Source of the DNA: Mycoplasmatota bacterium
GTDB lineage: Bacteria > Bacillota_I > Bacilli_A > MAG-NZ
DNA: 64,000 nt
Assembly: GCA_018394315.1 (NCBI GenBank)
Contig: CP074575.1
Coordinates: 1,272,615 to 1,336,614, forward strand
Direction of reading: 5' to 3'
Shown here: piece after piece, positions 1 through 64,000 of the stretch
How positions within the stretch are numbered: the stretch's first letter is position 1
Layout: each line of letters opens with the position of its first letter
Translations under genes and position numbers: made by a program
The notes under the pieces: generated by a model
The model's database searches: none
What the model was told of the DNA's origin: nothing
Seen by the model: only the letters and a program-made list of their open reading frames with translations

Positions 1-1
1 T

Positions 2-1624
2 AATAATCAATTGGTTGCGGCAGAGATTCTGTTTAAATATGAAAGATTAAAACCAATTTATTCATTAAAAGAATTATCCTTATCCACCTTTCGAAAAGCA
101 CTTAAAAGTGCTATAAAGATTTATTCGAGTGAAATGAAAGAAACATTACCGGAATATTTACTTAAAAAGTATAAACTGATTTCTTATAAAGATATGATTC
201 GTATAGCCCACTACCCAAATTCTATTGATGAAATCAAACATTTGAAAAGAAGAGTTAAATACGAAGAATTACTTAAGTACCAACTTAAATTACAATATAG
301 TCACTTTACCAATAAACTATCAAGTAAAATAAATATACATTACGATATTGACGCTATAAATACATTTATTGATTCTTTGCCATTTGAGTTAACAACTTCA
401 CAAAAAGATGCGCTAGAAGAAATTTTGGAGAATATGAACTCTGATTATACAATGAGTAGGTTACTTCAAGGTGATGTTGGAAGCGGGAAGACCATTGTAG
501 CGATAATTGCATTTTACGCTGCATATACTGCTGGTTATCAATCAGCATTTATGGCACCCACCGAGATTTTAGCTGAACAGCATTACCATAAAGTTATAAA
601 GTTATTACCTACTCTAAATATCAAATTATTAACTTCATCAATAAATAAGAAAGATCGACTTCAAGTACTTAGTGATCTTAAAAAAGGAGTTATAGACATA
701 ATTATTGGTACGCATTCATTGTTTCAAGATGTGGTTGAATATAACAACTTAGGTTTAGTTATAACAGATGAGCAACATCGCTTTGGAGTAGAACAAAGAC
801 AAAAATTACGTAAGAAGGGTTTTTCTCCAGACGTATTACACATGAGCGCAACTCCTATTCCAAGAACACTCGCAATTACGTTATTTGGAGATATGGATAT
901 ATCCACTATTAAAGAATTACCTAAAGGAAGAAAAAAAATTACTACGAAATATGTTAAAGATAAAGAATTAGATAAGGTAATTGATTTTATTAAACAGGAA
1001 ATAAAATTAGGAAGACAAGCTTACATAGTTACTGCTTTAATTACTGAGTCAGAAAAGATCGACTTACAAAATGCAGTTGATATATATGAAATAATTAAAG
1101 ATAAGCTTGATGGAAGAGTTGGTTTATTACATGGTAAGATGAAAAGTAGTGTAAAGGAAGAAGTAATGAACGACTTTAAGAATCGCAATATTGATTGTTT
1201 AGTTTCAACAACAGTTATTGAAGTCGGAGTAGATGTACCAAATGCTTCAGTAATGGTAATTATTGATGCTGATAGATTTGGGCTAAGCCAATTGCATCAA
1301 TTAAGAGGAAGAATTGGTCGTGGTGAGTATAATAGTTATTGCTTTTTGATTTCTAGTAATAAATCAGATAAAGCTGTCAAACGACTTAAGACAATTGAAA
1401 AGATATCAGATGGGTTTGAATTAAGTGAAGCGGATTTGAAATTACGAGGTCCAGGTGATTTTTTCGGTGTAAGACAATCTGGATATCCCAATTTTAAATA
1501 TGCTGACATAGTAGAGGATATGAGTATTTTATTAATTGCACGCGAAGATGCTAAAGAAATAGTGTATAATATAAACGATGAGAATAATAAAGTTCTTAAA
1601 GAATATTTAAAAAATAATTTTTAA
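2..1624 (+). CDS. recG: ATP-dependent DNA helicase RecG (5'-truncated by window edge)
   Basis: LLQGDVGSGKT, DEQHRFGV, SATPIPRT, QLHQLRGRIGRG motifs; frame open from position 2. Confidence 0.97.
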   Translation, partial: NNQLVAAEILFKYERLKPIYSLKELSLSTFRKALKSAIKIYSSEMKETLPEYLLKKYKLISYKDMIRIAHYPNSIDEIKHLKRRVKYEELLKYQLKLQYSHFTNKLSSKINIHYDIDAINTFIDSLPFELTTSQKDALEEILENMNSDYTMSRLLQGDVGSGKTIVAIIAFYAAYTAGYQSAFMAPTEILAEQHYHKVIKLLPTLNIKLLTSSINKKDRLQVLSDLKKGVIDIIIGTHSLFQDVVEYNNLGLVITDEQHRFGVEQRQKLRKKGFSPDVLHMSATPIPRTLAITLFGDMDISTIKELPKGRKKITTKYVKDKELDKVIDFIKQEIKLGRQAYIVTALITESEKIDLQNAVDIYEIIKDKLDGRVGLLHGKMKSSVKEEVMNDFKNRNIDCLVSTTVIEVGVDVPNASVMVIIDADRFGLSQLHQLRGRIGRGEYNSYCFLISSNKSDKAVKRLKTIEKISDGFELSEADLKLRGPGDFFGVRQSGYPNFKYADIVEDMSILLIAREDAKEIVYNINDENNKVLKEYLKNNF

Positions 1625-1657
1625 AAAAATGATTTGTAACATTACTAGGAGGAAATT

Positions 1658-2647
1658 ATGATAAGAATAGCAGTAGACGCTATGGGTGGAGATTATGCAC
1701 CAAAAATAACGGTAATTGGCGCAATGGAAGCGATAAAGAAGTTTAGTGATATTGAAATTACGTTATTTGGAAACAAATACGAAATACATAAATATTTGAC
1801 AAACTCAAATAGAATCAGTGTAGTTCACACGCTAGAAGCTATCAAAATGGATGAAAAAGAAGCTATTAAGAAGATGAGAAGAGATAAAAAAACTTCTATG
1901 GCGATGGCGATGTACTCTGTCAAAGAAGAAAAGAATGATGCATTTGTTACAGCTGGACCAACTGGGCCTTTCGTAGCTGGTGCTCATCTAATTATTAGAA
2001 GAATTAATGGTATGAAGCGCACTGCGCTTACACCTATGTTTCCAACTGTAAACGGACACTGCTTATTTATGGATGTGGGAGCAAATATTGAAATTAAACC
2101 TGAACATTTACTTCAATATGCTCATTCAGGTAGTATATATGCTAGAGAAGTCTTAGAGATTAATAATCCTAAGGTTGCGCTCATAAATAACGGTGAAGAA
2201 AAAGGAAAAGGTAGGGTAATAGAACAAGAAGCCTATAAACTCTTAGAGCAAGATCCAAAAATTAATTTTATAGGAAATTTAGAGTCTAAATATCTTTTTG
2301 ATACTGATGCAGATGTTGTTGTTACTGATGGGTTTACCGGAAATGCAATAATGAAAGCTAGTGAAGGTGTATTAAAAGCATTTAGTACACTTTTAAAGAA
2401 TGAAATCAAGAAAAGTACTAAAGCTAAATTAGGTGCAGTAATTATGAAAAAAAACTTAAAAAATGTTGTAAAGAGATTCGACGCATCTGAAGTAGGAGGA
2501 GCAATTCTTTTAGGGGTAAAAGCACCAGTTATAAAGGCTCATGGTGCAAGTGATGCTTATTCATTTACAAGCGCAATACGTCAAGCAAGAAGTATAGTCA
2601 AAAAAGAAGTTGTAAGAAAAATTTCAAATGTTTTAGAGAGTGAGTAA
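1658..2647 (+). CDS. plsX: phosphate acyltransferase PlsX
   Basis: IAVDAMGGDYAP N-terminus, DGFTGN, IKAHGAS; GGAGG RBS. Confidence 0.97.
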   Translation: MIRIAVDAMGGDYAPKITVIGAMEAIKKFSDIEITLFGNKYEIHKYLTNSNRISVVHTLEAIKMDEKEAIKKMRRDKKTSMAMAMYSVKEEKNDAFVTAGPTGPFVAGAHLIIRRINGMKRTALTPMFPTVNGHCLFMDVGANIEIKPEHLLQYAHSGSIYAREVLEINNPKVALINNGEEKGKGRVIEQEAYKLLEQDPKINFIGNLESKYLFDTDADVVVTDGFTGNAIMKASEGVLKAFSTLLKNEIKKSTKAKLGAVIMKKNLKNVVKRFDASEVGGAILLGVKAPVIKAHGASDAYSFTSAIRQARSIVKKEVVRKISNVLESE

Positions 2648-2649
2648 AA

Positions 2650-3339
2650 ATGGATTATTTAAATAAATTAGTGGAATTTCAAAAAAGTCATGATTTAGTA
2701 TTTAAAGATATTGACCTCTTAAAAAAAGCTTTTACGCATTCTTCTTATGCTAATGAACATAATGTCGATTGTAATGAGAGATTAGAATTCTTAGGTGATG
2801 CAGTTCTTCAAATTGCTGTTTCTGAATTTCTTTTTGAAAACTTTCCAAATGAAGACGAAGGTTTTTTATCCAAAAAAAGAGCTAAAAATGTATGTGAGTC
2901 AGCTTTATGCGTGATTGCTAAGAAAATGAATCTAGGAGACTATTTACTTTTAGGTAGAGGTGAGGAACAATCTAATGGAGATAAGAAGTGTTCAACATTA
3001 TCAAACACATTTGAAGCACTCCTTGGAGCGATTTATTTAGATAGAGGTTTTAACGAAATATTTAAGATTTTAGATAGATATTTATTCACACAATTATTAG
3101 ATGACCAGTTCGCAGTAGAAAGAGACTATAAGAGTAGTTTTCAAGAATATGTACAATCAGATACAAAAAGATCAATTGATTATCGATTAATTAGTGAAAC
3201 AGGACCTGCTCATAATAAATTATTTGAGATTGCTGTTTATATGGATGAGATAAGAATGGGAGTTGGAAAGGGAAAAACAAAAAAAGAAGCTGAACAGAAT
3301 TCAGCAAAAGAAGCCTTAACGAAGTTAGCTAGTAAATAG
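2650..3339 (+). CDS. rnc: ribonuclease III
   Basis: NERLEFLGDAVL signature, C-terminal dsRBD (GPAH, GKTKKEAEQ). Confidence 0.97.
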   Translation: MDYLNKLVEFQKSHDLVFKDIDLLKKAFTHSSYANEHNVDCNERLEFLGDAVLQIAVSEFLFENFPNEDEGFLSKKRAKNVCESALCVIAKKMNLGDYLLLGRGEEQSNGDKKCSTLSNTFEALLGAIYLDRGFNEIFKILDRYLFTQLLDDQFAVERDYKSSFQEYVQSDTKRSIDYRLISETGPAHNKLFEIAVYMDEIRMGVGKGKTKKEAEQNSAKEALTKLASK

Positions 3340-3344
3340 ATATT

Positions 3345-3388
3345 ACCCTTAATTATTAATGTGCATATTAATAATTAAGGGTTTTTTT
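3345..3388 (+). terminator. intrinsic terminator after rnc, long 16-bp stem
   Basis: ACCCTTAATTATTAAT-gtgcat-ATTAATAATTAAGGGT followed by T run. Confidence 0.85.
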
Positions 3389-3438
3389 AAATCTTAATTT
3401 TATATGGAGGTGAAATAGGTGACAATGTCACTAAAAAT

Positions 3439-4131
3439 ATGAATAATATTGCTATTATAGGAATCCATGGTAGGATGGGAAAATATGTCCATACCATTTT
3501 AGATGGTAAACAAGGATATAACGTTATTGCTGGAATTGATAAAAAAAGAGATTACTGTCGTGTTGAAGTTTATCCAAAAATAGAAGAAGTATTAGAAAAA
3601 AAAGATGTAGATTTAATAATAGACTTTTCGAGTAGTTCTAGTAAGTCAAGTATAGAATATGCCATTAAAAGTAATATTCCAGTATTGTCAGGCACAACCG
3701 GTTTTACAGACAGTGAAAAAAATGAGTTAATTGCCCTTGCGAAAAGTAATAACTCAAATCTAATGTTAATATCTAACTTTGCCCATGGAGCAAGTGTTAT
3801 GTATAAAATCGTAAAAGATTTAGCTAACGATTTTGATAAACATGATATAATCGAAGTCCATCATGTTAATAAGAGAGATAAACCAAGTGGAACAGCTAAG
3901 GAATACGCTAAAATTATGAAAGTGGATGTGGATAAGGTACAAAGTATTCGGTTGAATGATGTAATTGCTTCTCATGAGGCAATCTTCGATAACCCTGGTG
4001 AGAAGTTAATCATAAGACATGAAATATATCACAGAGATGCCTTCTTAAAAGGTCTTAATAATTCACTAGACATTATTTTACATAGAAGGGTATGGATTAG
4101 TGATTTAGATCAATATAATAGAATCAGTTAA
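3439..4131 (+). CDS. dapB: 4-hydroxy-tetrahydrodipicolinate reductase
   Basis: GIHGRMG, IDFS, GTTG, EVHHVNKRDKPSGTA motifs. Confidence 0.92.
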   Translation: MNNIAIIGIHGRMGKYVHTILDGKQGYNVIAGIDKKRDYCRVEVYPKIEEVLEKKDVDLIIDFSSSSSKSSIEYAIKSNIPVLSGTTGFTDSEKNELIALAKSNNSNLMLISNFAHGASVMYKIVKDLANDFDKHDIIEVHHVNKRDKPSGTAKEYAKIMKVDVDKVQSIRLNDVIASHEAIFDNPGEKLIIRHEIYHRDAFLKGLNNSLDIILHRRVWISDLDQYNRIS

Positions 4132-4185
4132 AATTGAAAAGTATGTTATAATTTGTTATAATTTTGCTAACAAAGGGGAGTACTT

Positions 4186-4785
4186 ATGGACAATAATTAT
4201 GGATTATTAAATATTAAGTATTTAGATATAGATAAGCTATTGCTAAATAGTTATTTGAGATTAAGAATAGATGAGACGGATGTTGTTATATTACTACTTT
4301 TATTCGAAGTTAATAATCATGGAAGTAATTTCTTGTCTATCTCTGAGTTGGCCAGAAAAACAACAATTTCTATTGATGATCTTGCAAACAAAGTAGATAT
4401 TTTAGTAACAAGAGGATTCGTAAACCTTGATATTTATATAAATAAAGCAGGTGAAGAAGAAACTAAGTTTTCCGTTGTTCCAACTGTTAAGAAAATATTT
4501 GATTTATTTAAGGAAGACGAAATTAAAGAAATGAAAAAAGGTAATACAGACATTCCTAGAATTGTTAGTATGATTGAAGATGAGTTTAAAAGAGTCTTAT
4601 CATCAAAAGAACTATACATTATTAAAAGTTGGGAATATAGTTATGAAGAAGTAAAAGAAGCTCTTTTAGAGACGCTTAAGCAGAAAAAGTTGAGAATTGA
4701 GTATTTGAATAAGATTTTAGAAAATAATAATAAAAATCTAGAAAGAAACACAAAGTATTTCAATGAATTTATGTCTAATGAGTAG
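4186..4785 (+). CDS. dnaD: DnaD-domain replication protein
   Basis: N-terminal winged-helix-like region, IEDEFKRVLSSKE...YLNKIL DnaD-type C-terminus, directly upstream of nth as in Bacilli. Confidence 0.75.
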   Translation: MDNNYGLLNIKYLDIDKLLLNSYLRLRIDETDVVILLLLFEVNNHGSNFLSISELARKTTISIDDLANKVDILVTRGFVNLDIYINKAGEEETKFSVVPTVKKIFDLFKEDEIKEMKKGNTDIPRIVSMIEDEFKRVLSSKELYIIKSWEYSYEEVKEALLETLKQKKLRIEYLNKILENNNKNLERNTKYFNEFMSNE

Positions 4786-5401
4786 TATAAAAGTTATTGA
4801 GCAGATGTTCCCTAATGCTAAGTGTGAATTAATTCATGAAAACGAATTTGAATTATTAATAGCAGTAATGTTAAGTGCACAAACAACTGATGAATCTGTC
4901 AATAAACTAACTGATCACTTATTTTCTAAATATAAAAAACCAGTTGATTACTTAAATGTACCGATTACAGAACTTGAGGGAGACTTAAGAAAGTTAGGTT
5001 TATATAGAAGGAAAGCTCTAAATATTAGATCAACATGTCAACTTTTAATTGATAAATATAAGGGAGTTGTACCTAACACAAGAGATGAACTAATCTCTCT
5101 TCCTGGAGTAGGTAGAAAAACTGCAAATGTGATTTTAGGGGTAGCATTTAATGAACCAGCTATTCCAGTGGATACGCATGTAGAGCGTGTAAGTAAAAGA
5201 CTAGGGTTTGCAGAAGAGAATGATAGTGCTTATGCTGTTGAAAAAAAACTAATGAACATACTGCCCAAAGATAAGTGGAATGAATTTCACCATCAAATAA
5301 TCTTTTTTGGTAGATATCACTGTACTGCAAGAAGTCCACATTGTGAACAATGTGAACTTACTAAGAATTGTATATATTTTAAAAGTAGGTTACTAAAGTA
5401 A
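4778..5401 (+). CDS. nth: endonuclease III
   Basis: LLIAVMLSAQTTD, HhH LPGVGRKTAN, VDTHV, C-terminal 4Fe-4S cysteines; start set to ATG 4778. Confidence 0.96.
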   Translation: MSSIKVIEQMFPNAKCELIHENEFELLIAVMLSAQTTDESVNKLTDHLFSKYKKPVDYLNVPITELEGDLRKLGLYRRKALNIRSTCQLLIDKYKGVVPNTRDELISLPGVGRKTANVILGVAFNEPAIPVDTHVERVSKRLGFAEENDSAYAVEKKLMNILPKDKWNEFHHQIIFFGRYHCTARSPHCEQCELTKNCIYFKSRLLK

Positions 5402-5460
5402 CCTCTTTTCTATAATAATAATACTAGGATGCAAAGTATATAATTAATAGGGAGGGAATA

Positions 5461-5625
5461 ATGAAAGTTAAAATATTTGATTTTGAACACGATGAAGACC
5501 TTGAAGAAGCTATAAATGAGTTTATCGATGGTAAAAATGTAGTAGACATAAAATACCAAATAGCTATGATGTATGACGGAAGAGAACAGGTATTTTCTTA
5601 TAGCGCAATGATTCTTTATGATTAA
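5461..5625 (+). CDS. cse60: sporulation protein Cse60 (DUF2758) family, 54 aa, not in ORF track
   Basis: GGAGG RBS; MKVKIFDFEHDEDLEEAINEFIDGKNVVDIKYQIAMMYDGREQVFSYSAMILYD matches the Cse60 pattern (KxFDxEHExDLE...DIKYQ...SAMI.Y). Confidence 0.85.
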   Translation: MKVKIFDFEHDEDLEEAINEFIDGKNVVDIKYQIAMMYDGREQVFSYSAMILYD

Positions 5626-5724
5626 CGGTATCAATAGAGTGTAAGAGAAAATAAATAATTTTTCAAATAAAAAGTCTTTCCTGCAGTCTATGATTTGCGT
5701 AAAATTCTTAAGGGAGGGAAATAT

Positions 5725-6969
5725 ATGAATATAAGAGGATTCGAAAAACTGATCAATGAAAGAGAAGTAGAACAAAATGAATTGTCAAAAAACAAAACTC
5801 TTGCGACTACTATTCGCAGGAGAAGGAAGGAAATGAATTACACTCAAGGACAAGTATCTAAAGGGATATGTAGTGTTAGTTATTTATCGAAAATTGAAAA
5901 CGGTCACTTAGAACCAGAAAACTATTATGTTCAAGAAATTATGAATAGAATTGGGATAGGTCATAAGGAAATAAGTAATGCGGTTTATGTTGAGGAAGTT
6001 AAAGCGATTGTTAAAGCAATGTTTTATGAAGAAAGTGATGTAATAGTAAAAATTTATGATGATGTTAGTGCTGATGAAAACTCAAATATATTAAGTGCTG
6101 AGTTAATCTTTTTAGGAAAATGTCTATATTTTGGAGAACTTGAAAGGTCACTAGAATTGATTAAGACCATAAATCTAGTTAAAAAAGATTTAATCAATTA
6201 TGAGCTTAAGGTGTTTATATATTTTATCGCATTATTTGAGTCTATGAATCTTAGAAACAAGTATGCCATGAATTACTTGAAAATATTATCTAGTTTAGAA
6301 GATAGTGATCCTAATCTATGTATGCTGATTTTGATTTTAAAAGCAAAAGTGACTATATATTTAGGTCAATACGTTCTAGCAATGAGTACTATAAATAATA
6401 TTGAATGTCGATTGATAAATAACATGAATTTGAATAAACTAATAAAAATAAAACTAGATCATGTTTTCTTACTTACTTTAAGTAAACAAACTGAAGATGC
6501 TTGGAGGGTGTTAGATAGAGTAAAAAGATATATGAGTGTAGATTCAACTGTATTGGAAAGAGTTCATTTTATTACTGGTTGGCTGTATAAAGTTGAAGGT
6601 GATTATGAAAAGGCCATAACTTCATTTTCAAATGCATGTGATCAACTCTATTTTGAGAGTATAAGTAATATCGTTGAGTGCTATTATTATCTAGAAAATT
6701 ATTCATCAATGAATGAATTTGTCCAGATGATTGATGAGAATAAAGAAGACAAAAGATATGAATTCTACCATAAATTAGTATCATATTTTTCAGTTAAATC
6801 GAATGGTCATCTATATGATTGTAAAGAATATGTGACTAGACAACTTATGCCGATGATGAAAAAGGTGAAGTATAATTACTATTATAATTTATTTTCAATA
6901 GACTTAATTGAATATCACAGGACTAATGGTAGATACAAAGAAATTGACAAAATCAGAAATAAATTATAA
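5725..6969 (+). CDS. XRE-HTH plus TPR-like transcriptional regulator (RRNPP/NprR-like architecture)
   Basis: IRRRRKEMNYTQGQVSKGICSVSYLSKIENG HTH followed by long helical repeat region; GGGAGG RBS before ATG 5725. Confidence 0.75.
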   Translation: MNIRGFEKLINEREVEQNELSKNKTLATTIRRRRKEMNYTQGQVSKGICSVSYLSKIENGHLEPENYYVQEIMNRIGIGHKEISNAVYVEEVKAIVKAMFYEESDVIVKIYDDVSADENSNILSAELIFLGKCLYFGELERSLELIKTINLVKKDLINYELKVFIYFIALFESMNLRNKYAMNYLKILSSLEDSDPNLCMLILILKAKVTIYLGQYVLAMSTINNIECRLINNMNLNKLIKIKLDHVFLLTLSKQTEDAWRVLDRVKRYMSVDSTVLERVHFITGWLYKVEGDYEKAITSFSNACDQLYFESISNIVECYYYLENYSSMNEFVQMIDENKEDKRYEFYHKLVSYFSVKSNGHLYDCKEYVTRQLMPMMKKVKYNYYYNLFSIDLIEYHRTNGRYKEIDKIRNKL

Positions 6970-7012
6970 AAGACTTTCTAAAAATTATTAAAAATGTCAT
7001 AATGTTTAAGAG

Positions 7013-8407
7013 GTGCACAATATGGAGCAAGGATCACATCAGTTAAAAAATATGCCAATAAAAAAATTACTATGGAAGTTGAGTATTCCCGCTATAATCG
7101 GGATGACTTTTAATGCACTGTATAATATTGTTGATGCTATATTTGTAGGTGAAGCGAGAGGTGAAAGTGGAATTGCTGCTATTAGTATCGTATCTCCTGT
7201 TCAAATGATAGTTATGGCAATTGCGCTAACAATAGGAATTGGAGCGGCTAGTATATATTCTAGAGCTATAGGTGCAGAGGATTCAGAAAAAGCCAGAAAA
7301 ACAGTTAACAATGCGTTTGTTTTGGGTTTAACATTTGGAATTATAATCTCTATTATTGGATTATTGTTTGGAGAGGAAATAGCATATCTATTTGGTATGA
7401 AGGATGACTTCAAATTAGATACAATGAACTATTTAGAAGTAATCTTCTATGGAATTACCTTTCAAATTATATCAATGATATACAACAACTTGTTTAGAGC
7501 TGAAGGCTTTGCGAAGACTGCAATGGTTGCGATGATAGTTGGAACTAGTACAAACATAATTTTAGACCCTATATTTATCTTCGACTGGGGACTAGGTCTA
7601 GGAACAAGAGGAGCAGCTTATGCTACAGTAATTGGTTATACTTTAACTTTTGGCTATCTTTTATATCATCAATTTAAGTCAAAAGGAAATTTGAGACTTA
7701 AAATCAAATTAATGAAGATAAATTTGAAAATATCAATTGAGACTATTATTGTAGGTATTCCTGCTTTTGTTAGAAATTCGATTGGTGCAGTTATAATAAT
7801 CTTAATAAATAATTTACTTAAACAATATTCAATAGATCCTACAACATCAATAGCATTATATGGAATAATTTCAAGGACGTTAATATTTGTTTTATTGCCA
7901 ATCTTTGGTATCGTCCAAGGAATGTCTCCTATAGTTGGTTATAATTTTGGTTCTGAGCAATATGAGAGATCCTTGGAAGCTACATATTATTCCAAGAAAA
8001 TTACATATACATACTTTTTAATAGTATTTATTCTGATTCAAACTTCAGCAAAGTTTATTGTTAATCTGTTTGGGGTGAGTCAAGAGACAATAATATTGGG
8101 TTCTAACTATCTAAGGTTGACCTTGTTGTTTTTACCTCTGCTTGCTGTTCAGATAATTCTTACAGGTTATTATCAGGCGTTAGGGAAAAGTAAACAAGCT
8201 GCATTCATTGCTTTACTTAGACAATCGATTTTATTAGTCCCTTTAGTATTGATATTGCCGATATTTCTAGGAGAGATTGGAATTTGGATTGCTATTCCAT
8301 TATCAGATTTAATTTCGTCTTTAGTGAGTTTTTGGTTATACAGAAAAGAGATGAAATCGTTCAGGATACAGTATTTAGAAAATTTGGAACCAATTACTCA
8401 GCTTTAA
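7013..8407 (+). CDS. MATE family efflux transporter (MepA-like)
   Basis: LSIPAIIGM...LYNIVDAIFVG, NIILDPIFIF, GAAYAT, VGYNFG; about 12 hydrophobic segments. Confidence 0.93.
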   Translation: MHNMEQGSHQLKNMPIKKLLWKLSIPAIIGMTFNALYNIVDAIFVGEARGESGIAAISIVSPVQMIVMAIALTIGIGAASIYSRAIGAEDSEKARKTVNNAFVLGLTFGIIISIIGLLFGEEIAYLFGMKDDFKLDTMNYLEVIFYGITFQIISMIYNNLFRAEGFAKTAMVAMIVGTSTNIILDPIFIFDWGLGLGTRGAAYATVIGYTLTFGYLLYHQFKSKGNLRLKIKLMKINLKISIETIIVGIPAFVRNSIGAVIIILINNLLKQYSIDPTTSIALYGIISRTLIFVLLPIFGIVQGMSPIVGYNFGSEQYERSLEATYYSKKITYTYFLIVFILIQTSAKFIVNLFGVSQETIILGSNYLRLTLLFLPLLAVQIILTGYYQALGKSKQAAFIALLRQSILLVPLVLILPIFLGEIGIWIAIPLSDLISSLVSFWLYRKEMKSFRIQYLENLEPITQL

Positions 8408-8610
8408 GACGGATAGCTTTAATCTATAAAGAGAATATACTAAGTAAGATTTATTATATGGCTTAGTATTTTTTTACTCTAGAAGAAACCTATTCTAGAA
8501 CTTAACAATTTATAAAGCTAAATAATGTTTGAAGGTATATGGGGTAAGAGTGTATTCTTAAAGAAAGAAAAGTTAATGCTGTTCTAATGAATTCTCTAAA
8601 TAAATCATAC

Positions 8611-9693
8611 TTAGATTTTTTTCCTGATTCTTCCTACTAGGAAAATGAATATTGGTAGTGTTGCTAAAAAGAAATCCATGTAAACACCAATTGCGCTACC
8701 TAATTCCCCTAACTCCCAAATGTTCTTGGCTACTATCCAGGAAATCAGGTATATGATTACTAAGTGTATGTTGATAAATGGTTTATAATCTTTGAGATTA
8801 AACAACGACTTAAACATGTTCAATGCACTATAAGTTAAAATTGTGATTATTACAAAATCTGTAAGAAGCCATGCAGATAACAATAACGATTCCATTCCAC
8901 TTAAAAATCCTAACAATTCTACGTTTTTAACTGAAATCCAGAATGATAGTGAAGAATTTGAAATAATTGTATGCCCTAGCTTACCTATGCAAGCTAAAAT
9001 AATAAGAGTCTCAAGAACAAATATATAAAAGCCCGCTTTAAATCCTTGTATTAGAAATTCGTTTTTCTTAGTCCATTCATGGCTAAAGAAGAATAAACAA
9101 GGTAAGCATATTAGGGAAGTTGATCCAATACTTCCTTTAAAAATTGGAACTACGTCTAAAGTACTAATTGGTGTTATATTACCTATTTTAATATCTGGAA
9201 TCATTAATGCAATTATAACAGTAATGGAAATAGTTACTATTAAAAAAATTGTTTCACTCATTCTAGCAATTATTACAACACCAGACTTAATAGTAATCGA
9301 AACCAAATACAATATAACTATAAGAAATATATTGATGTCCACATTTGGGTAAACCAAAGTTACTAGTGTCTCTCCATAAAATCTTACATACCAAACTAAA
9401 AGATATGTCACCCATATTATATACAATAATACAATCACTTTTCCTATAAATCTTGATGTGATATCATTTAAGATTTCAGCATATGACTGTGTGTTATATT
9501 TCTTGAATAATTTACTACTTGCGTAAACTATAGCTAAAAATATGATAAGTGTAATAACTGGAGATAACCACGCAGCCTGCTTTGCTTCACCAGCGACATA
9601 AGTTGGAAGAAATCTAGCAGAAGGTGTATAAACTGCAATTATAAAGATAATCATTAATTGCTTTACAGATATTTTACCCTCACTTTTTAACAT
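8611..9693 (-). CDS. GerAB/GerKB-family spore germination permease
   Basis: KISVKQL N-terminus, AKQAAWLS, G..IIARMSE, NITPI; about 10 TM segments; GGAG RBS. Confidence 0.8.
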   Translation of the reverse strand: MLKSEGKISVKQLMIIFIIAVYTPSARFLPTYVAGEAKQAAWLSPVITLIIFLAIVYASSKLFKKYNTQSYAEILNDITSRFIGKVIVLLYIIWVTYLLVWYVRFYGETLVTLVYPNVDINIFLIVILYLVSITIKSGVVIIARMSETIFLIVTISITVIIALMIPDIKIGNITPISTLDVVPIFKGSIGSTSLICLPCLFFFSHEWTKKNEFLIQGFKAGFYIFVLETLIILACIGKLGHTIISNSSLSFWISVKNVELLGFLSGMESLLLSAWLLTDFVIITILTYSALNMFKSLFNLKDYKPFINIHLVIIYLISWIVAKNIWELGELGSAIGVYMDFFLATLPIFIFLVGRIRKKI

Positions 9694-9833
9694 ATTATTT
9701 CTCCTAGATTTTTTACATTAGTATGAAATATATTATTTCCGTTTACTTGGTAATTTATGTAAGTTGAGTAAATCTAATCTTTTAAAAAAAACCCATTCGA
9801 TTGAACAGGTATATTATTCTATAAGTTATGATG

Positions 9834-10958
9834 TTAATTTTTATTGTATATAAGTGGTTTGAATTCATTTCTTAATAGTAATTTATCATAGATTTCAGTT
9901 ACTCTTACTTCTATACTCATCATCATATTATTAATCTCACTTGCTTTACTAATAATTGGTGTCTTTATTTCCTTTTTATTTAAGTTTAAATATTTTCTAC
10001 CATTTTCATTCATAGCTAACACTCTAACATACGGAGCACCATTTAGTAAGTTTAGTTCAGAGTAATCATCTTTTTTAATATTGCACAAGATATTTATTAA
10101 AGTTCTTCTAATTCTATTATGTGTGTATCTCCTTGTATAAACTTTATTTAGAAATTCCTCAAAAGAACTCGCATGAATATACTTTTTGAACCTGTTTTCT
10201 ATTCCTTCCTCAACAAAAGCAATTTTTTCTAAATCTGGATCAGATATTATTTTATATTGAAGTAACTCATAGTAGTGATTCCAAGTGTATGTATTTCCTT
10301 TTAATGCCTCATAGGTATTTTTAGGTACATATTGAAATGGATCATCCATTAAACGAATTGCAGTTGCACTTGCGATTGAAGCATGGTCGCTATTTTTATC
10401 ATGATAGTTAGAATGTACTCTTTGTATTGTCTTCGGCTCTATGCTTGACTTTAACTTACTAATAGAGTTAATATATTGAATACCTAGATTATCATTTGAA
10501 GTGAATCTTCTTTTAGTTAAGTCATAAACAGTCTTGCCAGAAGCAGAGGGATAATTATTTCCCTCATCTAAATATTTTTTTATTCGAGTTTGAAATTCAA
10601 CAGTATTAAAGGTAGAAACGATTTCTTTTAAAGAATCTACATCATTTGACTCACTACCAAAATATAATTCTCTAATCTTTAGTTTGTTTAAAATATCAAT
10701 AGCACCGAATGCGAAGATATCAGCACTTTGAACCGAGTAAACAAAAGGTAGTTCAATAACTAAGTCAATCCCATTTTCAATTGCTAATCTTGCTCTATCC
10801 CACTTGTTGATTATAGCAGGTTCTCCGCGCTGGACAAAATTACCAGACATTACCGCTATAACACAATCTGCTTTTGACAATTTCTTCGCTTCATCTAGGT
10901 GATGCTTGTGTCCGTTGTGAAAAGGATTATATTCTACAATTACACCTATTGCTTTCAT
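9834..10958 (-). CDS. tmcAL: tRNA(Met) cytidine acetate ligase (YlbM family)
   Basis: GVIVEYNPFHNGH, VMSGNFVQRGEP, SATAIR; divergent from yceD-rpmF as in Bacilli. Confidence 0.92.
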   Translation of the reverse strand: MKAIGVIVEYNPFHNGHKHHLDEAKKLSKADCVIAVMSGNFVQRGEPAIINKWDRARLAIENGIDLVIELPFVYSVQSADIFAFGAIDILNKLKIRELYFGSESNDVDSLKEIVSTFNTVEFQTRIKKYLDEGNNYPSASGKTVYDLTKRRFTSNDNLGIQYINSISKLKSSIEPKTIQRVHSNYHDKNSDHASIASATAIRLMDDPFQYVPKNTYEALKGNTYTWNHYYELLQYKIISDPDLEKIAFVEEGIENRFKKYIHASSFEEFLNKVYTRRYTHNRIRRTLINILCNIKKDDYSELNLLNGAPYVRVLAMNENGRKYLNLNKKEIKTPIISKASEINNMMMSIEVRVTEIYDKLLLRNEFKPLIYNKN

Positions 10959-11037
10959 AAATAATCACCTCGAAGTATTAATAAAGTATCTAAATTGATG
11001 ATATCACAAAATGTTATTAACTGAAAGTAAGAAATGT

Positions 11038-11066
11038 TTGACAATAACACTATATAGTTGTATAAT
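11038..11066 (+). promoter_or_regulatory. sigma-A promoter for yceD-rpmF
   Basis: perfect TTGACA-N17-TATAAT. Confidence 0.85.
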
Positions 11067-11092
11067 TTATTTTGCGAATGAGGGTGATTTTT

Positions 11093-11542
11093 ATGAAGTG
11101 GACAACAATGCAGTTGAATAGATTCGTAAATCAGGAGTTCGTATTTGATGGGGATATGGATTTATCGAAAAGAGCTGAAAGTCATGACGATATTATCCGT
11201 ATTGAAAAAGTAAAAGTTATAGGTAAAATGAATATTGTTGACGATAGATACATTTTTGACATTTCTATCTCTACTATGCTTTATCTAGAATGTGCTATTA
11301 CTTTAGAAGAAGTTCCGTTCAAGATTAGTGAAAGTTTTACTGAAATATTTTCTGTTAATCCGATTGATGATGAAAATTTAATCAAAGGGATAACGGTAGA
11401 CCTTGAAGATGTTATTTGGTTAGATATATTATCGCTAATTCCAATGAGAGTAGTCAAAGAAGGCGTTAATAGTCCATTTAAGTCTAAGGTAGAAGAAGAT
11501 AAGAAAAACTTAGCTTTCAAAGATTTAGAAAAATATCTATAG
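11093..11542 (+). CDS. YceD/DUF177 family protein (YlbN)
   Basis: LECAITLEEVPF, IPMRVVK; directly upstream of rpmF; start at ATG after GGGTGA. Confidence 0.85.
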   Translation: MKWTTMQLNRFVNQEFVFDGDMDLSKRAESHDDIIRIEKVKVIGKMNIVDDRYIFDISISTMLYLECAITLEEVPFKISESFTEIFSVNPIDDENLIKGITVDLEDVIWLDILSLIPMRVVKEGVNSPFKSKVEEDKKNLAFKDLEKYL

Positions 11543-11556
11543 GAGGTGAGTAGAAA

Positions 11557-11748
11557 ATGGCAGTACCTTTTAGAAGAACATCGAAAACAAAGAAACGTAA
11601 AAGAAGAACTCATTTTAAAATTAGTGTACCAGGTATGGTAGTTTGTCCAAACTGTGGAGAAATGAAATTATCACATAGAGTATGTAAGGAATGTGGTCAT
11701 TACGCTGGGAGAGAAGTTAAAGTGGTTAAAACTGAAACTGAAGAATAG
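11557..11748 (+). CDS. rpmF: 50S ribosomal protein L32 (zinc-ribbon form)
   Basis: [24 protein letters not shown]...HRVCKECG. Confidence 0.98.
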
Positions 11749-11775
11749 AAAGCACTCTAGAGGAGTGCTTTTCTA
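11746..11775 (+). terminator. intrinsic terminator after rpmF
   Basis: AAAGCACTC-tagag-GAGTGCTTT hairpin. Confidence 0.75.
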
Positions 11776-11862
11776 TTTACAATAGTGAATTCAATGTTAA
11801 AATAGAGTTAATAAAATTTATGAAAGTAATAATATATTTTTAATATTATATTAGGTGATCTT

Positions 11863-12786
11863 ATGTATAGGCATATATCAGTATTATTAAATGAAGCTAT
11901 CGAGAATTTGAATATAAAGACAGATGGAATTTATGTAGATTGTACCTTAGGTGGAGGAGGGCATTCGTCTGAAATTCTCAAAAAGATAACTAATGGGCAC
12001 TTATATTGTTTTGATCAAGATGATTATGCAATTGAAGTTGCCAAAGAAAAGCTGAGTAAAATTTCTAATAACTATACAATTATTAGGAGTAACTTTGTAA
12101 ACATTAAGGAGAAATTGAAAGAGCTTGGAATAGAAAGGGTAGATGGCATTTTGTATGATTTAGGTGTTTCATCTTTCCATTTTGATATTCCTGAAAGAGG
12201 TTTTAGTTATCACTTAGAAGCAGAGCTTGATATGAGAATGGATCAAAATCAAGAAATTAGCGCTTTAACTATTGTGAATCAATATTCTTTAAGTGAATTA
12301 ATAAGTATCTTTTCTAAATATGGAGAAATAACATATTCTAAGAGGCTAGCGGAAGCTATTATAAAGGCTAGAAATGATAAAGTTATTAATACTACAAAGG
12401 AGTTTGTTGATATAATACTTAATGCTACTCCAGCCGCTATAAGAAGGAAAGGGCATCCCGCAAAAAAAGTTTTTCAAGCAATAAGGATAGCAGTAAACAA
12501 TGAATTAGATGTATTTCAAAAATCACTTGAAAGCTCGCTTAGTATTCTAAGATCTAAGGGAAGGGTTGTAGTTATTTCATTTCATTCTTTAGAAGATAGG
12601 ATAGCGAAAAGAACTTTTAATAATGCAGTCAAAGTAGATATACCGAAAGGACTTCCTATAAGGGAGGCTGAAATACCTAGAGAATATAAAATAATAACAA
12701 AGAAACCTATAATTCCTTCTATTGAGGAGATAAGTAATAATAGTAGAGCTCATTCAGCGAAATTAAGAGTTATAGAAAAATTATAA
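11863..12786 (+). CDS. rsmH: 16S rRNA m4C1402 methyltransferase
   Basis: HISVLL, VDCTLGGGGHS, DLGVSS, LDMRM, FQAIRIAVNNEL, SFHSLEDR. Confidence 0.97.
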   Translation: MYRHISVLLNEAIENLNIKTDGIYVDCTLGGGGHSSEILKKITNGHLYCFDQDDYAIEVAKEKLSKISNNYTIIRSNFVNIKEKLKELGIERVDGILYDLGVSSFHFDIPERGFSYHLEAELDMRMDQNQEISALTIVNQYSLSELISIFSKYGEITYSKRLAEAIIKARNDKVINTTKEFVDIILNATPAAIRRKGHPAKKVFQAIRIAVNNELDVFQKSLESSLSILRSKGRVVVISFHSLEDRIAKRTFNNAVKVDIPKGLPIREAEIPREYKIITKKPIIPSIEEISNNSRAHSAKLRVIEKL

Positions 12787-12790
12787 GAGA

Positions 12791-12811
12791 AGAGGACTTC
12801 GGTCCTTTTTT
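12791..12811 (+). terminator. intrinsic terminator between rsmH and spoVD
   Basis: AGAGGAC-TTCG-GTCCTTT with C(UUCG)G loop and T run. Confidence 0.8.
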
Positions 12812-12839
12812 CATATTCAAGGGATTTTTATCATAAATT
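12811..12839 (+). promoter_or_regulatory. candidate sigma-E promoter for spoVD-murE-mraY-murD
   Basis: TCATATT-N14-CATAAATT, matching the B. subtilis sigma-E consensus in both elements and spacing. Confidence 0.7.
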
Positions 12840-12854
12840 TAAGTGGTGATAAAA

Positions 12855-14762
12855 ATGAACAAGTTTACAATTCAGCGTAGGATTATGATGGTCATACTAT
12901 CAATCATCTTTCTTTTTTTATTAGTAATAATTAGGATGAGCTATCTACAGATAATTAAGGGACCAATGATTTCGGAGTTAGCTATTGATTTGTGGGAAAG
13001 AAGTATACCGATTGATGGTCAAAGAGGCAATATTTATGATAGAAACGGTGAATTAATAGTAGGTAATAAATTATCCCCTAGTGTAGCGGCAATTAATAGA
13101 CAAGTTTCTAATAAAGAAGAAACTGCGCTTTTCTTGGCGGGAGTGTTGAACACCTCGTATGAAAAAATATATGATCATTTAAATAAAAATGTATCTATAG
13201 AGTTGATTAAGCCAGAGGGTAGGAAAATATCCTCAGAACAAGCAAGAGAAATTGTAAGAGCGAATTATCCAGGAATTTATGTAGTAGGTGATACAGAAAG
13301 GTTTTACCCATATGATTCATACTTAGCTCAAGTGTTGGGCTTTACAGGAATTGATAATCAAGGGATAGCAGGGATAGAGTATTATTATGAAAACTTTCTA
13401 ATTGGAAAAGACGGCGGTTTAAAAATAGTCACTGACGCAAAAGGTAACTATATGCATGATATAGTTGGGAACTATGAGTATCCCAATAAGGGCTTAGATG
13501 TTTATCTAACAATAGATATTGGTGTACAAATGGTGATGGAAAGAGTCATTGAAAATGCAGTTGCTAGATACTCTCCTGAACAAATGTTAGGTTTAGCGAT
13601 GAACCCTAAAACTGGAGAAATATATGCAATGGCATCTTATCCGACTTTTGAACCTGGTAATTATCAATCTTATCCACAGGAGATATATAATAGAAATCTG
13701 CCTATATGGATGAGCTATGAACCAGGAAGTACTTTTAAGATTATTACTTACGCTGCTGGATTAGAAGAAGGAGTTTTTACTCTAGATGAGACTTTCAACG
13801 ATCCAGGATTTTATATGGTAGATGGAGCGAGATTAAAGGACTGGAAAAAAGGCGGACATGGAACACAAACATTTTTAGAAGTTATTCAAAACTCATGCAA
13901 CCCTGGATTTGTAGAGATAGGGTTAAGGATTGGTGAAGAGGCTTTTTTTAAATATGTTAACGATTTTGGATTTGGATCGAGAACAGGTGTTGATTTATTA
14001 GGAGAGTCAACAGGAATTGTTTTTAATCCTGAAGTGATCGGCCCTGTTGAGTTAGCAACTAGTGCTTTTGGACAGGGGAATTCTGTTACCCCAATTCAAC
14101 TTGTAACTGCAGCAAGTGCAGCTGTTAACGGTGGAATTCTGATGCAACCATATATTCTAGATAGTGTAGGGTATGGTGATATGGAAGAGATCGTTTTTAG
14201 AAATGAACCGACTGTTAAAAGGCAAGTTATCTCTAGTCAAACGTCAGACATAATAAGATATGCTCTTGAAAATGTTGTGGCTAAAGGAACAGGTCGCAAT
14301 GCTTTCATTGATGGATACAGGGTTGGGGGGAAAACTGGTACAGCACAAAAAGTAGGTCCTAATGGAACATATATGGATGGAAATTATATATTATCATTTC
14401 TAGGAATTGCACCGATGAATGATCCTGAATTAGTTGTTTATCTGGCAATTGATAATCCGAAAAATACAATTCAGTATGGTGGAGTTGTAGCTGCACCATT
14501 AGTTAAAGAAGTGCTTCAAGAGGCATTACCGCTACTCGGTATTGAAAAGCAAGACAACCAAATTGATAGAGAAGTAAGATTTTGGATAGATACCCCTTTC
14601 TATGATGTCAAAAATTATATTGGAATGAGTAAAAAGGACGTTAGTAGAAGCCCGTTTTATAATGTGGAAATCAAAGGTGATGGAGAAGAAATAGTTGCTC
14701 AAATTCCTATTCAAGGTGAGAGAATTTTAGAAGGAGGGACAATTGTTTTGTATACTAATTAA
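12855..14762 (+). CDS. spoVD: sporulation-specific class B penicillin-binding protein SpoVD
   Basis: RGNIYDRNG, YNRNLPIWMSYEPGSTFK, FLEVIQNSCNPGFVEIG, GPVELATSAFGQG, KTGTAQK; SpoVD-like rather than PBP2B-like. Confidence 0.88.
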   Translation: MNKFTIQRRIMMVILSIIFLFLLVIIRMSYLQIIKGPMISELAIDLWERSIPIDGQRGNIYDRNGELIVGNKLSPSVAAINRQVSNKEETALFLAGVLNTSYEKIYDHLNKNVSIELIKPEGRKISSEQAREIVRANYPGIYVVGDTERFYPYDSYLAQVLGFTGIDNQGIAGIEYYYENFLIGKDGGLKIVTDAKGNYMHDIVGNYEYPNKGLDVYLTIDIGVQMVMERVIENAVARYSPEQMLGLAMNPKTGEIYAMASYPTFEPGNYQSYPQEIYNRNLPIWMSYEPGSTFKIITYAAGLEEGVFTLDETFNDPGFYMVDGARLKDWKKGGHGTQTFLEVIQNSCNPGFVEIGLRIGEEAFFKYVNDFGFGSRTGVDLLGESTGIVFNPEVIGPVELATSAFGQGNSVTPIQLVTAASAAVNGGILMQPYILDSVGYGDMEEIVFRNEPTVKRQVISSQTSDIIRYALENVVAKGTGRNAFIDGYRVGGKTGTAQKVGPNGTYMDGNYILSFLGIAPMNDPELVVYLAIDNPKNTIQYGGVVAAPLVKEVLQEALPLLGIEKQDNQIDREVRFWIDTPFYDVKNYIGMSKKDVSRSPFYNVEIKGDGEEIVAQIPIQGERILEGGTIVLYTN

Positions 14763-14764
14763 TT

Positions 14765-16111
14765 ATGAAGTTAAGTAAAATATTAAAAAATCTCAGAATT
14801 CTTACTGAGGTAAAAAATCATAAAGTAACCGGGATTTATAATAATAGTAAAGAGTGCACATATAACTCAATTTTTATTGCATTAGGTGGCATTAATAATG
14901 ACGGTAATAATTTTATTGATGAGGCAATTAGAAATGGCGCTAAAACAATAATTACTGAAAAAGATATAAAGAAAGAAGTAAATGTTATAAGGGTTAAAAA
15001 TATAAAAGAAATAGAAGCAAAAGTTGCTAAGGTGTTTTATAAAGATTTATCTAGTAAAATTAAAATCATTGGTGTTACGGGTACGAATGGAAAAACATCT
15101 GTAACCACTCTTTTGCACAATTTCTTAAAACAATGGGGAAGTGTCTTAATTGGAACTAATGGTGCTTTTATAAATGATGAGTTTCATTCTTTAAGCAATA
15201 CTACTCCAGATATACTTACTACTTACAAATTCTTAAAAGAAGCAGTTACTAGACATTTCAGGTTTGCTGTAATGGAGGTATCATCTATAGGCATAAGTGA
15301 GTATAGAGTTCATGGATTAGCATTTGAATATACTATATATACTAATATTTCGCACGATCATTTGGATTATCATAAAACTACTCAGAATTATATAGAGGCA
15401 AAAAGAAAGCTATTAATTCAAACCAAAAGACATAATTTGATAAACAAAGATGATCATATCTTGTATAACTTTAGAGACTTTAGAAGTATTTATTATAGTT
15501 TGAATGAGGTTGAAGTATTAAGTGAAGAGCCATTAATTTTCAAGTTTAATGATTCAAGATATTATTCTAGATTATATGGTAAGTTTAACGTCTATAATAT
15601 AATGGCTTGTATTAAAATTTTGAGTCTAATGGGTATCAATCTAATAAAGTTTAAAGAGTATCTTAAAGACTTTAAGAAAATAGATGGAAGAATGAATGTT
15701 TATTCGGTCCAAGATAAAAAGATAGTAATTGATTATGCACATAGCCCAGGTGCTGTAAAGAATGTGTTAGAGACTTTTAAGGGTTGTGTAGTTATTGGGT
15801 GTGGTGGAGATAGAGATATTTTAAAAAGAAAGGTTATAGCAGAGATTTGTTTGGACAAAGCAGAGTTTAGTGTTTTTACATCAGATAACCCAAGAACGGA
15901 AAGTTTATATAAGATATTTAATGATATGACCTTTGGACTAAAGGGAGATTATTTGATTATACCTGATAGATATAGTGCGATTGAGTACGCAATCAAGAAC
16001 TTTAATACAATTCTTATTCTTGGTAAAGGGAATGAAGAATTCCAAGTTGTAGGGAATAAAAAAATCAGGTTTAGTGATTTGAAAGCTGTAAAGAGGATAC
16101 TTAAGGAGTGA
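14765..16111 (+). CDS. murE: UDP-MurNAc-tripeptide ligase, meso-DAP type
   Basis: GVTGTNGKTS, MEVSS, DHLDYH, DYAHSP, GCGGDRD, DNPR, GKGNE. Confidence 0.92.
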   Translation: MKLSKILKNLRILTEVKNHKVTGIYNNSKECTYNSIFIALGGINNDGNNFIDEAIRNGAKTIITEKDIKKEVNVIRVKNIKEIEAKVAKVFYKDLSSKIKIIGVTGTNGKTSVTTLLHNFLKQWGSVLIGTNGAFINDEFHSLSNTTPDILTTYKFLKEAVTRHFRFAVMEVSSIGISEYRVHGLAFEYTIYTNISHDHLDYHKTTQNYIEAKRKLLIQTKRHNLINKDDHILYNFRDFRSIYYSLNEVEVLSEEPLIFKFNDSRYYSRLYGKFNVYNIMACIKILSLMGINLIKFKEYLKDFKKIDGRMNVYSVQDKKIVIDYAHSPGAVKNVLETFKGCVVIGCGGDRDILKRKVIAEICLDKAEFSVFTSDNPRTESLYKIFNDMTFGLKGDYLIIPDRYSAIEYAIKNFNTILILGKGNEEFQVVGNKKIRFSDLKAVKRILKE

Positions 16112-16115
16112 TTAG

Positions 16116-17084
16116 ATGATAGTTATATTTACCTTTGTTTTTTCATTGATTGTTACAATTATTTTATTATTGCAATTAATTCCAAAATTAGAGCAACTTC
16201 GTTTTGGACAAATAGTACGCATAGAAGGACCTAAAAATCATTTGAAGAAGGGTGGAACTCCAACTATGGGTGGAATTGCATTTATAGTAGGATCACTTAT
16301 AGCCGTAGCAGTAATTTCTCTTATAAATGAATGGGAACATGAGCAGTACAAGGTTGCGATTCTCTTTTTTCTTCCTATGATTTTTTATGGTGTATTAGGA
16401 TTTGTTGACGATTACTTAGTAGCTATTCGTAGAAACAATATAGGAATAAAACCTAGTATGAAATTCTTCTTGCAAATTATGCTATCTGTATTATATTTCT
16501 ATATTTATCTATCCTTTGATATGGATACTGTAATAAGAGTTTCAAGTTATGAATTTGATTTAGTATGGGTTTATGGTATATTGATACTCTTAATGTTTAC
16601 ATCATCTTCTAATGCAGTTAATTTAACTGACGGATTAGATGGACTAGCAACAGGTTTAATGATTATCGCATTACTCGCATTTTCTACAATCGCATTTGAG
16701 ACAAACTATACTTTATTTATAATCATAATTAGCGTTATAGGTAGTTTAGTGGCATTTTTACTATTTAATAAAAATCCAGCGAAGATTTTTATGGGAGATA
16801 CTGGATCTTTAGCTTTAGGAGCAATACTAGCTGCAATTGCAATCATCTTGAAAAAGGAACTTTTGCTAATAGTTATAGGTGGGGTCTTTGTTATTGAAAC
16901 TTTATCCGTTATTTTGCAAGTCGCATACTTTAAAAAGACAAAGGGAAAAAGAATCTTTCTAATGTCTCCCTTGCATCATCACTTTGAACTAAAAGGGATG
17001 AAGGAGCATAGTGTAGTGGAGATGTTTTGGGTAATGGGATTTTTGTTTGCTATTCTAGGACTATATCTTAATGGGGCGATATAA
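16116..17084 (+). CDS. mraY: phospho-MurNAc-pentapeptide transferase
   Basis: KGGTPTMGG, GFVDDY, NAVNLTDGLDGLA, FMGDTGS, PLHHHFE. Confidence 0.96.
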   Translation: MIVIFTFVFSLIVTIILLLQLIPKLEQLRFGQIVRIEGPKNHLKKGGTPTMGGIAFIVGSLIAVAVISLINEWEHEQYKVAILFFLPMIFYGVLGFVDDYLVAIRRNNIGIKPSMKFFLQIMLSVLYFYIYLSFDMDTVIRVSSYEFDLVWVYGILILLMFTSSSNAVNLTDGLDGLATGLMIIALLAFSTIAFETNYTLFIIIISVIGSLVAFLLFNKNPAKIFMGDTGSLALGAILAAIAIILKKELLLIVIGGVFVIETLSVILQVAYFKKTKGKRIFLMSPLHHHFELKGMKEHSVVEMFWVMGFLFAILGLYLNGAI

Positions 17085-18193
17085 TGATTTTAATTTTAGG
17101 GAGTGGAGTTACTGGGAAAAGTGTTGCTAATTACTGCGAAAAACATAGTCTTGACTATACTTTTGATGAGACTAGTGATTATAGAGTAGTTGTTAAAAGC
17201 CCAGGAATAAAATATAACAACAGGATTGTAGTAGAAGCATTAAAAAAAGGAATAGAAGTAATTTCAGATATTGAATTAGCTTATAGATTACATAAAGCTT
17301 ATTACATAGGAATAACTGGAACAAATGGAAAAACTACTGTCGTATCTTTAATAAAGCACATATTTGAGGTAAACAATATAGATTGTGAAGCTGTTGGTAA
17401 TATTGGTAATCCAATTTTTGATCATTTGGACAAAAAAATATTAATAATAGAATTATCATCTTTTCAATTACTAGGGATAAAGGAATTCAAGCCAAACATA
17501 GCTTTAATAACTAATATTTCAAGAGCGCATATGGACTATCATGATTCTTATGAAGAGTACATAAATGCAAAGCATAGAATACACATGAATATGGAAAAGG
17601 ATAATGTGTTTGTCAACTCTAACATGAATAGTGATTTGAAGAGTTATAATGATAAGGTTATTGAATTCGAAAGTAGTTTAATAGGGGAACATAATAAAGA
17701 AAATATGCTAGCGGCTTATACTGTTGCTAAGTGCTATGGTTTAGAGCCTGAAAAGATCAAAGCTGCGATAAAAACATTTAAAGGATTAGAACATCGAATA
17801 GAAGAATTTATTCCAAATGTGTTTAATGATTCAAAGGCTACTAATCCAGTAAGTATGTTAAAAGCGATCGAGACCTTAGATGATGAATTAACATTAATAT
17901 GTGGAGGTCAGAATAGACACGAGGATTTTAGTGTGCTTATACCAGTTATAAACAAGATTAAACAAGTTATTTGTTATGGTGAGACAAAAAACATATTAGT
18001 AGATTTTTTTAGTAAGCATTCGGTTAATGTGTTGGGTGTAAATACTTTAACTCAAGCAGTACAAATAACAAAATTGATTAAAGAGCATAATCAAATCTTA
18101 TTTTCACCGGGATGCTCAAGTTTTGACCAGTTTAAAAGTTACCGAGATAGGGGTAAAAAATTTAAGAAACTTTTTGTTCAAAATATGTATTAA
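17084..18193 (+). CDS. murD: UDP-MurNAc-L-Ala:D-Glu ligase (short, 369 aa)
   Basis: KSPGI, GITGTNGKTT, GNIG, ELSSFQL, GLEHRIE, NDSKATN, SPGCSSFDQF. Confidence 0.92.
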   Translation: MILILGSGVTGKSVANYCEKHSLDYTFDETSDYRVVVKSPGIKYNNRIVVEALKKGIEVISDIELAYRLHKAYYIGITGTNGKTTVVSLIKHIFEVNNIDCEAVGNIGNPIFDHLDKKILIIELSSFQLLGIKEFKPNIALITNISRAHMDYHDSYEEYINAKHRIHMNMEKDNVFVNSNMNSDLKSYNDKVIEFESSLIGEHNKENMLAAYTVAKCYGLEPEKIKAAIKTFKGLEHRIEEFIPNVFNDSKATNPVSMLKAIETLDDELTLICGGQNRHEDFSVLIPVINKIKQVICYGETKNILVDFFSKHSVNVLGVNTLTQAVQITKLIKEHNQILFSPGCSSFDQFKSYRDRGKKFKKLFVQNMY

Positions 18194-18275
18194 AGTGCTA
18201 TAATATAGTGGAAAAGAAAGAATGAGATTAATTTTAGAAATATGAAAGAAGATATAATTAGTCTCAGGTGATACA

Positions 18276-18833
18276 ATGAACGTAATATTTGGGGGTGTCT
18301 TCAACCCACCAACCTTAGCACATTTTAAGGCTGCGGAAGAAATAAAGAAACGTTTTAATGTGAAGGAATTTATCTTTTTACCTGTTGGATTAAACTATGA
18401 ACTTAAAAATGTTTTAGAGGATGTTCACAGAGTAAATATGCTAAAAATAATGGCTAAACTGCTTGATGCAAAGGTTTCATTAATAGAAATAGAAAATGAT
18501 GAATTTTTAGGTACATATAGGACACTTAAAATGATGAATCTATCTGATTCTTATTTCTTGTTAGGATCAGACAATTTATATTCTCTTGAAAAATGGAAAA
18601 ATGCAGAGTTATTAATGGAAGAATTCCGTTTTATTGTTTTAAACAGGCAAGATAATATTCTAAAAGTTATTGAAGATAGTGAGTTTTTATCTAAATACAA
18701 GAATAGATTTACTATCATTAATGATTTTAACTATAATATTTCTTCAACAGAATATAGAAACAATTTTGATAACGAATTCTTGTTAGATGAGGTAGCAAAA
18801 TATATTAAAGATAATGGGTTGTATAGGAGGTAA
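18276..18833 (+). CDS. nadD: nicotinate-nucleotide adenylyltransferase
   Basis: FGGVFNPPTLAH, LLGSDNL, ISSTEYR; adjacent to nadE; TGnTATAAT extended -10 at 18196-18204. Confidence 0.88.
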   Translation: MNVIFGGVFNPPTLAHFKAAEEIKKRFNVKEFIFLPVGLNYELKNVLEDVHRVNMLKIMAKLLDAKVSLIEIENDEFLGTYRTLKMMNLSDSYFLLGSDNLYSLEKWKNAELLMEEFRFIVLNRQDNILKVIEDSEFLSKYKNRFTIINDFNYNISSTEYRNNFDNEFLLDEVAKYIKDNGLYRR

Positions 18834-18836
18834 ATT

Positions 18837-20641
18837 ATGTACAACAATGGTTTTATAAAGGTAGCAGTGGTAACACCAAGTGTAAAAGTTTCAAGACCAA
18901 TGGAAAATGCTATTGAAATGATAGAAATACTAAATGAAATTGAGGCTGGAATGGTACTTTTTCCTGAGTTATCAATAACTGGTTATAGTCTTGAAGACAT
19001 GTTCTATCATACTTCAATCATGAAAAAGTCAGAAGAAGCGATTAAGTACTTTTTAGATAATAATACTTTTGATGGGGTTGTTGTCTTTGGTGCACCATTT
19101 GAATATAAGGGAATGCTTTATAATGTAGCGATGGTCGCAGAACAAGGAAAACTACTTGGAATTATCCCTAAAATGTTTTTACCACACACTGGGGAGTTTT
19201 ATGAAAAAAGATGGTTTGCAGATGGTGTAGATGTGCAATTCGAAATTGAGTTTTTAGGACAATCTGTACCATTTGGATCAATTGTATTTAATAGTGACCA
19301 TTACTCTTTTGGAGTAGAAGTGTGTGCTGATATGTGGGGGCCTTTAAACCCATCAGCTAATTTATATTTATCTGGTGCAGAAGTTATGTTGAATTTGTCT
19401 GCATCAAATGAGTTTATTAACAAAACTGAGTCTAGAAAATTATTAATTAATGCTTCAACATTTAGACATAAAGGTGCGTATATTTATTGTTCAGCTGGTG
19501 TTAATGAATCAACAGGTGCTAACGTTTTTGGAGGAGATAAAATTGTTTCTGAAATGGGTGCTATAATAGCACATAAACAAGATTTTTCCTTTGACGCTGA
19601 GGTGTTATATGCTGATATAGATATAGCGTACTTAAAGCATGTAAGAAGAAGCAATGGATGGTTTAAGGATGCTCGTAAAAGAAACAAAATGAATGTATTT
19701 GAGGTGGATTTCACTTCAAATGAAATTGAATTTGAGATAAATAGAAAATTTGACAAAACACCATTTGTTCCAAAAAATAATATCAAAGAAGCATTTGATC
19801 AAATTACTTCAATTCAAACCAGTGCTCTTTTAAGAAGACTTAAACATATTAATACTCAAAAAACTATTGTTGGATTAAGTGGTGGTTTGGATTCTACATT
19901 AGCGTTAATACAAATGGTAAAGACATATGAAAGAGCTAATTATGATTTAAAAGGTATTATTGCAGTTTCTATGCCAAGTTATCCTACAAGTGACCGTACT
20001 AAAAACAACGCAAAAAAATTAGCAAAACAATTAGGTGTAACATTCATGGAAAAACCTATTCATGATATAGTAGATAGTCAAATGTTAATCATAGATCATG
20101 AGAAAAAGGATGTTACTTATGAAAATATTCAAGCTAGAGCTAGGACTAATATTTTACTTAATTTAGCAAATAAACATAATGGAATAGTAATTGGAACTGG
20201 AGATATGACTGAAACAGCTTTAGGATGGTGTACATATGGTGGTGATCAGTTCGCTCATTACGGTCTGAATGCTGGTATACCAAAGACGCTAGTTAGATTT
20301 ATGGTGAAGGAGTATGCTAATTATTTACCTGAGGTAAAAGATTGTTTAATTGATATTGTGAATACTCCAATCTCTCCAGAATTACTACCTGATCAAGTAA
20401 CTGAAGATACTATTGGAAGTTATGAGATAAACGATTTCATAATGTATAGATACTTAAAATTCGGTGACTCTATTGAAAGAATCAAGACATTTTTACCTGA
20501 TTCTGAAGAAATAGTTGATAATTTCTTTAGAAGATTTTATAAGAATCAGTTTAAACGTAATACTATGCCTGAGGGACCAAAAGTTATTTTTACATCTTTA
20601 AGTAGCCATTCAGATTTCAGAATAGCTTCTGACGTGTTTAA

Positions 20642-20645
<4 letters not shown>
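18837..20645 (+). CDS. nadE: glutamine-dependent NAD+ synthetase
   Basis: nitrilase domain (FPELSITGY, EFYEKRWF, EVCAD) fused to GLSGGLDS / ENIQARAR synthetase domain. Confidence 0.95.
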
Positions 20646-21757
<1,112 letters not shown>

Positions 21758-21766
21758 GAGGCAAAG

Positions 21767-22201
21767 ATGAAAGTAGCAAAGATATCATTTGAAAATGGAG
21801 AAAAGATTTTATTAGAGTTATTCTCTACTGATGCACCTAAAACGGTAGAAAATTTTGAAAAATTAGCTAGTTCAGGATTTTATAATGGACTTAAATTTCA
21901 TAGAGTTATCCCAGGATTTGTAGCACAAGGTGGTTGTCCAAAAGGAACTGGAACTGGTGGACCTGGATACACTATAAAATGTGAAACAGAGAATAATCCA
22001 CATAAACACTTAAGAGGAGCTCTTTCTATGGCTCATGCTGGGAAAGACACTGGTGGATCTCAATTCTTTATTTGTCATGATTCATTCCCCCATTTAGATG
22101 GAGTTCACACTGTGTTTGGACAAGTAATTGAAGGTGAAGATGTTGTACTTAGAGTTGCTCAAGGCGACGTGATGAAGTCGGTTGAGGTTTTTGAGAGATA
22201 A
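21767..22201 (+). CDS. ppiB: cyclophilin-type peptidyl-prolyl isomerase
   Basis: [40 protein letters not shown]. Confidence 0.93.
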
Positions 22202-22220
22202 AAGATTAGGATATGGTATT

Positions 22221-24416
22221 ATGGAAAAATATTTACAAGGTTATGTAAAAGTAATTCTGTATCAAAATAAAGATAATGGTTACTCAGTAATTAAAGTTAA
22301 GGTTACTGAGAATACTGAGGAAATTAACGATATAAGTGATTTAATGACAGTTACTGGTTATTTACCTACGCTGAGAACAAATGAACTTTATCGTTTTTTT
22401 GGTGATTTTAAGGAACATTATAAATATGGTAATCAATACAATGTAAATAAATATGAAAATATAATAGCTGATTCTAGGGAAGGATTAATAAGATATTTAT
22501 CTAGTGATATTTTCTTTGGAGTTGGACCGAAATTAGCGTCAAAAATTGTCGATAAAATTGGAGAAAATTGTATTGAAGTAATCATTGATAATCCGGAAAA
22601 ACTAAAAGAGATTGGTATAAATGATCGAAAAATTAATGCTATTCATCAAGCTCTTATGCAAAATCAAGGTATTCAAAGAGTACTACTATCTTTATATGAT
22701 TATGGATTTAGTGCTAGAGTTAGTATGGCTATTTATAATACTTACTATAATCAATCATTATCAATTTTAGAAAGCAATCCTTATCAACTGATTGAGGATA
22801 TTGATTCAATTAATTTTAAAAGAGCTGATGAAATTGCCATGAAATTGGATTTCACTTTAGATAATGAATTTCGTGTTAAGGCATTGGTTTTAGCTATCAT
22901 GTCTAAAGAGAGTATGAGTGGGGATACATTTATAGAAAATTCAGTATTAATTGAAAGGGTCCTAAAAGATGTTAACAGAAATGAATACTTGATTGATGAT
23001 AAGAAGGTACAAAAGCATATCGATATTCTAAGAGAAGAAGAAAAAATATATATCATTGAAAATAAAATAATGTTACAAGAACTGTATGAAGCTGAAGAAT
23101 CTATCGCAAGCGATATCATTAGGTTTAATCCAAATAAACCAAAAGATAATAAAATAGACACAATTATAGAATCAGTTAGTCAAAATATAGATATAGATTA
23201 CTCATTAGAACAAAAAGAAGCAATAAAAACTGCTCTTATGAATCCGGTAACAGTTCTAACGGGGGGACCAGGAACAGGAAAGACTACAGTTATAAATGGA
23301 ATTATTAAATCATATGAAAAATTGTTTGAAGTCTATGATAGAAGAAAAATTGCATTAGTAGCACCAACTGGAAGAGCAGCTAAGAGAATGACAGAAACAA
23401 CAGGATACACGGCTAAAACGATACATAGTTTCTTAGGCTATGATTTTAATGGGATATTTACTCATAATAGAGAAGACCAATTGTCTCCTAAACTATTAAT
23501 TATCGATGAAAGTTCAATGATTGATACTTTGCTTACAAAGCAATTATTAGAAGCACTTGTTAATAGTGTTAGAATAGTAATTGTTGGTGATAACGATCAA
23601 CTTCCTTCAGTAGGACCAGGTCAAGTCTTACATGATATTATTGAAAGTGGTATTGTGCCAGTGATAAGATTAAACAAAATCTTTAGGCAATCCTCTGATT
23701 CAAACTTAATTACTTTAGCACATGAAGTTAATAATAACAGACTTCCAAATGATACATTGAATAGCTATGATGATGTTACATATATACATACTATTAATGA
23801 GATATCTTCAGCAATTAAACAGATAATAGAAAAGGCTGTTGAAAGAGACTACGAAATCGAGAATATTCAGGTTCTTGCTCCTATGTATAAAGGTAGCGCA
23901 GGAATAGATAAGATTAATATAGTATTGCAAGAATGTTTAAATCCTAAGGGTCCAAATGAAATTGAACATCATGGAGTAATTTATAGGGTTGGTGATAAAG
24001 TGTTACAACTAGTAAATCAACCAAGAGAAGGAATAATGAATGGTGATGTAGGTATAGTATGTGATATTTCTAAAAGCAATTCGACTACAAAAATTTCAGT
24101 TGATTTTGATGGTATTATAGCTGAATATGGATTGTCAGATTTATATAATTTAAGGCATGCTTATTGTATTTCTATTCATAAATCTCAAGGAAATGAGTAT
24201 CCGCTTGTAATATTGCCAATGTCATTTAGTTACCGAATTATGTTAAAACGAAAATTAATATATACTGCTATCACTAGAGCTAAACAAAAACTAATTGTTG
24301 TTGGAGATTTAAAAGCAATGAAATTTGGAGTTGAGCAAATAGAAAAATCTAGAAGAACTTTACTTAAAAAAAGATTTGAAGAAATTAAAAATAGAAAAAA
24401 TTACTCGACATTATAA
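22221..24416 (+). CDS. recD2: RecD2-like ATP-dependent helicase
   Basis: GGPGTGKTT, APTGRAAKRM, DESSM, GDNDQLPSVG, HKSQGNE, YTAITRA; start uncertain (22182 or 22221). Confidence 0.93.
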   Translation: MEKYLQGYVKVILYQNKDNGYSVIKVKVTENTEEINDISDLMTVTGYLPTLRTNELYRFFGDFKEHYKYGNQYNVNKYENIIADSREGLIRYLSSDIFFGVGPKLASKIVDKIGENCIEVIIDNPEKLKEIGINDRKINAIHQALMQNQGIQRVLLSLYDYGFSARVSMAIYNTYYNQSLSILESNPYQLIEDIDSINFKRADEIAMKLDFTLDNEFRVKALVLAIMSKESMSGDTFIENSVLIERVLKDVNRNEYLIDDKKVQKHIDILREEEKIYIIENKIMLQELYEAEESIASDIIRFNPNKPKDNKIDTIIESVSQNIDIDYSLEQKEAIKTALMNPVTVLTGGPGTGKTTVINGIIKSYEKLFEVYDRRKIALVAPTGRAAKRMTETTGYTAKTIHSFLGYDFNGIFTHNREDQLSPKLLIIDESSMIDTLLTKQLLEALVNSVRIVIVGDNDQLPSVGPGQVLHDIIESGIVPVIRLNKIFRQSSDSNLITLAHEVNNNRLPNDTLNSYDDVTYIHTINEISSAIKQIIEKAVERDYEIENIQVLAPMYKGSAGIDKINIVLQECLNPKGPNEIEHHGVIYRVGDKVLQLVNQPREGIMNGDVGIVCDISKSNSTTKISVDFDGIIAEYGLSDLYNLRHAYCISIHKSQGNEYPLVILPMSFSYRIMLKRKLIYTAITRAKQKLIVVGDLKAMKFGVEQIEKSRRTLLKKRFEEIKNRKNYSTL

Positions 24417-24481
24417 TATCTATTATGGTAAAAATATTTATGAGGAGATTCCTCTATTTCTAACCGAAAGTAGGTGTAATA

Positions 24482-24640
24482 ATGCGTAGATTTATAACGT
24501 ATATGATGCTTGGAGCATTATCAAGTGCAGTAATATCAAGAACTTATTCTGGAATGAATACAGGCGGAGTTGAAAAGACTGTGAAAGATGTCTTAAGATC
24601 AAATGAAAAAGCGATGAGATGGTTACGAAATAGGATGTAA
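24482..24640 (+). CDS. small protein, 52 aa, possibly YrzQ-like; not in ORF track
   Basis: AGGTG RBS; MRRFITYMMLGALSSAVISRTYSGMNTGGVEKTVKDVLRSNEKAMRWLRNRM; followed by a terminator; lies between recD2 and the AI-2E genes. Confidence 0.65.
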   Translation: MRRFITYMMLGALSSAVISRTYSGMNTGGVEKTVKDVLRSNEKAMRWLRNRM

Positions 24641-24666
24641 CTAATTATAATTAATTAGTTATCTAT

Positions 24667-24692
24667 GCGGATTTCTTCGGAAATCCGCTTTT
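24667..24692 (+). terminator. intrinsic terminator after small ORF
   Basis: GCGGATTTC-TTCG-GAAATCCGC-TTTT. Confidence 0.85.
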
Positions 24693-24751
24693 ATTTGCGT
24701 TTATTTTAAATATATTAACATACAATATAGAGAATAAATGAAGGTGAAATA

Positions 24752-25798
24752 ATGAATAAAAAGATAATGAGTTTGGTAGCTTTATTTTTAATAACTATAA
24801 CTGGATATTATTTTTTAAGAATATTTCCGTATATATTAAATATAATTAACTTTTTGTTCTCTATACTTTTGCCTTTTCTTTATAGTTTTATTATTGCCTT
24901 TTTACTTGCTCCTATTGTAGATAGATTTGAAAGATATGGTAGAAGTAGAATGTTGGCAGTTACTATAGTGTACATTTTTATGATTTTAGGGCTGTCATTT
25001 ATTTTTGTTAATCTAGTACCAATTATTATTGATCAAACAGAGTTGTTAATTGAAGGAATACCAACGCTCATAGATGGCATTGAAAACATTGTGCTAGATA
25101 TTAAGAACTATCTAAAGTTTTTGCCCGATGACATCGAACCAAATTTTGATAATTTCACTCAATTATTGTCATCTTTAATTGAAGTTGTATATGGATGGAT
25201 AAAGAGTTCATTCAATAATATTTTCTCTTCTATTACAGTTGTGGTATTAATACCAATTATTACTGCTTATTTACTATACGATTATAATAAAATTAAACAA
25301 AACTTAAAATTATATTTAATAAAAAAGAATAAAATATATACTAAAAAATTTCTAGAAAAGGTTAATGACTCTTTAGGAATGTACGTTCGAGGATTATTTT
25401 TAGTAATGTTAATTCTCTCTATTTTATCTTCTATTGGATTTTTAATAATTGGCTTAGAATATTACTTATTCTTTGGTATTATTGTTGGATTAACAAACGC
25501 AATACCGATTTTCGGTGCATTTATAGGTGGATGTTTTCCGGTATTATACTCTCTAAGTATTTCATTCAATAAAGCTATATTAGTTTTAGTTATAATAGTA
25601 ATTTTACAATTCGTTGAATCATCAATAGTTACTCCATATATCCAAAGTAAAAACATGAAAATTCATCCATTGTTGATTATTTTATCAATTTTATTATTTG
25701 GAAAGTTATTTGGATTCTTAGGAGTTTTATTTGCTGTACCACTTGTAACCTTAATAAAAATTACTTACCAGTTTATAAGAAATAAAGATATGATATAA
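24752..25798 (+). CDS. AI-2E family transporter (YrrI-like), copy 1
   Basis: PFLYSFIIAFLLAPIV, YVRG, NAIPIFGAFIG, QFVES..VTP, IHPL. Confidence 0.9.
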   Translation: MNKKIMSLVALFLITITGYYFLRIFPYILNIINFLFSILLPFLYSFIIAFLLAPIVDRFERYGRSRMLAVTIVYIFMILGLSFIFVNLVPIIIDQTELLIEGIPTLIDGIENIVLDIKNYLKFLPDDIEPNFDNFTQLLSSLIEVVYGWIKSSFNNIFSSITVVVLIPIITAYLLYDYNKIKQNLKLYLIKKNKIYTKKFLEKVNDSLGMYVRGLFLVMLILSILSSIGFLIIGLEYYLFFGIIVGLTNAIPIFGAFIGGCFPVLYSLSISFNKAILVLVIIVILQFVESSIVTPYIQSKNMKIHPLLIILSILLFGKLFGFLGVLFAVPLVTLIKITYQFIRNKDMI

Positions 25799-25825
25799 TA
25801 AGAAAAATCATTTAAGAGGAAAATT

Positions 25826-26866
25826 ATGGATAAAAGGATAAAGAAGGCACTTTACTATTTAACTATACTAGCTATTATTTATATGATATATAAACTCGTT
25901 GATCCTGTTTCAGCAACCCTTAGAACTCTGTTTGGATTGTTACTTCCTTTTTTGTTTTCTTTTGGAGGAGCATTTGTTTTAAATAATATTGTTGATTTTC
26001 TCGTTCAAAGAAAAGTAAAAAGATTTATTGCTGTGTTTATTGTAGTTATTTCCTTTATCTTGTTTGGTGTAATACTTATTGGACAACTTTTGCCAATGAT
26101 ATTTAGTCAGTTCACAGATATCGTTAATAGAGGGCCAGAAATAGTAGCTAGCATCACTAAGGTATTTGATGGTTTTTTAAGCTATTTTAATGTTTCATTG
26201 AGCGAATTTGAACTAGATTGGGAGGGAGTTTTACTTGAAGAAGTTAATAGCTCTTATAATCTGATTTCCAAAATAATTTCTGGACTCTTTAATTCGTTGT
26301 CATTTGTGTTTTTAACGCCAATTCTATTAATCTACTTTTTATATGATTACGATAAAATAAGAGATAACTTTAAACGATTTCTAATAAAGCATCGTCATGA
26401 AAAGGAATATAGATTTTTTAAGGAATTAGAGAGACTTTTATCAAGATATGTTGGTGGTTTATTGTTGGTAATGTTAATATTATCAATTGTTTCATTTATA
26501 ATATTTACGATATCTGGTTTAGAAAATGCTTTACTCTTTGGATTTATTATAGGCTTAACTAATTTAATTCCATTCTTTGGAAATATAATTGGTGGAGCGA
26601 TAGCTGTTTTGTTTGCAGTAAGTCAATCTACAACTTTAGCACTTATTATATTAGTTGAAGTAATTTTGTTAACTTTCATAGAGTCAAATTTCGTTACACC
26701 TTATATACAATCAAAAAAATTTAAGATTCATCCTATTGTTATAATTCTTGGAATCACTATATTTGGTTATTTGTTAGGATTTATTGGCGTTTTACTAGCG
26801 ATACCGTTGATCATTACAATTAAACTAACAATTAAACATTATAGGCTTGATAAAATCATTAAATAA
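25826..26866 (+). CDS. AI-2E family transporter, copy 2
   Basis: same family motifs: NLIPFFG, IESNFVTPYIQ, IHPIV. Confidence 0.9.
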   Translation: MDKRIKKALYYLTILAIIYMIYKLVDPVSATLRTLFGLLLPFLFSFGGAFVLNNIVDFLVQRKVKRFIAVFIVVISFILFGVILIGQLLPMIFSQFTDIVNRGPEIVASITKVFDGFLSYFNVSLSEFELDWEGVLLEEVNSSYNLISKIISGLFNSLSFVFLTPILLIYFLYDYDKIRDNFKRFLIKHRHEKEYRFFKELERLLSRYVGGLLLVMLILSIVSFIIFTISGLENALLFGFIIGLTNLIPFFGNIIGGAIAVLFAVSQSTTLALIILVEVILLTFIESNFVTPYIQSKKFKIHPIVIILGITIFGYLLGFIGVLLAIPLIITIKLTIKHYRLDKIIK

Positions 26867-26917
26867 ATAATTAAAATTATTGTATTGTAGGTAAATTATG
26901 TATATAATATATTATAT

Positions 26918-27128
26918 TGCGATGACGAAGATAAGTAAGAATACTATTATTGTTAGAGAGTCCTGATGGTGAAAATGGATAATTAATAATTTCTGAAAGC
27001 TACTTCTGAGTATAGTATAAAATACTACCTTGATCGGGTTAAGAGTTTTTGAAGGTGCATAACGTAAGTTATGAACTAAGGTGGTACCGCGTATAACACG
27101 TCCTTAGATTAATTCTAAGGGACTTTTT
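26918..27128 (+). ncRNA. T-box riboswitch (Ala specifier) upstream of alaS
   Basis: AGAGA and GGTGAAA stem-I motifs, GAA-A-GCT specifier (GCU=Ala, 26999-27001), T-box AACTAAGGTGGTACCGCG (27074-27091), terminator GTCCTTAGA...TCTAAGGGAC-TTTTT; TTGTAT-N17-TATAAT promoter at 26880-26908. Confidence 0.93.
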
Positions 27129-27151
27129 TATTTTAGAAAGAAGTGAAAATT

Positions 27152-29770
27152 ATGAAAAAATTAACAAGTAATGAAATTAGAAAAATGTGGTTAGACTTCT
27201 TTGCTTCAAAGAGTCATAAAACTGTGGAAAGTGCATCCTTAATACCAAACAATGATCCTACACTTTTATGGATAAATTCAGGTGTAGCAGCTATGAAAAA
27301 GTATTTTGATGGGTCAGAAAAACCTACTAATCCTAGAATGGCTAACTCACAGAAATGTATTAGAACGAATGACATTGAGAATGTTGGACTCACTGCTAGA
27401 CATCAAACTTTATTTGAAATGTTAGGGAATTTTTCTATAGGAGATTACTTTAGAAAAGAAGCAATTGAGTGGGCATGCGAATTATTATTGGAAGATAAAT
27501 GGTTTGGATTAGAAAAAGATTTATTATATATGACAGTTTATCCAGATGATCAAGAATCTTATGACTTATGGGTAGCTAACGGTATTGATCCGAGTCATAT
27601 AATAAAAACAGACTATAACTTTTGGGAGATAGGTGAAGGACCAAGTGGACCATGTACTGAAATATTCTTTGACCGTGGGATAAAATATGGTGATGTTTCT
27701 ATAGATGTGATTAGAGATGATATAGAAAACGATAGATATATAGAAATATGGAACATTGTTTTCTCTCAATTTGATGCGAATCCTAAAATTCCACGTAGTG
27801 AATACCAAGAACTCCCACAAAAGAATATTGATACCGGAGCTGGACTTGAGAGAATTGTATGCGTTTTCCAGGAGACAGAGACGAATTTTGAAACAGACTT
27901 GTTTTTACCAACTATAAAAGAAGTTGAAAAACTATCAGGAGTTGAATATAATGGTCAAATTGCTTTTAAAGTTATTGCTGATCATGTTAGAGCTGTTACT
28001 TTTGCGATAGCTGATGGAGCGTTATTGAGTAATGAGGGTAGAGGATATGTATTAAGAAGAATTTTAAGAAGAGCCATTAAGCATGCTAGAACTTTAGGGT
28101 TTAAGAGTCCATTTATGTATAACTTGGTAGACATAGTTGTAGACAATATGGGTGAGCATTATACATACTTGATTGATAAAGTAGCTATAATAAAGAAAGT
28201 TATTATGGCAGAAGAAGAAAAATTCTTTGAAACACTAGACAAAGGATTAAAAATGATCGAAAGTATTGAGAGCAAAAAAATATCTGGTAAAGAAGCATTT
28301 ACTTTATATGATACTTACGGCTTTCCAATTGAATTGACATTAGAGTATGCTGAAGAAAATAATCTTGAAGTCGATATTGATGAATTTAACAATGAAATGG
28401 AGAAACAACGAGAACGTGCTAGAAGTGCTAGAACTAATGATACTAGCATGAATACTCAAAATGAAGAGTTTCTTAATTTTGAACTTGAATCTGAATTTGT
28501 TGGATATGAAAATTTAGAGTATCAATCAAAAATCATTGCAGTGTTTGATGAGGGGATAGTGTTTAATAAAACTCCTTTCTATGCTGAAAGTGGGGGGCAA
28601 TCTCCAGATAAGGGTACATTTACAGGTGATGGTTTTTTCTATAATATAATTGATGTACAGAAAATGCCAAATGGACAATTTTTACACTCAATCGAAATTA
28701 AAGAAGGAAAACCTAAAGTTGGTCAGACTGGTGTGGCTAAGGTATCTTTAGAAATGAGAAAACTTACTATGTTTAATCACTCTGGAACACATTTACTATT
28801 CAAAGTTTTAAGGGACGAATTAGGTTCACATGTAGGCCAAAGTGGTTCTCAAGTTTCAAAAACTAACTTAAGATTTGACTTTAATAATTATGACTCTTTA
28901 ACTGATGAACAAATTTTAATGCTAGAGAAAAGAGTAAACGAAGTAATTAGTCAAGGGTTAAAAGTTACTATAACAGAAGAAACTTTAGATAGAGCAAGAG
29001 AAATGGGAGCTATAGCTGAATTTGGAGAGAAATATGGAGAGTATGTTAGAGTTGTAAATATGGGTGACTACACACTTGATTTATGTGGAGGAACACATGT
29101 TGAAAACACTTCTGAAATTGAGAAGCTAGCTATAACTTCTGTAGAAAGTAAGGGTTCAGGAATTTTCAGAGTTGAAGCTTTAACGAATGTTGGAGTAGAT
29201 AATATTAAGAATTATGTAAGTGTTTATGATAATGAGATGAGTAGTTTACTTGAAAAGGCAAGTAAATTGGTTAATGAAGCTAAATCTAAGGGGATTTCTA
29301 TTGATTTTGACTATAAGATTAATAATAACTATATAGGAAGTTATCAAGATGTAATTAACAAAAGAAATGAATTAGATAACTTAAAAGAATTAGTAAAAGA
29401 ATTAGATAAAAAGATAAAGAGAGAAGTTGAAAAGCTTGCACTAAGTGATTTGAGTGTATTCGATGAATTTATTGAGGGAGATAAGTTAATAGCTAAAGTA
29501 AGCAATTATGATAACGGAGTCTTAAAGCAAATTGTTGATTCACTATTAGATAAATTAGGAACTGGATTTGTATTTATAGCTAACATAGTTGGAGATAAAG
29601 TTGTATTTGTTGCTAAAAGTAACAATGATGTTCATTGCGGAAATGTTGTAAAAGAAGCTGCAGTAATTTGTGGCGGCAATGGAGGAGGAAGACCAAATAT
29701 TGCTCAAGCAGGTGGGAAAGATATTTCTAAAGTAGATGAAGCAATAGAAAGAGTCAAAGAAATAGTTTGA
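27152..29770 (+). CDS. alaS: alanine--tRNA ligase
   Basis: DPTLLWINSG, FEMLGNFS, IDTGAGLER, TPFYAESGGQ, NHSGTHLL, LCGGTH, GGGRP. Confidence 0.98.
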   Translation: MKKLTSNEIRKMWLDFFASKSHKTVESASLIPNNDPTLLWINSGVAAMKKYFDGSEKPTNPRMANSQKCIRTNDIENVGLTARHQTLFEMLGNFSIGDYFRKEAIEWACELLLEDKWFGLEKDLLYMTVYPDDQESYDLWVANGIDPSHIIKTDYNFWEIGEGPSGPCTEIFFDRGIKYGDVSIDVIRDDIENDRYIEIWNIVFSQFDANPKIPRSEYQELPQKNIDTGAGLERIVCVFQETETNFETDLFLPTIKEVEKLSGVEYNGQIAFKVIADHVRAVTFAIADGALLSNEGRGYVLRRILRRAIKHARTLGFKSPFMYNLVDIVVDNMGEHYTYLIDKVAIIKKVIMAEEEKFFETLDKGLKMIESIESKKISGKEAFTLYDTYGFPIELTLEYAEENNLEVDIDEFNNEMEKQRERARSARTNDTSMNTQNEEFLNFELESEFVGYENLEYQSKIIAVFDEGIVFNKTPFYAESGGQSPDKGTFTGDGFFYNIIDVQKMPNGQFLHSIEIKEGKPKVGQTGVAKVSLEMRKLTMFNHSGTHLLFKVLRDELGSHVGQSGSQVSKTNLRFDFNNYDSLTDEQILMLEKRVNEVISQGLKVTITEETLDRAREMGAIAEFGEKYGEYVRVVNMGDYTLDLCGGTHVENTSEIEKLAITSVESKGSGIFRVEALTNVGVDNIKNYVSVYDNEMSSLLEKASKLVNEAKSKGISIDFDYKINNNYIGSYQDVINKRNELDNLKELVKELDKKIKREVEKLALSDLSVFDEFIEGDKLIAKVSNYDNGVLKQIVDSLLDKLGTGFVFIANIVGDKVVFVAKSNNDVHCGNVVKEAAVICGGNGGGRPNIAQAGGKDISKVDEAIERVKEIV

Positions 29771-30177
29771 AAGTAATTGGATTAGACTTAGGATCAAGAA
29801 CTTTAGGAATAGCAATCTCAGACAAATATCAAATGTTAGCTTCTCCGGTAGAAATTTTTAGATTTAGAGATGATGATTATAATAGTGCTAAAGACTATGT
29901 TTTAAAATTAGCCAAAGAATTTAATACTAATAAAATAGTGCTTGGGTATCCTAAGAATATGAATAATACAATCGGAGAACGAGCTGAAATAAGTGAAATG
30001 TTTAAGTCTATGCTTGAAGAATATAACTTAGAGGTTGTATTATGGGATGAAAGATTATCAACTAAAGAGGTTACTAGGATGATGATATCAGCTGATTTAA
30101 GCAGAAAAAAAAGAAAACAACAAGTTGATAAATTAGCAGCAACTGTTATTTTACAAGGTTACTTAAATTCAAAATAA
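29767..30177 (+). CDS. ruvX: RuvX/YqgF family nuclease (YrrK)
   Basis: GLDLGSRTLGIAISD, WDERLST, VDKLAA; TTG start overlapping alaS stop. Confidence 0.93.
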   Translation: MKVIGLDLGSRTLGIAISDKYQMLASPVEIFRFRDDDYNSAKDYVLKLAKEFNTNKIVLGYPKNMNNTIGERAEISEMFKSMLEEYNLEVVLWDERLSTKEVTRMMISADLSRKKRKQQVDKLAATVILQGYLNSK

Positions 30178-30195
30178 ATTGAGGAGGAATTAGTT

Positions 30196-30462
30196 ATGTC
30201 GGATTTACAAAATGATCATATTTTAAGTATTGAATTAGAGGATGGAACAGAAATGTTATGCGAAATTTTATTCACATTTGAATCAGACCAATATAAAAAG
30301 CACTATGTCCTTTATACGCCTATTGATAACGAAGAAGGTGATGTGTTTGCTTCTAGTTATGTCGAGACAGAAGACGGGTTAGGTGAATTAGAAGATATTA
30401 CTGATGAACTGGAATGGGAAATGATTGAAGAAGTTTTAAATACTTTCCAGTCTGAAGAATAA
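30196..30462 (+). CDS. DUF1292 family protein (YrzB)
   Basis: EILFTF...YVLY...[12 protein letters not shown]; acidic; conserved position after ruvX. Confidence 0.88.
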
Positions 30463-31031
30463 TGAATTTAAAGCAGTATGCAAAGGATAATAAAGTACCA
30501 ATAATTGAAGATGATGGACTAGAATTTATCGTTGATTATATTAAAAAGAATAATGTTAAACGTATTTTAGAAATTGGTACTGCAATTGGGTATTCAGCAA
30601 TTAATTTTGCAAAAATTTCTGAGGAGATATTCGTGAAAACAATCGAAAGAGACGAGTCGATGTTTTCTTATGCTAATGAGGCAATTAAACATTATAAATT
30701 AGAGAACCAAATTGAAATAGTTTTTAAGGATGCCTTAGAAATTGATATAATGGATAAGTATGATTTAATTTTTATAGATGCTGCCAAAGCACAATATATC
30801 AAGTTTTTTGAAAAGTTTTCAAAGAATCTTGATTCTAACGGAGCTATAATTTGTGATAATTTAGATTTTCATGGTATTATTCATAAAGAAACTAGTGAAA
30901 TCAAATCACGTGACTTAAGACAGTTAATGAGAAAACTTAGAAACTTTATTGAGTTTTTAAGGAGTAATGATGATTTTGAAACTGTATTTCATAAAATTGG
31001 TGATGGAATATCTGTATCCAAAAGAAGGTAA
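30462..31031 (+). CDS. trmR: O-methyltransferase, TrmR/YrrM-like
   Basis: VPII, ILEIGTAIGYSA, DLIFIDAAKAQY, IGDG. Confidence 0.85.
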   Translation: MNLKQYAKDNKVPIIEDDGLEFIVDYIKKNNVKRILEIGTAIGYSAINFAKISEEIFVKTIERDESMFSYANEAIKHYKLENQIEIVFKDALEIDIMDKYDLIFIDAAKAQYIKFFEKFSKNLDSNGAIICDNLDFHGIIHKETSEIKSRDLRQLMRKLRNFIEFLRSNDDFETVFHKIGDGISVSKRR

Positions 31032-31033
31032 AA

Positions 31034-31873
31034 ATGGAAATCATAACGAGTTTAAAAGACGTAAACCAAATGAATCTAGATGTAGATGGTTTCTTTTTAG
31101 GGACTAGATTTGGTGTGCGAAATGATATATTTTCACTAAGAGATATAGAATATATAATAAAGAATACGAATAAAAATGTTTATGTGAATGTAGATAAAAT
31201 ATTTAATGAGTCAGAATTGGATGAGGTTAAACAATACTTAATTGAACTTAAAAGATTAAACATAGATGGAATCTACTACTCTGATATGAGTGTATTTACA
31301 ATTTCTGAAGAATTGGATATTATTGATAAATTAATATATAATCCTGGAACTCTCGTAACCAATTATGAGGATGCTCTTTTCTATTTGAGATTAGGAGTAA
31401 AAAGAGTTTGTTTAGCAAGAGAGATTACTTTAGTAGATATTTTAAAAATTATGGAGTATTCTACTGACATCGAAGTAATAATTCATGGGAACTTAAACAT
31501 GTTTTATTCAAAAAGAAATCTTCTAACTAATTTTTTTGAGTTCACAAATCAAGAAGTAAGAAAAAAAGGACATCTTGTAGAAGAAATAAGGAGTGAAAGG
31601 TATCCAATAACCGAAGATGAAACTGGAACACATATTTTCCAAGGTGAGATACTCAATAGTTTTAAAGAACTTATGTACTTCAAAAATATAACAGTTCGAA
31701 TAGACGGATTTTTACAAGACGAGAAGTATATTGAAGATGTTACAAATATTTATGCTAACTTAAGAAATGATTTTGATGAGAAGAAAGCTTTTAAAGATTA
31801 CTCAATTAATTATAATGTTAACGAATTATCGACTGGATATTACTATAAAGAGACTAAATATATTAAGAAGTGA
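31034..31873 (+). CDS. U32 peptidase family, TrhP1/YrrN-like
   Basis: YNPGTLVTN, LAREITL, MFYSKRNLL, EDETGTHIF. Confidence 0.82.
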   Translation: MEIITSLKDVNQMNLDVDGFFLGTRFGVRNDIFSLRDIEYIIKNTNKNVYVNVDKIFNESELDEVKQYLIELKRLNIDGIYYSDMSVFTISEELDIIDKLIYNPGTLVTNYEDALFYLRLGVKRVCLAREITLVDILKIMEYSTDIEVIIHGNLNMFYSKRNLLTNFFEFTNQEVRKKGHLVEEIRSERYPITEDETGTHIFQGEILNSFKELMYFKNITVRIDGFLQDEKYIEDVTNIYANLRNDFDEKKAFKDYSINYNVNELSTGYYYKETKYIKK

Positions 31874-33057
31874 TGAGTATGTTTAAACCAGAACTGCTTG
31901 CTCCTGCAGGTGATTTAGAAAAACTTAAAATAGCAATTATTTACGGTGCAGATGCTGTTTATATTGGTGGAATGAACTTTTCTTTAAGGGCGAGGAGTTC
32001 TAACTTTAGTGTTGCAGATATCAAGGAAGCTTGTGAGTTTGCGCATTCATATAATAAAAAAGTATATATTACGACTAATATTTTACCGCATAATAATGAT
32101 TTGGAAGGACTTAAGGAGTATTTACTCGAGTTAAAAGAAGCAAATGTTGATGCAGTGATTTGTGCTTCACCAATAGTCATCCAAAAGGCTAATGAAGTAG
32201 GACTTGAAGTACATCTTTCGACTCAAGCTTCCACATCAAACTCAAAAGCTATGAAGTTTTGGAAGAAACATAACGTAAAAAGAATTGTTACCGCAAGAGA
32301 GTTATCAATTTCTGAAATTGATAAAGTCAGAAAGAATACCGAGATAGATATTGAGGTTTTTATTCACGGGGGAATGTGTGTATCCTATTCAGGTCGATGT
32401 ACTTTAAGTAATTACATGACTGACAGAGATGCTAACCGTGGAGGATGTGCTCATTCATGTAGGTGGAATTACGATTTTTACGATAATGAAAAGTACAATA
32501 AGGATATTTCATTTTCCATGAGTAGTAAGGATTTAAATGCTGTAGACTTTATAACTAGATTAATTAATATAGGAGTCAACTCACTAAAAATTGAGGGTAG
32601 GATGAAATCTGTCCATTATATAGCAACAGTAATAGGAACATATCGTAAGTTAATTGATGAATACACCGAGACTGGTAAAATTGATATAGATTATTATCAA
32701 AAAGAAATAATAAAAGCAGAAAATAGGTTGACTTCAACAGGGTTTTTACTAGGAGATCCGACATCTGAACAGCAACTTTACAATATGAGAAGTGAAAAGC
32801 CTACTCAAACATTTATTGGATATATCTTAGATTATATTGACGGATATGCTAAGATTGAGGAAAGAAATAAATTTGAGAAGGGGTGTAGAGCAGAAGTATT
32901 TGGTCCAGGTATACATAAGGAATTTACGATTGAGGAAATATTAGATCAAGATGGCAATGAAATAGATGTAGCAAGACATCCAAAAGAAATATTAAAAATA
33001 AAAGTACCATTTAAAGTTAGTAAGCATGATATGATAAGAAAGGTTGATAATAAATGA
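31873..33057 (+). CDS. U32 peptidase family, TrhP2/YrrO-like tRNA hydroxylation protein
   Basis: PELLAPAG, HGGMCVSYSGRC, NRGGCAHSCRW, SLKIEGRMKS. Confidence 0.9.
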   Translation: MSMFKPELLAPAGDLEKLKIAIIYGADAVYIGGMNFSLRARSSNFSVADIKEACEFAHSYNKKVYITTNILPHNNDLEGLKEYLLELKEANVDAVICASPIVIQKANEVGLEVHLSTQASTSNSKAMKFWKKHNVKRIVTARELSISEIDKVRKNTEIDIEVFIHGGMCVSYSGRCTLSNYMTDRDANRGGCAHSCRWNYDFYDNEKYNKDISFSMSSKDLNAVDFITRLINIGVNSLKIEGRMKSVHYIATVIGTYRKLIDEYTETGKIDIDYYQKEIIKAENRLTSTGFLLGDPTSEQQLYNMRSEKPTQTFIGYILDYIDGYAKIEERNKFEKGCRAEVFGPGIHKEFTIEEILDQDGNEIDVARHPKEILKIKVPFKVSKHDMIRKVDNK

Positions 33058-33671
33058 GACCAATAATAATTGGAGTAGCAGGTGGATCAGGAAGCGGGAA
33101 AACTACTATAGTAAACTTAATTATGGAAAACCTAAATGAAGACGATGTTGTAATTATAAGACATGATGACTATTATAAGGATCAATCTGACATGGAAATG
33201 GAAGAAAGAACTAAAGTAAATTATGACCATCCATTTTCATTAGATAATAATTTATTAAGAAATGATTTACTAAAACTAGTAAATGATGAATCAATAGAAA
33301 AACCAATTTATGATTTTACAATTCATAATAGAATGAAAGAAGTAGAGATTGTAAAACCTGCGAAGGTTATTGTTGTAGAAGGTATTTTGATTTTTGAAGA
33401 CGCGGGGTTAAGAGATTTGATGGACATAAAAGTTTATGTTGAGGCTGACCCAGACTTAAGGTTTATTAGAAGGCTTGAAAGAGATGTTAAAGAAAGAGCA
33501 AGGTCTATGGATTCTGTAATAAATCAGTATTTATCAACTGTAAAGCCAATGCATTATCAGTTTGTAAGTCCTTCAAAAAGACATGCAGACATTATTATTC
33601 CAAATCACTATAAACATTCTGTTGCGACAGACGTGATGATAACAAAAATTAAATCTATTATTTCCGCATAA
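33054..33671 (+). CDS. udk: uridine kinase
   Basis: GVAGGSGSGKTT, NYDHP, VEGIL, RRLERD, KPMH. Confidence 0.96.
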   Translation: MRPIIIGVAGGSGSGKTTIVNLIMENLNEDDVVIIRHDDYYKDQSDMEMEERTKVNYDHPFSLDNNLLRNDLLKLVNDESIEKPIYDFTIHNRMKEVEIVKPAKVIVVEGILIFEDAGLRDLMDIKVYVEADPDLRFIRRLERDVKERARSMDSVINQYLSTVKPMHYQFVSPSKRHADIIIPNHYKHSVATDVMITKIKSIISA

Positions 33672-33710
33672 TTTAATGTATAATTTATTATTAGAAGGAG
33701 TGTGAATTTT

Positions 33711-34184
33711 ATGGTAAATACACAACCACATGAGTTAACTACCGATGGATTACAAAAATTAGAAAAAGAAATAAAGCATTTAAGAGAAGTTGCGCGAATA
33801 GACAATATAAAAGCTTTACAAGATGCTAGAGCTCAAGGAGACTTGTCTGAAAACGCTGATTATGATGCAGCACGAGAACAACAAGCGAAGATAAATGGAA
33901 GAATCTCTGAAATTGAAAATATTCTAAAAAACTACGTAATTATTACTGAAGATGATTCTGATGCAGTTAAGACTGGAAAAACTGTTGTAGTAAAATTTGA
34001 AGGTGAAGAAGAATTGGAGACCTATATTATTGTAGGTAGTTTGGAAACAGACCCATTAGAAGGAAAAGTTTCAAATCAATCACCTTTAGGCAAAGCTTTA
34101 ATAGGAAAAACTTCAGGTCAAAAAGTAGATTATATAACTGAGTCAGGAAAAGAATTTGTTCTTGAAGTAATTGAAGTACGATAA
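33711..34184 (+). CDS. greA: transcription elongation factor GreA
   Basis: ARAQGDLSENADYDAA, SPLGKALIG. Confidence 0.96.
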   Translation: MVNTQPHELTTDGLQKLEKEIKHLREVARIDNIKALQDARAQGDLSENADYDAAREQQAKINGRISEIENILKNYVIITEDDSDAVKTGKTVVVKFEGEEELETYIIVGSLETDPLEGKVSNQSPLGKALIGKTSGQKVDYITESGKEFVLEVIEVR

Positions 34185-34231
34185 ATCTAATAAATGCTAA
34201 ACAAAATGAGAGTATAAGACTCTCTTTTTGT

Positions 34232-34900
34232 TTATTCTAATAATTGCAAATACAATTTCATTAGAGCTCTTTTTTCAATTCTAGAAACATAAGATCTGGA
34301 GATTCCCAAGTCATTAGCGATATTTTTTTGCGTTTCAGGAATATTTTTTTCTAATCCGTACCTACGTATAAGAATTACTAATTCTCTTTCTGAAAGAATT
34401 TTTAAGGCCTTTTTTAGCTTAATTATACTTTCATCAAGAATATGCTGATCCTCTAGAGATTCTGATTCATCTGGCATGATATCGATAAGAAGTATTTCAT
34501 TACCTTCTTTGTCGTACCCTATAGGTGAGTTCAGTAATGTTATATTTCTTTTTTTCTTATTAGACCTTAATTGCATAAGAATTTCGTTTTCAACGCATCT
34601 AGCTGCATATGTAGCTAATTTGGTTGCACTTGGGTGCTTATATGTATCTACTGCCTTTATTAAACCAATTGAGCCAATTGAGAGTAAGTCTTCTTTGCTC
34701 TCTCCGGTATTTTCAAATTTTTTTACAATATGAGCTACTAGTCTTAAATTGTGTTCAATAAGTTTATTTCTAGAATTCTTATCGCCTTGTTTCATTCTAT
34801 CTAAATAGAATAACTCCATTTCAGGGGTTAATTTCTCTGGATATGAAGCGGATTTTATCATTCCTAAAATAGGGAAAATGATATTCAAGATATTAAACAT
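34232..34900 (-). CDS. sigK: sporulation sigma factor SigK (uninterrupted)
   Basis: LIEHNLRLVAHIVKKFENTG, LATYAARCVENEILM, PIGYDKEGNEI.LID, ISRSYVSRIEKRALMKL; hydrophobic pro-sequence-like N-terminus. Confidence 0.93.
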   Translation of the reverse strand: MFNILNIIFPILGMIKSASYPEKLTPEMELFYLDRMKQGDKNSRNKLIEHNLRLVAHIVKKFENTGESKEDLLSIGSIGLIKAVDTYKHPSATKLATYAARCVENEILMQLRSNKKKRNITLLNSPIGYDKEGNEILLIDIMPDESESLEDQHILDESIIKLKKALKILSERELVILIRRYGLEKNIPETQKNIANDLGISRSYVSRIEKRALMKLYLQLLE

Positions 34901-34977
34901 ATAATCCTCTCTTAGACAAACAGTTTAATATTTAGTATAATTGGAAAGAATAAATATTAAATTAATAGGAGCAAATT

Positions 34978-35541
34978 ATGTTAAAAGAAATTTTTAAGGC
35001 AAAAATGTATCTACCTCGTAAGAATTATCAAACTGTTTATGATATAGACTTTAATAAATTATATTCCGAGGGAAAACGATATATTCTCACAGATCTAGAC
35101 AATACAATAATCTCTTACTCGTTTACTTCACCTACTGATGAAGTGAAAGAATTCTTTAAAAAATTAAAAGAAATTGGTTTTCAAATAGCTATAGTTTCAA
35201 ATAGTCCTATTTCTAGAGTGAAGAAGTTTTTAGATGAATTAGATGTATACGGGATTGCTAGTTGTAAGAAGCCTTTACTAAATGGTGTAAGAAGAGCACT
35301 TAATTATTTTGATAATCCTTCTAATGATGAGGTTATATTATTAGGGGATCAATTGCTGACTGATGTTTTAGTAGGTAATAGACTAGGGATTGAAGTTTAT
35401 TTTGTTATGCCTTTAGAAGAAACAAGTGAGAAATGGTATACAAAGTTAAATCGAACGGTAGAGAAAATAATAGCTAGAAGAGTTAAAAGAAAACATCCTG
35501 ATTTATATAAAGAGTTATTAGGAGATAGATATGGAGATTAA
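34978..35541 (+). CDS. yqeG: YqeG family HAD IIIA phosphatase
   Basis: TDLDNT, VSN, KKP, GDQLLTDV. Confidence 0.92.
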   Translation: MLKEIFKAKMYLPRKNYQTVYDIDFNKLYSEGKRYILTDLDNTIISYSFTSPTDEVKEFFKKLKEIGFQIAIVSNSPISRVKKFLDELDVYGIASCKKPLLNGVRRALNYFDNPSNDEVILLGDQLLTDVLVGNRLGIEVYFVMPLEETSEKWYTKLNRTVEKIIARRVKRKHPDLYKELLGDRYGD

Positions 35542-36613
35542 ATGTATTGGATGTGGTGCAAAGATTCAGAGTGAAGATAGTAATTTACCAGGTTTTGTAC
35601 CTCGGAGCATTACGAAAGAAGAAGCTTATTGTCAAAGGTGTTTTCAAATAAAACACTATAATAAAGCATCAAAAGTAAATATAAATGAACAAGATTACTT
35701 GAACATTTTACATAATATTGAAGATAACGCTTTGATTATCAACATAGTTGATATTTTTGATTTTCACGGGAGTTTTATAAATGGACTGAATAGAATAGTC
35801 TCTAGTAATGATGTGATTCTAGTTGGGAATAAAATTGATTTATTTCCAAAGAGTATAAACCCTTATAAAATAAGGAATTGGATGAGATCGGTTTCAAAAG
35901 ATTTAGGACTTAATATCATTGATGTTGAATTAATATCTTCACTAAAGAATAAAAGAATAGATAATGTAATTGAATTAATTAATAAGTATCAAAACAATAG
36001 GAATGTATATGTTGTAGGGTGTACTAATGTTGGGAAGTCCACATTTATCAATTCATTAATTAATTACTATACTGAATTTAATAATTTAATCACTACTTCG
36101 TTTTTCCCGGGTACTACTTTAAATACAATTGAGATTGAATTAAATGGTCAATTACTTGTAGATACACCAGGTATTGTTAATAGACATCAAATAGGACACT
36201 ATTTAGGGAATGAATCACTGAAGTATGTTACACCATATAAAGGTATCAAACCAATAATTTATCAATTAGAACCGCTCAATACTTTGTTTTTTGGAGGCTT
36301 TGTTAGATTAGATTTATTAGAAGGGAATAAGACTTCATTTGTATTTTATAAAGCAAATAAAGTACCTGTTCATAGAACTAAAACATCTAACGCTGAGAAT
36401 TTCTACAAGAGACATTTAGGAGAATTATTATCACCTCCAACCTTAGATGAACTTGAATTACTAGGTGAAAACAAGAAACACTTACTTAAGGTAAAGAGAA
36501 AACAAGACATAGTAATATCTGGGTTAGGTTTCATTACACTTAATAGTGATGTGATAGTAAACATATACCTGCCTGAAAAAATTAAATTTTTTGTGAGGAA
36601 TTCAATTATATAA
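35531..36613 (+). CDS. yqeH: ribosome biogenesis GTPase YqeH
   Basis: CIGCG...CQRCF, NKID, GCTNVGKST, PGTT, DTPG. Confidence 0.95.
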   Translation: MEIKCIGCGAKIQSEDSNLPGFVPRSITKEEAYCQRCFQIKHYNKASKVNINEQDYLNILHNIEDNALIINIVDIFDFHGSFINGLNRIVSSNDVILVGNKIDLFPKSINPYKIRNWMRSVSKDLGLNIIDVELISSLKNKRIDNVIELINKYQNNRNVYVVGCTNVGKSTFINSLINYYTEFNNLITTSFFPGTTLNTIEIELNGQLLVDTPGIVNRHQIGHYLGNESLKYVTPYKGIKPIIYQLEPLNTLFFGGFVRLDLLEGNKTSFVFYKANKVPVHRTKTSNAENFYKRHLGELLSPPTLDELELLGENKKHLLKVKRKQDIVISGLGFITLNSDVIVNIYLPEKIKFFVRNSII

Positions 36614-37155
36614 TGTTAGAGATTATTAAGGACAAATTAAGGAATAATAAACTTAGACTAGAGCATAGTTTAGGTGTTGCAGAAGAATGTGTTAGATTAG
36701 CAAAACATTACAATTTAGACAATAAAAAGGCTGAAACCATGGGATTACTTCATGATATTGCAAAGGGATTACCTTTTGATGAGCAAGAAAGGTTGATGAT
36801 TGAAGCTGGATATGACACTAGTATCAGTCATAAAATTTGGCATGCATATGTAGGCGAATATATTTGTAGAACAGAACTAAAAATTACTGATGAGGAAATA
36901 CTAAATGGTATAAAGTATCACACAACGTGCCACCCAGATTTGACTCCACTGATGAAAGTTTTGATGATTGCTGATATGACAGAAAATAGAGTTAGAGATG
37001 AAGAAATGGGACATAAATTAAGAGAGATGTCTTTGAACGGATTAAATGAAACAATCGCATATAAACTGAATTGGATGATAAAGCGTGATTTTGAACTACA
37101 TCCTGATACAGTTAGAGCGTATAATAAATACAAAGGATATGTAAAAGAGGAATAA
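36613..37155 (+). CDS. yqeK: YqeK HD-domain Ap4A hydrolase
   Basis: HSLGV, LLHDIAK, WHA, YHTT, AD. Confidence 0.88.
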   Translation: MLEIIKDKLRNNKLRLEHSLGVAEECVRLAKHYNLDNKKAETMGLLHDIAKGLPFDEQERLMIEAGYDTSISHKIWHAYVGEYICRTELKITDEEILNGIKYHTTCHPDLTPLMKVLMIADMTENRVRDEEMGHKLREMSLNGLNETIAYKLNWMIKRDFELHPDTVRAYNKYKGYVKEE

Positions 37156-37156
37156 A

Positions 37157-37507
37157 ATGAAAATGTTAAAAGATGTTATAAATATTATTGATGATGTCAG
37201 AGGAAAAGAAATTGTTTGTTTTGACATGGAAGGAGTTAGCCCATATTATAGATATGTTGTTATATGTAGTGGTAATTCCGATAGGCAAACTAATGCGATC
37301 ATGAATCGTTTAAGAGACTATTATATTGAAAAGAAGCTTTCTGTAAGGGTTGAAGGTAAAGAGTCCGGAAGATGGGTACTAATAGATCTTGGTGATATAA
37401 TAGTTAATGTATTTATCGAAGAAGAAAGAGCGTATTTTCAATTGGAAAAACTGTGGCTAGATGTACCTAGGGTTGATGTTGAAAGCTTAATTACAAAGAA
37501 TGTATAG
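37157..37507 (+). CDS. rsfS: ribosome silencing factor
   Basis: VICSGNSDRQ, WVLIDLGDIIV, LEKLW. Confidence 0.93.
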   Translation: MKMLKDVINIIDDVRGKEIVCFDMEGVSPYYRYVVICSGNSDRQTNAIMNRLRDYYIEKKLSVRVEGKESGRWVLIDLGDIIVNVFIEEERAYFQLEKLWLDVPRVDVESLITKNV

Positions 37508-38165
37508 TAAACTAGCATATTTTTATGATTCATTAGTAGATGCAGATTATGAGCAAATTATTAATGAGATTAAGAGTAATATTAAAACTGGATCTAAGGT
37601 GCTCGATCTGGCCTGTGGCACGGGTACTGTAATCAATGCTCTTAAAGACTCATACGATATGATTGGCGTTGATATCTCAGAGGATATGTTAGAAATTGCT
37701 AGAGAAAAAAATCCGAATGTAGATTTATTTATTCATGATCTAAGGGATGATTTTTTTCTTGAGGGACTAGACGCTATAATATGTAATCTAGATTCAATAA
37801 ATTACTTGCTTTTAGAAAATGAAGTCGAAAAATTACTTAAGAATGTTAGTGATAATTTGAAGGGTGGTATCTTTATCTTTGATGTACACGCTCATTCAAA
37901 ATTAGAAACGCTTAGAGATTACTTAAGTGTTGATCTAGATCATGATGTTAGTTACATATGGAAAGTGGATATTAAGAAAGATTTCATTTATCACTATCTA
38001 ACATTTTTTATAAAAGATAAAGACAATTATGTTAGATTTGATGAAGAGCATGTTCAAAAAGTTTATTCACAAGATTTCTATGAAAAATTACTTAGTAAGT
38101 ATTCTTTTGATTTTTCAGTGAAATATTTAGAAGATCGTATTTTGTTTGTCTGTAATAAAAGATAA
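37500..38165 (+). CDS. class I SAM methyltransferase (YqeM-like)
   Basis: LDLACGTG, GVDISEDML, DSINYL, RFDEEH. Confidence 0.88.
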   Translation: MYSKLAYFYDSLVDADYEQIINEIKSNIKTGSKVLDLACGTGTVINALKDSYDMIGVDISEDMLEIAREKNPNVDLFIHDLRDDFFLEGLDAIICNLDSINYLLLENEVEKLLKNVSDNLKGGIFIFDVHAHSKLETLRDYLSVDLDHDVSYIWKVDIKKDFIYHYLTFFIKDKDNYVRFDEEHVQKVYSQDFYEKLLSKYSFDFSVKYLEDRILFVCNKR

Positions 38166-38194
38166 AAGAATACACAAAATATAATGGTGATTAT

Positions 38195-38329
38195 ATGAAA
38201 AAAAATCTTGAAGGAATGAAGTTGCCATGTTTTCCTATTTGTAAGGGAATCTTAACTGAAGAAGAAAAAGCAAAAATAAAAGCAGAATTTGCTCAAGTGT
38301 ATGCAGTAAAAAATGATCAAGTAAATTGA
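38195..38329 (+). CDS. small hypothetical protein, 44 aa; not in ORF track
   Basis: GGTGA RBS; MKKNLEGMKLPCFPICKGILTEEEKAKIKAEFAQVYAVKNDQVN; terminator immediately after. Confidence 0.55.
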   Translation: MKKNLEGMKLPCFPICKGILTEEEKAKIKAEFAQVYAVKNDQVN

Positions 38330-38332
38330 ATT

Positions 38333-38361
38333 AAAATGTCCAATCTGTTGGACATTTTTTT
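38333..38361 (+). terminator. intrinsic terminator ending the yqe operon
   Basis: AAAATGTCCAA-tctg-TTGGACATTTT-TTT. Confidence 0.8.
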
Positions 38362-38416
38362 GAATTTTATAGTAAAATTCTATCTCGACTTAATTATTTA
38401 TTTTGAGGTGATTCAT

Positions 38417-38917
38417 ATGGAAAAAAAATATATTTTGATAGGTGCAGTTATTATAGCTTTAATTTATTATCAAATGAATAATAAACAAGATGATCCTTTA
38501 GAAGAAGTTGTAAGCATTGTTGAAGAAGAGTATGTGTATGTAGATATAAAAGGCGAGATAACATCTCCTGGAGTTTATATGGTGAATTATGGAACTAGAT
38601 TATATGAACTAATAGAACTCGCCGGTGGAGTCACAAGCAATGCAGATATTAGCAGCTTGAATCTTTCAAAAATAGTTGAAGACGAAACGGCAGTTACTAT
38701 CAAACAATTTGAAGATAAGAGTCACAATTTCATTTCGATTAATACGGCAGATCAAATAATGCTTATGACATTACCTAATCTTGGTGAAGCTAAGGCAAAT
38801 GCAATAATTAAGTACCGTGATGCAAACGGTCCATTTGTAAATACAGAGGACATTATGTTAGTTCCTGGTATCGGAGAGAGTATTTATGAGTCGATTAAAG
38901 ATTTTATTTCTATCTAA
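38417..38917 (+). CDS. comEA: competence DNA receptor ComEA
   Basis: TM anchor, VDIKGEI..PGVY SLBB domain, INTA...LPNLG..KA..II.YR HhH; start at ATG after GAGGTGA. Confidence 0.92.
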   Translation: MEKKYILIGAVIIALIYYQMNNKQDDPLEEVVSIVEEEYVYVDIKGEITSPGVYMVNYGTRLYELIELAGGVTSNADISSLNLSKIVEDETAVTIKQFEDKSHNFISINTADQIMLMTLPNLGEAKANAIIKYRDANGPFVNTEDIMLVPGIGESIYESIKDFISI

Positions 38918-41009
38918 CAATATAATTTTTATCGCATTTTCTGTCCTTAGCGTAATTTTATCCTTAAGCAATATTTTTCTTATAATCCCAAGTGTTATTT
39001 TCTGAATATGGCTTTATAAAACCAAACTGTTTGAGATATCACTTCTAATAAGTTTAATTGTCGGAGTATTATTTGTAAATTATCAAAACTATCAACCAAA
39101 ATTTTCGAATGATTGTTTAGTTATTGAAAGTTATGATGATAAATCAGTGTGTCAAAGTTCTGATAACTACATTATATATGAGTCATTTGATATAGGGGAT
39201 TATCTAAATGTTAAAGGAGAATATTACATCCCAAGAGCTGCTAGCTCTCCTTTTACTTTTGATTATTCTATGTATTTAAAGACAAAGAAAATATTCTTTT
39301 TAGTATATGAGCCAGAAGTAGAATTCATAGGAAAAGAGAAAACAATTTATGATATAAGGGAATATGTAAAAGACTATATTGATACATTTCCTGAAAAAAT
39401 TCGTGCATATCTTTACGCACTTATTATTGGAGATAAATCATTACTTGATGATGATGTTGTATCTAATTTAAGTGATGTTGGTATAATTCATCTCTTTGCT
39501 ATTTCAGGCTTACATGTTGGACTAATATGTATGATATTTAGGAAACTATTGTCAGTAATTCTAAATGAGTCTACTGTAGATAATTTATTAATTATTTTTC
39601 TGTTAGTATATATCGTTGTAGCAGGTTTCAGTCCTTCAGTGTTAAGAGCGAGTGTCATGTATAGCTTAAGTATAGTATTTAGGAAATTTAGAATTCCTTT
39701 TTCAAGTTTAGATATAATTAGTATTACTTTTATTTTATTCATACTTATAAATCCATATTATATCTTTGATATTGGATTTCAGCTATCATTCTTGGTTTCA
39801 TTGTTCTTGGTTTTAGGTTGGAGAATAATAGAAGGTGACGTTATTAGACAAGTACTCTTTGTAAGTATTTTGGCGCAATTAGCTACTCTACCATTAATTG
39901 TTAACTTAAACAATGAGTTAAATCTCTTCAGTATTTTTTTTAATGTAATATTCGTAATTATCATGGGATATATTTTTTTACCTATGACATTTATAAGTTT
40001 CTTCATAAGGATGTTTAATAATTTGTATGGACAATTAATAATAGTTTTTGAAAATCTGTTGAATTCGGTAAATGATTTCAGCTATATCATCAGAGTAGGT
40101 AATATTCATGTTCTATTTATTATAATATATTATGTCTTTTTGTATTTGTTTTTAGTTAATACTGAAAACAAGAAAAAATACTATACGTTTTATATAATAA
40201 TGCTTTGTTTGCTATTTTTGAATAAGGTTAATCCGGTTGGAGAAGTTTATTTTTTAGATGTAGGTCAAGGTGATAGTACATTATTTAAGAGCCCTTTTAA
40301 TAGTTGTAATGTTTTGATAGATACTGGAGGGAAACAACGAAGTAACATTACTGAAAATAATGTAACACCTGTTTTAAAGAGTCTTGGAGTAGAGAGAATT
40401 GATTATTTTGTTTTAACACACTCTCATTACGATCATGTGGGTGGAACAAAAGAAATAATAGACTCATTCAAGATACATAATCTTGTTGTGAGTAAATATA
40501 ATAGTGGTGAGATGATTAAGGGTTATATTCAACAAGCTAAAAGACGTGGTATAAACATTATTTATGTGAATAAGGGTGATTATTTTGGCTGTAACAATGA
40601 ATATAAAGTTATTGCTCCTAGTAAGTCTTACGATTCAATAAATAATCAATCCATCGTTTTAGAAGCCTCCATTTTTAATAAAAAGTGGTTATTAATAGGA
40701 GATTCTGAACTCAAAAAATTTTCATCAAGTAATATTGATATTTTGAAAGTAGGTCATCATGGATCAGATACATCTTTGGATGAATCATTATTACAGGAAC
40801 TCAAACCAAGTACTTCTATAATATCTGTTGGTATAAATACCTATGGTTTACCTTCGAGGAATATATTAGAACTACTAGAAAAATATAGAGTTAGAACTTT
40901 TAGAACTGATGTTTCTAAGACAATCATATATCTAGATATAGGAAATGGTATATTTTATTCTACTAAATCATATAATAATAGTATCTTAGGGAAACCTAAG
41001 ATCTTATAA
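38886..41009 (+). pseudogene. comEC: ComEC DNA uptake channel with an in-frame TGA at codon 40 (possible nonsense allele)
   Basis: HLFAISGLH, SVLRA, GFQLSF, LDVGQGD, THSHYDH, KVGHHGS; ATG 38886 overlapping comEA is in frame with the 39147-41009 ORF, separated by one TGA at 39003-39005. Confidence 0.75.
40948..40976 (+). promoter_or_regulatory. candidate sigma-E promoter inside the comEC 3' end
   Basis: GTATATT-N14-CATATAAT. Confidence 0.6.
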
Positions 41010-41075
41010 GTCATTAGGCGTTAAATACGTTTAATGTTTATATATATTGGGTGCACTTTATTGTGCACTCTTTTT
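40983..41075 (+). ncRNA. candidate ~93-nt small RNA with three hairpins
   Basis: H1 ATCTTAGG-GAAA-CCTAAGAT; H2 CATTAGGCGT-TAAAT-ACGTTTAATG; H3 terminator GGGTGCAC-TTTATT-GTGCACTC-TTTTT; begins right after the candidate sigma-E -10. Confidence 0.55.
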
Positions 41076-41124
41076 CCTTGTGCTATAATTTCATATATCA
41101 TTTAAATTAATTGGAGCTGGTATA

Positions 41125-42063
41125 ATGGAAAACATACATTTGATTATAGGTGAAGACAAATACCGTATTGAGAAGAAATTAAAAGAACTAATAAAGGCTT
41201 TTGGTGTTGATGAGTTCAATGTAGTAACTTATGATATTGAAGAAACTAGTTTGAGCGAGGCTTTAACTGATGCGCAAACAGTACCTTTTATGTCGAGTAA
41301 AAAGGTTGTTATTATAAAGAATATTGATTTTAAATCTAAAGAGGAATTTGATGAAGAAAGTTTTATTAATTATTTAAAGAACCCTCCTACTTTCTGTGAG
41401 TTCATCATTGTTCCAAACAAGAAGTTGGATAATAAGACTAAATTGATAAAATTATTAAAAGAGAAATCTAAAGTCTATGAAATGAGTAACTTGGAGACAG
41501 AACAATTAGAAACTGCTGTTGTTAGGTATTTAGAAAAACGATCTATTAAAATTGAGAAGAAAGCATTGGATGAATTATTAGTCAGAACAGAACATAATAC
41601 TCATAAAGTTATGAACGAAATAACAAAATTTGGACATTATTACGCAGAAGGTGGAATTGTAACTTTAAGTGATGTTGAAGAGCTCGTATCTAAAAATGTA
41701 GAAGAAAGTGTATTTACGTTAACTAATGCAATAGTGGACCGTAAAAAAGATTTAGCTATGGACATCTATTATGATTTACTTCGAAGTGAAGATCCCACTA
41801 GACTAGTAAGTTTAATAATAAATAAATTTAGAGAACTAAACTATGCTAAAAACTTGATCACAAAGGGTTATAAGAAAGAAGATATTCAGAAGTTTTTTAA
41901 CGCTACTCCCGGTAGAACATATTATATTATGAAAAACGCTAAAGGGATTGGTTTAGAATATATTGAAGAGCAATTAGGTCATTTAAGTAAATTAGATTAT
42001 GATATAAAAAGAGGAGCCATCGATAAGAAGATTGGGCTCGAATTATATCTTTTAAGAATATAA
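41125..42063 (+). CDS. holA: DNA polymerase III delta subunit
   Basis: AQTVPFMSSKKVVII, VFTLTNAI, DYDIKRG..DK..LEL; between comEC and rpsT. Confidence 0.9.
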   Translation: MENIHLIIGEDKYRIEKKLKELIKAFGVDEFNVVTYDIEETSLSEALTDAQTVPFMSSKKVVIIKNIDFKSKEEFDEESFINYLKNPPTFCEFIIVPNKKLDNKTKLIKLLKEKSKVYEMSNLETEQLETAVVRYLEKRSIKIEKKALDELLVRTEHNTHKVMNEITKFGHYYAEGGIVTLSDVEELVSKNVEESVFTLTNAIVDRKKDLAMDIYYDLLRSEDPTRLVSLIINKFRELNYAKNLITKGYKKEDIQKFFNATPGRTYYIMKNAKGIGLEYIEEQLGHLSKLDYDIKRGAIDKKIGLELYLLRI

Positions 42064-42067
42064 GAAA

Positions 42068-42097
42068 AGAAAAAGTTGTCTTAGAACAACTTTTCTT
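42068..42097. terminator. bidirectional terminator between holA and rpsT
   Basis: AAAAGTTGT-cttaga-ACAACTTTT with A/T flanks between convergent genes. Confidence 0.7.
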
Positions 42098-42101
42098 ATG
42101 T

Positions 42102-42365
42102 TTATTTAATTGTATTAACTAATTTAGATAAGCGAGATTTTTGTCTTGCTACATAGTTCTTATGAGATAATCCTTTAGAAACAGATTTATCTAATTTTTT
42201 ATGTGCTATGTTATTTGCGCTAATTGCAGCTTCTAAGTTCTTTGTATCTACTGCTACTTCTACATCTTTAATAGCTGATTTTAATGATGATCTAAACGCA
42301 GCGTTACTTAGTCGCTTTTTCTCATTAGTTTTAATACGTTTTTTCTGTTGTTTGATATTAGCCAT
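42102..42365 (-). CDS. rpsT: 30S ribosomal protein S20
   Basis: MANIKQQKKR...HKNYVARQKSRL. Confidence 0.97.
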   Translation of the reverse strand: MANIKQQKKRIKTNEKKRLSNAAFRSSLKSAIKDVEVAVDTKNLEAAISANNIAHKKLDKSVSKGLSHKNYVARQKSRLSKLVNTIK

Positions 42366-42502
42366 TTTTCCACCTCCACACCTAACATTGATATTTTATC
42401 AAACTGATGTTAATAATGCAATACTTAAAGATAATATCATCATAACTATGAGGAATAATTTTTTTTTATATAGTAATAATATTCATAGAAAGGAAAGTGA
42501 TT

Positions 42503-43552
42503 ATGAAAGATATAGATTTAAGTAATTATCAACCTCGAACCGATTTAGCATACGAAGAAATTGAGGCAAGCGAAAGTAATACTGGAATAATGAACGAAGA
42601 ACTTCATATGGGAGAAGTGAAAATATATAAAACCAGTATTGATGAAAGAGGGGAACAGTTATTAGGTAAGAAGAAGGGATTATATCTTACTGTCGATACT
42701 ACAGGTGTTATAACACAGGACCATGATGAGTTAGTGAAAATTCAAGATGCTCTTGTCGAGACCCTCGGAATGATGTTTACTCATTTAAATATTGGTAAGG
42801 ATGATAAATGTCTGGTAATAGGGCTTGGAAATGATAAAGTAACTCCCGATGCTTTAGGACCCGTAGTTATTGAAAATATTCTAGTTACTAATCATATCTT
42901 TGAGATTCAACCAGAAAACGTTGAGGAAGGTTATAGACGTGTTTGTGGTGTAATACCAGGCGTAATGGGTGAAACGGGTATAGAAACATACGAGATTGTT
43001 GATGCAATTGCTAAGAGAGTTTCACCAGACTTTGTTGTTGTAGTTGATGCACTTGCTGCTAAGAGTATTAAAAGAGTTAACAAAACTATTCAAATTACAG
43101 ATACTGGGATACACCCTGGAAGTGGTGTTGGGAATAAGAGAAAAGAGATATCAAAAGAAACCCTAGGAGTTCCTGTAATAGCTATTGGCGTTCCTACAGT
43201 TGTAGATGCTGTATCGATTACTAGTGATACTATAGATTTTATATTAAAATACTTGGGTCAAGAAATGAATCCAGAACCAAAAGACTTATTGGTTACTTCT
43301 GCATCTAAAAGTATAAATTATGATGATTATACTCCAAAAGAAGAGGTTAAGAAACACTTTTTTGGCCACATCGGATTGCTTGAAGAAGAAGAGAAAAGAC
43401 AACTTATATATGAGGCACTTAGTCCAAGTGGATTTAATATGATGGTTACACCTAAGGAAGTTGATACAAACATAGAAGATTTAGGTATGATAATTTCTAA
43501 GTCATTAGATATAGTCTTACATGAACCCATAAAAGAAAACGCAACATCATAA
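42503..43552 (+). CDS. gpr: germination protease GPR
   Basis: RTDLA, GLGND.VTPDALGP, PGVMGETGIET, DALAA, TGIHPGSGVGNKR, IGVPTVVDA, MVTPKEVD; divergent from rpsT; sigma-G/F-like GAATA-N17-AATAATA at 42453-42481. Confidence 0.96.
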   Translation: MKDIDLSNYQPRTDLAYEEIEASESNTGIMNEELHMGEVKIYKTSIDERGEQLLGKKKGLYLTVDTTGVITQDHDELVKIQDALVETLGMMFTHLNIGKDDKCLVIGLGNDKVTPDALGPVVIENILVTNHIFEIQPENVEEGYRRVCGVIPGVMGETGIETYEIVDAIAKRVSPDFVVVVDALAAKSIKRVNKTIQITDTGIHPGSGVGNKRKEISKETLGVPVIAIGVPTVVDAVSITSDTIDFILKYLGQEMNPEPKDLLVTSASKSINYDDYTPKEEVKKHFFGHIGLLEEEEKRQLIYEALSPSGFNMMVTPKEVDTNIEDLGMIISKSLDIVLHEPIKENATS

Positions 43553-43564
43553 AATATATTGGTG

Positions 43565-43720
43565 ATGATTATTAAAAAGCTAATAATTACTTTAATAGTT
43601 TTATATGTATTCAAGGAATCTTTTATTGGAATAATAGTTCCAACTATAAAAGTATCAATTGATGATCTATTAACAAACCTTACGTCTTTGTTTGGTCCAG
43701 TTAATGTGATTTGGAGGTGA
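43565..43720 (+). CDS. small membrane peptide, 51 aa, in the spoIIP slot; not in ORF track
   Basis: MIIKKLIITLIVLYVFKESFIGIIVPTIKVSIDDLLTNLTSLFGPVNVIWR; start context weak; CCATAAA-N14-CATAAAAT sigma-E-like element at 43527-43555. Confidence 0.4.
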   Translation: MIIKKLIITLIVLYVFKESFIGIIVPTIKVSIDDLLTNLTSLFGPVNVIWR

Positions 43721-43742
43721 ACGGATTAATCAATCTAAAATT

Positions 43743-44015
43743 ATGGAATCTAGATTATTCAAGTATGTTGTTATTTTAGTAATCTTATTTATTGGAGTTT
43801 CTCTAGGAAATAATGATAATGATTTACAAAGTAAACTTGATAGGTTTGAGGAAGAAATTCAGCAACCGTATAACGAACATTCAGGTCAATCATTAGAGGT
43901 ATATGACACTAATGTTATGAATAGCCTTGCTAAGAAATCAGAAAATTTGTTGATGAATTCTTTAGATGTAATAAGAGATGTCGTTAATAGTGTTTTTGGC
44001 ACTTTATTTGGGTGA
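43743..44015 (+). CDS. YqxA/DUF3679-like small membrane protein
   Basis: N-terminal TM ending LFIGVSLG, amphipathic C-terminus, position downstream of gpr; GGAGGTGA lies 22 nt upstream, so the true start may be an in-frame ATT at 43725. Confidence 0.5.
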   Translation: MESRLFKYVVILVILFIGVSLGNNDNDLQSKLDRFEEEIQQPYNEHSGQSLEVYDTNVMNSLAKKSENLLMNSLDVIRDVVNSVFGTLFG

Positions 44016-44064
44016 TTTTGGTTTCTATTCCTCTATGAATATGCTATAATTTATTTTAGAGGAG

Positions 44065-44622
44065 TTGATTATTTTGACTTTACCAAATAAACTAACTTTA
44101 TTGAGAATATTACTAATTCCTTTAATAGTAATAGTCTATTACGCATTTACATTTGAACAAGAAATTTTAAGAGTTAATTTGAAATATTTTATAATTGTTA
44201 TTATATTTACAATAGCATCAATTACAGATTTTTTAGATGGATATATAGCTAGAAAATATAATTTAGTAACTACATTTGGAAAATTTATTGACCCACTTGC
44301 GGACAAGCTCTTAGTAATGTCGACACTAGTGATTTTAGCAGATGCTAGATTAATATATGGTTGGTTAGTAATAACGATTTTATCAAGAGAATTTATTGTG
44401 TCAGGTATTAGACTAGTGGCTGTTTCTGAAGGAAAAGTTATAGCTGCAAGCAAGTTAGGTAAGTATAAAACTGCAGTTACAATGATAGCTATTATTTTAT
44501 GTTTTATTAGCCCACTATATGTTGTTGGTAACTATTTAATGTATCTTGCGCTTATTTTAACAATCGTATCAGGACTTGATTACACAGTTAAGAATAAAAA
44601 AATAATATTGTTATCGAAATAG
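44065..44622 (+). CDS. pgsA: CDP-diacylglycerol--glycerol-3-phosphate 3-phosphatidyltransferase
   Basis: LPNKLTLLRI, TDFLDGYIAR, FGKFIDPLADK, REFIVSGIR. Confidence 0.95.
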   Translation: MIILTLPNKLTLLRILLIPLIVIVYYAFTFEQEILRVNLKYFIIVIIFTIASITDFLDGYIARKYNLVTTFGKFIDPLADKLLVMSTLVILADARLIYGWLVITILSREFIVSGIRLVAVSEGKVIAASKLGKYKTAVTMIAIILCFISPLYVVGNYLMYLALILTIVSGLDYTVKNKKIILLSK

Positions 44623-44666
44623 TAAAATCATAATAGCATATAAGTATTTATTATAGGGGGATAACT

Positions 44667-45656
44667 ATGAGTGATAAACGCACAAAAGCTTTAGAAGAAG
44701 CAATGAAGCAAATAGAGAAACAATATGGAAAAGGTTCTGTAATGAAGTTGGGAGAAAAATCTTCAATTGACATAGAAGCAATTTCAAGTGGATCTATTTT
44801 ATTGGATAATGCATTAGGTATTGGTGGATACCCTAAGGGAAGAATTATTGAAGTGTTTGGTCCGGAAAGTTCAGGTAAAACAACTTTCGCACTACATGCT
44901 ATTGCGGAAGCGCAAAAAGTTGGAGGAAACGCGGCGTTCATTGATGCAGAGCATGCATTAGATCCATTATATGCGTCTAAACTAGGAGTTAATATCGAAG
45001 AGCTATTATTATCTCAACCAGATACAGGTGAGCAAGGACTAGAAATTGCGGAAGCATTGATAAGAAGTGGAGCAATCGATATTTTAGTTGTCGACTCTGT
45101 GGCTGCATTAGTTCCGGAACAAGAGATTCAAGGTGACATGGGTGCATCTCATGTTGGGTTACAAGCAAGGCTTATGTCTCAAGCTATGAGAAAATTATCA
45201 GGAGTTATTAGTAAGTCCAACACCATTGCAATTTTTATTAATCAAATAAGGGAAAAGGTTGGAATTATGTTCGGTAGTCCTGAAACTACTCCGGGTGGTA
45301 GAGCACTAAAGTTCTATTCTACTATCAGGTTAGATATTAGAAGAGGTGAAACTCTTAAGATAGGAACTGACATTGTAGGTAACAAAGCAAGAGTTAAGGT
45401 TGTTAAGAATAAAGTTGCTCCACCATTTAAAATGATTGAAGTCGATATTATTTATGGTAGAGGAATCTCTAAGTCTGGAGAGGTACTTGATTTAGCTGTA
45501 CAAATGGATATTGTGGAGAAGAGCGGTTCTTGGTTTTCATACAATGGAGATAAAATTGGTCAAGGTAGAGAAAATGTTAAAAACTACTTAGAGGAAAGTA
45601 ATCATATATTAGAAGAAATAGAAAAGAAGGTAAGAGAATCAATGAAAGAGCAATAA
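44667..45656 (+). CDS. recA: recombinase RecA
   Basis: [33 protein letters not shown]. Confidence 0.99.
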
Positions 45657-46017
45657 TTAGTATTGCTCTTTTTATGTGGTAAAATCTGGTAAATTGGATA
45701 TTAAAAATCTTATTTATAAACCAATCATACATTATTTTTCATTAAACTAATCTATTAATCTTCTAAGGAAGATAGGAGTCTATGAATGATTCGATTAAAG
45801 GAGATTCAATGATTGAATCATCGGTTTCTTTTTAAAACTGGAGAAAAACACTTGGGAAATTGAATTCAATTTTGATTACAGTGGCAGTGAAAGTCAGAAT
45901 TCTAACTATTTGATAAAAGAAAATGACTATTAGCGAAGAACTTACTATTATAGAGCGAAATGAAATACTGTACGTATAATACACTTGAAAGCAATACCTG
46001 ATATTGCTTTTTTTTGA

Positions 46018-46046
46018 TTGCCTTTTATCGTTATCTTAGATATAAT
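46018..46046 (+). promoter_or_regulatory. sigma-A promoter for rny
   Basis: TTGCCT-N17-TATAAT, just after a terminator-like hairpin at 45988-46015. Confidence 0.6.
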
Positions 46047-46111
46047 ATGATTGTGCCTTAAATTGGGGAAACCCAAATTTCATAGAAATAGTAAATTGGA
46101 GGTGTTCATTT

Positions 46112-47668
46112 ATGGACTATGATATTATCTTCATTTTACTAGGATTATTATTTGGTTCTATCATTGGGATAGTTACAAAATCTATTATAGATGCAAGAAG
46201 TATTAATAATGCAAAGAAAACTTCTCAGAAAATCTTAGATACCGCTAAGAGAGAAGCTGATAAAAATAGACGTGAATCGATAATTGAATTAAAGCAGGAG
46301 ATTCATACTTTGAAGGTAGATGCTGATCGAGATATCAAAGCACGTTTTAAGGTGTTAACTGAGAGTGAAAATAGATTAAGTAAAAGAGAAGAGCGATTAG
46401 ATGCTAGAGTTACTAACTTAGATAAAAGAGAATCTATGTTAAATAATAAGGAGCATCAAATAGAATCTAAAAAATCTGAACTAGATGAAAAGAATAGTAA
46501 GATGCAAGCCATATTGTTGCGTGAAGAAGAAAAATTAGTCGAAATTTCAAAGATGAGTACAGAGCAGGCACGAGTACTTATTATGAACAAAGTTGAGAAT
46601 AAAATGTCTTTGGAAATCGCAGCATATATAAAAGAAGCTGAAACTGAAGCTAAAAGAACTGCTGATAAGAAATCTCAGACATTACTTGCAAATGCCATAA
46701 TGCAATATGCAAATGATGCTACTAGTGAGAAAACAGTTTCTGTAATTACCCTACCTAACGATGAAATGAAGGGTCGTATTATAGGTAGAGAGGGTAGAAA
46801 TATTAGAACGATTGAGTCTTTAACTGGTGTTGATTTAATAATTGATGATACTCCTGAAGCTGTAGTGTTATCAAGTTTTGATCCAATTAGAAGAGAAATC
46901 GCTAGAAAGACTTTGCAAACATTAGTTGCGGATGGACGAATTCATCCAGGTAGAATTGAAGAGATAGTGGAAAAATCAAGAAAAGAAGTTGATAGTGAAA
47001 TCCGTGAAGCTGGAGAAGAAGCGGTATTCACAACGGGGATAGGTAAAGTTCATCCAGATTTAATTAAGTTGATTGGTAGATTGAAGTTTAGAACAAGTTA
47101 TGGACAAAATGTACTAAAACACTCTATTGAGACAGCGTTTTTTACTGGAAAGTTAGCTGCTGAGTTAGGTGAGAATGAAATTTTAGCCAGAAGAGCAGGA
47201 TTACTGCATGATATTGGAAAAGCTATTGATCACGAGATAGAAGGTAGCCATATTGAAATTGGAACTGATTTGGCGAAAAGATATAAAGAAAAACCTGAAG
47301 TTATTAATTCAATTGCTTCACACCATGGAGATACAGAACCTACTTCTGTAATAGCAGTTTTAGTTGCTGCAAGTGACAAACTAAGTGCTGCAAGACCTGG
47401 TGCAAGAAGTGAGTCTTTAGAAAATTATTTAAAGAGACTTCAACAGTTAGAAGAAATATCTAATGATTTTGATGGAGTTGAAAAATCATTTGCTATCCAG
47501 GCGGGTAGAGAAATTAGAGTTATCGTTAAACCTGAAAAAATAGATGACTTAAAGACATATAAAATTGCTCGAGATATAAAAGAACAAATTGAAGAAAAAA
47601 TGTCTTATCCAGGTACTATTAAAGTAACTGTAGTTCGTGAAACAAGAGCGGTTGATATTGCAAAATAA
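46112..47668 (+). CDS. rny: ribonuclease Y
   Basis: N-terminal TM, coiled coil, KH ([13 protein letters not shown]), HD (LLHDIGK), SAARPGAR. Confidence 0.97.
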
Positions 47669-47722
47669 GATGTAGCCTTCCCTGTGGAAGGCTTTACTTA
47701 AAAAAACAGAAAGCGTGATTTA

Positions 47723-48499
47723 ATGAAAATACTATTTTTAGGTGATGTAGTAGGAAGTCTTGGTAGAAAAGCACTTGATGATTATCTTCCTGAGATTAGA
47801 AAAGAGCACAATATAAATTTAGTAATAGCTAATGGGGAGAATGCTTCTCATGGTCGAGGAATAACAAAGAAAATTTATAAATGGTTTTTAGAAAATGGTG
47901 TATCTGCTGTAACTATGGGAAATCATACATGGCATAATCCTGATATATTTAATTTTATTGATGAAGCAAGTAAATTAGTTGTCCCTTTGAATTACCCGAA
48001 CGGTACTCCCGGGAAGGGAGTAATTACATTCAAGTATAACAATATTTCAATATCAGTAGTCTCTCTTATTGGAATGATATATATGCAAGGAACTGTGAAA
48101 TGTCCTTTTCAAACAATGGACGATATACTCGAAGAAATAGACAGTGATATAATCATAGTTGATTTCCATGCGGAAGCTACTAGCGAGAAAATAGCTTTGG
48201 GACATTATCTAGATGGACGTATTACTGCGCTTATAGGAACACATACACATGTTCCTACAATAGATGCTAGAATTCTCCCTAATGGAACTGCTTATCAATC
48301 TGATGCGGGAATGAATGGTGCATTAGATGGCATTATAGGAGTTGAAAGAGAAGGAATTATAAGAAGATTTAAGACAGGCTTACCAACTCGTTTCCAACCA
48401 ATAGAATCCGGAAGAGTACAATTTAACGGTACAATAGTCGATATTGATGATTCACAGCACAATGCGACAAATATCTACACGGTAAATATTGTAAGATAA
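47723..48499 (+). CDS. ymdB: YmdB family metallophosphoesterase
   Basis: GDVVG, NGEN, TMGNH, VDFHAEATSEK, GTHTH. Confidence 0.95.
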   Translation: MKILFLGDVVGSLGRKALDDYLPEIRKEHNINLVIANGENASHGRGITKKIYKWFLENGVSAVTMGNHTWHNPDIFNFIDEASKLVVPLNYPNGTPGKGVITFKYNNISISVVSLIGMIYMQGTVKCPFQTMDDILEEIDSDIIIVDFHAEATSEKIALGHYLDGRITALIGTHTHVPTIDARILPNGTAYQSDAGMNGALDGIIGVEREGIIRRFKTGLPTRFQPIESGRVQFNGTIVDIDDSQHNATNIYTVNIVR

Positions 48500-48561
48500 G
48501 GTATAAATACTATTTATTAAGAATAATATTTAATATCTTATAGGAATGAGGAGGAGTTAAA

Positions 48562-48822
48562 GTGGAAGTATTAAAAGTATCAAGTAAGTCTAAACCAAAT
48601 TCAGTTGCTGGAGCATTAGCAAATGCATTTAGAGAACGTGGTATTGTTGAAATTCAAGCAGTAGGAGCTGCGGCGTTGAATCAAGCAGTAAAAGCAGTAG
48701 CGATAGCTAGAGGTTACGTTGCACCGACAGGAAAGGATTTAATTTGTATACCAGCTTTTTCCGATATTATTATTGATGGGGAAGAGCGTACTGCAATTAA
48801 GTTAATAATTCAATCAAGATAA
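48562..48822 (+). CDS. spoVS: stage V sporulation protein S
   Basis: MEVLKVSSKSKPNSVAGALA...QAVKAVAIARG; sigma-H-like AAGGTATA...GAAT element at about 48498-48524. Confidence 0.96.
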   Translation: MEVLKVSSKSKPNSVAGALANAFRERGIVEIQAVGAAALNQAVKAVAIARGYVAPTGKDLICIPAFSDIIIDGEERTAIKLIIQSR

Positions 48823-48911
48823 TTAGTTGGCAAGTTGCCAACTTTTTTTTTTGATTGAAAAAAATGATAAAAAAGGATAGAATAAATATATGTATAGCAA
48901 GGAGTGTATCT

Positions 48912-50186
48912 ATGAAAGTAGCAAAGAACATTATAATACTTATTTTATTAAGTTTATTTATAAGAAATTCATTTGATGTGTCGGCTGAAGGTCCATATAC
49001 AGTTACGTTTTTAGATTGGAATGGTAAAGAAATTAGAGTTCAAACAGTTGAGGATGGAGATTCAGCTATTTATTTCGAAGCATTTAGAATTGGACATGAG
49101 TTTGTCGAATGGGATCAGTCACTAGTTAATGTAACTAGCGATATGACTGTTTATGCGGTATATGAGCCGATTGAATATGTTGTTGTATTATTAAATTATG
49201 ATGGAACAATAATAAAGTCTGAAAAAATTCCTTACGGTACAATTTTAGAGCCAGAAGATCCAGATGAAAGAGAAGGATATACTTTTGTTGGCTGGTCACC
49301 TGAAGATATGAAAATCACTGGTGATGTATTTTATAACGCAATCTACGAAGAGACTAAACCGGAAGTACCTGACATACCTGAAGAACCAATTTTGATTGAG
49401 GAAGTAAACATTTCATTAGAGGAAATATTAGTATCTTCAAGCGACCTAGTAATAGCTGAGGTTAGGAATCCTGTATTAATTGAGAAAATTGATCAGATTA
49501 ATAAGTATACTTCTGATAGTAAAGTGATTTTTCCGGAGTTGGTTGTTAGTGATGAAATAGGTGCATCTGTAAAAGTATTTAATAATTCAATAGAAAAGGC
49601 GCTCGAGAAGGAAGTTTCGTTTGATATTAACTTAGGCTTTATTGATATATTAATTAATTCAGCTAACTTAGCTAAAGCGATTGATATTGATGCAGAAAAT
49701 GTTGTATTCAAAGTACAAGAGTCAAGTATTCCTATAAAGCCATTATATAATGTACAAAATATGCAAGGAGAGTCTGTCGACACACCTGTTGAAATAGAGA
49801 TTTTATATAATGATAATCAATCATTTTCGGATGATATAATAATTGAGGTTACAGTTTCACCACTAGACGAAGATGGATTATACGCTGGAGTAGAACCTAC
49901 TGAAGTATCTTTTGTAGAGTATGATGAGGAAAATAATACATACAAAATAATATCTTCTGAGTATGACAGTATAAACAAAGAGTTTAAGATGACTCTTTCT
50001 AAAAGTTCTGTTATTATTCCTATGAAGCTAACTGCAAGTCAAGTTATCGAACCGGATGATTTTAGTTTTATAGATTTTATACTAGATTTAGATCAATATA
50101 TTCTATATATTATAGGTTTTGGATCATTTGTTGTTGTATATGCTATAGTATATATTTATGAGTATTTAAGACAAAAAAAATTATAA
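48912..50186 (+). CDS. surface protein with two InlB B/Listeria-Bacteroides-type repeats and a C-terminal TM anchor
   Basis: signal peptide ending VSA-E; YTVTF..WNG...GHEFVEW...TVYAVY and YVVVL.NYDG...REGYTFVGW...AIY repeats; hydrophobic tail plus RQKKL. Confidence 0.7.
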   Translation: MKVAKNIIILILLSLFIRNSFDVSAEGPYTVTFLDWNGKEIRVQTVEDGDSAIYFEAFRIGHEFVEWDQSLVNVTSDMTVYAVYEPIEYVVVLLNYDGTIIKSEKIPYGTILEPEDPDEREGYTFVGWSPEDMKITGDVFYNAIYEETKPEVPDIPEEPILIEEVNISLEEILVSSSDLVIAEVRNPVLIEKIDQINKYTSDSKVIFPELVVSDEIGASVKVFNNSIEKALEKEVSFDINLGFIDILINSANLAKAIDIDAENVVFKVQESSIPIKPLYNVQNMQGESVDTPVEIEILYNDNQSFSDDIIIEVTVSPLDEDGLYAGVEPTEVSFVEYDEENNTYKIISSEYDSINKEFKMTLSKSSVIIPMKLTASQVIEPDDFSFIDFILDLDQYILYIIGFGSFVVVYAIVYIYEYLRQKKL

Positions 50187-50231
50187 TTAAAACGAACAAC
50201 CAGTTCGTTTTAATTTGTTTGGAGGAAACTT

Positions 50232-51665
50232 ATGAAAGACTACGGAAAATATTTTAAAACTCCATCTATAGATGATGCAAGGAAAAGAGTTAAGGGTTCA
50301 GAAGTAATTGATTTTAAATTAAGTGATCAATTCTTGAACTTTGGAAAAGAAAAAAAATATGTGATTCAAACATACGGTTGTCAAGGTAATGAAGCTGATT
50401 CTGAAAGGATGTCTGGAATACTAGAAAAAATGTCTTTTACAGAAGCAAATGATTTAAGTGAAGCTGACATAATATTACTAAATACATGTGCAATAAGGGG
50501 TAATGCAGAAAATCGCGTTTTTGGTGAAATGGGAAGACTGAAGTCATTTAAAAGAAATAATCCTAATTTATTACTAGGAGTATGTGGATGCATGCCACAA
50601 GAAGAATCTGTTGTTAATAAATTATTAAAACAATACCCATATGTTGATCTTATTTTTGGGACGCACAACATTCATAAGATACCTGAATATTTATATACAG
50701 CTTATTTAGATAAAGAACGTGTAGTTGAAGTTTATTCAAGCGAAGGCGATATTGTTGAAGACATTCCCAAAATCAGAGATAATAAACATAAGGCATGGAT
50801 AAACATAATGTATGGTTGTGATGAGTTTTGTACGTATTGTATTGTACCTTATACAAGAGGTAGGGAAAGAAGTAGGAAACCGGCTGCTATTTTAGCTGAA
50901 GTTGTAAAATTAGTTGAAGATGGTTATCAAGAAATAACGTTACTTGGACAAAACGTGAATGCCTATGGGCAAGATTTAGAATCAGGTTATTCTTTCGCAG
51001 ACTTACTTAGAGATTTAAATGATACTGGAATTAATAGAATTAGGTTTACGACATCACATCCAAGAGATTTAAATGAGGATACAATAAAAGCTATGGCAGA
51101 TTGTGATCACGTTATGGAGCATCTTCATTTACCCGTTCAATCTGGTAGCGATTCAATATTGAAAAAGATGAATAGAAAGTATACAAGAGAGGATTATTTA
51201 AAATTAGTTAAACAACTAAAAGCACATATCCCTGATATTTCGATAACTACTGACATTATAGTGGGATTTCCCAATGAGTCTGAAGATGACTTTTTAGAGA
51301 CATTATCTTTAGTAAAGGAAGTAGGTTTTGAAGGAGCATTTACATTCATCTATTCAAAACGAGAAGGAACACCAGCCGCTAAGTATGAAGATGATGTACC
51401 AGAAGATGAAAAGAAAAGACGTTTATATCGACTTAATGATGTTACTAATGATGGTTACTTAAACGGAAATAAGAGATTTGAAAATACTATCGTTGAAGTA
51501 TTAGTGGATTCAGTAAGTAAAAATGACAAAGAAAAACTAAGTGGATATAGTAGACATAATAAATTAGTTAATTTTACTGGTAATGAAGAATCCATAGGAA
51601 AAATTGTCAAAGTTAGGATATTAGAAGCAAAAACTTGGCATTTATTAGGAGAAGAAGTTAACTGA
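50232..51665 (+). CDS. miaB: tRNA methylthiotransferase MiaB
   Basis: TYGCQ, NTCAIR, GCDEFCTYCIVP, HLPVQSGS, TDIIVGFP, TRAM domain. Confidence 0.97.
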   Translation: MKDYGKYFKTPSIDDARKRVKGSEVIDFKLSDQFLNFGKEKKYVIQTYGCQGNEADSERMSGILEKMSFTEANDLSEADIILLNTCAIRGNAENRVFGEMGRLKSFKRNNPNLLLGVCGCMPQEESVVNKLLKQYPYVDLIFGTHNIHKIPEYLYTAYLDKERVVEVYSSEGDIVEDIPKIRDNKHKAWINIMYGCDEFCTYCIVPYTRGRERSRKPAAILAEVVKLVEDGYQEITLLGQNVNAYGQDLESGYSFADLLRDLNDTGINRIRFTTSHPRDLNEDTIKAMADCDHVMEHLHLPVQSGSDSILKKMNRKYTREDYLKLVKQLKAHIPDISITTDIIVGFPNESEDDFLETLSLVKEVGFEGAFTFIYSKREGTPAAKYEDDVPEDEKKRRLYRLNDVTNDGYLNGNKRFENTIVEVLVDSVSKNDKEKLSGYSRHNKLVNFTGNEESIGKIVKVRILEAKTWHLLGEEVN

Positions 51666-51761
51666 TTTAATATTATTTCATACAATAATTGAGCCTAAAG
51701 GCTCTTTTTTTGTTGTTTAGCATAATATAGAGTGAGGTAAAATATATGAGGAGGGATTTCA

Positions 51762-52274
51762 TTGAATGAGATTCGCGAAATCGTAACTAAAGCAGTTGTC
51801 GGTAAGGGTAAGAAAAAATTCAACTTAGTTGAACGAGTAAACCCAGCTAACAAGGCCTTTAGTGTTCTAGGATGCTGGATAATCAATAATGATTTTAGGG
51901 CTCTTAAATCTAACTCTGAAGTTAATTTAAAAGGGTCTTTTGAGATAAATATTTGGTATTCTTACGATAATAATTCTAAAACTGATGTAACAAAGAAAGT
52001 AATTACATACAGCAATGTCATTCCAACAACAAAAGTTGTTAATGATACGTTAGGTTCACCTGAGGAAGTTACTGTTAGAATGCTACAGCAACCTACTTGT
52101 GTAGATGCTAAAATAACAGGTGATTCGATTGAAGTAGAAGTGATTTATGAAGCAGTAGCAGAAGTGATTGGAGAAACAAAAATGAAAGTAACGGTTTTTG
52201 ATCAATCTGATCAGTACATCGAAGAAGAAGATTTTGATTTAGATATCGATGAAAACTTCATTTCTGAAGTTTAA
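51762..52274 (+). CDS. cotE: outer spore coat morphogenetic protein CotE
   Basis: REIVTKAVVGKGKK, LGCWIIN, INIWYSY, QQPTC, EVIGETK, acidic tail. Confidence 0.93.
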   Translation: MNEIREIVTKAVVGKGKKKFNLVERVNPANKAFSVLGCWIINNDFRALKSNSEVNLKGSFEINIWYSYDNNSKTDVTKKVITYSNVIPTTKVVNDTLGSPEEVTVRMLQQPTCVDAKITGDSIEVEVIYEAVAEVIGETKMKVTVFDQSDQYIEEEDFDLDIDENFISEV

Positions 52275-52392
52275 GGAATCGTTGGATAACCAACGATTTT
52301 TTTTTGTTAAAAAAATATCATTATTCTTAAATACAGGATGTTTCAGAAAGAAATTTAATTTATAGGTTATAATATTAAAGATAGGAGGAAAA

Positions 52393-52914
52393 ATGAAACT
52401 GACTGTAAAAGAAATGACAAATGTAGTGATTTTCCCTACTTTAATGATAGCAACTGCAGGTTTTACCATTACTTTAGTTGGTGCACCTATAACATTACAA
52501 ACTTTATTTGTGTTATTATCGGGAATGGTTCTTGGAGCAAGACTAGGGTTTATTAGTATGGTTCTTTATATACTATTAGGTCTTATTGGATTGCCTGTCT
52601 TTGCAAATTTTCAAGGAGGTTATGGTGTGATTTTCGGCCCTAGTGGTGGATTTATTTTATCATTTCCGATTGCCTCATTAGTAGCAGGGCTGTTGACTAA
52701 GTATGATAATAAGTATTCTTACATAATTTCTAGTCTAGCAGCAACTTTTATTATTTATTTAATAGGAATTCCTTGGATGGCTTATATCCTTGGATGGAGA
52801 TTAACAGAAACAATAGGTTATATGACTGTTTATTTTCCTGGTGATGTGGGCAAGATAATTTTAGCTATCTTAATATCTAATAGGCTTATCAGACACAATG
52901 TGATACAGACATAA
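52393..52914 (+). CDS. bioY: biotin transporter S component BioY
   Basis: PITLQT, YILLGLIGLPVFA, GPSGGFI, PGD..K. Confidence 0.92.
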   Translation: MKLTVKEMTNVVIFPTLMIATAGFTITLVGAPITLQTLFVLLSGMVLGARLGFISMVLYILLGLIGLPVFANFQGGYGVIFGPSGGFILSFPIASLVAGLLTKYDNKYSYIISSLAATFIIYLIGIPWMAYILGWRLTETIGYMTVYFPGDVGKIILAILISNRLIRHNVIQT

Positions 52915-53221
52915 TATTTTCTCCTAGACAAAGAAGAAAAATTCTATTATACCCATAATTAAAATAGTAAAATTAAAGAAATATAAATCTAGATTCACTA
53001 TAAGATTACTATATTATGTCAAATTATATAAGAGAAATCTTTTATCATTTTACTTATAATAGTTACAATAATAAAATTTAAACCGAGAATGTTATCATAA
53101 AGTGTATAATTTGATTCTCTAAGAAATACTAATTTGCTATCAATAGTAGTAAAATGTATAATAAATAGTAAGTTATGACATTGACAATGTTAGGTTTTTG
53201 AAAATTGAAAGGAGGAAATGT

Positions 53222-54142
53222 ATGAGGAATTATTACATTAAAAGAATTATCTCTACAATATTGACTTTACTTTTAGTAGCTACCATTACATTTATTTTGA
53301 TGAGGTCTATTCCTGGTGGCCCTTTTACTCGTGAAAAGTTTATTCCGGATGAGATTATAAGGATATTAGAAGAAAAGTACAATTTGAATGACCCACCACT
53401 TAAACAATATTTTGATTATATGAAAGGTCTTGTAACATTTGATTTAGGACCATCATTTTCATTGATAGGTTTTAAAGTAGAAGAGATGATTGCAAGTGGT
53501 TTCCCGTTAAGTGCTAAAATTGGTGGTATGGCATCACTACTAATTATTATTGTTGGGATACCGGTTGGTATAATATCAGCACTTAAGCAAAATAGACCAA
53601 TAGACTATTTTGTAATGTTTACTGCCACTATACTTGTTACAGTACCAAGTTTTGTTATTGCAACATTAATAATATATTTCTTTGCCCTTCGGTGGGGAAT
53701 ATTACCAACATTTGGTAATACAGCACCACTATGGTATATAGGACCAGTTATAGCATTATCTGGTTACAGTTTGAGTTTTGTAGCTAGATTAACAAGATCG
53801 AGTATGCTAGAGGTTCTAAGACAAGATTATGTTAGAACTGCAAGAGCGAATGGACTTAGTGAATTTAAGGTTATAGGGAAACATGCGCTTAAGAATGCGT
53901 TGATTCCTGTAGTGACTTATATTGGACCAATGGTTGCAGCGATTCTGACAGGTTCATTTGTAATTGAAAAAATATTTGCATTACCAGGTATCGGTAGATA
54001 CTTTGTCGATAGTGTTGGTAACCGTGATTATACTGTAATAATGGGTATGACGGTGTTCTATGCTGCTTTCTACATTGTTATGGTATTTATCGTAGATATC
54101 ATATATTCACTAATTGATCCAAGAATTAAGATTGATGGTTAG
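53222..54142 (+). CDS. oppB: oligopeptide ABC permease
   Basis: IPGGPF, DLGPS, RLTRSSMLEVL.QDYVRTARA, HALKNA, DPRI. Confidence 0.93.
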   Translation: MRNYYIKRIISTILTLLLVATITFILMRSIPGGPFTREKFIPDEIIRILEEKYNLNDPPLKQYFDYMKGLVTFDLGPSFSLIGFKVEEMIASGFPLSAKIGGMASLLIIIVGIPVGIISALKQNRPIDYFVMFTATILVTVPSFVIATLIIYFFALRWGILPTFGNTAPLWYIGPVIALSGYSLSFVARLTRSSMLEVLRQDYVRTARANGLSEFKVIGKHALKNALIPVVTYIGPMVAAILTGSFVIEKIFALPGIGRYFVDSVGNRDYTVIMGMTVFYAAFYIVMVFIVDIIYSLIDPRIKIDG

Positions 54143-54156
54143 GAAGGTGAGGAAAA

Positions 54157-55365
54157 ATGACTAATAATAAATTTGAATTTGTTGATAAATCGTCAAAGCT
54201 TGATAATGAGCAGTTAAGACCAAGCCTTACTTACTGGCAAGATGCGTGGAGAAGACTTAGAAAGAATAAACTAGCAATGTTTGGTCTGGTTGGTGTTTTT
54301 GTAATTGTATTATTTGGTATATTCGGTCCTGCATTTACACCTTACTCTTACGAAGATCAAGAGTTAGATTTCATGAATATGCCTCCGAAATTAGATATCC
54401 ATGATTTAGGAGATGATTTAAACTTCTATTTATCAAGAGAATATCGATTAATATTATTAAATGATGATAATGAGGCAGTAAGACGATTTGATCTAATTGA
54501 TAAAGACATAATAAATAAGCTCTACACCTATGACTTTAATAACAATAAAGAAGTAGACGATGATGACGTTATAATTGACTTCTCTTATAAATTAAATGAA
54601 GAAAAAAGAGCAGAAGCTGGAGTAGACTTTAGTATTACGTATAAAGGTAAAGAATATTTTGAATTCACAGATACTGTTAGGAATGAATCTTATCCGTGGG
54701 GTACTGACCAATTAGGAAGAGATATTTTAACTCGAGTTATGTATGGCGCGAGAATTTCCTTAACTGTTGCATTAGTTGCGACGTTAGTTAATTTATTGAT
54801 TGGAGTTACTTATGGAAGTATCGCTGGCTACGAAGGTGGAAATACAGATAATATTATGATGCGTATTGTAGATATAATTAATTCAATTCCGTTAGTTCTA
54901 TACGTTATTTTATTAATGGTACTTTTAAATGATAGTGGTTTGTATACTATTATCCTTGCACTTGGAACTGTTTATTGGGTTAATATGGCTAGACTTGTTC
55001 GGGGACAAGTTTTAGGGTTGAAGGAACAAGAATATGTCCTAGCAGCAAGAACTATGGGTGTTAAAAAAGGTAAAATAATCTTAAGGCATTTAATACCTAA
55101 TGCTATGGGACCAATTATAGTATCAATGACTATGATGATTCCAAGTGCTGTATTCACAGAGTCATTCTTAAGTTTCATTGGTATAGGAGTATCAGCACCA
55201 CAAGCCTCATGGGGAACATTAGCAAATGATGCATTAGGTGGATTAACTTCATTTCCATATCAATTGTTCTTCCCTGCTTCAGCAATCGCGATCACAATGC
55301 TTGCTTTTAACTTCTTAGGCGACGGCTTAAGAGATGCATTAGATCCAAGATTAAGAAAAGGATAG
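54157..55365 (+). CDS. oppC: oligopeptide ABC permease with inserted extracellular domain
   Basis: YWQDAWRRLRKNKLA, GTDQLGRD, EYVLAA, HLIPN, GDGLRDALDP. Confidence 0.93.
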   Translation: MTNNKFEFVDKSSKLDNEQLRPSLTYWQDAWRRLRKNKLAMFGLVGVFVIVLFGIFGPAFTPYSYEDQELDFMNMPPKLDIHDLGDDLNFYLSREYRLILLNDDNEAVRRFDLIDKDIINKLYTYDFNNNKEVDDDDVIIDFSYKLNEEKRAEAGVDFSITYKGKEYFEFTDTVRNESYPWGTDQLGRDILTRVMYGARISLTVALVATLVNLLIGVTYGSIAGYEGGNTDNIMMRIVDIINSIPLVLYVILLMVLLNDSGLYTIILALGTVYWVNMARLVRGQVLGLKEQEYVLAARTMGVKKGKIILRHLIPNAMGPIIVSMTMMIPSAVFTESFLSFIGIGVSAPQASWGTLANDALGGLTSFPYQLFFPASAIAITMLAFNFLGDGLRDALDPRLRKG

Positions 55366-55376
55366 GAGGAAATAGA

Positions 55377-56399
55377 ATGAAAACTTTATTAAAAGTAGAA
55401 AATTTAAAAACCTCTTTCTATACTCATCTTGGTGAGGTTCAAGCGGTTAGAGGCATAAGTTTTGAATTAAATGAGGGAGATATATTAGGCATCGTTGGAG
55501 AAAGTGGAAGTGGTAAAAGTGTCACTTCATTATCTGTAATGGGACTAATAGATGAACCTGGCGTAATAAAAGAGGAAAGTAGTATTGTATTTGATGATAT
55601 AGAGTTGACAGAACTTAATAAACGTGAAATGTCAAATTTACGTGGAAATGAAATAGCAATGATTTTCCAAGATCCAATGACTAGTTTAAATCCTGTTTAC
55701 TCAATCAAAAATCAAATGACCGAGGTAATAAGAAAACATACTAATATGACTAAAAGTGAAGCGTTAGAGCGTGCTATCGAATTACTTCACATGGTAGGAA
55801 TTCCAGAACCAGAAATAAGAATAAAAGGTTTTCCACATCAATTCTCAGGTGGGATGAGACAGCGTGCTTTAATCGCAACTGCGCTCAGTTGTAATCCTAA
55901 GTTGTTAATTGCGGATGAGCCTACAACTGCATTAGATGTTACTATACAAGCTCAAATTTTAGACTTGATGAGAGATTTACAAAACAAACTGAATACTTCA
56001 ATTATTTTAATTACACATGACTTGGGGGTTATTGCTGAAGTATGTAATAAAGTGGTTGTAATGTATGGTGGAATGATAATGGAAAAAGGAACTATCGAAG
56101 AAATTTTCTATAAACCTCAACATCCATATACAAAGGGACTTCACAAGTCTATTCCAAAGGTTAATTTAAATCAAAAAGAGAGACTAGTTCCAATTGAAGG
56201 ATCACCACCGGATTTAATGGCACCACCTTCTGGTTGTCCTTTCTCACCACGTTGCCCACATGCGATGAAGATTTGTATAGAGAAGGCTTCACCTTTGTTC
56301 AACATTAGTGAATCACAACGTTCTTCATGTTGGTTACATGATCAAAATTCACCTCAGGTTGAAGGTTTTGTTAAAGTAAAGGGGGATAAATATGAGTAA
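55377..56399 (+). CDS. oppD: oligopeptide ABC ATPase
   Basis: GESGSGKS, FQDPMTSLNP, FSGGMRQR, DEPTTALD. Confidence 0.94.
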   Translation: MKTLLKVENLKTSFYTHLGEVQAVRGISFELNEGDILGIVGESGSGKSVTSLSVMGLIDEPGVIKEESSIVFDDIELTELNKREMSNLRGNEIAMIFQDPMTSLNPVYSIKNQMTEVIRKHTNMTKSEALERAIELLHMVGIPEPEIRIKGFPHQFSGGMRQRALIATALSCNPKLLIADEPTTALDVTIQAQILDLMRDLQNKLNTSIILITHDLGVIAEVCNKVVVMYGGMIMEKGTIEEIFYKPQHPYTKGLHKSIPKVNLNQKERLVPIEGSPPDLMAPPSGCPFSPRCPHAMKICIEKASPLFNISESQRSSCWLHDQNSPQVEGFVKVKGDKYE

Positions 56400-57384
56400 T
56401 CAAAAACCCTTAATTGAAGTAAAAAATCTTAAAAAACATTTCTATGTTGGTAGAAGTCTTTGGAAGAAATCGAAAAATGTATTAACTGCAGTTGATGGAC
56501 TTAACTTTTATATCAATAGAGGTGAGACATTTGGTTTAGTTGGTGAAAGTGGATGTGGTAAATCAACTACAGGACGTACTATTGTAAGATTATATGACCC
56601 AACTGATGGTGAAATTATATATGATGGTGTAGATATAGCTAGATTGAGTGCGAAAGAAATGATGACTTATCGTAAGAAGATTCAGATGATATTCCAAGAT
56701 CCGTATGCTTCTTTAAACGGAAGAATGACAGTGACTGATATTATTGGAGAAGGAATTGATACCCACAAAATATTAACTGGCGACGCTAGACAAAAAAGGA
56801 TTTATGAATTATTGGAACGTGTAGGATTAAAGAGAGAACATGCAAGTAGATATCCACATGAATTTTCTGGTGGACAACGACAAAGAATTGGTATCGCAAG
56901 AGCATTAGCTATTGAACCAGAATTAATAATATGTGATGAACCTATTTCTGCATTAGATGTATCAATTCAAGCTCAAGTTGTTAACATGTTAGAAGATTTA
57001 CAGGATGAAATGGGACTTACATATCTATTTATTGCTCACGACTTGTCTATGGTAAAGCATATCTCTGATAGAATAGGCGTAATGTATTTAGGAAAAATGA
57101 TGGAGCTTGCTACTAGTGATGAACTTTACAATAATCCACTTCATCCCTATACTCAGGCATTATTATCTTCTATACCTGTGCCGGATCCGAATGCTGCAAA
57201 AGATAAAAGGATTATATTAGAAGGCGATGTAGGAAGTCCAATTAACCCAACTCCTGGTTGTAGATTTGCTTCACGTTGTAGATACTGCCAGGATAATTGT
57301 AAAACAGAAACTCCAAAGTTTAGAGAAATTCTAAAAGGTCATTTTGTTGCTTGTCATTATGCTGAGAAAATAAATAATTTATAA
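56392..57384 (+). CDS. oppF: oligopeptide ABC ATPase
   Basis: GESGCGKST, FQDPYASL, FSGGQRQR, DEPISALD. Confidence 0.94.
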   Translation: MSNQKPLIEVKNLKKHFYVGRSLWKKSKNVLTAVDGLNFYINRGETFGLVGESGCGKSTTGRTIVRLYDPTDGEIIYDGVDIARLSAKEMMTYRKKIQMIFQDPYASLNGRMTVTDIIGEGIDTHKILTGDARQKRIYELLERVGLKREHASRYPHEFSGGQRQRIGIARALAIEPELIICDEPISALDVSIQAQVVNMLEDLQDEMGLTYLFIAHDLSMVKHISDRIGVMYLGKMMELATSDELYNNPLHPYTQALLSSIPVPDPNAAKDKRIILEGDVGSPINPTPGCRFASRCRYCQDNCKTETPKFREILKGHFVACHYAEKINNL

Positions 57385-57639
57385 TCTAGAGTTAATTGAG
57401 GATATTTTAATGTCCTCTTTTTTTTGTAATATATATTGTGTTAGAACTATATAATATCTTCCCATAAATCGACAATAATCGCATATATGGACATCTACAA
57501 ATGAATTTTATAAAAATATATAAAAAGTTTTATGTTACAGCTGGATTTTCTTGCCAAAAACTTGACTAGATTTAGAAAACGCTATACACTGTATGTAATA
57601 CTTGTTACGAAAAGTATAAAAATTAAGAAGGAGAGAAAT

Positions 57640-59253
57640 ATGAAAAAAATATTAGCGTTATTGTTAAGTTTAACTTTAGTATTTTCATTAGTTGCATGTG
57701 GCGACAAGGAAACTGAAACAGATGATCCTGCTGTATTCAACTGGAACATTGGTGCTGACCCTAAGACATTAGATCCATCATTAAATGGTGCTAGTGACGG
57801 TGGAGACGTTATAAACAATACATTTGAAGGTTTAGTTAGAGAGTTTAATGGTGAGGTATTACCAGGAATAGCTGAATCTTGGGAATTTTCTCCTGATGGA
57901 AAAACCATTACATTCCATTTAAGAGAGTCAAAATGGTCTAATGGTGACCCATTAACTGCACATGACTTCGTTTATGGGTGGAAACATGGTATGGATCCTT
58001 TAAGTGAATCTGAATATTCTTGGTTATGGGAATATACAAATGTTGTTGGTTCATTTGAAGCTGTAAATGGTGAATCTTTGGATGATGTAGGAATTGAAGC
58101 TACAGATGATCATACATTCGTTGTTCAATTAAAACAACCTACTGATTACTTTGTATCTTTAACAGCATTCTATCACTTTATGCCATTACACAAAGATTCA
58201 GTTGAAGCAGTAGCTGATGGTATGTGGGCAAAAACTCCAGAACATGCTGTGTCTAATGGTCCTTATATGTTAACATCGTATGAATTAGGTCAAGGTTTAA
58301 CACTAGAGAAAAATACTAATTATTGGAATGCAGACAATGTACACATTGATACAATTGATGCCAAATTTATTGATGAAGAGTCTACAGCATATGCCGCGTT
58401 CCAAAATGGTGATTTAGATTATATACCTGACGTTCCTCCTAGTGAAATAACAAGATTGATTGCCGAAGATGAACAATATTACGTATTCCCATTATTAGGT
58501 ACTTACTATTATTCATTTAATCTAGATAGAGAGTTATGGCAAAATGATGATTTAAGAAAAGCGTTTGTTTTAGCAATAGATAGAGAAGCTATCGTTGAAG
58601 CAGTAGGTGGAATTGCTACTCCGGCTACTGGTGTTGTCCCTCCAGGATTTACTGATCATGAAGGTAGAGACTTCTATGAGACTGCAGGAGCATTCGGTAT
58701 TGAAACTGATGATAGTCAATTCGATGAAGCAAGAGAATTATTAGCTACAGCAGGATATCCAAATGGTGAAGGATTCCCAACTGATTTAGTGCTTATTTAT
58801 AACACTCGTGATGATCACAAATTAATTGCTGAAACAGTTCAACAAATGTGGAAAGAAAACTTAGGTATCGAAATAGAAATCCAAAACATGGAGTGGGCTG
58901 TATTCCAAGGAACTAGAAAAGCTGGTGACTTTGATATTTCTCGTGGTGGATGGTTAACTGATTACATGGATCCATCTGGTATGTTAAGTTTATTTACTTC
59001 TAACAATGACTATAATGATCCGAACTTCTATAATGATGAATATGATCAATTAATGGAAGATTCGATGAAAGCTACTGATAAAGCTGTACACTTTGAGAAA
59101 TTGTACGCTGCTCAAGAAGTATTCATGGAAGTATTACCAATCGTTCCAGTATATCACTATGCTGATGATATGTACGTTAAAAATTACGTAAAAGACTGGG
59201 GAAGATCTGTATTAGGTTCTGTTGACTTCTCAAGAGCTAGAATTGAAAAATAA
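57640..59253 (+). CDS. oppA: oligopeptide-binding lipoprotein
   Basis: lipobox LVAC, TLDP, FEGL, WSNG, SNGPY; own TTGACT-N17-TACACT promoter at 57562-57590 and AAGGAG RBS. Confidence 0.92.
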   Translation: MKKILALLLSLTLVFSLVACGDKETETDDPAVFNWNIGADPKTLDPSLNGASDGGDVINNTFEGLVREFNGEVLPGIAESWEFSPDGKTITFHLRESKWSNGDPLTAHDFVYGWKHGMDPLSESEYSWLWEYTNVVGSFEAVNGESLDDVGIEATDDHTFVVQLKQPTDYFVSLTAFYHFMPLHKDSVEAVADGMWAKTPEHAVSNGPYMLTSYELGQGLTLEKNTNYWNADNVHIDTIDAKFIDEESTAYAAFQNGDLDYIPDVPPSEITRLIAEDEQYYVFPLLGTYYYSFNLDRELWQNDDLRKAFVLAIDREAIVEAVGGIATPATGVVPPGFTDHEGRDFYETAGAFGIETDDSQFDEARELLATAGYPNGEGFPTDLVLIYNTRDDHKLIAETVQQMWKENLGIEIEIQNMEWAVFQGTRKAGDFDISRGGWLTDYMDPSGMLSLFTSNNDYNDPNFYNDEYDQLMEDSMKATDKAVHFEKLYAAQEVFMEVLPIVPVYHYADDMYVKNYVKDWGRSVLGSVDFSRARIEK

Positions 59254-59376
59254 AAATTATTAAAGGGGAATCTTACTGATTCTCCTTTTTTAACCAAAAA
59301 CTAGACTATTGTCAAAAACACTAAAAAAGGATATAATTTAATATAATACTCAAGAAGCATATTAAAGAAATGTTAG

Positions 59377-61143
59377 GTGACAAAAATGAAAGAAAATGAA
59401 CGAAGATTTTTAATCAAGGATATAATAAAACTTTCTAAATTACCCTCAGTTCTAATTAATAATGTTCTCAAAGAAAAAGAGACTTTCTTATCAAAAAGAT
59501 TACTTTGTTATATTTTGGCGCAACAAATTAATATCCAAGTTTCTAATGATAAGGATTTGTCTAGTTTAAGAGGATACGTTGGAGAACTAGAAGATTATAC
59601 TTTGCAACAACTTATTAATTTCGCTGATATTCATAGTATAAGTATAGATCCTAGTGATTTGAAATTTAGAATATGGACAGTGATATTTAATAACCTTGAT
59701 GAACTAAATATTGAAAACGAATTAATAGAAAAATACTTAAATAATACACAATATCGTTTTGAGTATGCAAAAGATATTTTTTTGACATTAGATCAATTTA
59801 TTGATGAAGATAATGATATTGATGGACAACCATTTATTGTTGCTAGAGAGAGTTTGCTTAGATTTTCTACTCGTGAAGAGATAATTTCACTTGGAAAGCA
59901 TCTAGGTATTCATGTTCCTAAAAAATTATCGAAAGATTCATTTATTGAAAATATTATTCAAAAACTAGAAGATGATTCCGCGGAACTTAGGGAAGAGTTA
60001 AGTGAATTAACTCTACCAGAGCTGGAAGAATATGCTGATGAGAACTTTTTGGGACTCAATGCTAAGCTCAGTGTTAAAGATATAATTAATTACATATTGA
60101 ATGATTATCAGTCTCCAACTGATAAAGCTACAACTATAGAATATATTAACTATCTCCAAATACCTTCACTTAATTCAGGGTTTATTGAAGATGAAAATAG
60201 AAATATTGAAGACTTAAGACCTAAAAATGTATTAGATGAATCTTTACTTGATATGATCTCCCAAATAATTAGAGGAGAAGACTATTCAAGCAACGACGAT
60301 ATTTCTGAAGAGAAATCTAAAGTAGAGTTAGATAAAGTAATAGATAAAATTGTTCAAGGTAATGTTTCAAACAAAAAAGAGGATAATGAGGATTTTGATG
60401 TAGAGGACAAGACTTCAGATAAAATTAGCTCTAGAGAACAAGAATTAATGGAACGTTTAGATAGGTTAGAGAATCAATTATCAAAACCTATTGAACCAAA
60501 ATATAAGCAAGAAAACAGCAATGTTATATTAAGTAATGAATTACTGAAAAAATTTGATGAACTAGAGAAGAAGCTTTTTTCTGAACGTAATTCAATTGAA
60601 GTGAAGAGTGATGACTTAGAGAATAAAGATGATACAATCTTATTGGCTAAAATTGATGAATTAGAGAAGAAACTTTCTTTATTAAATGATGAGCCTAAAA
60701 TTGATGAAAGTAAAAATACCGACTTATTGAAGAGACTAAATGAACTAGAAAATAAAATTTCTGAAGTATCTAACAACGAGGTTGACATAGAAGAAGAATA
60801 TGATAATGGGGATTACGTGTATCAAATAAATGAAGAGCCAAATGAGAATTATGAAATGAGTTATGAATTGAAACCAAAGACAGAATCGGATGGACTCGTT
60901 AATAAGTTTGATCCGTTGACTACCGAGAATCAAATAGAAGAGGAAATAGATATCTCAGTAGAGGATGAATCTTCAATTGAGAGTTACATTGAAGAAATTC
61001 ATTCCGCAAAAGGTAAGGAATCTCTGAAAGTGAGACGTAGGAAAACTATTCTACCAATAGTTGTTTTTTGGAAAGCACTCGTGATTTGGGCATTAATAAA
61101 TGCCATTGGTGCAACTATATTTATAATTAATGATTTAATATAA
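59377..61143 (+). CDS. hypothetical acidic protein with helical repeats and a C-terminal TM segment
   Basis: 588 aa; four LxxR/KxxxLExxL repeats; RRRK followed by hydrophobic tail. Confidence 0.7.
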   Translation: MTKMKENERRFLIKDIIKLSKLPSVLINNVLKEKETFLSKRLLCYILAQQINIQVSNDKDLSSLRGYVGELEDYTLQQLINFADIHSISIDPSDLKFRIWTVIFNNLDELNIENELIEKYLNNTQYRFEYAKDIFLTLDQFIDEDNDIDGQPFIVARESLLRFSTREEIISLGKHLGIHVPKKLSKDSFIENIIQKLEDDSAELREELSELTLPELEEYADENFLGLNAKLSVKDIINYILNDYQSPTDKATTIEYINYLQIPSLNSGFIEDENRNIEDLRPKNVLDESLLDMISQIIRGEDYSSNDDISEEKSKVELDKVIDKIVQGNVSNKKEDNEDFDVEDKTSDKISSREQELMERLDRLENQLSKPIEPKYKQENSNVILSNELLKKFDELEKKLFSERNSIEVKSDDLENKDDTILLAKIDELEKKLSLLNDEPKIDESKNTDLLKRLNELENKISEVSNNEVDIEEEYDNGDYVYQINEEPNENYEMSYELKPKTESDGLVNKFDPLTTENQIEEEIDISVEDESSIESYIEEIHSAKGKESLKVRRRKTILPIVVFWKALVIWALINAIGATIFIINDLI

Positions 61144-61183
61144 TAAAGACTGTGTGAAGACACAGTTTTTTATGAGGTGAAAT

Positions 61184-61810
61184 ATGTGTAAGATTTGCGG
61201 AGCAAAAACTATTGTTGAATACGATAAGGATATGAAATGTCATGTTCATTTTTGTAATGAATGTGGCTTTATATTTAAAAGTGAGAATGATTATATAGAT
61301 CAATCAACAGAAAAAGATCGTTATTCTAAACATAACAATAATTTTGAAAATGTAGGCTATGTAAATATGTTTGAGAAATTTTTAGATAAAATTGATGATT
61401 TTATTTCTTATGAGGGTTATATTCTAGATTACGGGTGTGGTCCCGGACCAGTTTTAAGTGAAATGATGTCAGCTAGAGGAGCGAAAATTAAGACTTATGA
61501 CTTATATTTCCCTCATTCTGAGGATTATCATGAATATGTATATGATATAATAACACTAACTGAGGTTATTGAACATTTTAAAGATCCTTTGTTAGAACTT
61601 AATAAAATTTTAGACCTCTTGAAAAAGAATGGCCTCCTTGTTATTCAAACTTTGTTCATTCAAAAACCATTTTTGAAATGGTGGTATAGAAGAGATCATA
61701 CACATATTTCTTTTTTTGATAATAAAGTATTCGAAAAAATTTCGGAAATATTCAATCTTAAGGTAACTTATACTGATAATCATAATATAATAATTTTACA
61801 AAAATTATAA
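61184..61810 (+). CDS. class I SAM methyltransferase with N-terminal zinc-binding cysteines
   Basis: CKICG...CNECG, LDYGCGPGP, EVIEH, WWYRRDHTH. Confidence 0.85.
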   Translation: MCKICGAKTIVEYDKDMKCHVHFCNECGFIFKSENDYIDQSTEKDRYSKHNNNFENVGYVNMFEKFLDKIDDFISYEGYILDYGCGPGPVLSEMMSARGAKIKTYDLYFPHSEDYHEYVYDIITLTEVIEHFKDPLLELNKILDLLKKNGLLVIQTLFIQKPFLKWWYRRDHTHISFFDNKVFEKISEIFNLKVTYTDNHNIIILQKL

Positions 61811-61862
61811 ACTATGTATCTTCACTTTCATATATTAAAGTAGAATGTATGGGAGTGATAAA

Positions 61863-62345
61863 ATGATTTTTCATATCGTTAAACAGAGTGATACAATTAA
61901 AGATTTGATCTTCAAGTATGGAGTTGATAAATCTGAAATAATATCAAGTAATCAACATATTAGTAATTGGGATACTTTGATTCCAGGTGTTAAATTAAAA
62001 ATTCCGATAATTAATGAAAGATTGATTGAACATCTTGATGAAGTAGAACCATTTATTGAAGATTATTATTCAAAACAAGAGGACGATATTACTTATGGTG
62101 TAGATGAGCAGGTTGAGTTTAATAATGAAGATACTGAGAGCTCAGTTGAAGAAGTTGGTAATGAAAATAGTAGCGAGAGTATAAGTAGTGAAGAAGTCAC
62201 TGTGAAAGATGAAAAAAAAGAAGTAAATGTTGAGGAATTTGCTAAAAATATTAAGTATCCAAAGTATAATTATTATCGCATGTCAAATCCACATTATCGT
62301 AATATTTACTATGACCCACGTAGTGGCAGATACTTTTACTTCTAA
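61863..62345 (+). CDS. LysM-domain spore coat assembly protein, SafA/ExsA-like
   Basis: HIVKQSDTI...KYGV...N.HISN...IPGVKLKIP N-terminal LysM; lies before ruvA as safA does; AC-N16-CATATATT mother-cell-like element at 61811-61836. Confidence 0.7.
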   Translation: MIFHIVKQSDTIKDLIFKYGVDKSEIISSNQHISNWDTLIPGVKLKIPIINERLIEHLDEVEPFIEDYYSKQEDDITYGVDEQVEFNNEDTESSVEEVGNENSSESISSEEVTVKDEKKEVNVEEFAKNIKYPKYNYYRMSNPHYRNIYYDPRSGRYFYF

Positions 62346-62359
62346 TTATAGGAGGATTT

Positions 62360-62914
62360 ATGTACGCATATTTAATTGGAGCAATTAGTGAACAATATCC
62401 AACACATGTTGTATTAGAGTGTAATGGAATTGGTTTTTTGATTAAGACTCCTAATCCTTATGTCTTTAGTATAGATAAAACATACAAAGTATATACTTAT
62501 CAACACGTGAGAGAAGATTTAATTGAATTGTATGGATTTATAAAAAAGGATGAAAGAGAACTATTTTTAAAACTAATTAGTGTAAAGGGGATAGGCCCTA
62601 AAGGTGCTTTAGCGATATTAGCTACTGGTTCAGTATCTAGTATTATTTCTGCCATAGAGAGTGGAAATAGTGACTATTTGAGAAAGTTTCCTGGAATTGG
62701 TCCAAAAGCAAGTCAACAGATAGTTTTGGATTTGAAAGGTAAGTTCTCTGATGTTGGGCATTTGATAGATAATAATATTAATGATGTTCGCGAAGTATTA
62801 TTATCATTAGGATATAGTTCAAAAGAAGTAAATAAAGTATTACAAAAGATACCATTCGAAGATAATTCTTTAGATGAAATGATTAAAATAGCTTTACAAA
62901 TGATGCTGAAGTAG
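62360..62914 (+). CDS. ruvA: Holliday junction branch migration protein RuvA
   Basis: HVRED..LYGF, VKGIGPK, FPGIGPK, LLSLGY. Confidence 0.96.
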   Translation: MYAYLIGAISEQYPTHVVLECNGIGFLIKTPNPYVFSIDKTYKVYTYQHVREDLIELYGFIKKDERELFLKLISVKGIGPKGALAILATGSVSSIISAIESGNSDYLRKFPGIGPKASQQIVLDLKGKFSDVGHLIDNNINDVREVLLSLGYSSKEVNKVLQKIPFEDNSLDEMIKIALQMMLK

Positions 62915-62930
62915 GATATGAGGTGTAAAT

Positions 62931-63920
62931 ATGGATGTACTTAGAGATTTCAAAGAAGAAGAATTTGAAAAATCTTTGAGACCAAAGTTTTTAAAAGAAT
63001 ATATTGGACAAACTAGTGTTAAGGAAATGATGGACATTTATATTAAGGCAGCTAGAATGAGAAATGAGTCATTAGATCATGTCTTGTTATATGGACCACC
63101 TGGATTAGGTAAAACTACATTAGCTACCATAATCGCTAATGAAATGGGAGTTAATATCAAGACTACAAGTGGACCTACGATTGAAAGAAGTGGTGATTTA
63201 GCGGCAATTTTATCCTCTTTAGAGCCAGGGGATGTACTTTTTATTGATGAAATTCATCGATTACCTAAAGTTGTTGAGGAGATCTTATATCCCGCGATGG
63301 AAGATTTTTCTTTAGATATTGTAGTAGGAAAAGATTCAACCGCAAGAAGTATTAGGATTGATTTACCTCCATTTACTCTAGTTGCAGCTACTACAAGATT
63401 TGGAGATCTAACAGCGCCACTGAGGGATAGATTTGGTGTTGTGGAAAAGTTAGAATATTATAAAGAAGATGACTTAAATGAAATTATACTGAGGACTGCT
63501 TCTATTTTTGATGTAAAAACTGATATGGATGCAGCAAGTGATTTGGCAAGAAGATCTCGAGGTACTCCAAGAATCGCGAATCGCTTATTTAAACGTATTA
63601 GAGACTTTGCTATGGTAAAAGGTAATGGTTCTGTTGATTTGGATATTACCAAGCATGCCTTAGAGAAGTTGAAAATAGATGAGTCTGGTTTAGATAGAAC
63701 TGATAAAGATTATTTATTAGGTATAATAGAAAGGTTTAATGGTGGTCCTGTAGGTATTGAGGCTCTAGCAGCTAGTATCGGTGAAGAAACCACGACACTT
63801 GAGGAAGCTTATGAACCGTTTCTTTTACAAGAAGGTTACGTCAAGAGAACACAAAGAGGAAGAATAGCAACTGAGAAAGCCTACAAGGCATTAGAAATAG
63901 ATAGAGGTACATTATTATAA
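62931..63920 (+). CDS. ruvB: Holliday junction helicase RuvB
   Basis: [39 protein letters not shown]. Confidence 0.98.
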
Positions 63921-64000
63921 TGAAGACAAGTGATTTTGATTTTAATTTAGATAAGAGACTAATAGCTCAAACGCCTTTAAATGATCGTTCTAGTTCGAAA
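63920..64000 (+). CDS. queA: QueA N-terminus (truncated by window edge)
   Basis: [27 protein letters not shown], directly after ruvB. Confidence 0.85.
   Translation, partial: MKTSDFDFNLDKRLIAQTPLNDRSSSK

Follow-up and report, generated by a model that had tools for sequence, protein, structure and literature searches.

Does a bacterium exist that grows without peptidoglycan and makes this polymer only for its endospore? The question is raised by a locus in the closed genome of a relative of the wall-less bacterium Haloplasma, where genes for peptidoglycan precursor synthesis stand behind a promoter of the sporulation type. Within the 64,000-nt window (the whole stretch of DNA that was analysed), the original prediction was that the precursor operon is expressed only in the mother cell, for the spore cortex. 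We believe that growth without peptidoglycan, with peptidoglycan made only for the endospore, is the best reading of the sequence, with a probability of about 0.58. To our knowledge, no described bacterium combines these two properties, and no earlier statement of the idea was found in the literature searched, which left out most subscription journals.

Features of the first unit are collected in Table 1. The predicted terminator with a UUCG loop after rsmH is real: AGGAC-TTCG-GTCCT lies at 12793-12806 with six T at 12806-12811, and a folding energy of −15.8 kcal/mol was computed for the 61-nt region (z −3.65), which none of 200 shuffles equalled. The sigma-E-type element at the T run is real as well (TCATATT at 12811-12817, 14 nt, then CATAAATT at 12832-12839). 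Judged by the sigma-E consensus (an ATA-type −35, 14 nt and a CATA-type −10 close to the start), it is one of 5 sites in the genome matching at 14 of 15 positions. TCATATT-N14-CATAAATT by itself is not significant in 64 kb, being present in 27 of 100 shuffles; the site is credible because of its position and conservation, not because of the motif. The heads of 2182 genes were ranked using a sigma-E matrix built from sites of six sporulation genes unrelated to the wall; these training sites had been chosen by the same consensus. The matrix recovered genes outside its training set (a cwlJ-like gene at rank 10, the gene at the spoIVFA position at rank 15) and missed spoIID (rank 495) and spoIVA (rank 1464); dacF scored 11. 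The four genes from spoVD to murD are tightly coupled, with intergenic gaps of 2, 4 and −1 nt, and nadD does have its own extended −10 promoter. An earlier concern about a short leader could be dropped, as 15 nt separate the end of the −10 element from the ATG of spoVD, compared with 14-15 nt at spoIIID and dacB; the earliest in-frame GTG is at 12843.

Table 1. Positions in the window of the features of the first unit and of sporulation genes that give its context
Feature	Position	Strand	Remark
rsmH sigma-A-type promoter TTTACA-16-TG-TAAAAT	11776..11803	+	rank 92/2005, genome-trained scan
rsmH	11863..12786	+	TIGR00006 above cut-off; no mraZ upstream, no ftsL/pbpB downstream
Intrinsic terminator-like hairpin, C-UUCG-G loop, six U	12787..12811	+	fold; equivalent in G004
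Sigma-E-type promoter TCATATT-N14-CATAAATT	12811..12839	+	14/15 consensus; rank 3/2182 gene heads
spoVD	12855..14762	+	only class B PBP of the genome; TIGR02214
murE1	14765..16111	+	DNPR motif
mraY	16116..17084	+	single copy; TagO-like paralogue not found
murD	17084..18193	+	single copy; short, 369 aa
nadD extended −10 sigma-A-type promoter TTCAAA-16-TG-TATAAT	18177..18204	+	rank 178/2005
nadD	18276..18833		
sigK, sporulation cascade (context)	34232..34900	-	NF004471 above cut-off
gpr, germination protease (context)	42497..43552	+	TIGR01441 above cut-off
cotE, coat protein (context)	51762..52274	+	PF10628

The dcw cluster is divided into two parts, spoVD-murE1-mraY-murD and spoVE-murG-murB-divIB-ftsZ. 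The genes spoVE and murG, originally listed as absent, are indeed missing from the window but not from the genome, where they lie about 3.3 kb past the window end (C1:1339899-1342022). A terminator stands before each half, and its T run merges into a sigma-E-type site, that of spoVE ranking 14th of the 2182 gene heads; sporulation genes elsewhere in this genome have sites of like geometry. The residual gene order is identical to that of the B. subtilis dcw cluster. MurB, MurD, MraY and MurG, all single-copy, are encoded within the two units; murA is single-copy as well, and divIB and ftsZ each have a sigma-A-type site of their own. Both terminator-promoter units are conserved in a sister genus (G004), where the spoVD promoter reads TCATATT-N14-CATACCTT and the equivalent upstream hairpin has a different loop. 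In Haloplasmataceae, all 5 spoVE loci have TAATAAT-N14-AATATATT upstream, and a similar N14 element, judged by eye, lies ahead of spoVD at all 8 spoVD loci. In 7 of these 8 the gene upstream of spoVD is divergent, so read-through is impossible there.

The machinery of vegetative wall growth was searched for throughout the genome. None of FtsW, RodA, PbpB, FtsL/DivIC, FtsA, MreC and MraZ was found, by searches that can miss small divergent proteins (control DivIBs gave no match to the genome's own DivIB). Neither in the dcw remnant nor elsewhere were mraZ, ftsL or pbpB found, and the proteins by which walled Bacilli would be recognized (FtsW/PbpB, RodA with a class B PBP, MreC, FtsL/DivIC and FtsA) were not found in this genome. 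LCP proteins numbered 0 compared with 4 in the walled control G020, and no TagO-like protein was found in the genome. Where B. subtilis carries mreBCD-minCD, divIC and divIVA, radC leads directly into spoIVF, yabQ into lysS and ylmH into ileS, and these genes are absent at their usual places. Searches for DivIVA and NlpC/P60 failed in the walled control too, while crude motif searches for sortase and DltA returned nothing and prove nothing. LtaS-like proteins scored below cut-off, and their presence counts against the spore-only reading. As flippase, a SpoVB-like protein was found. Four MreBs are encoded in tandem pairs without MreCD; their best PDB matches are 7bvy and 7e1c, which we take to be Spiroplasma structures, above 7zpt.

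Relatives that have lost sporulation were also compared. Among 70 genomes of the neighbouring order, mraY was found in 46 of 49 spo0A-positive and 0 of 21 spo0A-negative genomes, SEDS genes in 47/49 and 0/21, and one PbpG-sized class A PBP in 48/49 and 1/21, respectively. In contrast, SEDS genes were retained in 9 of 18 spo0A-negative genomes of a wider class sample. The genes of Haloplasma contractile include those for SpoVD, PonA and a full MurE with the DNPR motif, yet a peptidoglycan layer was not detected in this species according to the accessible parts of bioRxiv 10.64898/2026.06.16.731841 and PMC7301438. We see an even chance that loss of the vegetative wall came before a repeated loss of sporulation, an order that would explain both the recurrent wall-less lineages and the wall genes of wall-less cultured Haloplasma.

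Classical Mollicutes would be recognized by having no peptidoglycan genes; here glmS/M/U, murA-G, mraY, ddl, alr, uppS and uppP are present, together with a divergent murI. The earlier caveat that further copies could lie outside the window held for murE, with a second copy at C1:1980673, but not for mraY or murD. MurE1 has a DNPR motif, presumably of the meso-DAP type, and the conserved MurE2 clade has EDPK (DDPH in walled G020). This clade counts against a spore-only reading since it could supply a vegetative stem. PonA, one of two class A PBPs, is intact and conserved in G002, G004 and Haloplasmataceae, and its gene has the same place after recU that it has in Bacillus; together with the second, non-DAP MurE, PonA makes a thin wall from a class A PBP possible. 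In the sigma-E ranking, murC (246), alr (405), murF-ddl (447) and recU-ponA (1023) stood far down, and the sites of murI (46) and murA (76) are only suggestive. The sigma-A scan had too little power to exclude read-through and internal transcription. In walled G020 the only mraY also sits behind tightly coupled spoVD-murE, where the scan gave a background-level site only (7.0; coding median 7.1), which means that the scan cannot exclude internal promoters. Two sigma-A-like sites (10.3 and 9.4) within mraY of G000 are inside the coding background, and a strong one (12.6) across the spoVD start codon of G004 could be a transcription source for murE-mraY-murD.

The prediction of spore-only precursor synthesis is supported in part. 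The lack of a vegetative SEDS/class B PBP pair, of a second mraY or murD and of MreC, the same terminator-plus-sigma-E layout in the second cluster half and the loss of wall genes with spo0A in relatives favour it. On the other side stand two class A PBPs, a second MurE and four MreBs, and murA, murC, murF-ddl and alr have no clear sigma-E site. Its restriction to the mother cell is probably too narrow, as a forespore-type site precedes murE2 and PbpG is an enzyme of the forespore type. The main competing explanation is that PonA alone builds a thin vegetative wall or septal ring, using a non-DAP stem from MurE2 and no Rod system, while SpoVD, SpoVE and MurE1 are spore-specific. Basal expression of MraY, MurD, MurG and MurB would then be due to terminator leakage or to weak promoters within the units; with a core of 5 bp and six U, the hairpin after rsmH may let some transcription from the strong rsmH promoter through. 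The intact PonA, the conserved MurE2, the retained divIB with its own sigma-A-type site and the same layout serving a walled cell in G020 are consistent with such a wall. Precedent is given in the accessible part of PMC10693644, where a class A PBP drives vegetative division of C. difficile, and similar gene sets are read as a thin wall in that of Field et al. (PMC10868615). Nevertheless we consider this explanation rather unlikely, since the neighbouring order with its single PbpG-sized class A PBP lost all wall genes with spo0A, the wall of H. contractile was not detected despite PonA, the murE2 site is of the forespore type in G000, G002 and G004, and LCP, TagO, DivIC, FtsA and MreC were not found in the genome.

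The identity of the polymerases bears on a second alternative. SpoVD scored 683.5 bits with TIGR02214 (cut-off 688) over positions 1-634 of 636, the next family scoring 328 bits, and its catalytic motifs STFK, SCN and KTG are intact. It is 56% identical to SpoVD of G020 versus 30% to PbpB of G020 (50% versus 29% in G011). The only SEDS protein of the genome, whose gene adjoins murG, scored best with TIGR02615 SpoVE (382.8) yet below the cut-off of 448.8, and at 371 exceeded the FtsW cut-off of 337.5. A quick, midpoint-rooted tree of 20 rows grouped it with dcw SpoVE and separated it from FtsW and RodA (SH-aLRT 99). Could SpoVE and SpoVD double as vegetative FtsW and FtsI, with sigma-E sites merely boosting both during sporulation? 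The scores, SpoVD narrowly under its cut-off included, and the housekeeping operons upstream of both units would allow it, but we find it very improbable in view of the tree, the conserved terminators ahead of both units, the 0/21 SEDS count in the neighbouring order and the failure to find FtsL, DivIC and FtsA in the genome.

By its genes the organism would be an endospore former, with spo0A, sigF/E/G/K, spoIIE, spoIIGA, spoIIQ, spoIIIAH, spoIVA, spoIVB, spoVA, dpaA, SASP and gpr present. The sigF copy after spoIIAA-spoIIAB encodes 184 aa and is below cut-offs; MurD (369 aa), MurI (190 aa) and DivIB (213 aa) are also short. Crude motif tests did not recognize spoIIM, spoIIP or spoIIR, a negative that carries no weight, and an ORF of 138 aa at the spoIIM position has no Pfam match. 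Least probable of all is that wall and spore genes are both decaying relics and neither structure is made: the short proteins, the loss of everything in half of the family and sporulation known here from genes alone fit this idea, but open frames with intact catalytic motifs across genera and families, conserved promoter geometry and sigma factors of similar length in G002 and G004 do not.

If peptidoglycan is made only for the endospore, FtsZ, SepF and the paired MreBs would shape and divide a naked membrane during growth, without lipid II. After Spo0A activation and polar division, mother-cell sigma-E would start the production of lipid II, with MurE1 putting meso-DAP into the stem; SpoVB would flip the lipid II, SpoVE/SpoVD would polymerize the cortex, and DacB and CwlD would mature it. 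In the forespore, PbpG and perhaps PonA would probably add a germ-cell-wall layer, for which MurE2 would provide a non-DAP stem. Engulfment would proceed mainly through SpoIIQ-SpoIIIAH, and lineages losing sporulation would have no remaining use for wall genes. Such a life cycle would show in which order the steps between Bacilli and Mollicutes took place, answer the standing question why wall-less Haloplasma has wall genes, and imply that septation and engulfment occur in nature with no septal wall. It also predicts gut and sediment bacteria whose growth is indifferent to wall antibiotics and whose spores depend on the pathway. A cultured relative is available, so the idea is directly testable.

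We also compared the locus with known systems. Orthologues of SpoVD, SpoVE, SpoVB, DacB, CwlD and PbpG and a sigma-E-type site before spoVD are shared with B. subtilis, whose cortex-synthesis proteins have roles described in the available text of PMC10693644. Unlike in B. subtilis, FtsW/PbpB, RodA/PbpA, MreCD, FtsL/DivIC, FtsA and wall teichoic acid genes were not found in this genome, the mur genes have no detectable vegetative promoter, and the cluster is split with a terminator before each half. C. difficile, as far as the same text describes it, likewise lacks FtsW/FtsI, has the dcw synthases SpoVE/SpoVD and has a class A PBP available; however, it is walled and has a Rod system and FtsL/FtsB homologues, whereas here searches for RodA, MreC and DivIC/FtsL gave no hit and the genes for precursor synthesis lie behind sigma-E-type sites. 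For ML615J-28 and Anaeroplasmataceae, intermediates in which a reduced set of wall genes accompanies spo0A and wall and spore genes usually disappear jointly, the accessible part of PMC10868615 counts gene families and predicts a thin vegetative wall and fragile spores; in that part, spore and growth synthase orthologues are unsorted and promoters are not considered. Similar features are also seen in H. contractile (SpoVD 63%, PonA 39%, full MurE, several MreBs; peptidoglycan genes reported and the layer undetected in the accessible sources), but it belongs to another family, in which ftsA has been retained and the cluster from spoVD to ftsZ is not split. For its wall genes, storage or decay rather than spores was proposed in the accessible parts of bioRxiv 10.64898/2026.06.16.731841 and PMC7301438. 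The statement in the latter that H. contractile is without murE does not agree with the named full-length MurE that we found.

The features that the original prediction placed in the window were all found there: the rsmH terminator, a sigma-E-type element, the coupled spoVD-murE-mraY-murD genes and a nadD promoter. The described loss of spoVE and murG holds for this spoVD unit only, since spoVE-murG-murB-divIB-ftsZ lies 3.3 kb beyond the window end, followed by spoIIGA-sigE-sigG. Upstream of spoVE, a hairpin has a T-run merging into TTATCTT-N14-CATATAAT, an element identical in the sister genus (G004).

The spoVD motif was assigned using the sigma-E consensus. Since 27 of 100 shuffled versions of the window contain such a motif, it was examined in context. 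A genome-wide scan gave 179 sites matching at least 12 of 15 consensus positions, and the spoVD site is among the five matching 14. A partly circular matrix, trained on six non-wall genes identified by profile name or by position (spoIIIAH, spoIIID, cwlD, ylbJ, gerM and dacB), ranked spoVD 3 and spoVE 14 over 2182 gene heads. It recovered untrained genes (cwlJ-like, rank 10; spoIVFA position, rank 15), placed dacF at 11 and spoVB at 155, and missed spoIID (495) and spoIVA (1464). The G004 spoVD unit has the same terminator and sigma-E-type site with altered loop and spacer. G002 and G029 (a member of a neighboring order) have looser N14 matches, and the strict pattern was unmatched in 7 of the 11 upstream regions compared.

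The source genome is a single 2.17 Mb contig (31% G+C, completeness 93.6%). The closest named match for its PonA is ‘Mycoplasmatota bacterium’ zrk1 (98%); then come ‘Mycoplasmatota bacterium’ WC44 (SpoVD 85%, PonA 67%), Haloplasma contractile (63% and 39%), Haloplasmataceae and Turicibacter. Likeness of these two proteins would place the genome on a Haloplasma-related branch of Bacilli. Read by eye, a TAATA(A/T)(T/A)-N14-AATA element precedes spoVD in eight Haloplasma or Haloplasmataceae loci, seven with a divergent gene upstream, and TAATAAT-N14-AATATATT precedes spoVE in all five loci showing that gene. Because the first -10 base of the Haloplasmataceae elements is A, their sigma-E assignment is by geometry only. 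The named SpoVD, MurE and PonA of H. contractile are full length with intact motifs; according to the available parts of two sources, this organism has peptidoglycan genes yet no wall (PMC7301438; bioRxiv 10.64898/2026.06.16.731841).

MraZ, FtsL and PbpB, reported missing from the cluster, were not found elsewhere in the genome, nor was FtsA, by a search that is weak for small proteins. In place of FtsW or RodA there is a single SEDS protein, which falls in the SpoVE clade. Other expected absences held in part: PbpB and MreC were not found, but murE is present twice, SpoVD and a pair of class A PBPs bring the transpeptidases to three, and there are four MreBs, in two tandem pairs without adjoining mreCD. 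In a tree with four Bacillus siamensis references, assigned by length and neighbors, the class A PBP of 754 aa, whose gene follows recU, falls with PonA (100/99), and that of 617 aa falls with PbpG (100/100). The genome has every step of the precursor path: glmS/M/U, murA, murB, murC, murD, the two murE, two murF, ddl, alr, a short murI, mraY, murG, uppS, uppP and spoVB. MreC and DivIC were not found in five of five genomes tested, nor LCP in four of five (the walled control, G020, has four copies); TagO-like matches were absent among the genomes searched except G020 and G011.

In each of the seven genomes examined, MurE1, of the spoVD cluster (DNPR; DNKR in G002), belongs to one clade and MurE2 (EDPK; DDPH in G020) to another; by the motif rule, MurE1 presumably adds meso-DAP and MurE2 does not. 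In G000 (the source genome), G002 and G004, murE2 is preceded by GTATA-N14-G(T/A)AAAAAATA and has a conserved hairpin over its ribosome binding site, which a transcription start inside the loop would free. A sigma-F/G-like scan matched 21 of 2182 genes, including spoIIQ, gpr, ku, spoVAC and murE2. This forespore-type site fits a germ-cell-wall role but is also compatible with a vegetative stem.

We infer, with a probability of roughly 0.58, a pattern of expression and cell structure in which growth is wall-less and peptidoglycan is made only for the endospore, as originally proposed. The second murE and an intact PonA count against it. The main alternative, a thin vegetative wall built by PonA, seems to us less likely. 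In a sigma-A scan, spoVD, murE, mraY, murD, spoVE, murG and murB ranked 747 to 1860 among 2005, versus 92 for rsmH and 178 for nadD; divIB and ftsZ each have a sigma-A-type site, also in G004. The scan detected a strong site upstream of mraY in G011. Against the spore-only reading, it missed the vegetative promoter that G020 must have, a walled cell with one mraY in an equally tight spoVD-murE-mraY-murD unit, and in G004 a sigma-A-like site overlaps the spoVD start. In the available parts of the sources, lineages of this type are predicted to be thin-walled, with wall and spore genes mostly lost jointly (PMC10868615), and C. difficile division is driven by a class A PBP (PMC10693644).

Within the family, SEDS, PBPs and spo0A are all present in G000, G001 (55% complete), G002 and G004. 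SEDS and PBP are absent from G003, G005, G006 and G007 (78% complete), as is spo0A, except for a weak 28.5-bit match in G005. In the order of G029, by inference ML615J-28 (70 genomes, two families), spo0A is above cut-off in 49. SEDS occurs in 47/49 of these versus 0/21 of the others (single copy in 46/47), mraY in 46/49 versus 0/21, and a single class A PBP (578-683 aa frame) in 48/49 versus 1/21, counts that ignore kinship among non-independent genomes. The one exception, G092, carries a spo0A fragment. The tree included just two of these PBPs and grouped each with PbpG; the remainder are PbpG-sized by length. Both spo0A states occur together in three genera. Across a wider class sample, 9 of 18 spo0A-negative genomes retain SEDS genes; therefore the coupling of wall genes to spo0A is special to the SpoVE-only branch. 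In a biased SpoVD-locus sample overlapping the others (26 genomes: 24 of one set's 28 loci plus two more), SEDS occurs in 24, never as two full-length copies, and PonA-sized frames near 900 aa only in Haloplasmataceae-labelled genomes.

No earlier statement of a spore-only wall was found in the literature searched, and the idea is absent from the available parts of PMC12516126 and PMC7203096. The component parts were already known; what appears to be new, within that literature, is their wiring, together with the life cycle that it implies.

The genome encodes spo0A, four sporulation sigmas, spoIIE, spoIID, spoIIQ, spoIIIAH, spoIIID, spoIVA, spoIVB, spoVA, dacB, dacF, cwlD, cwlJ-gerQ, dpaA, SASP, gpr and cotE. 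It keeps SpoIIQ and SpoIIIAH like sporulating Erysipelotrichaceae, which, in the available part of one source, retain only these (bioRxiv 10.1101/2022.02.25.481979). Further loci are listed in the table, where L-handles denote other stretches of DNA with their own coordinates.

Locations of the murE2 hairpin and of additional loci in the source genome
Feature	Location	Strand	Remark
murE2 hairpin	L034:8612-8674		
Tandem duplicate block: two mreB, EAL-domain gene, unknown 343-aa gene	L036:6241-15849; C1 about 376-386 kb	-	Possible MreB motility or shape module; two mreB pairs in G004, none in G002
Second MurF-like ligase adjoining ATP-grasp genes (L-amino acid ligase, YheC/D-like)	L035:4971-9895		Also G004, G010, G033; may belong to a pathway for spore coat or a peptide polymer
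SigF, only 184 aa	L153:6101-6655; C1:1692100-1692654	-	Regions 2 and 4 present, middle much shortened; similar lengths in G002 and G004
LysM-SpoIID protein, 563 aa	L242:308-1999		Several LysM domains; ordinary spoIID also present
Type IV pilus or competence-like genes	L147:120-6020		Adjoin spo0A
GerAB-type germination permease	window 8611-9693	-	Below cut-off; no adjoining gerAA or gerAC
comEA-comEC	window 38336-41009		
gpr and a 90-aa unknown ORF after it	window 42497-44015		B. subtilis has spoIIP in place of the ORF
443-aa protein	window 48855-50186		Listeria-Bacteroides repeats
588-aa protein	window 59377-61143		No match in Pfam or NCBIfam
tRNA-Sec (predicted)	C1:712683-712779
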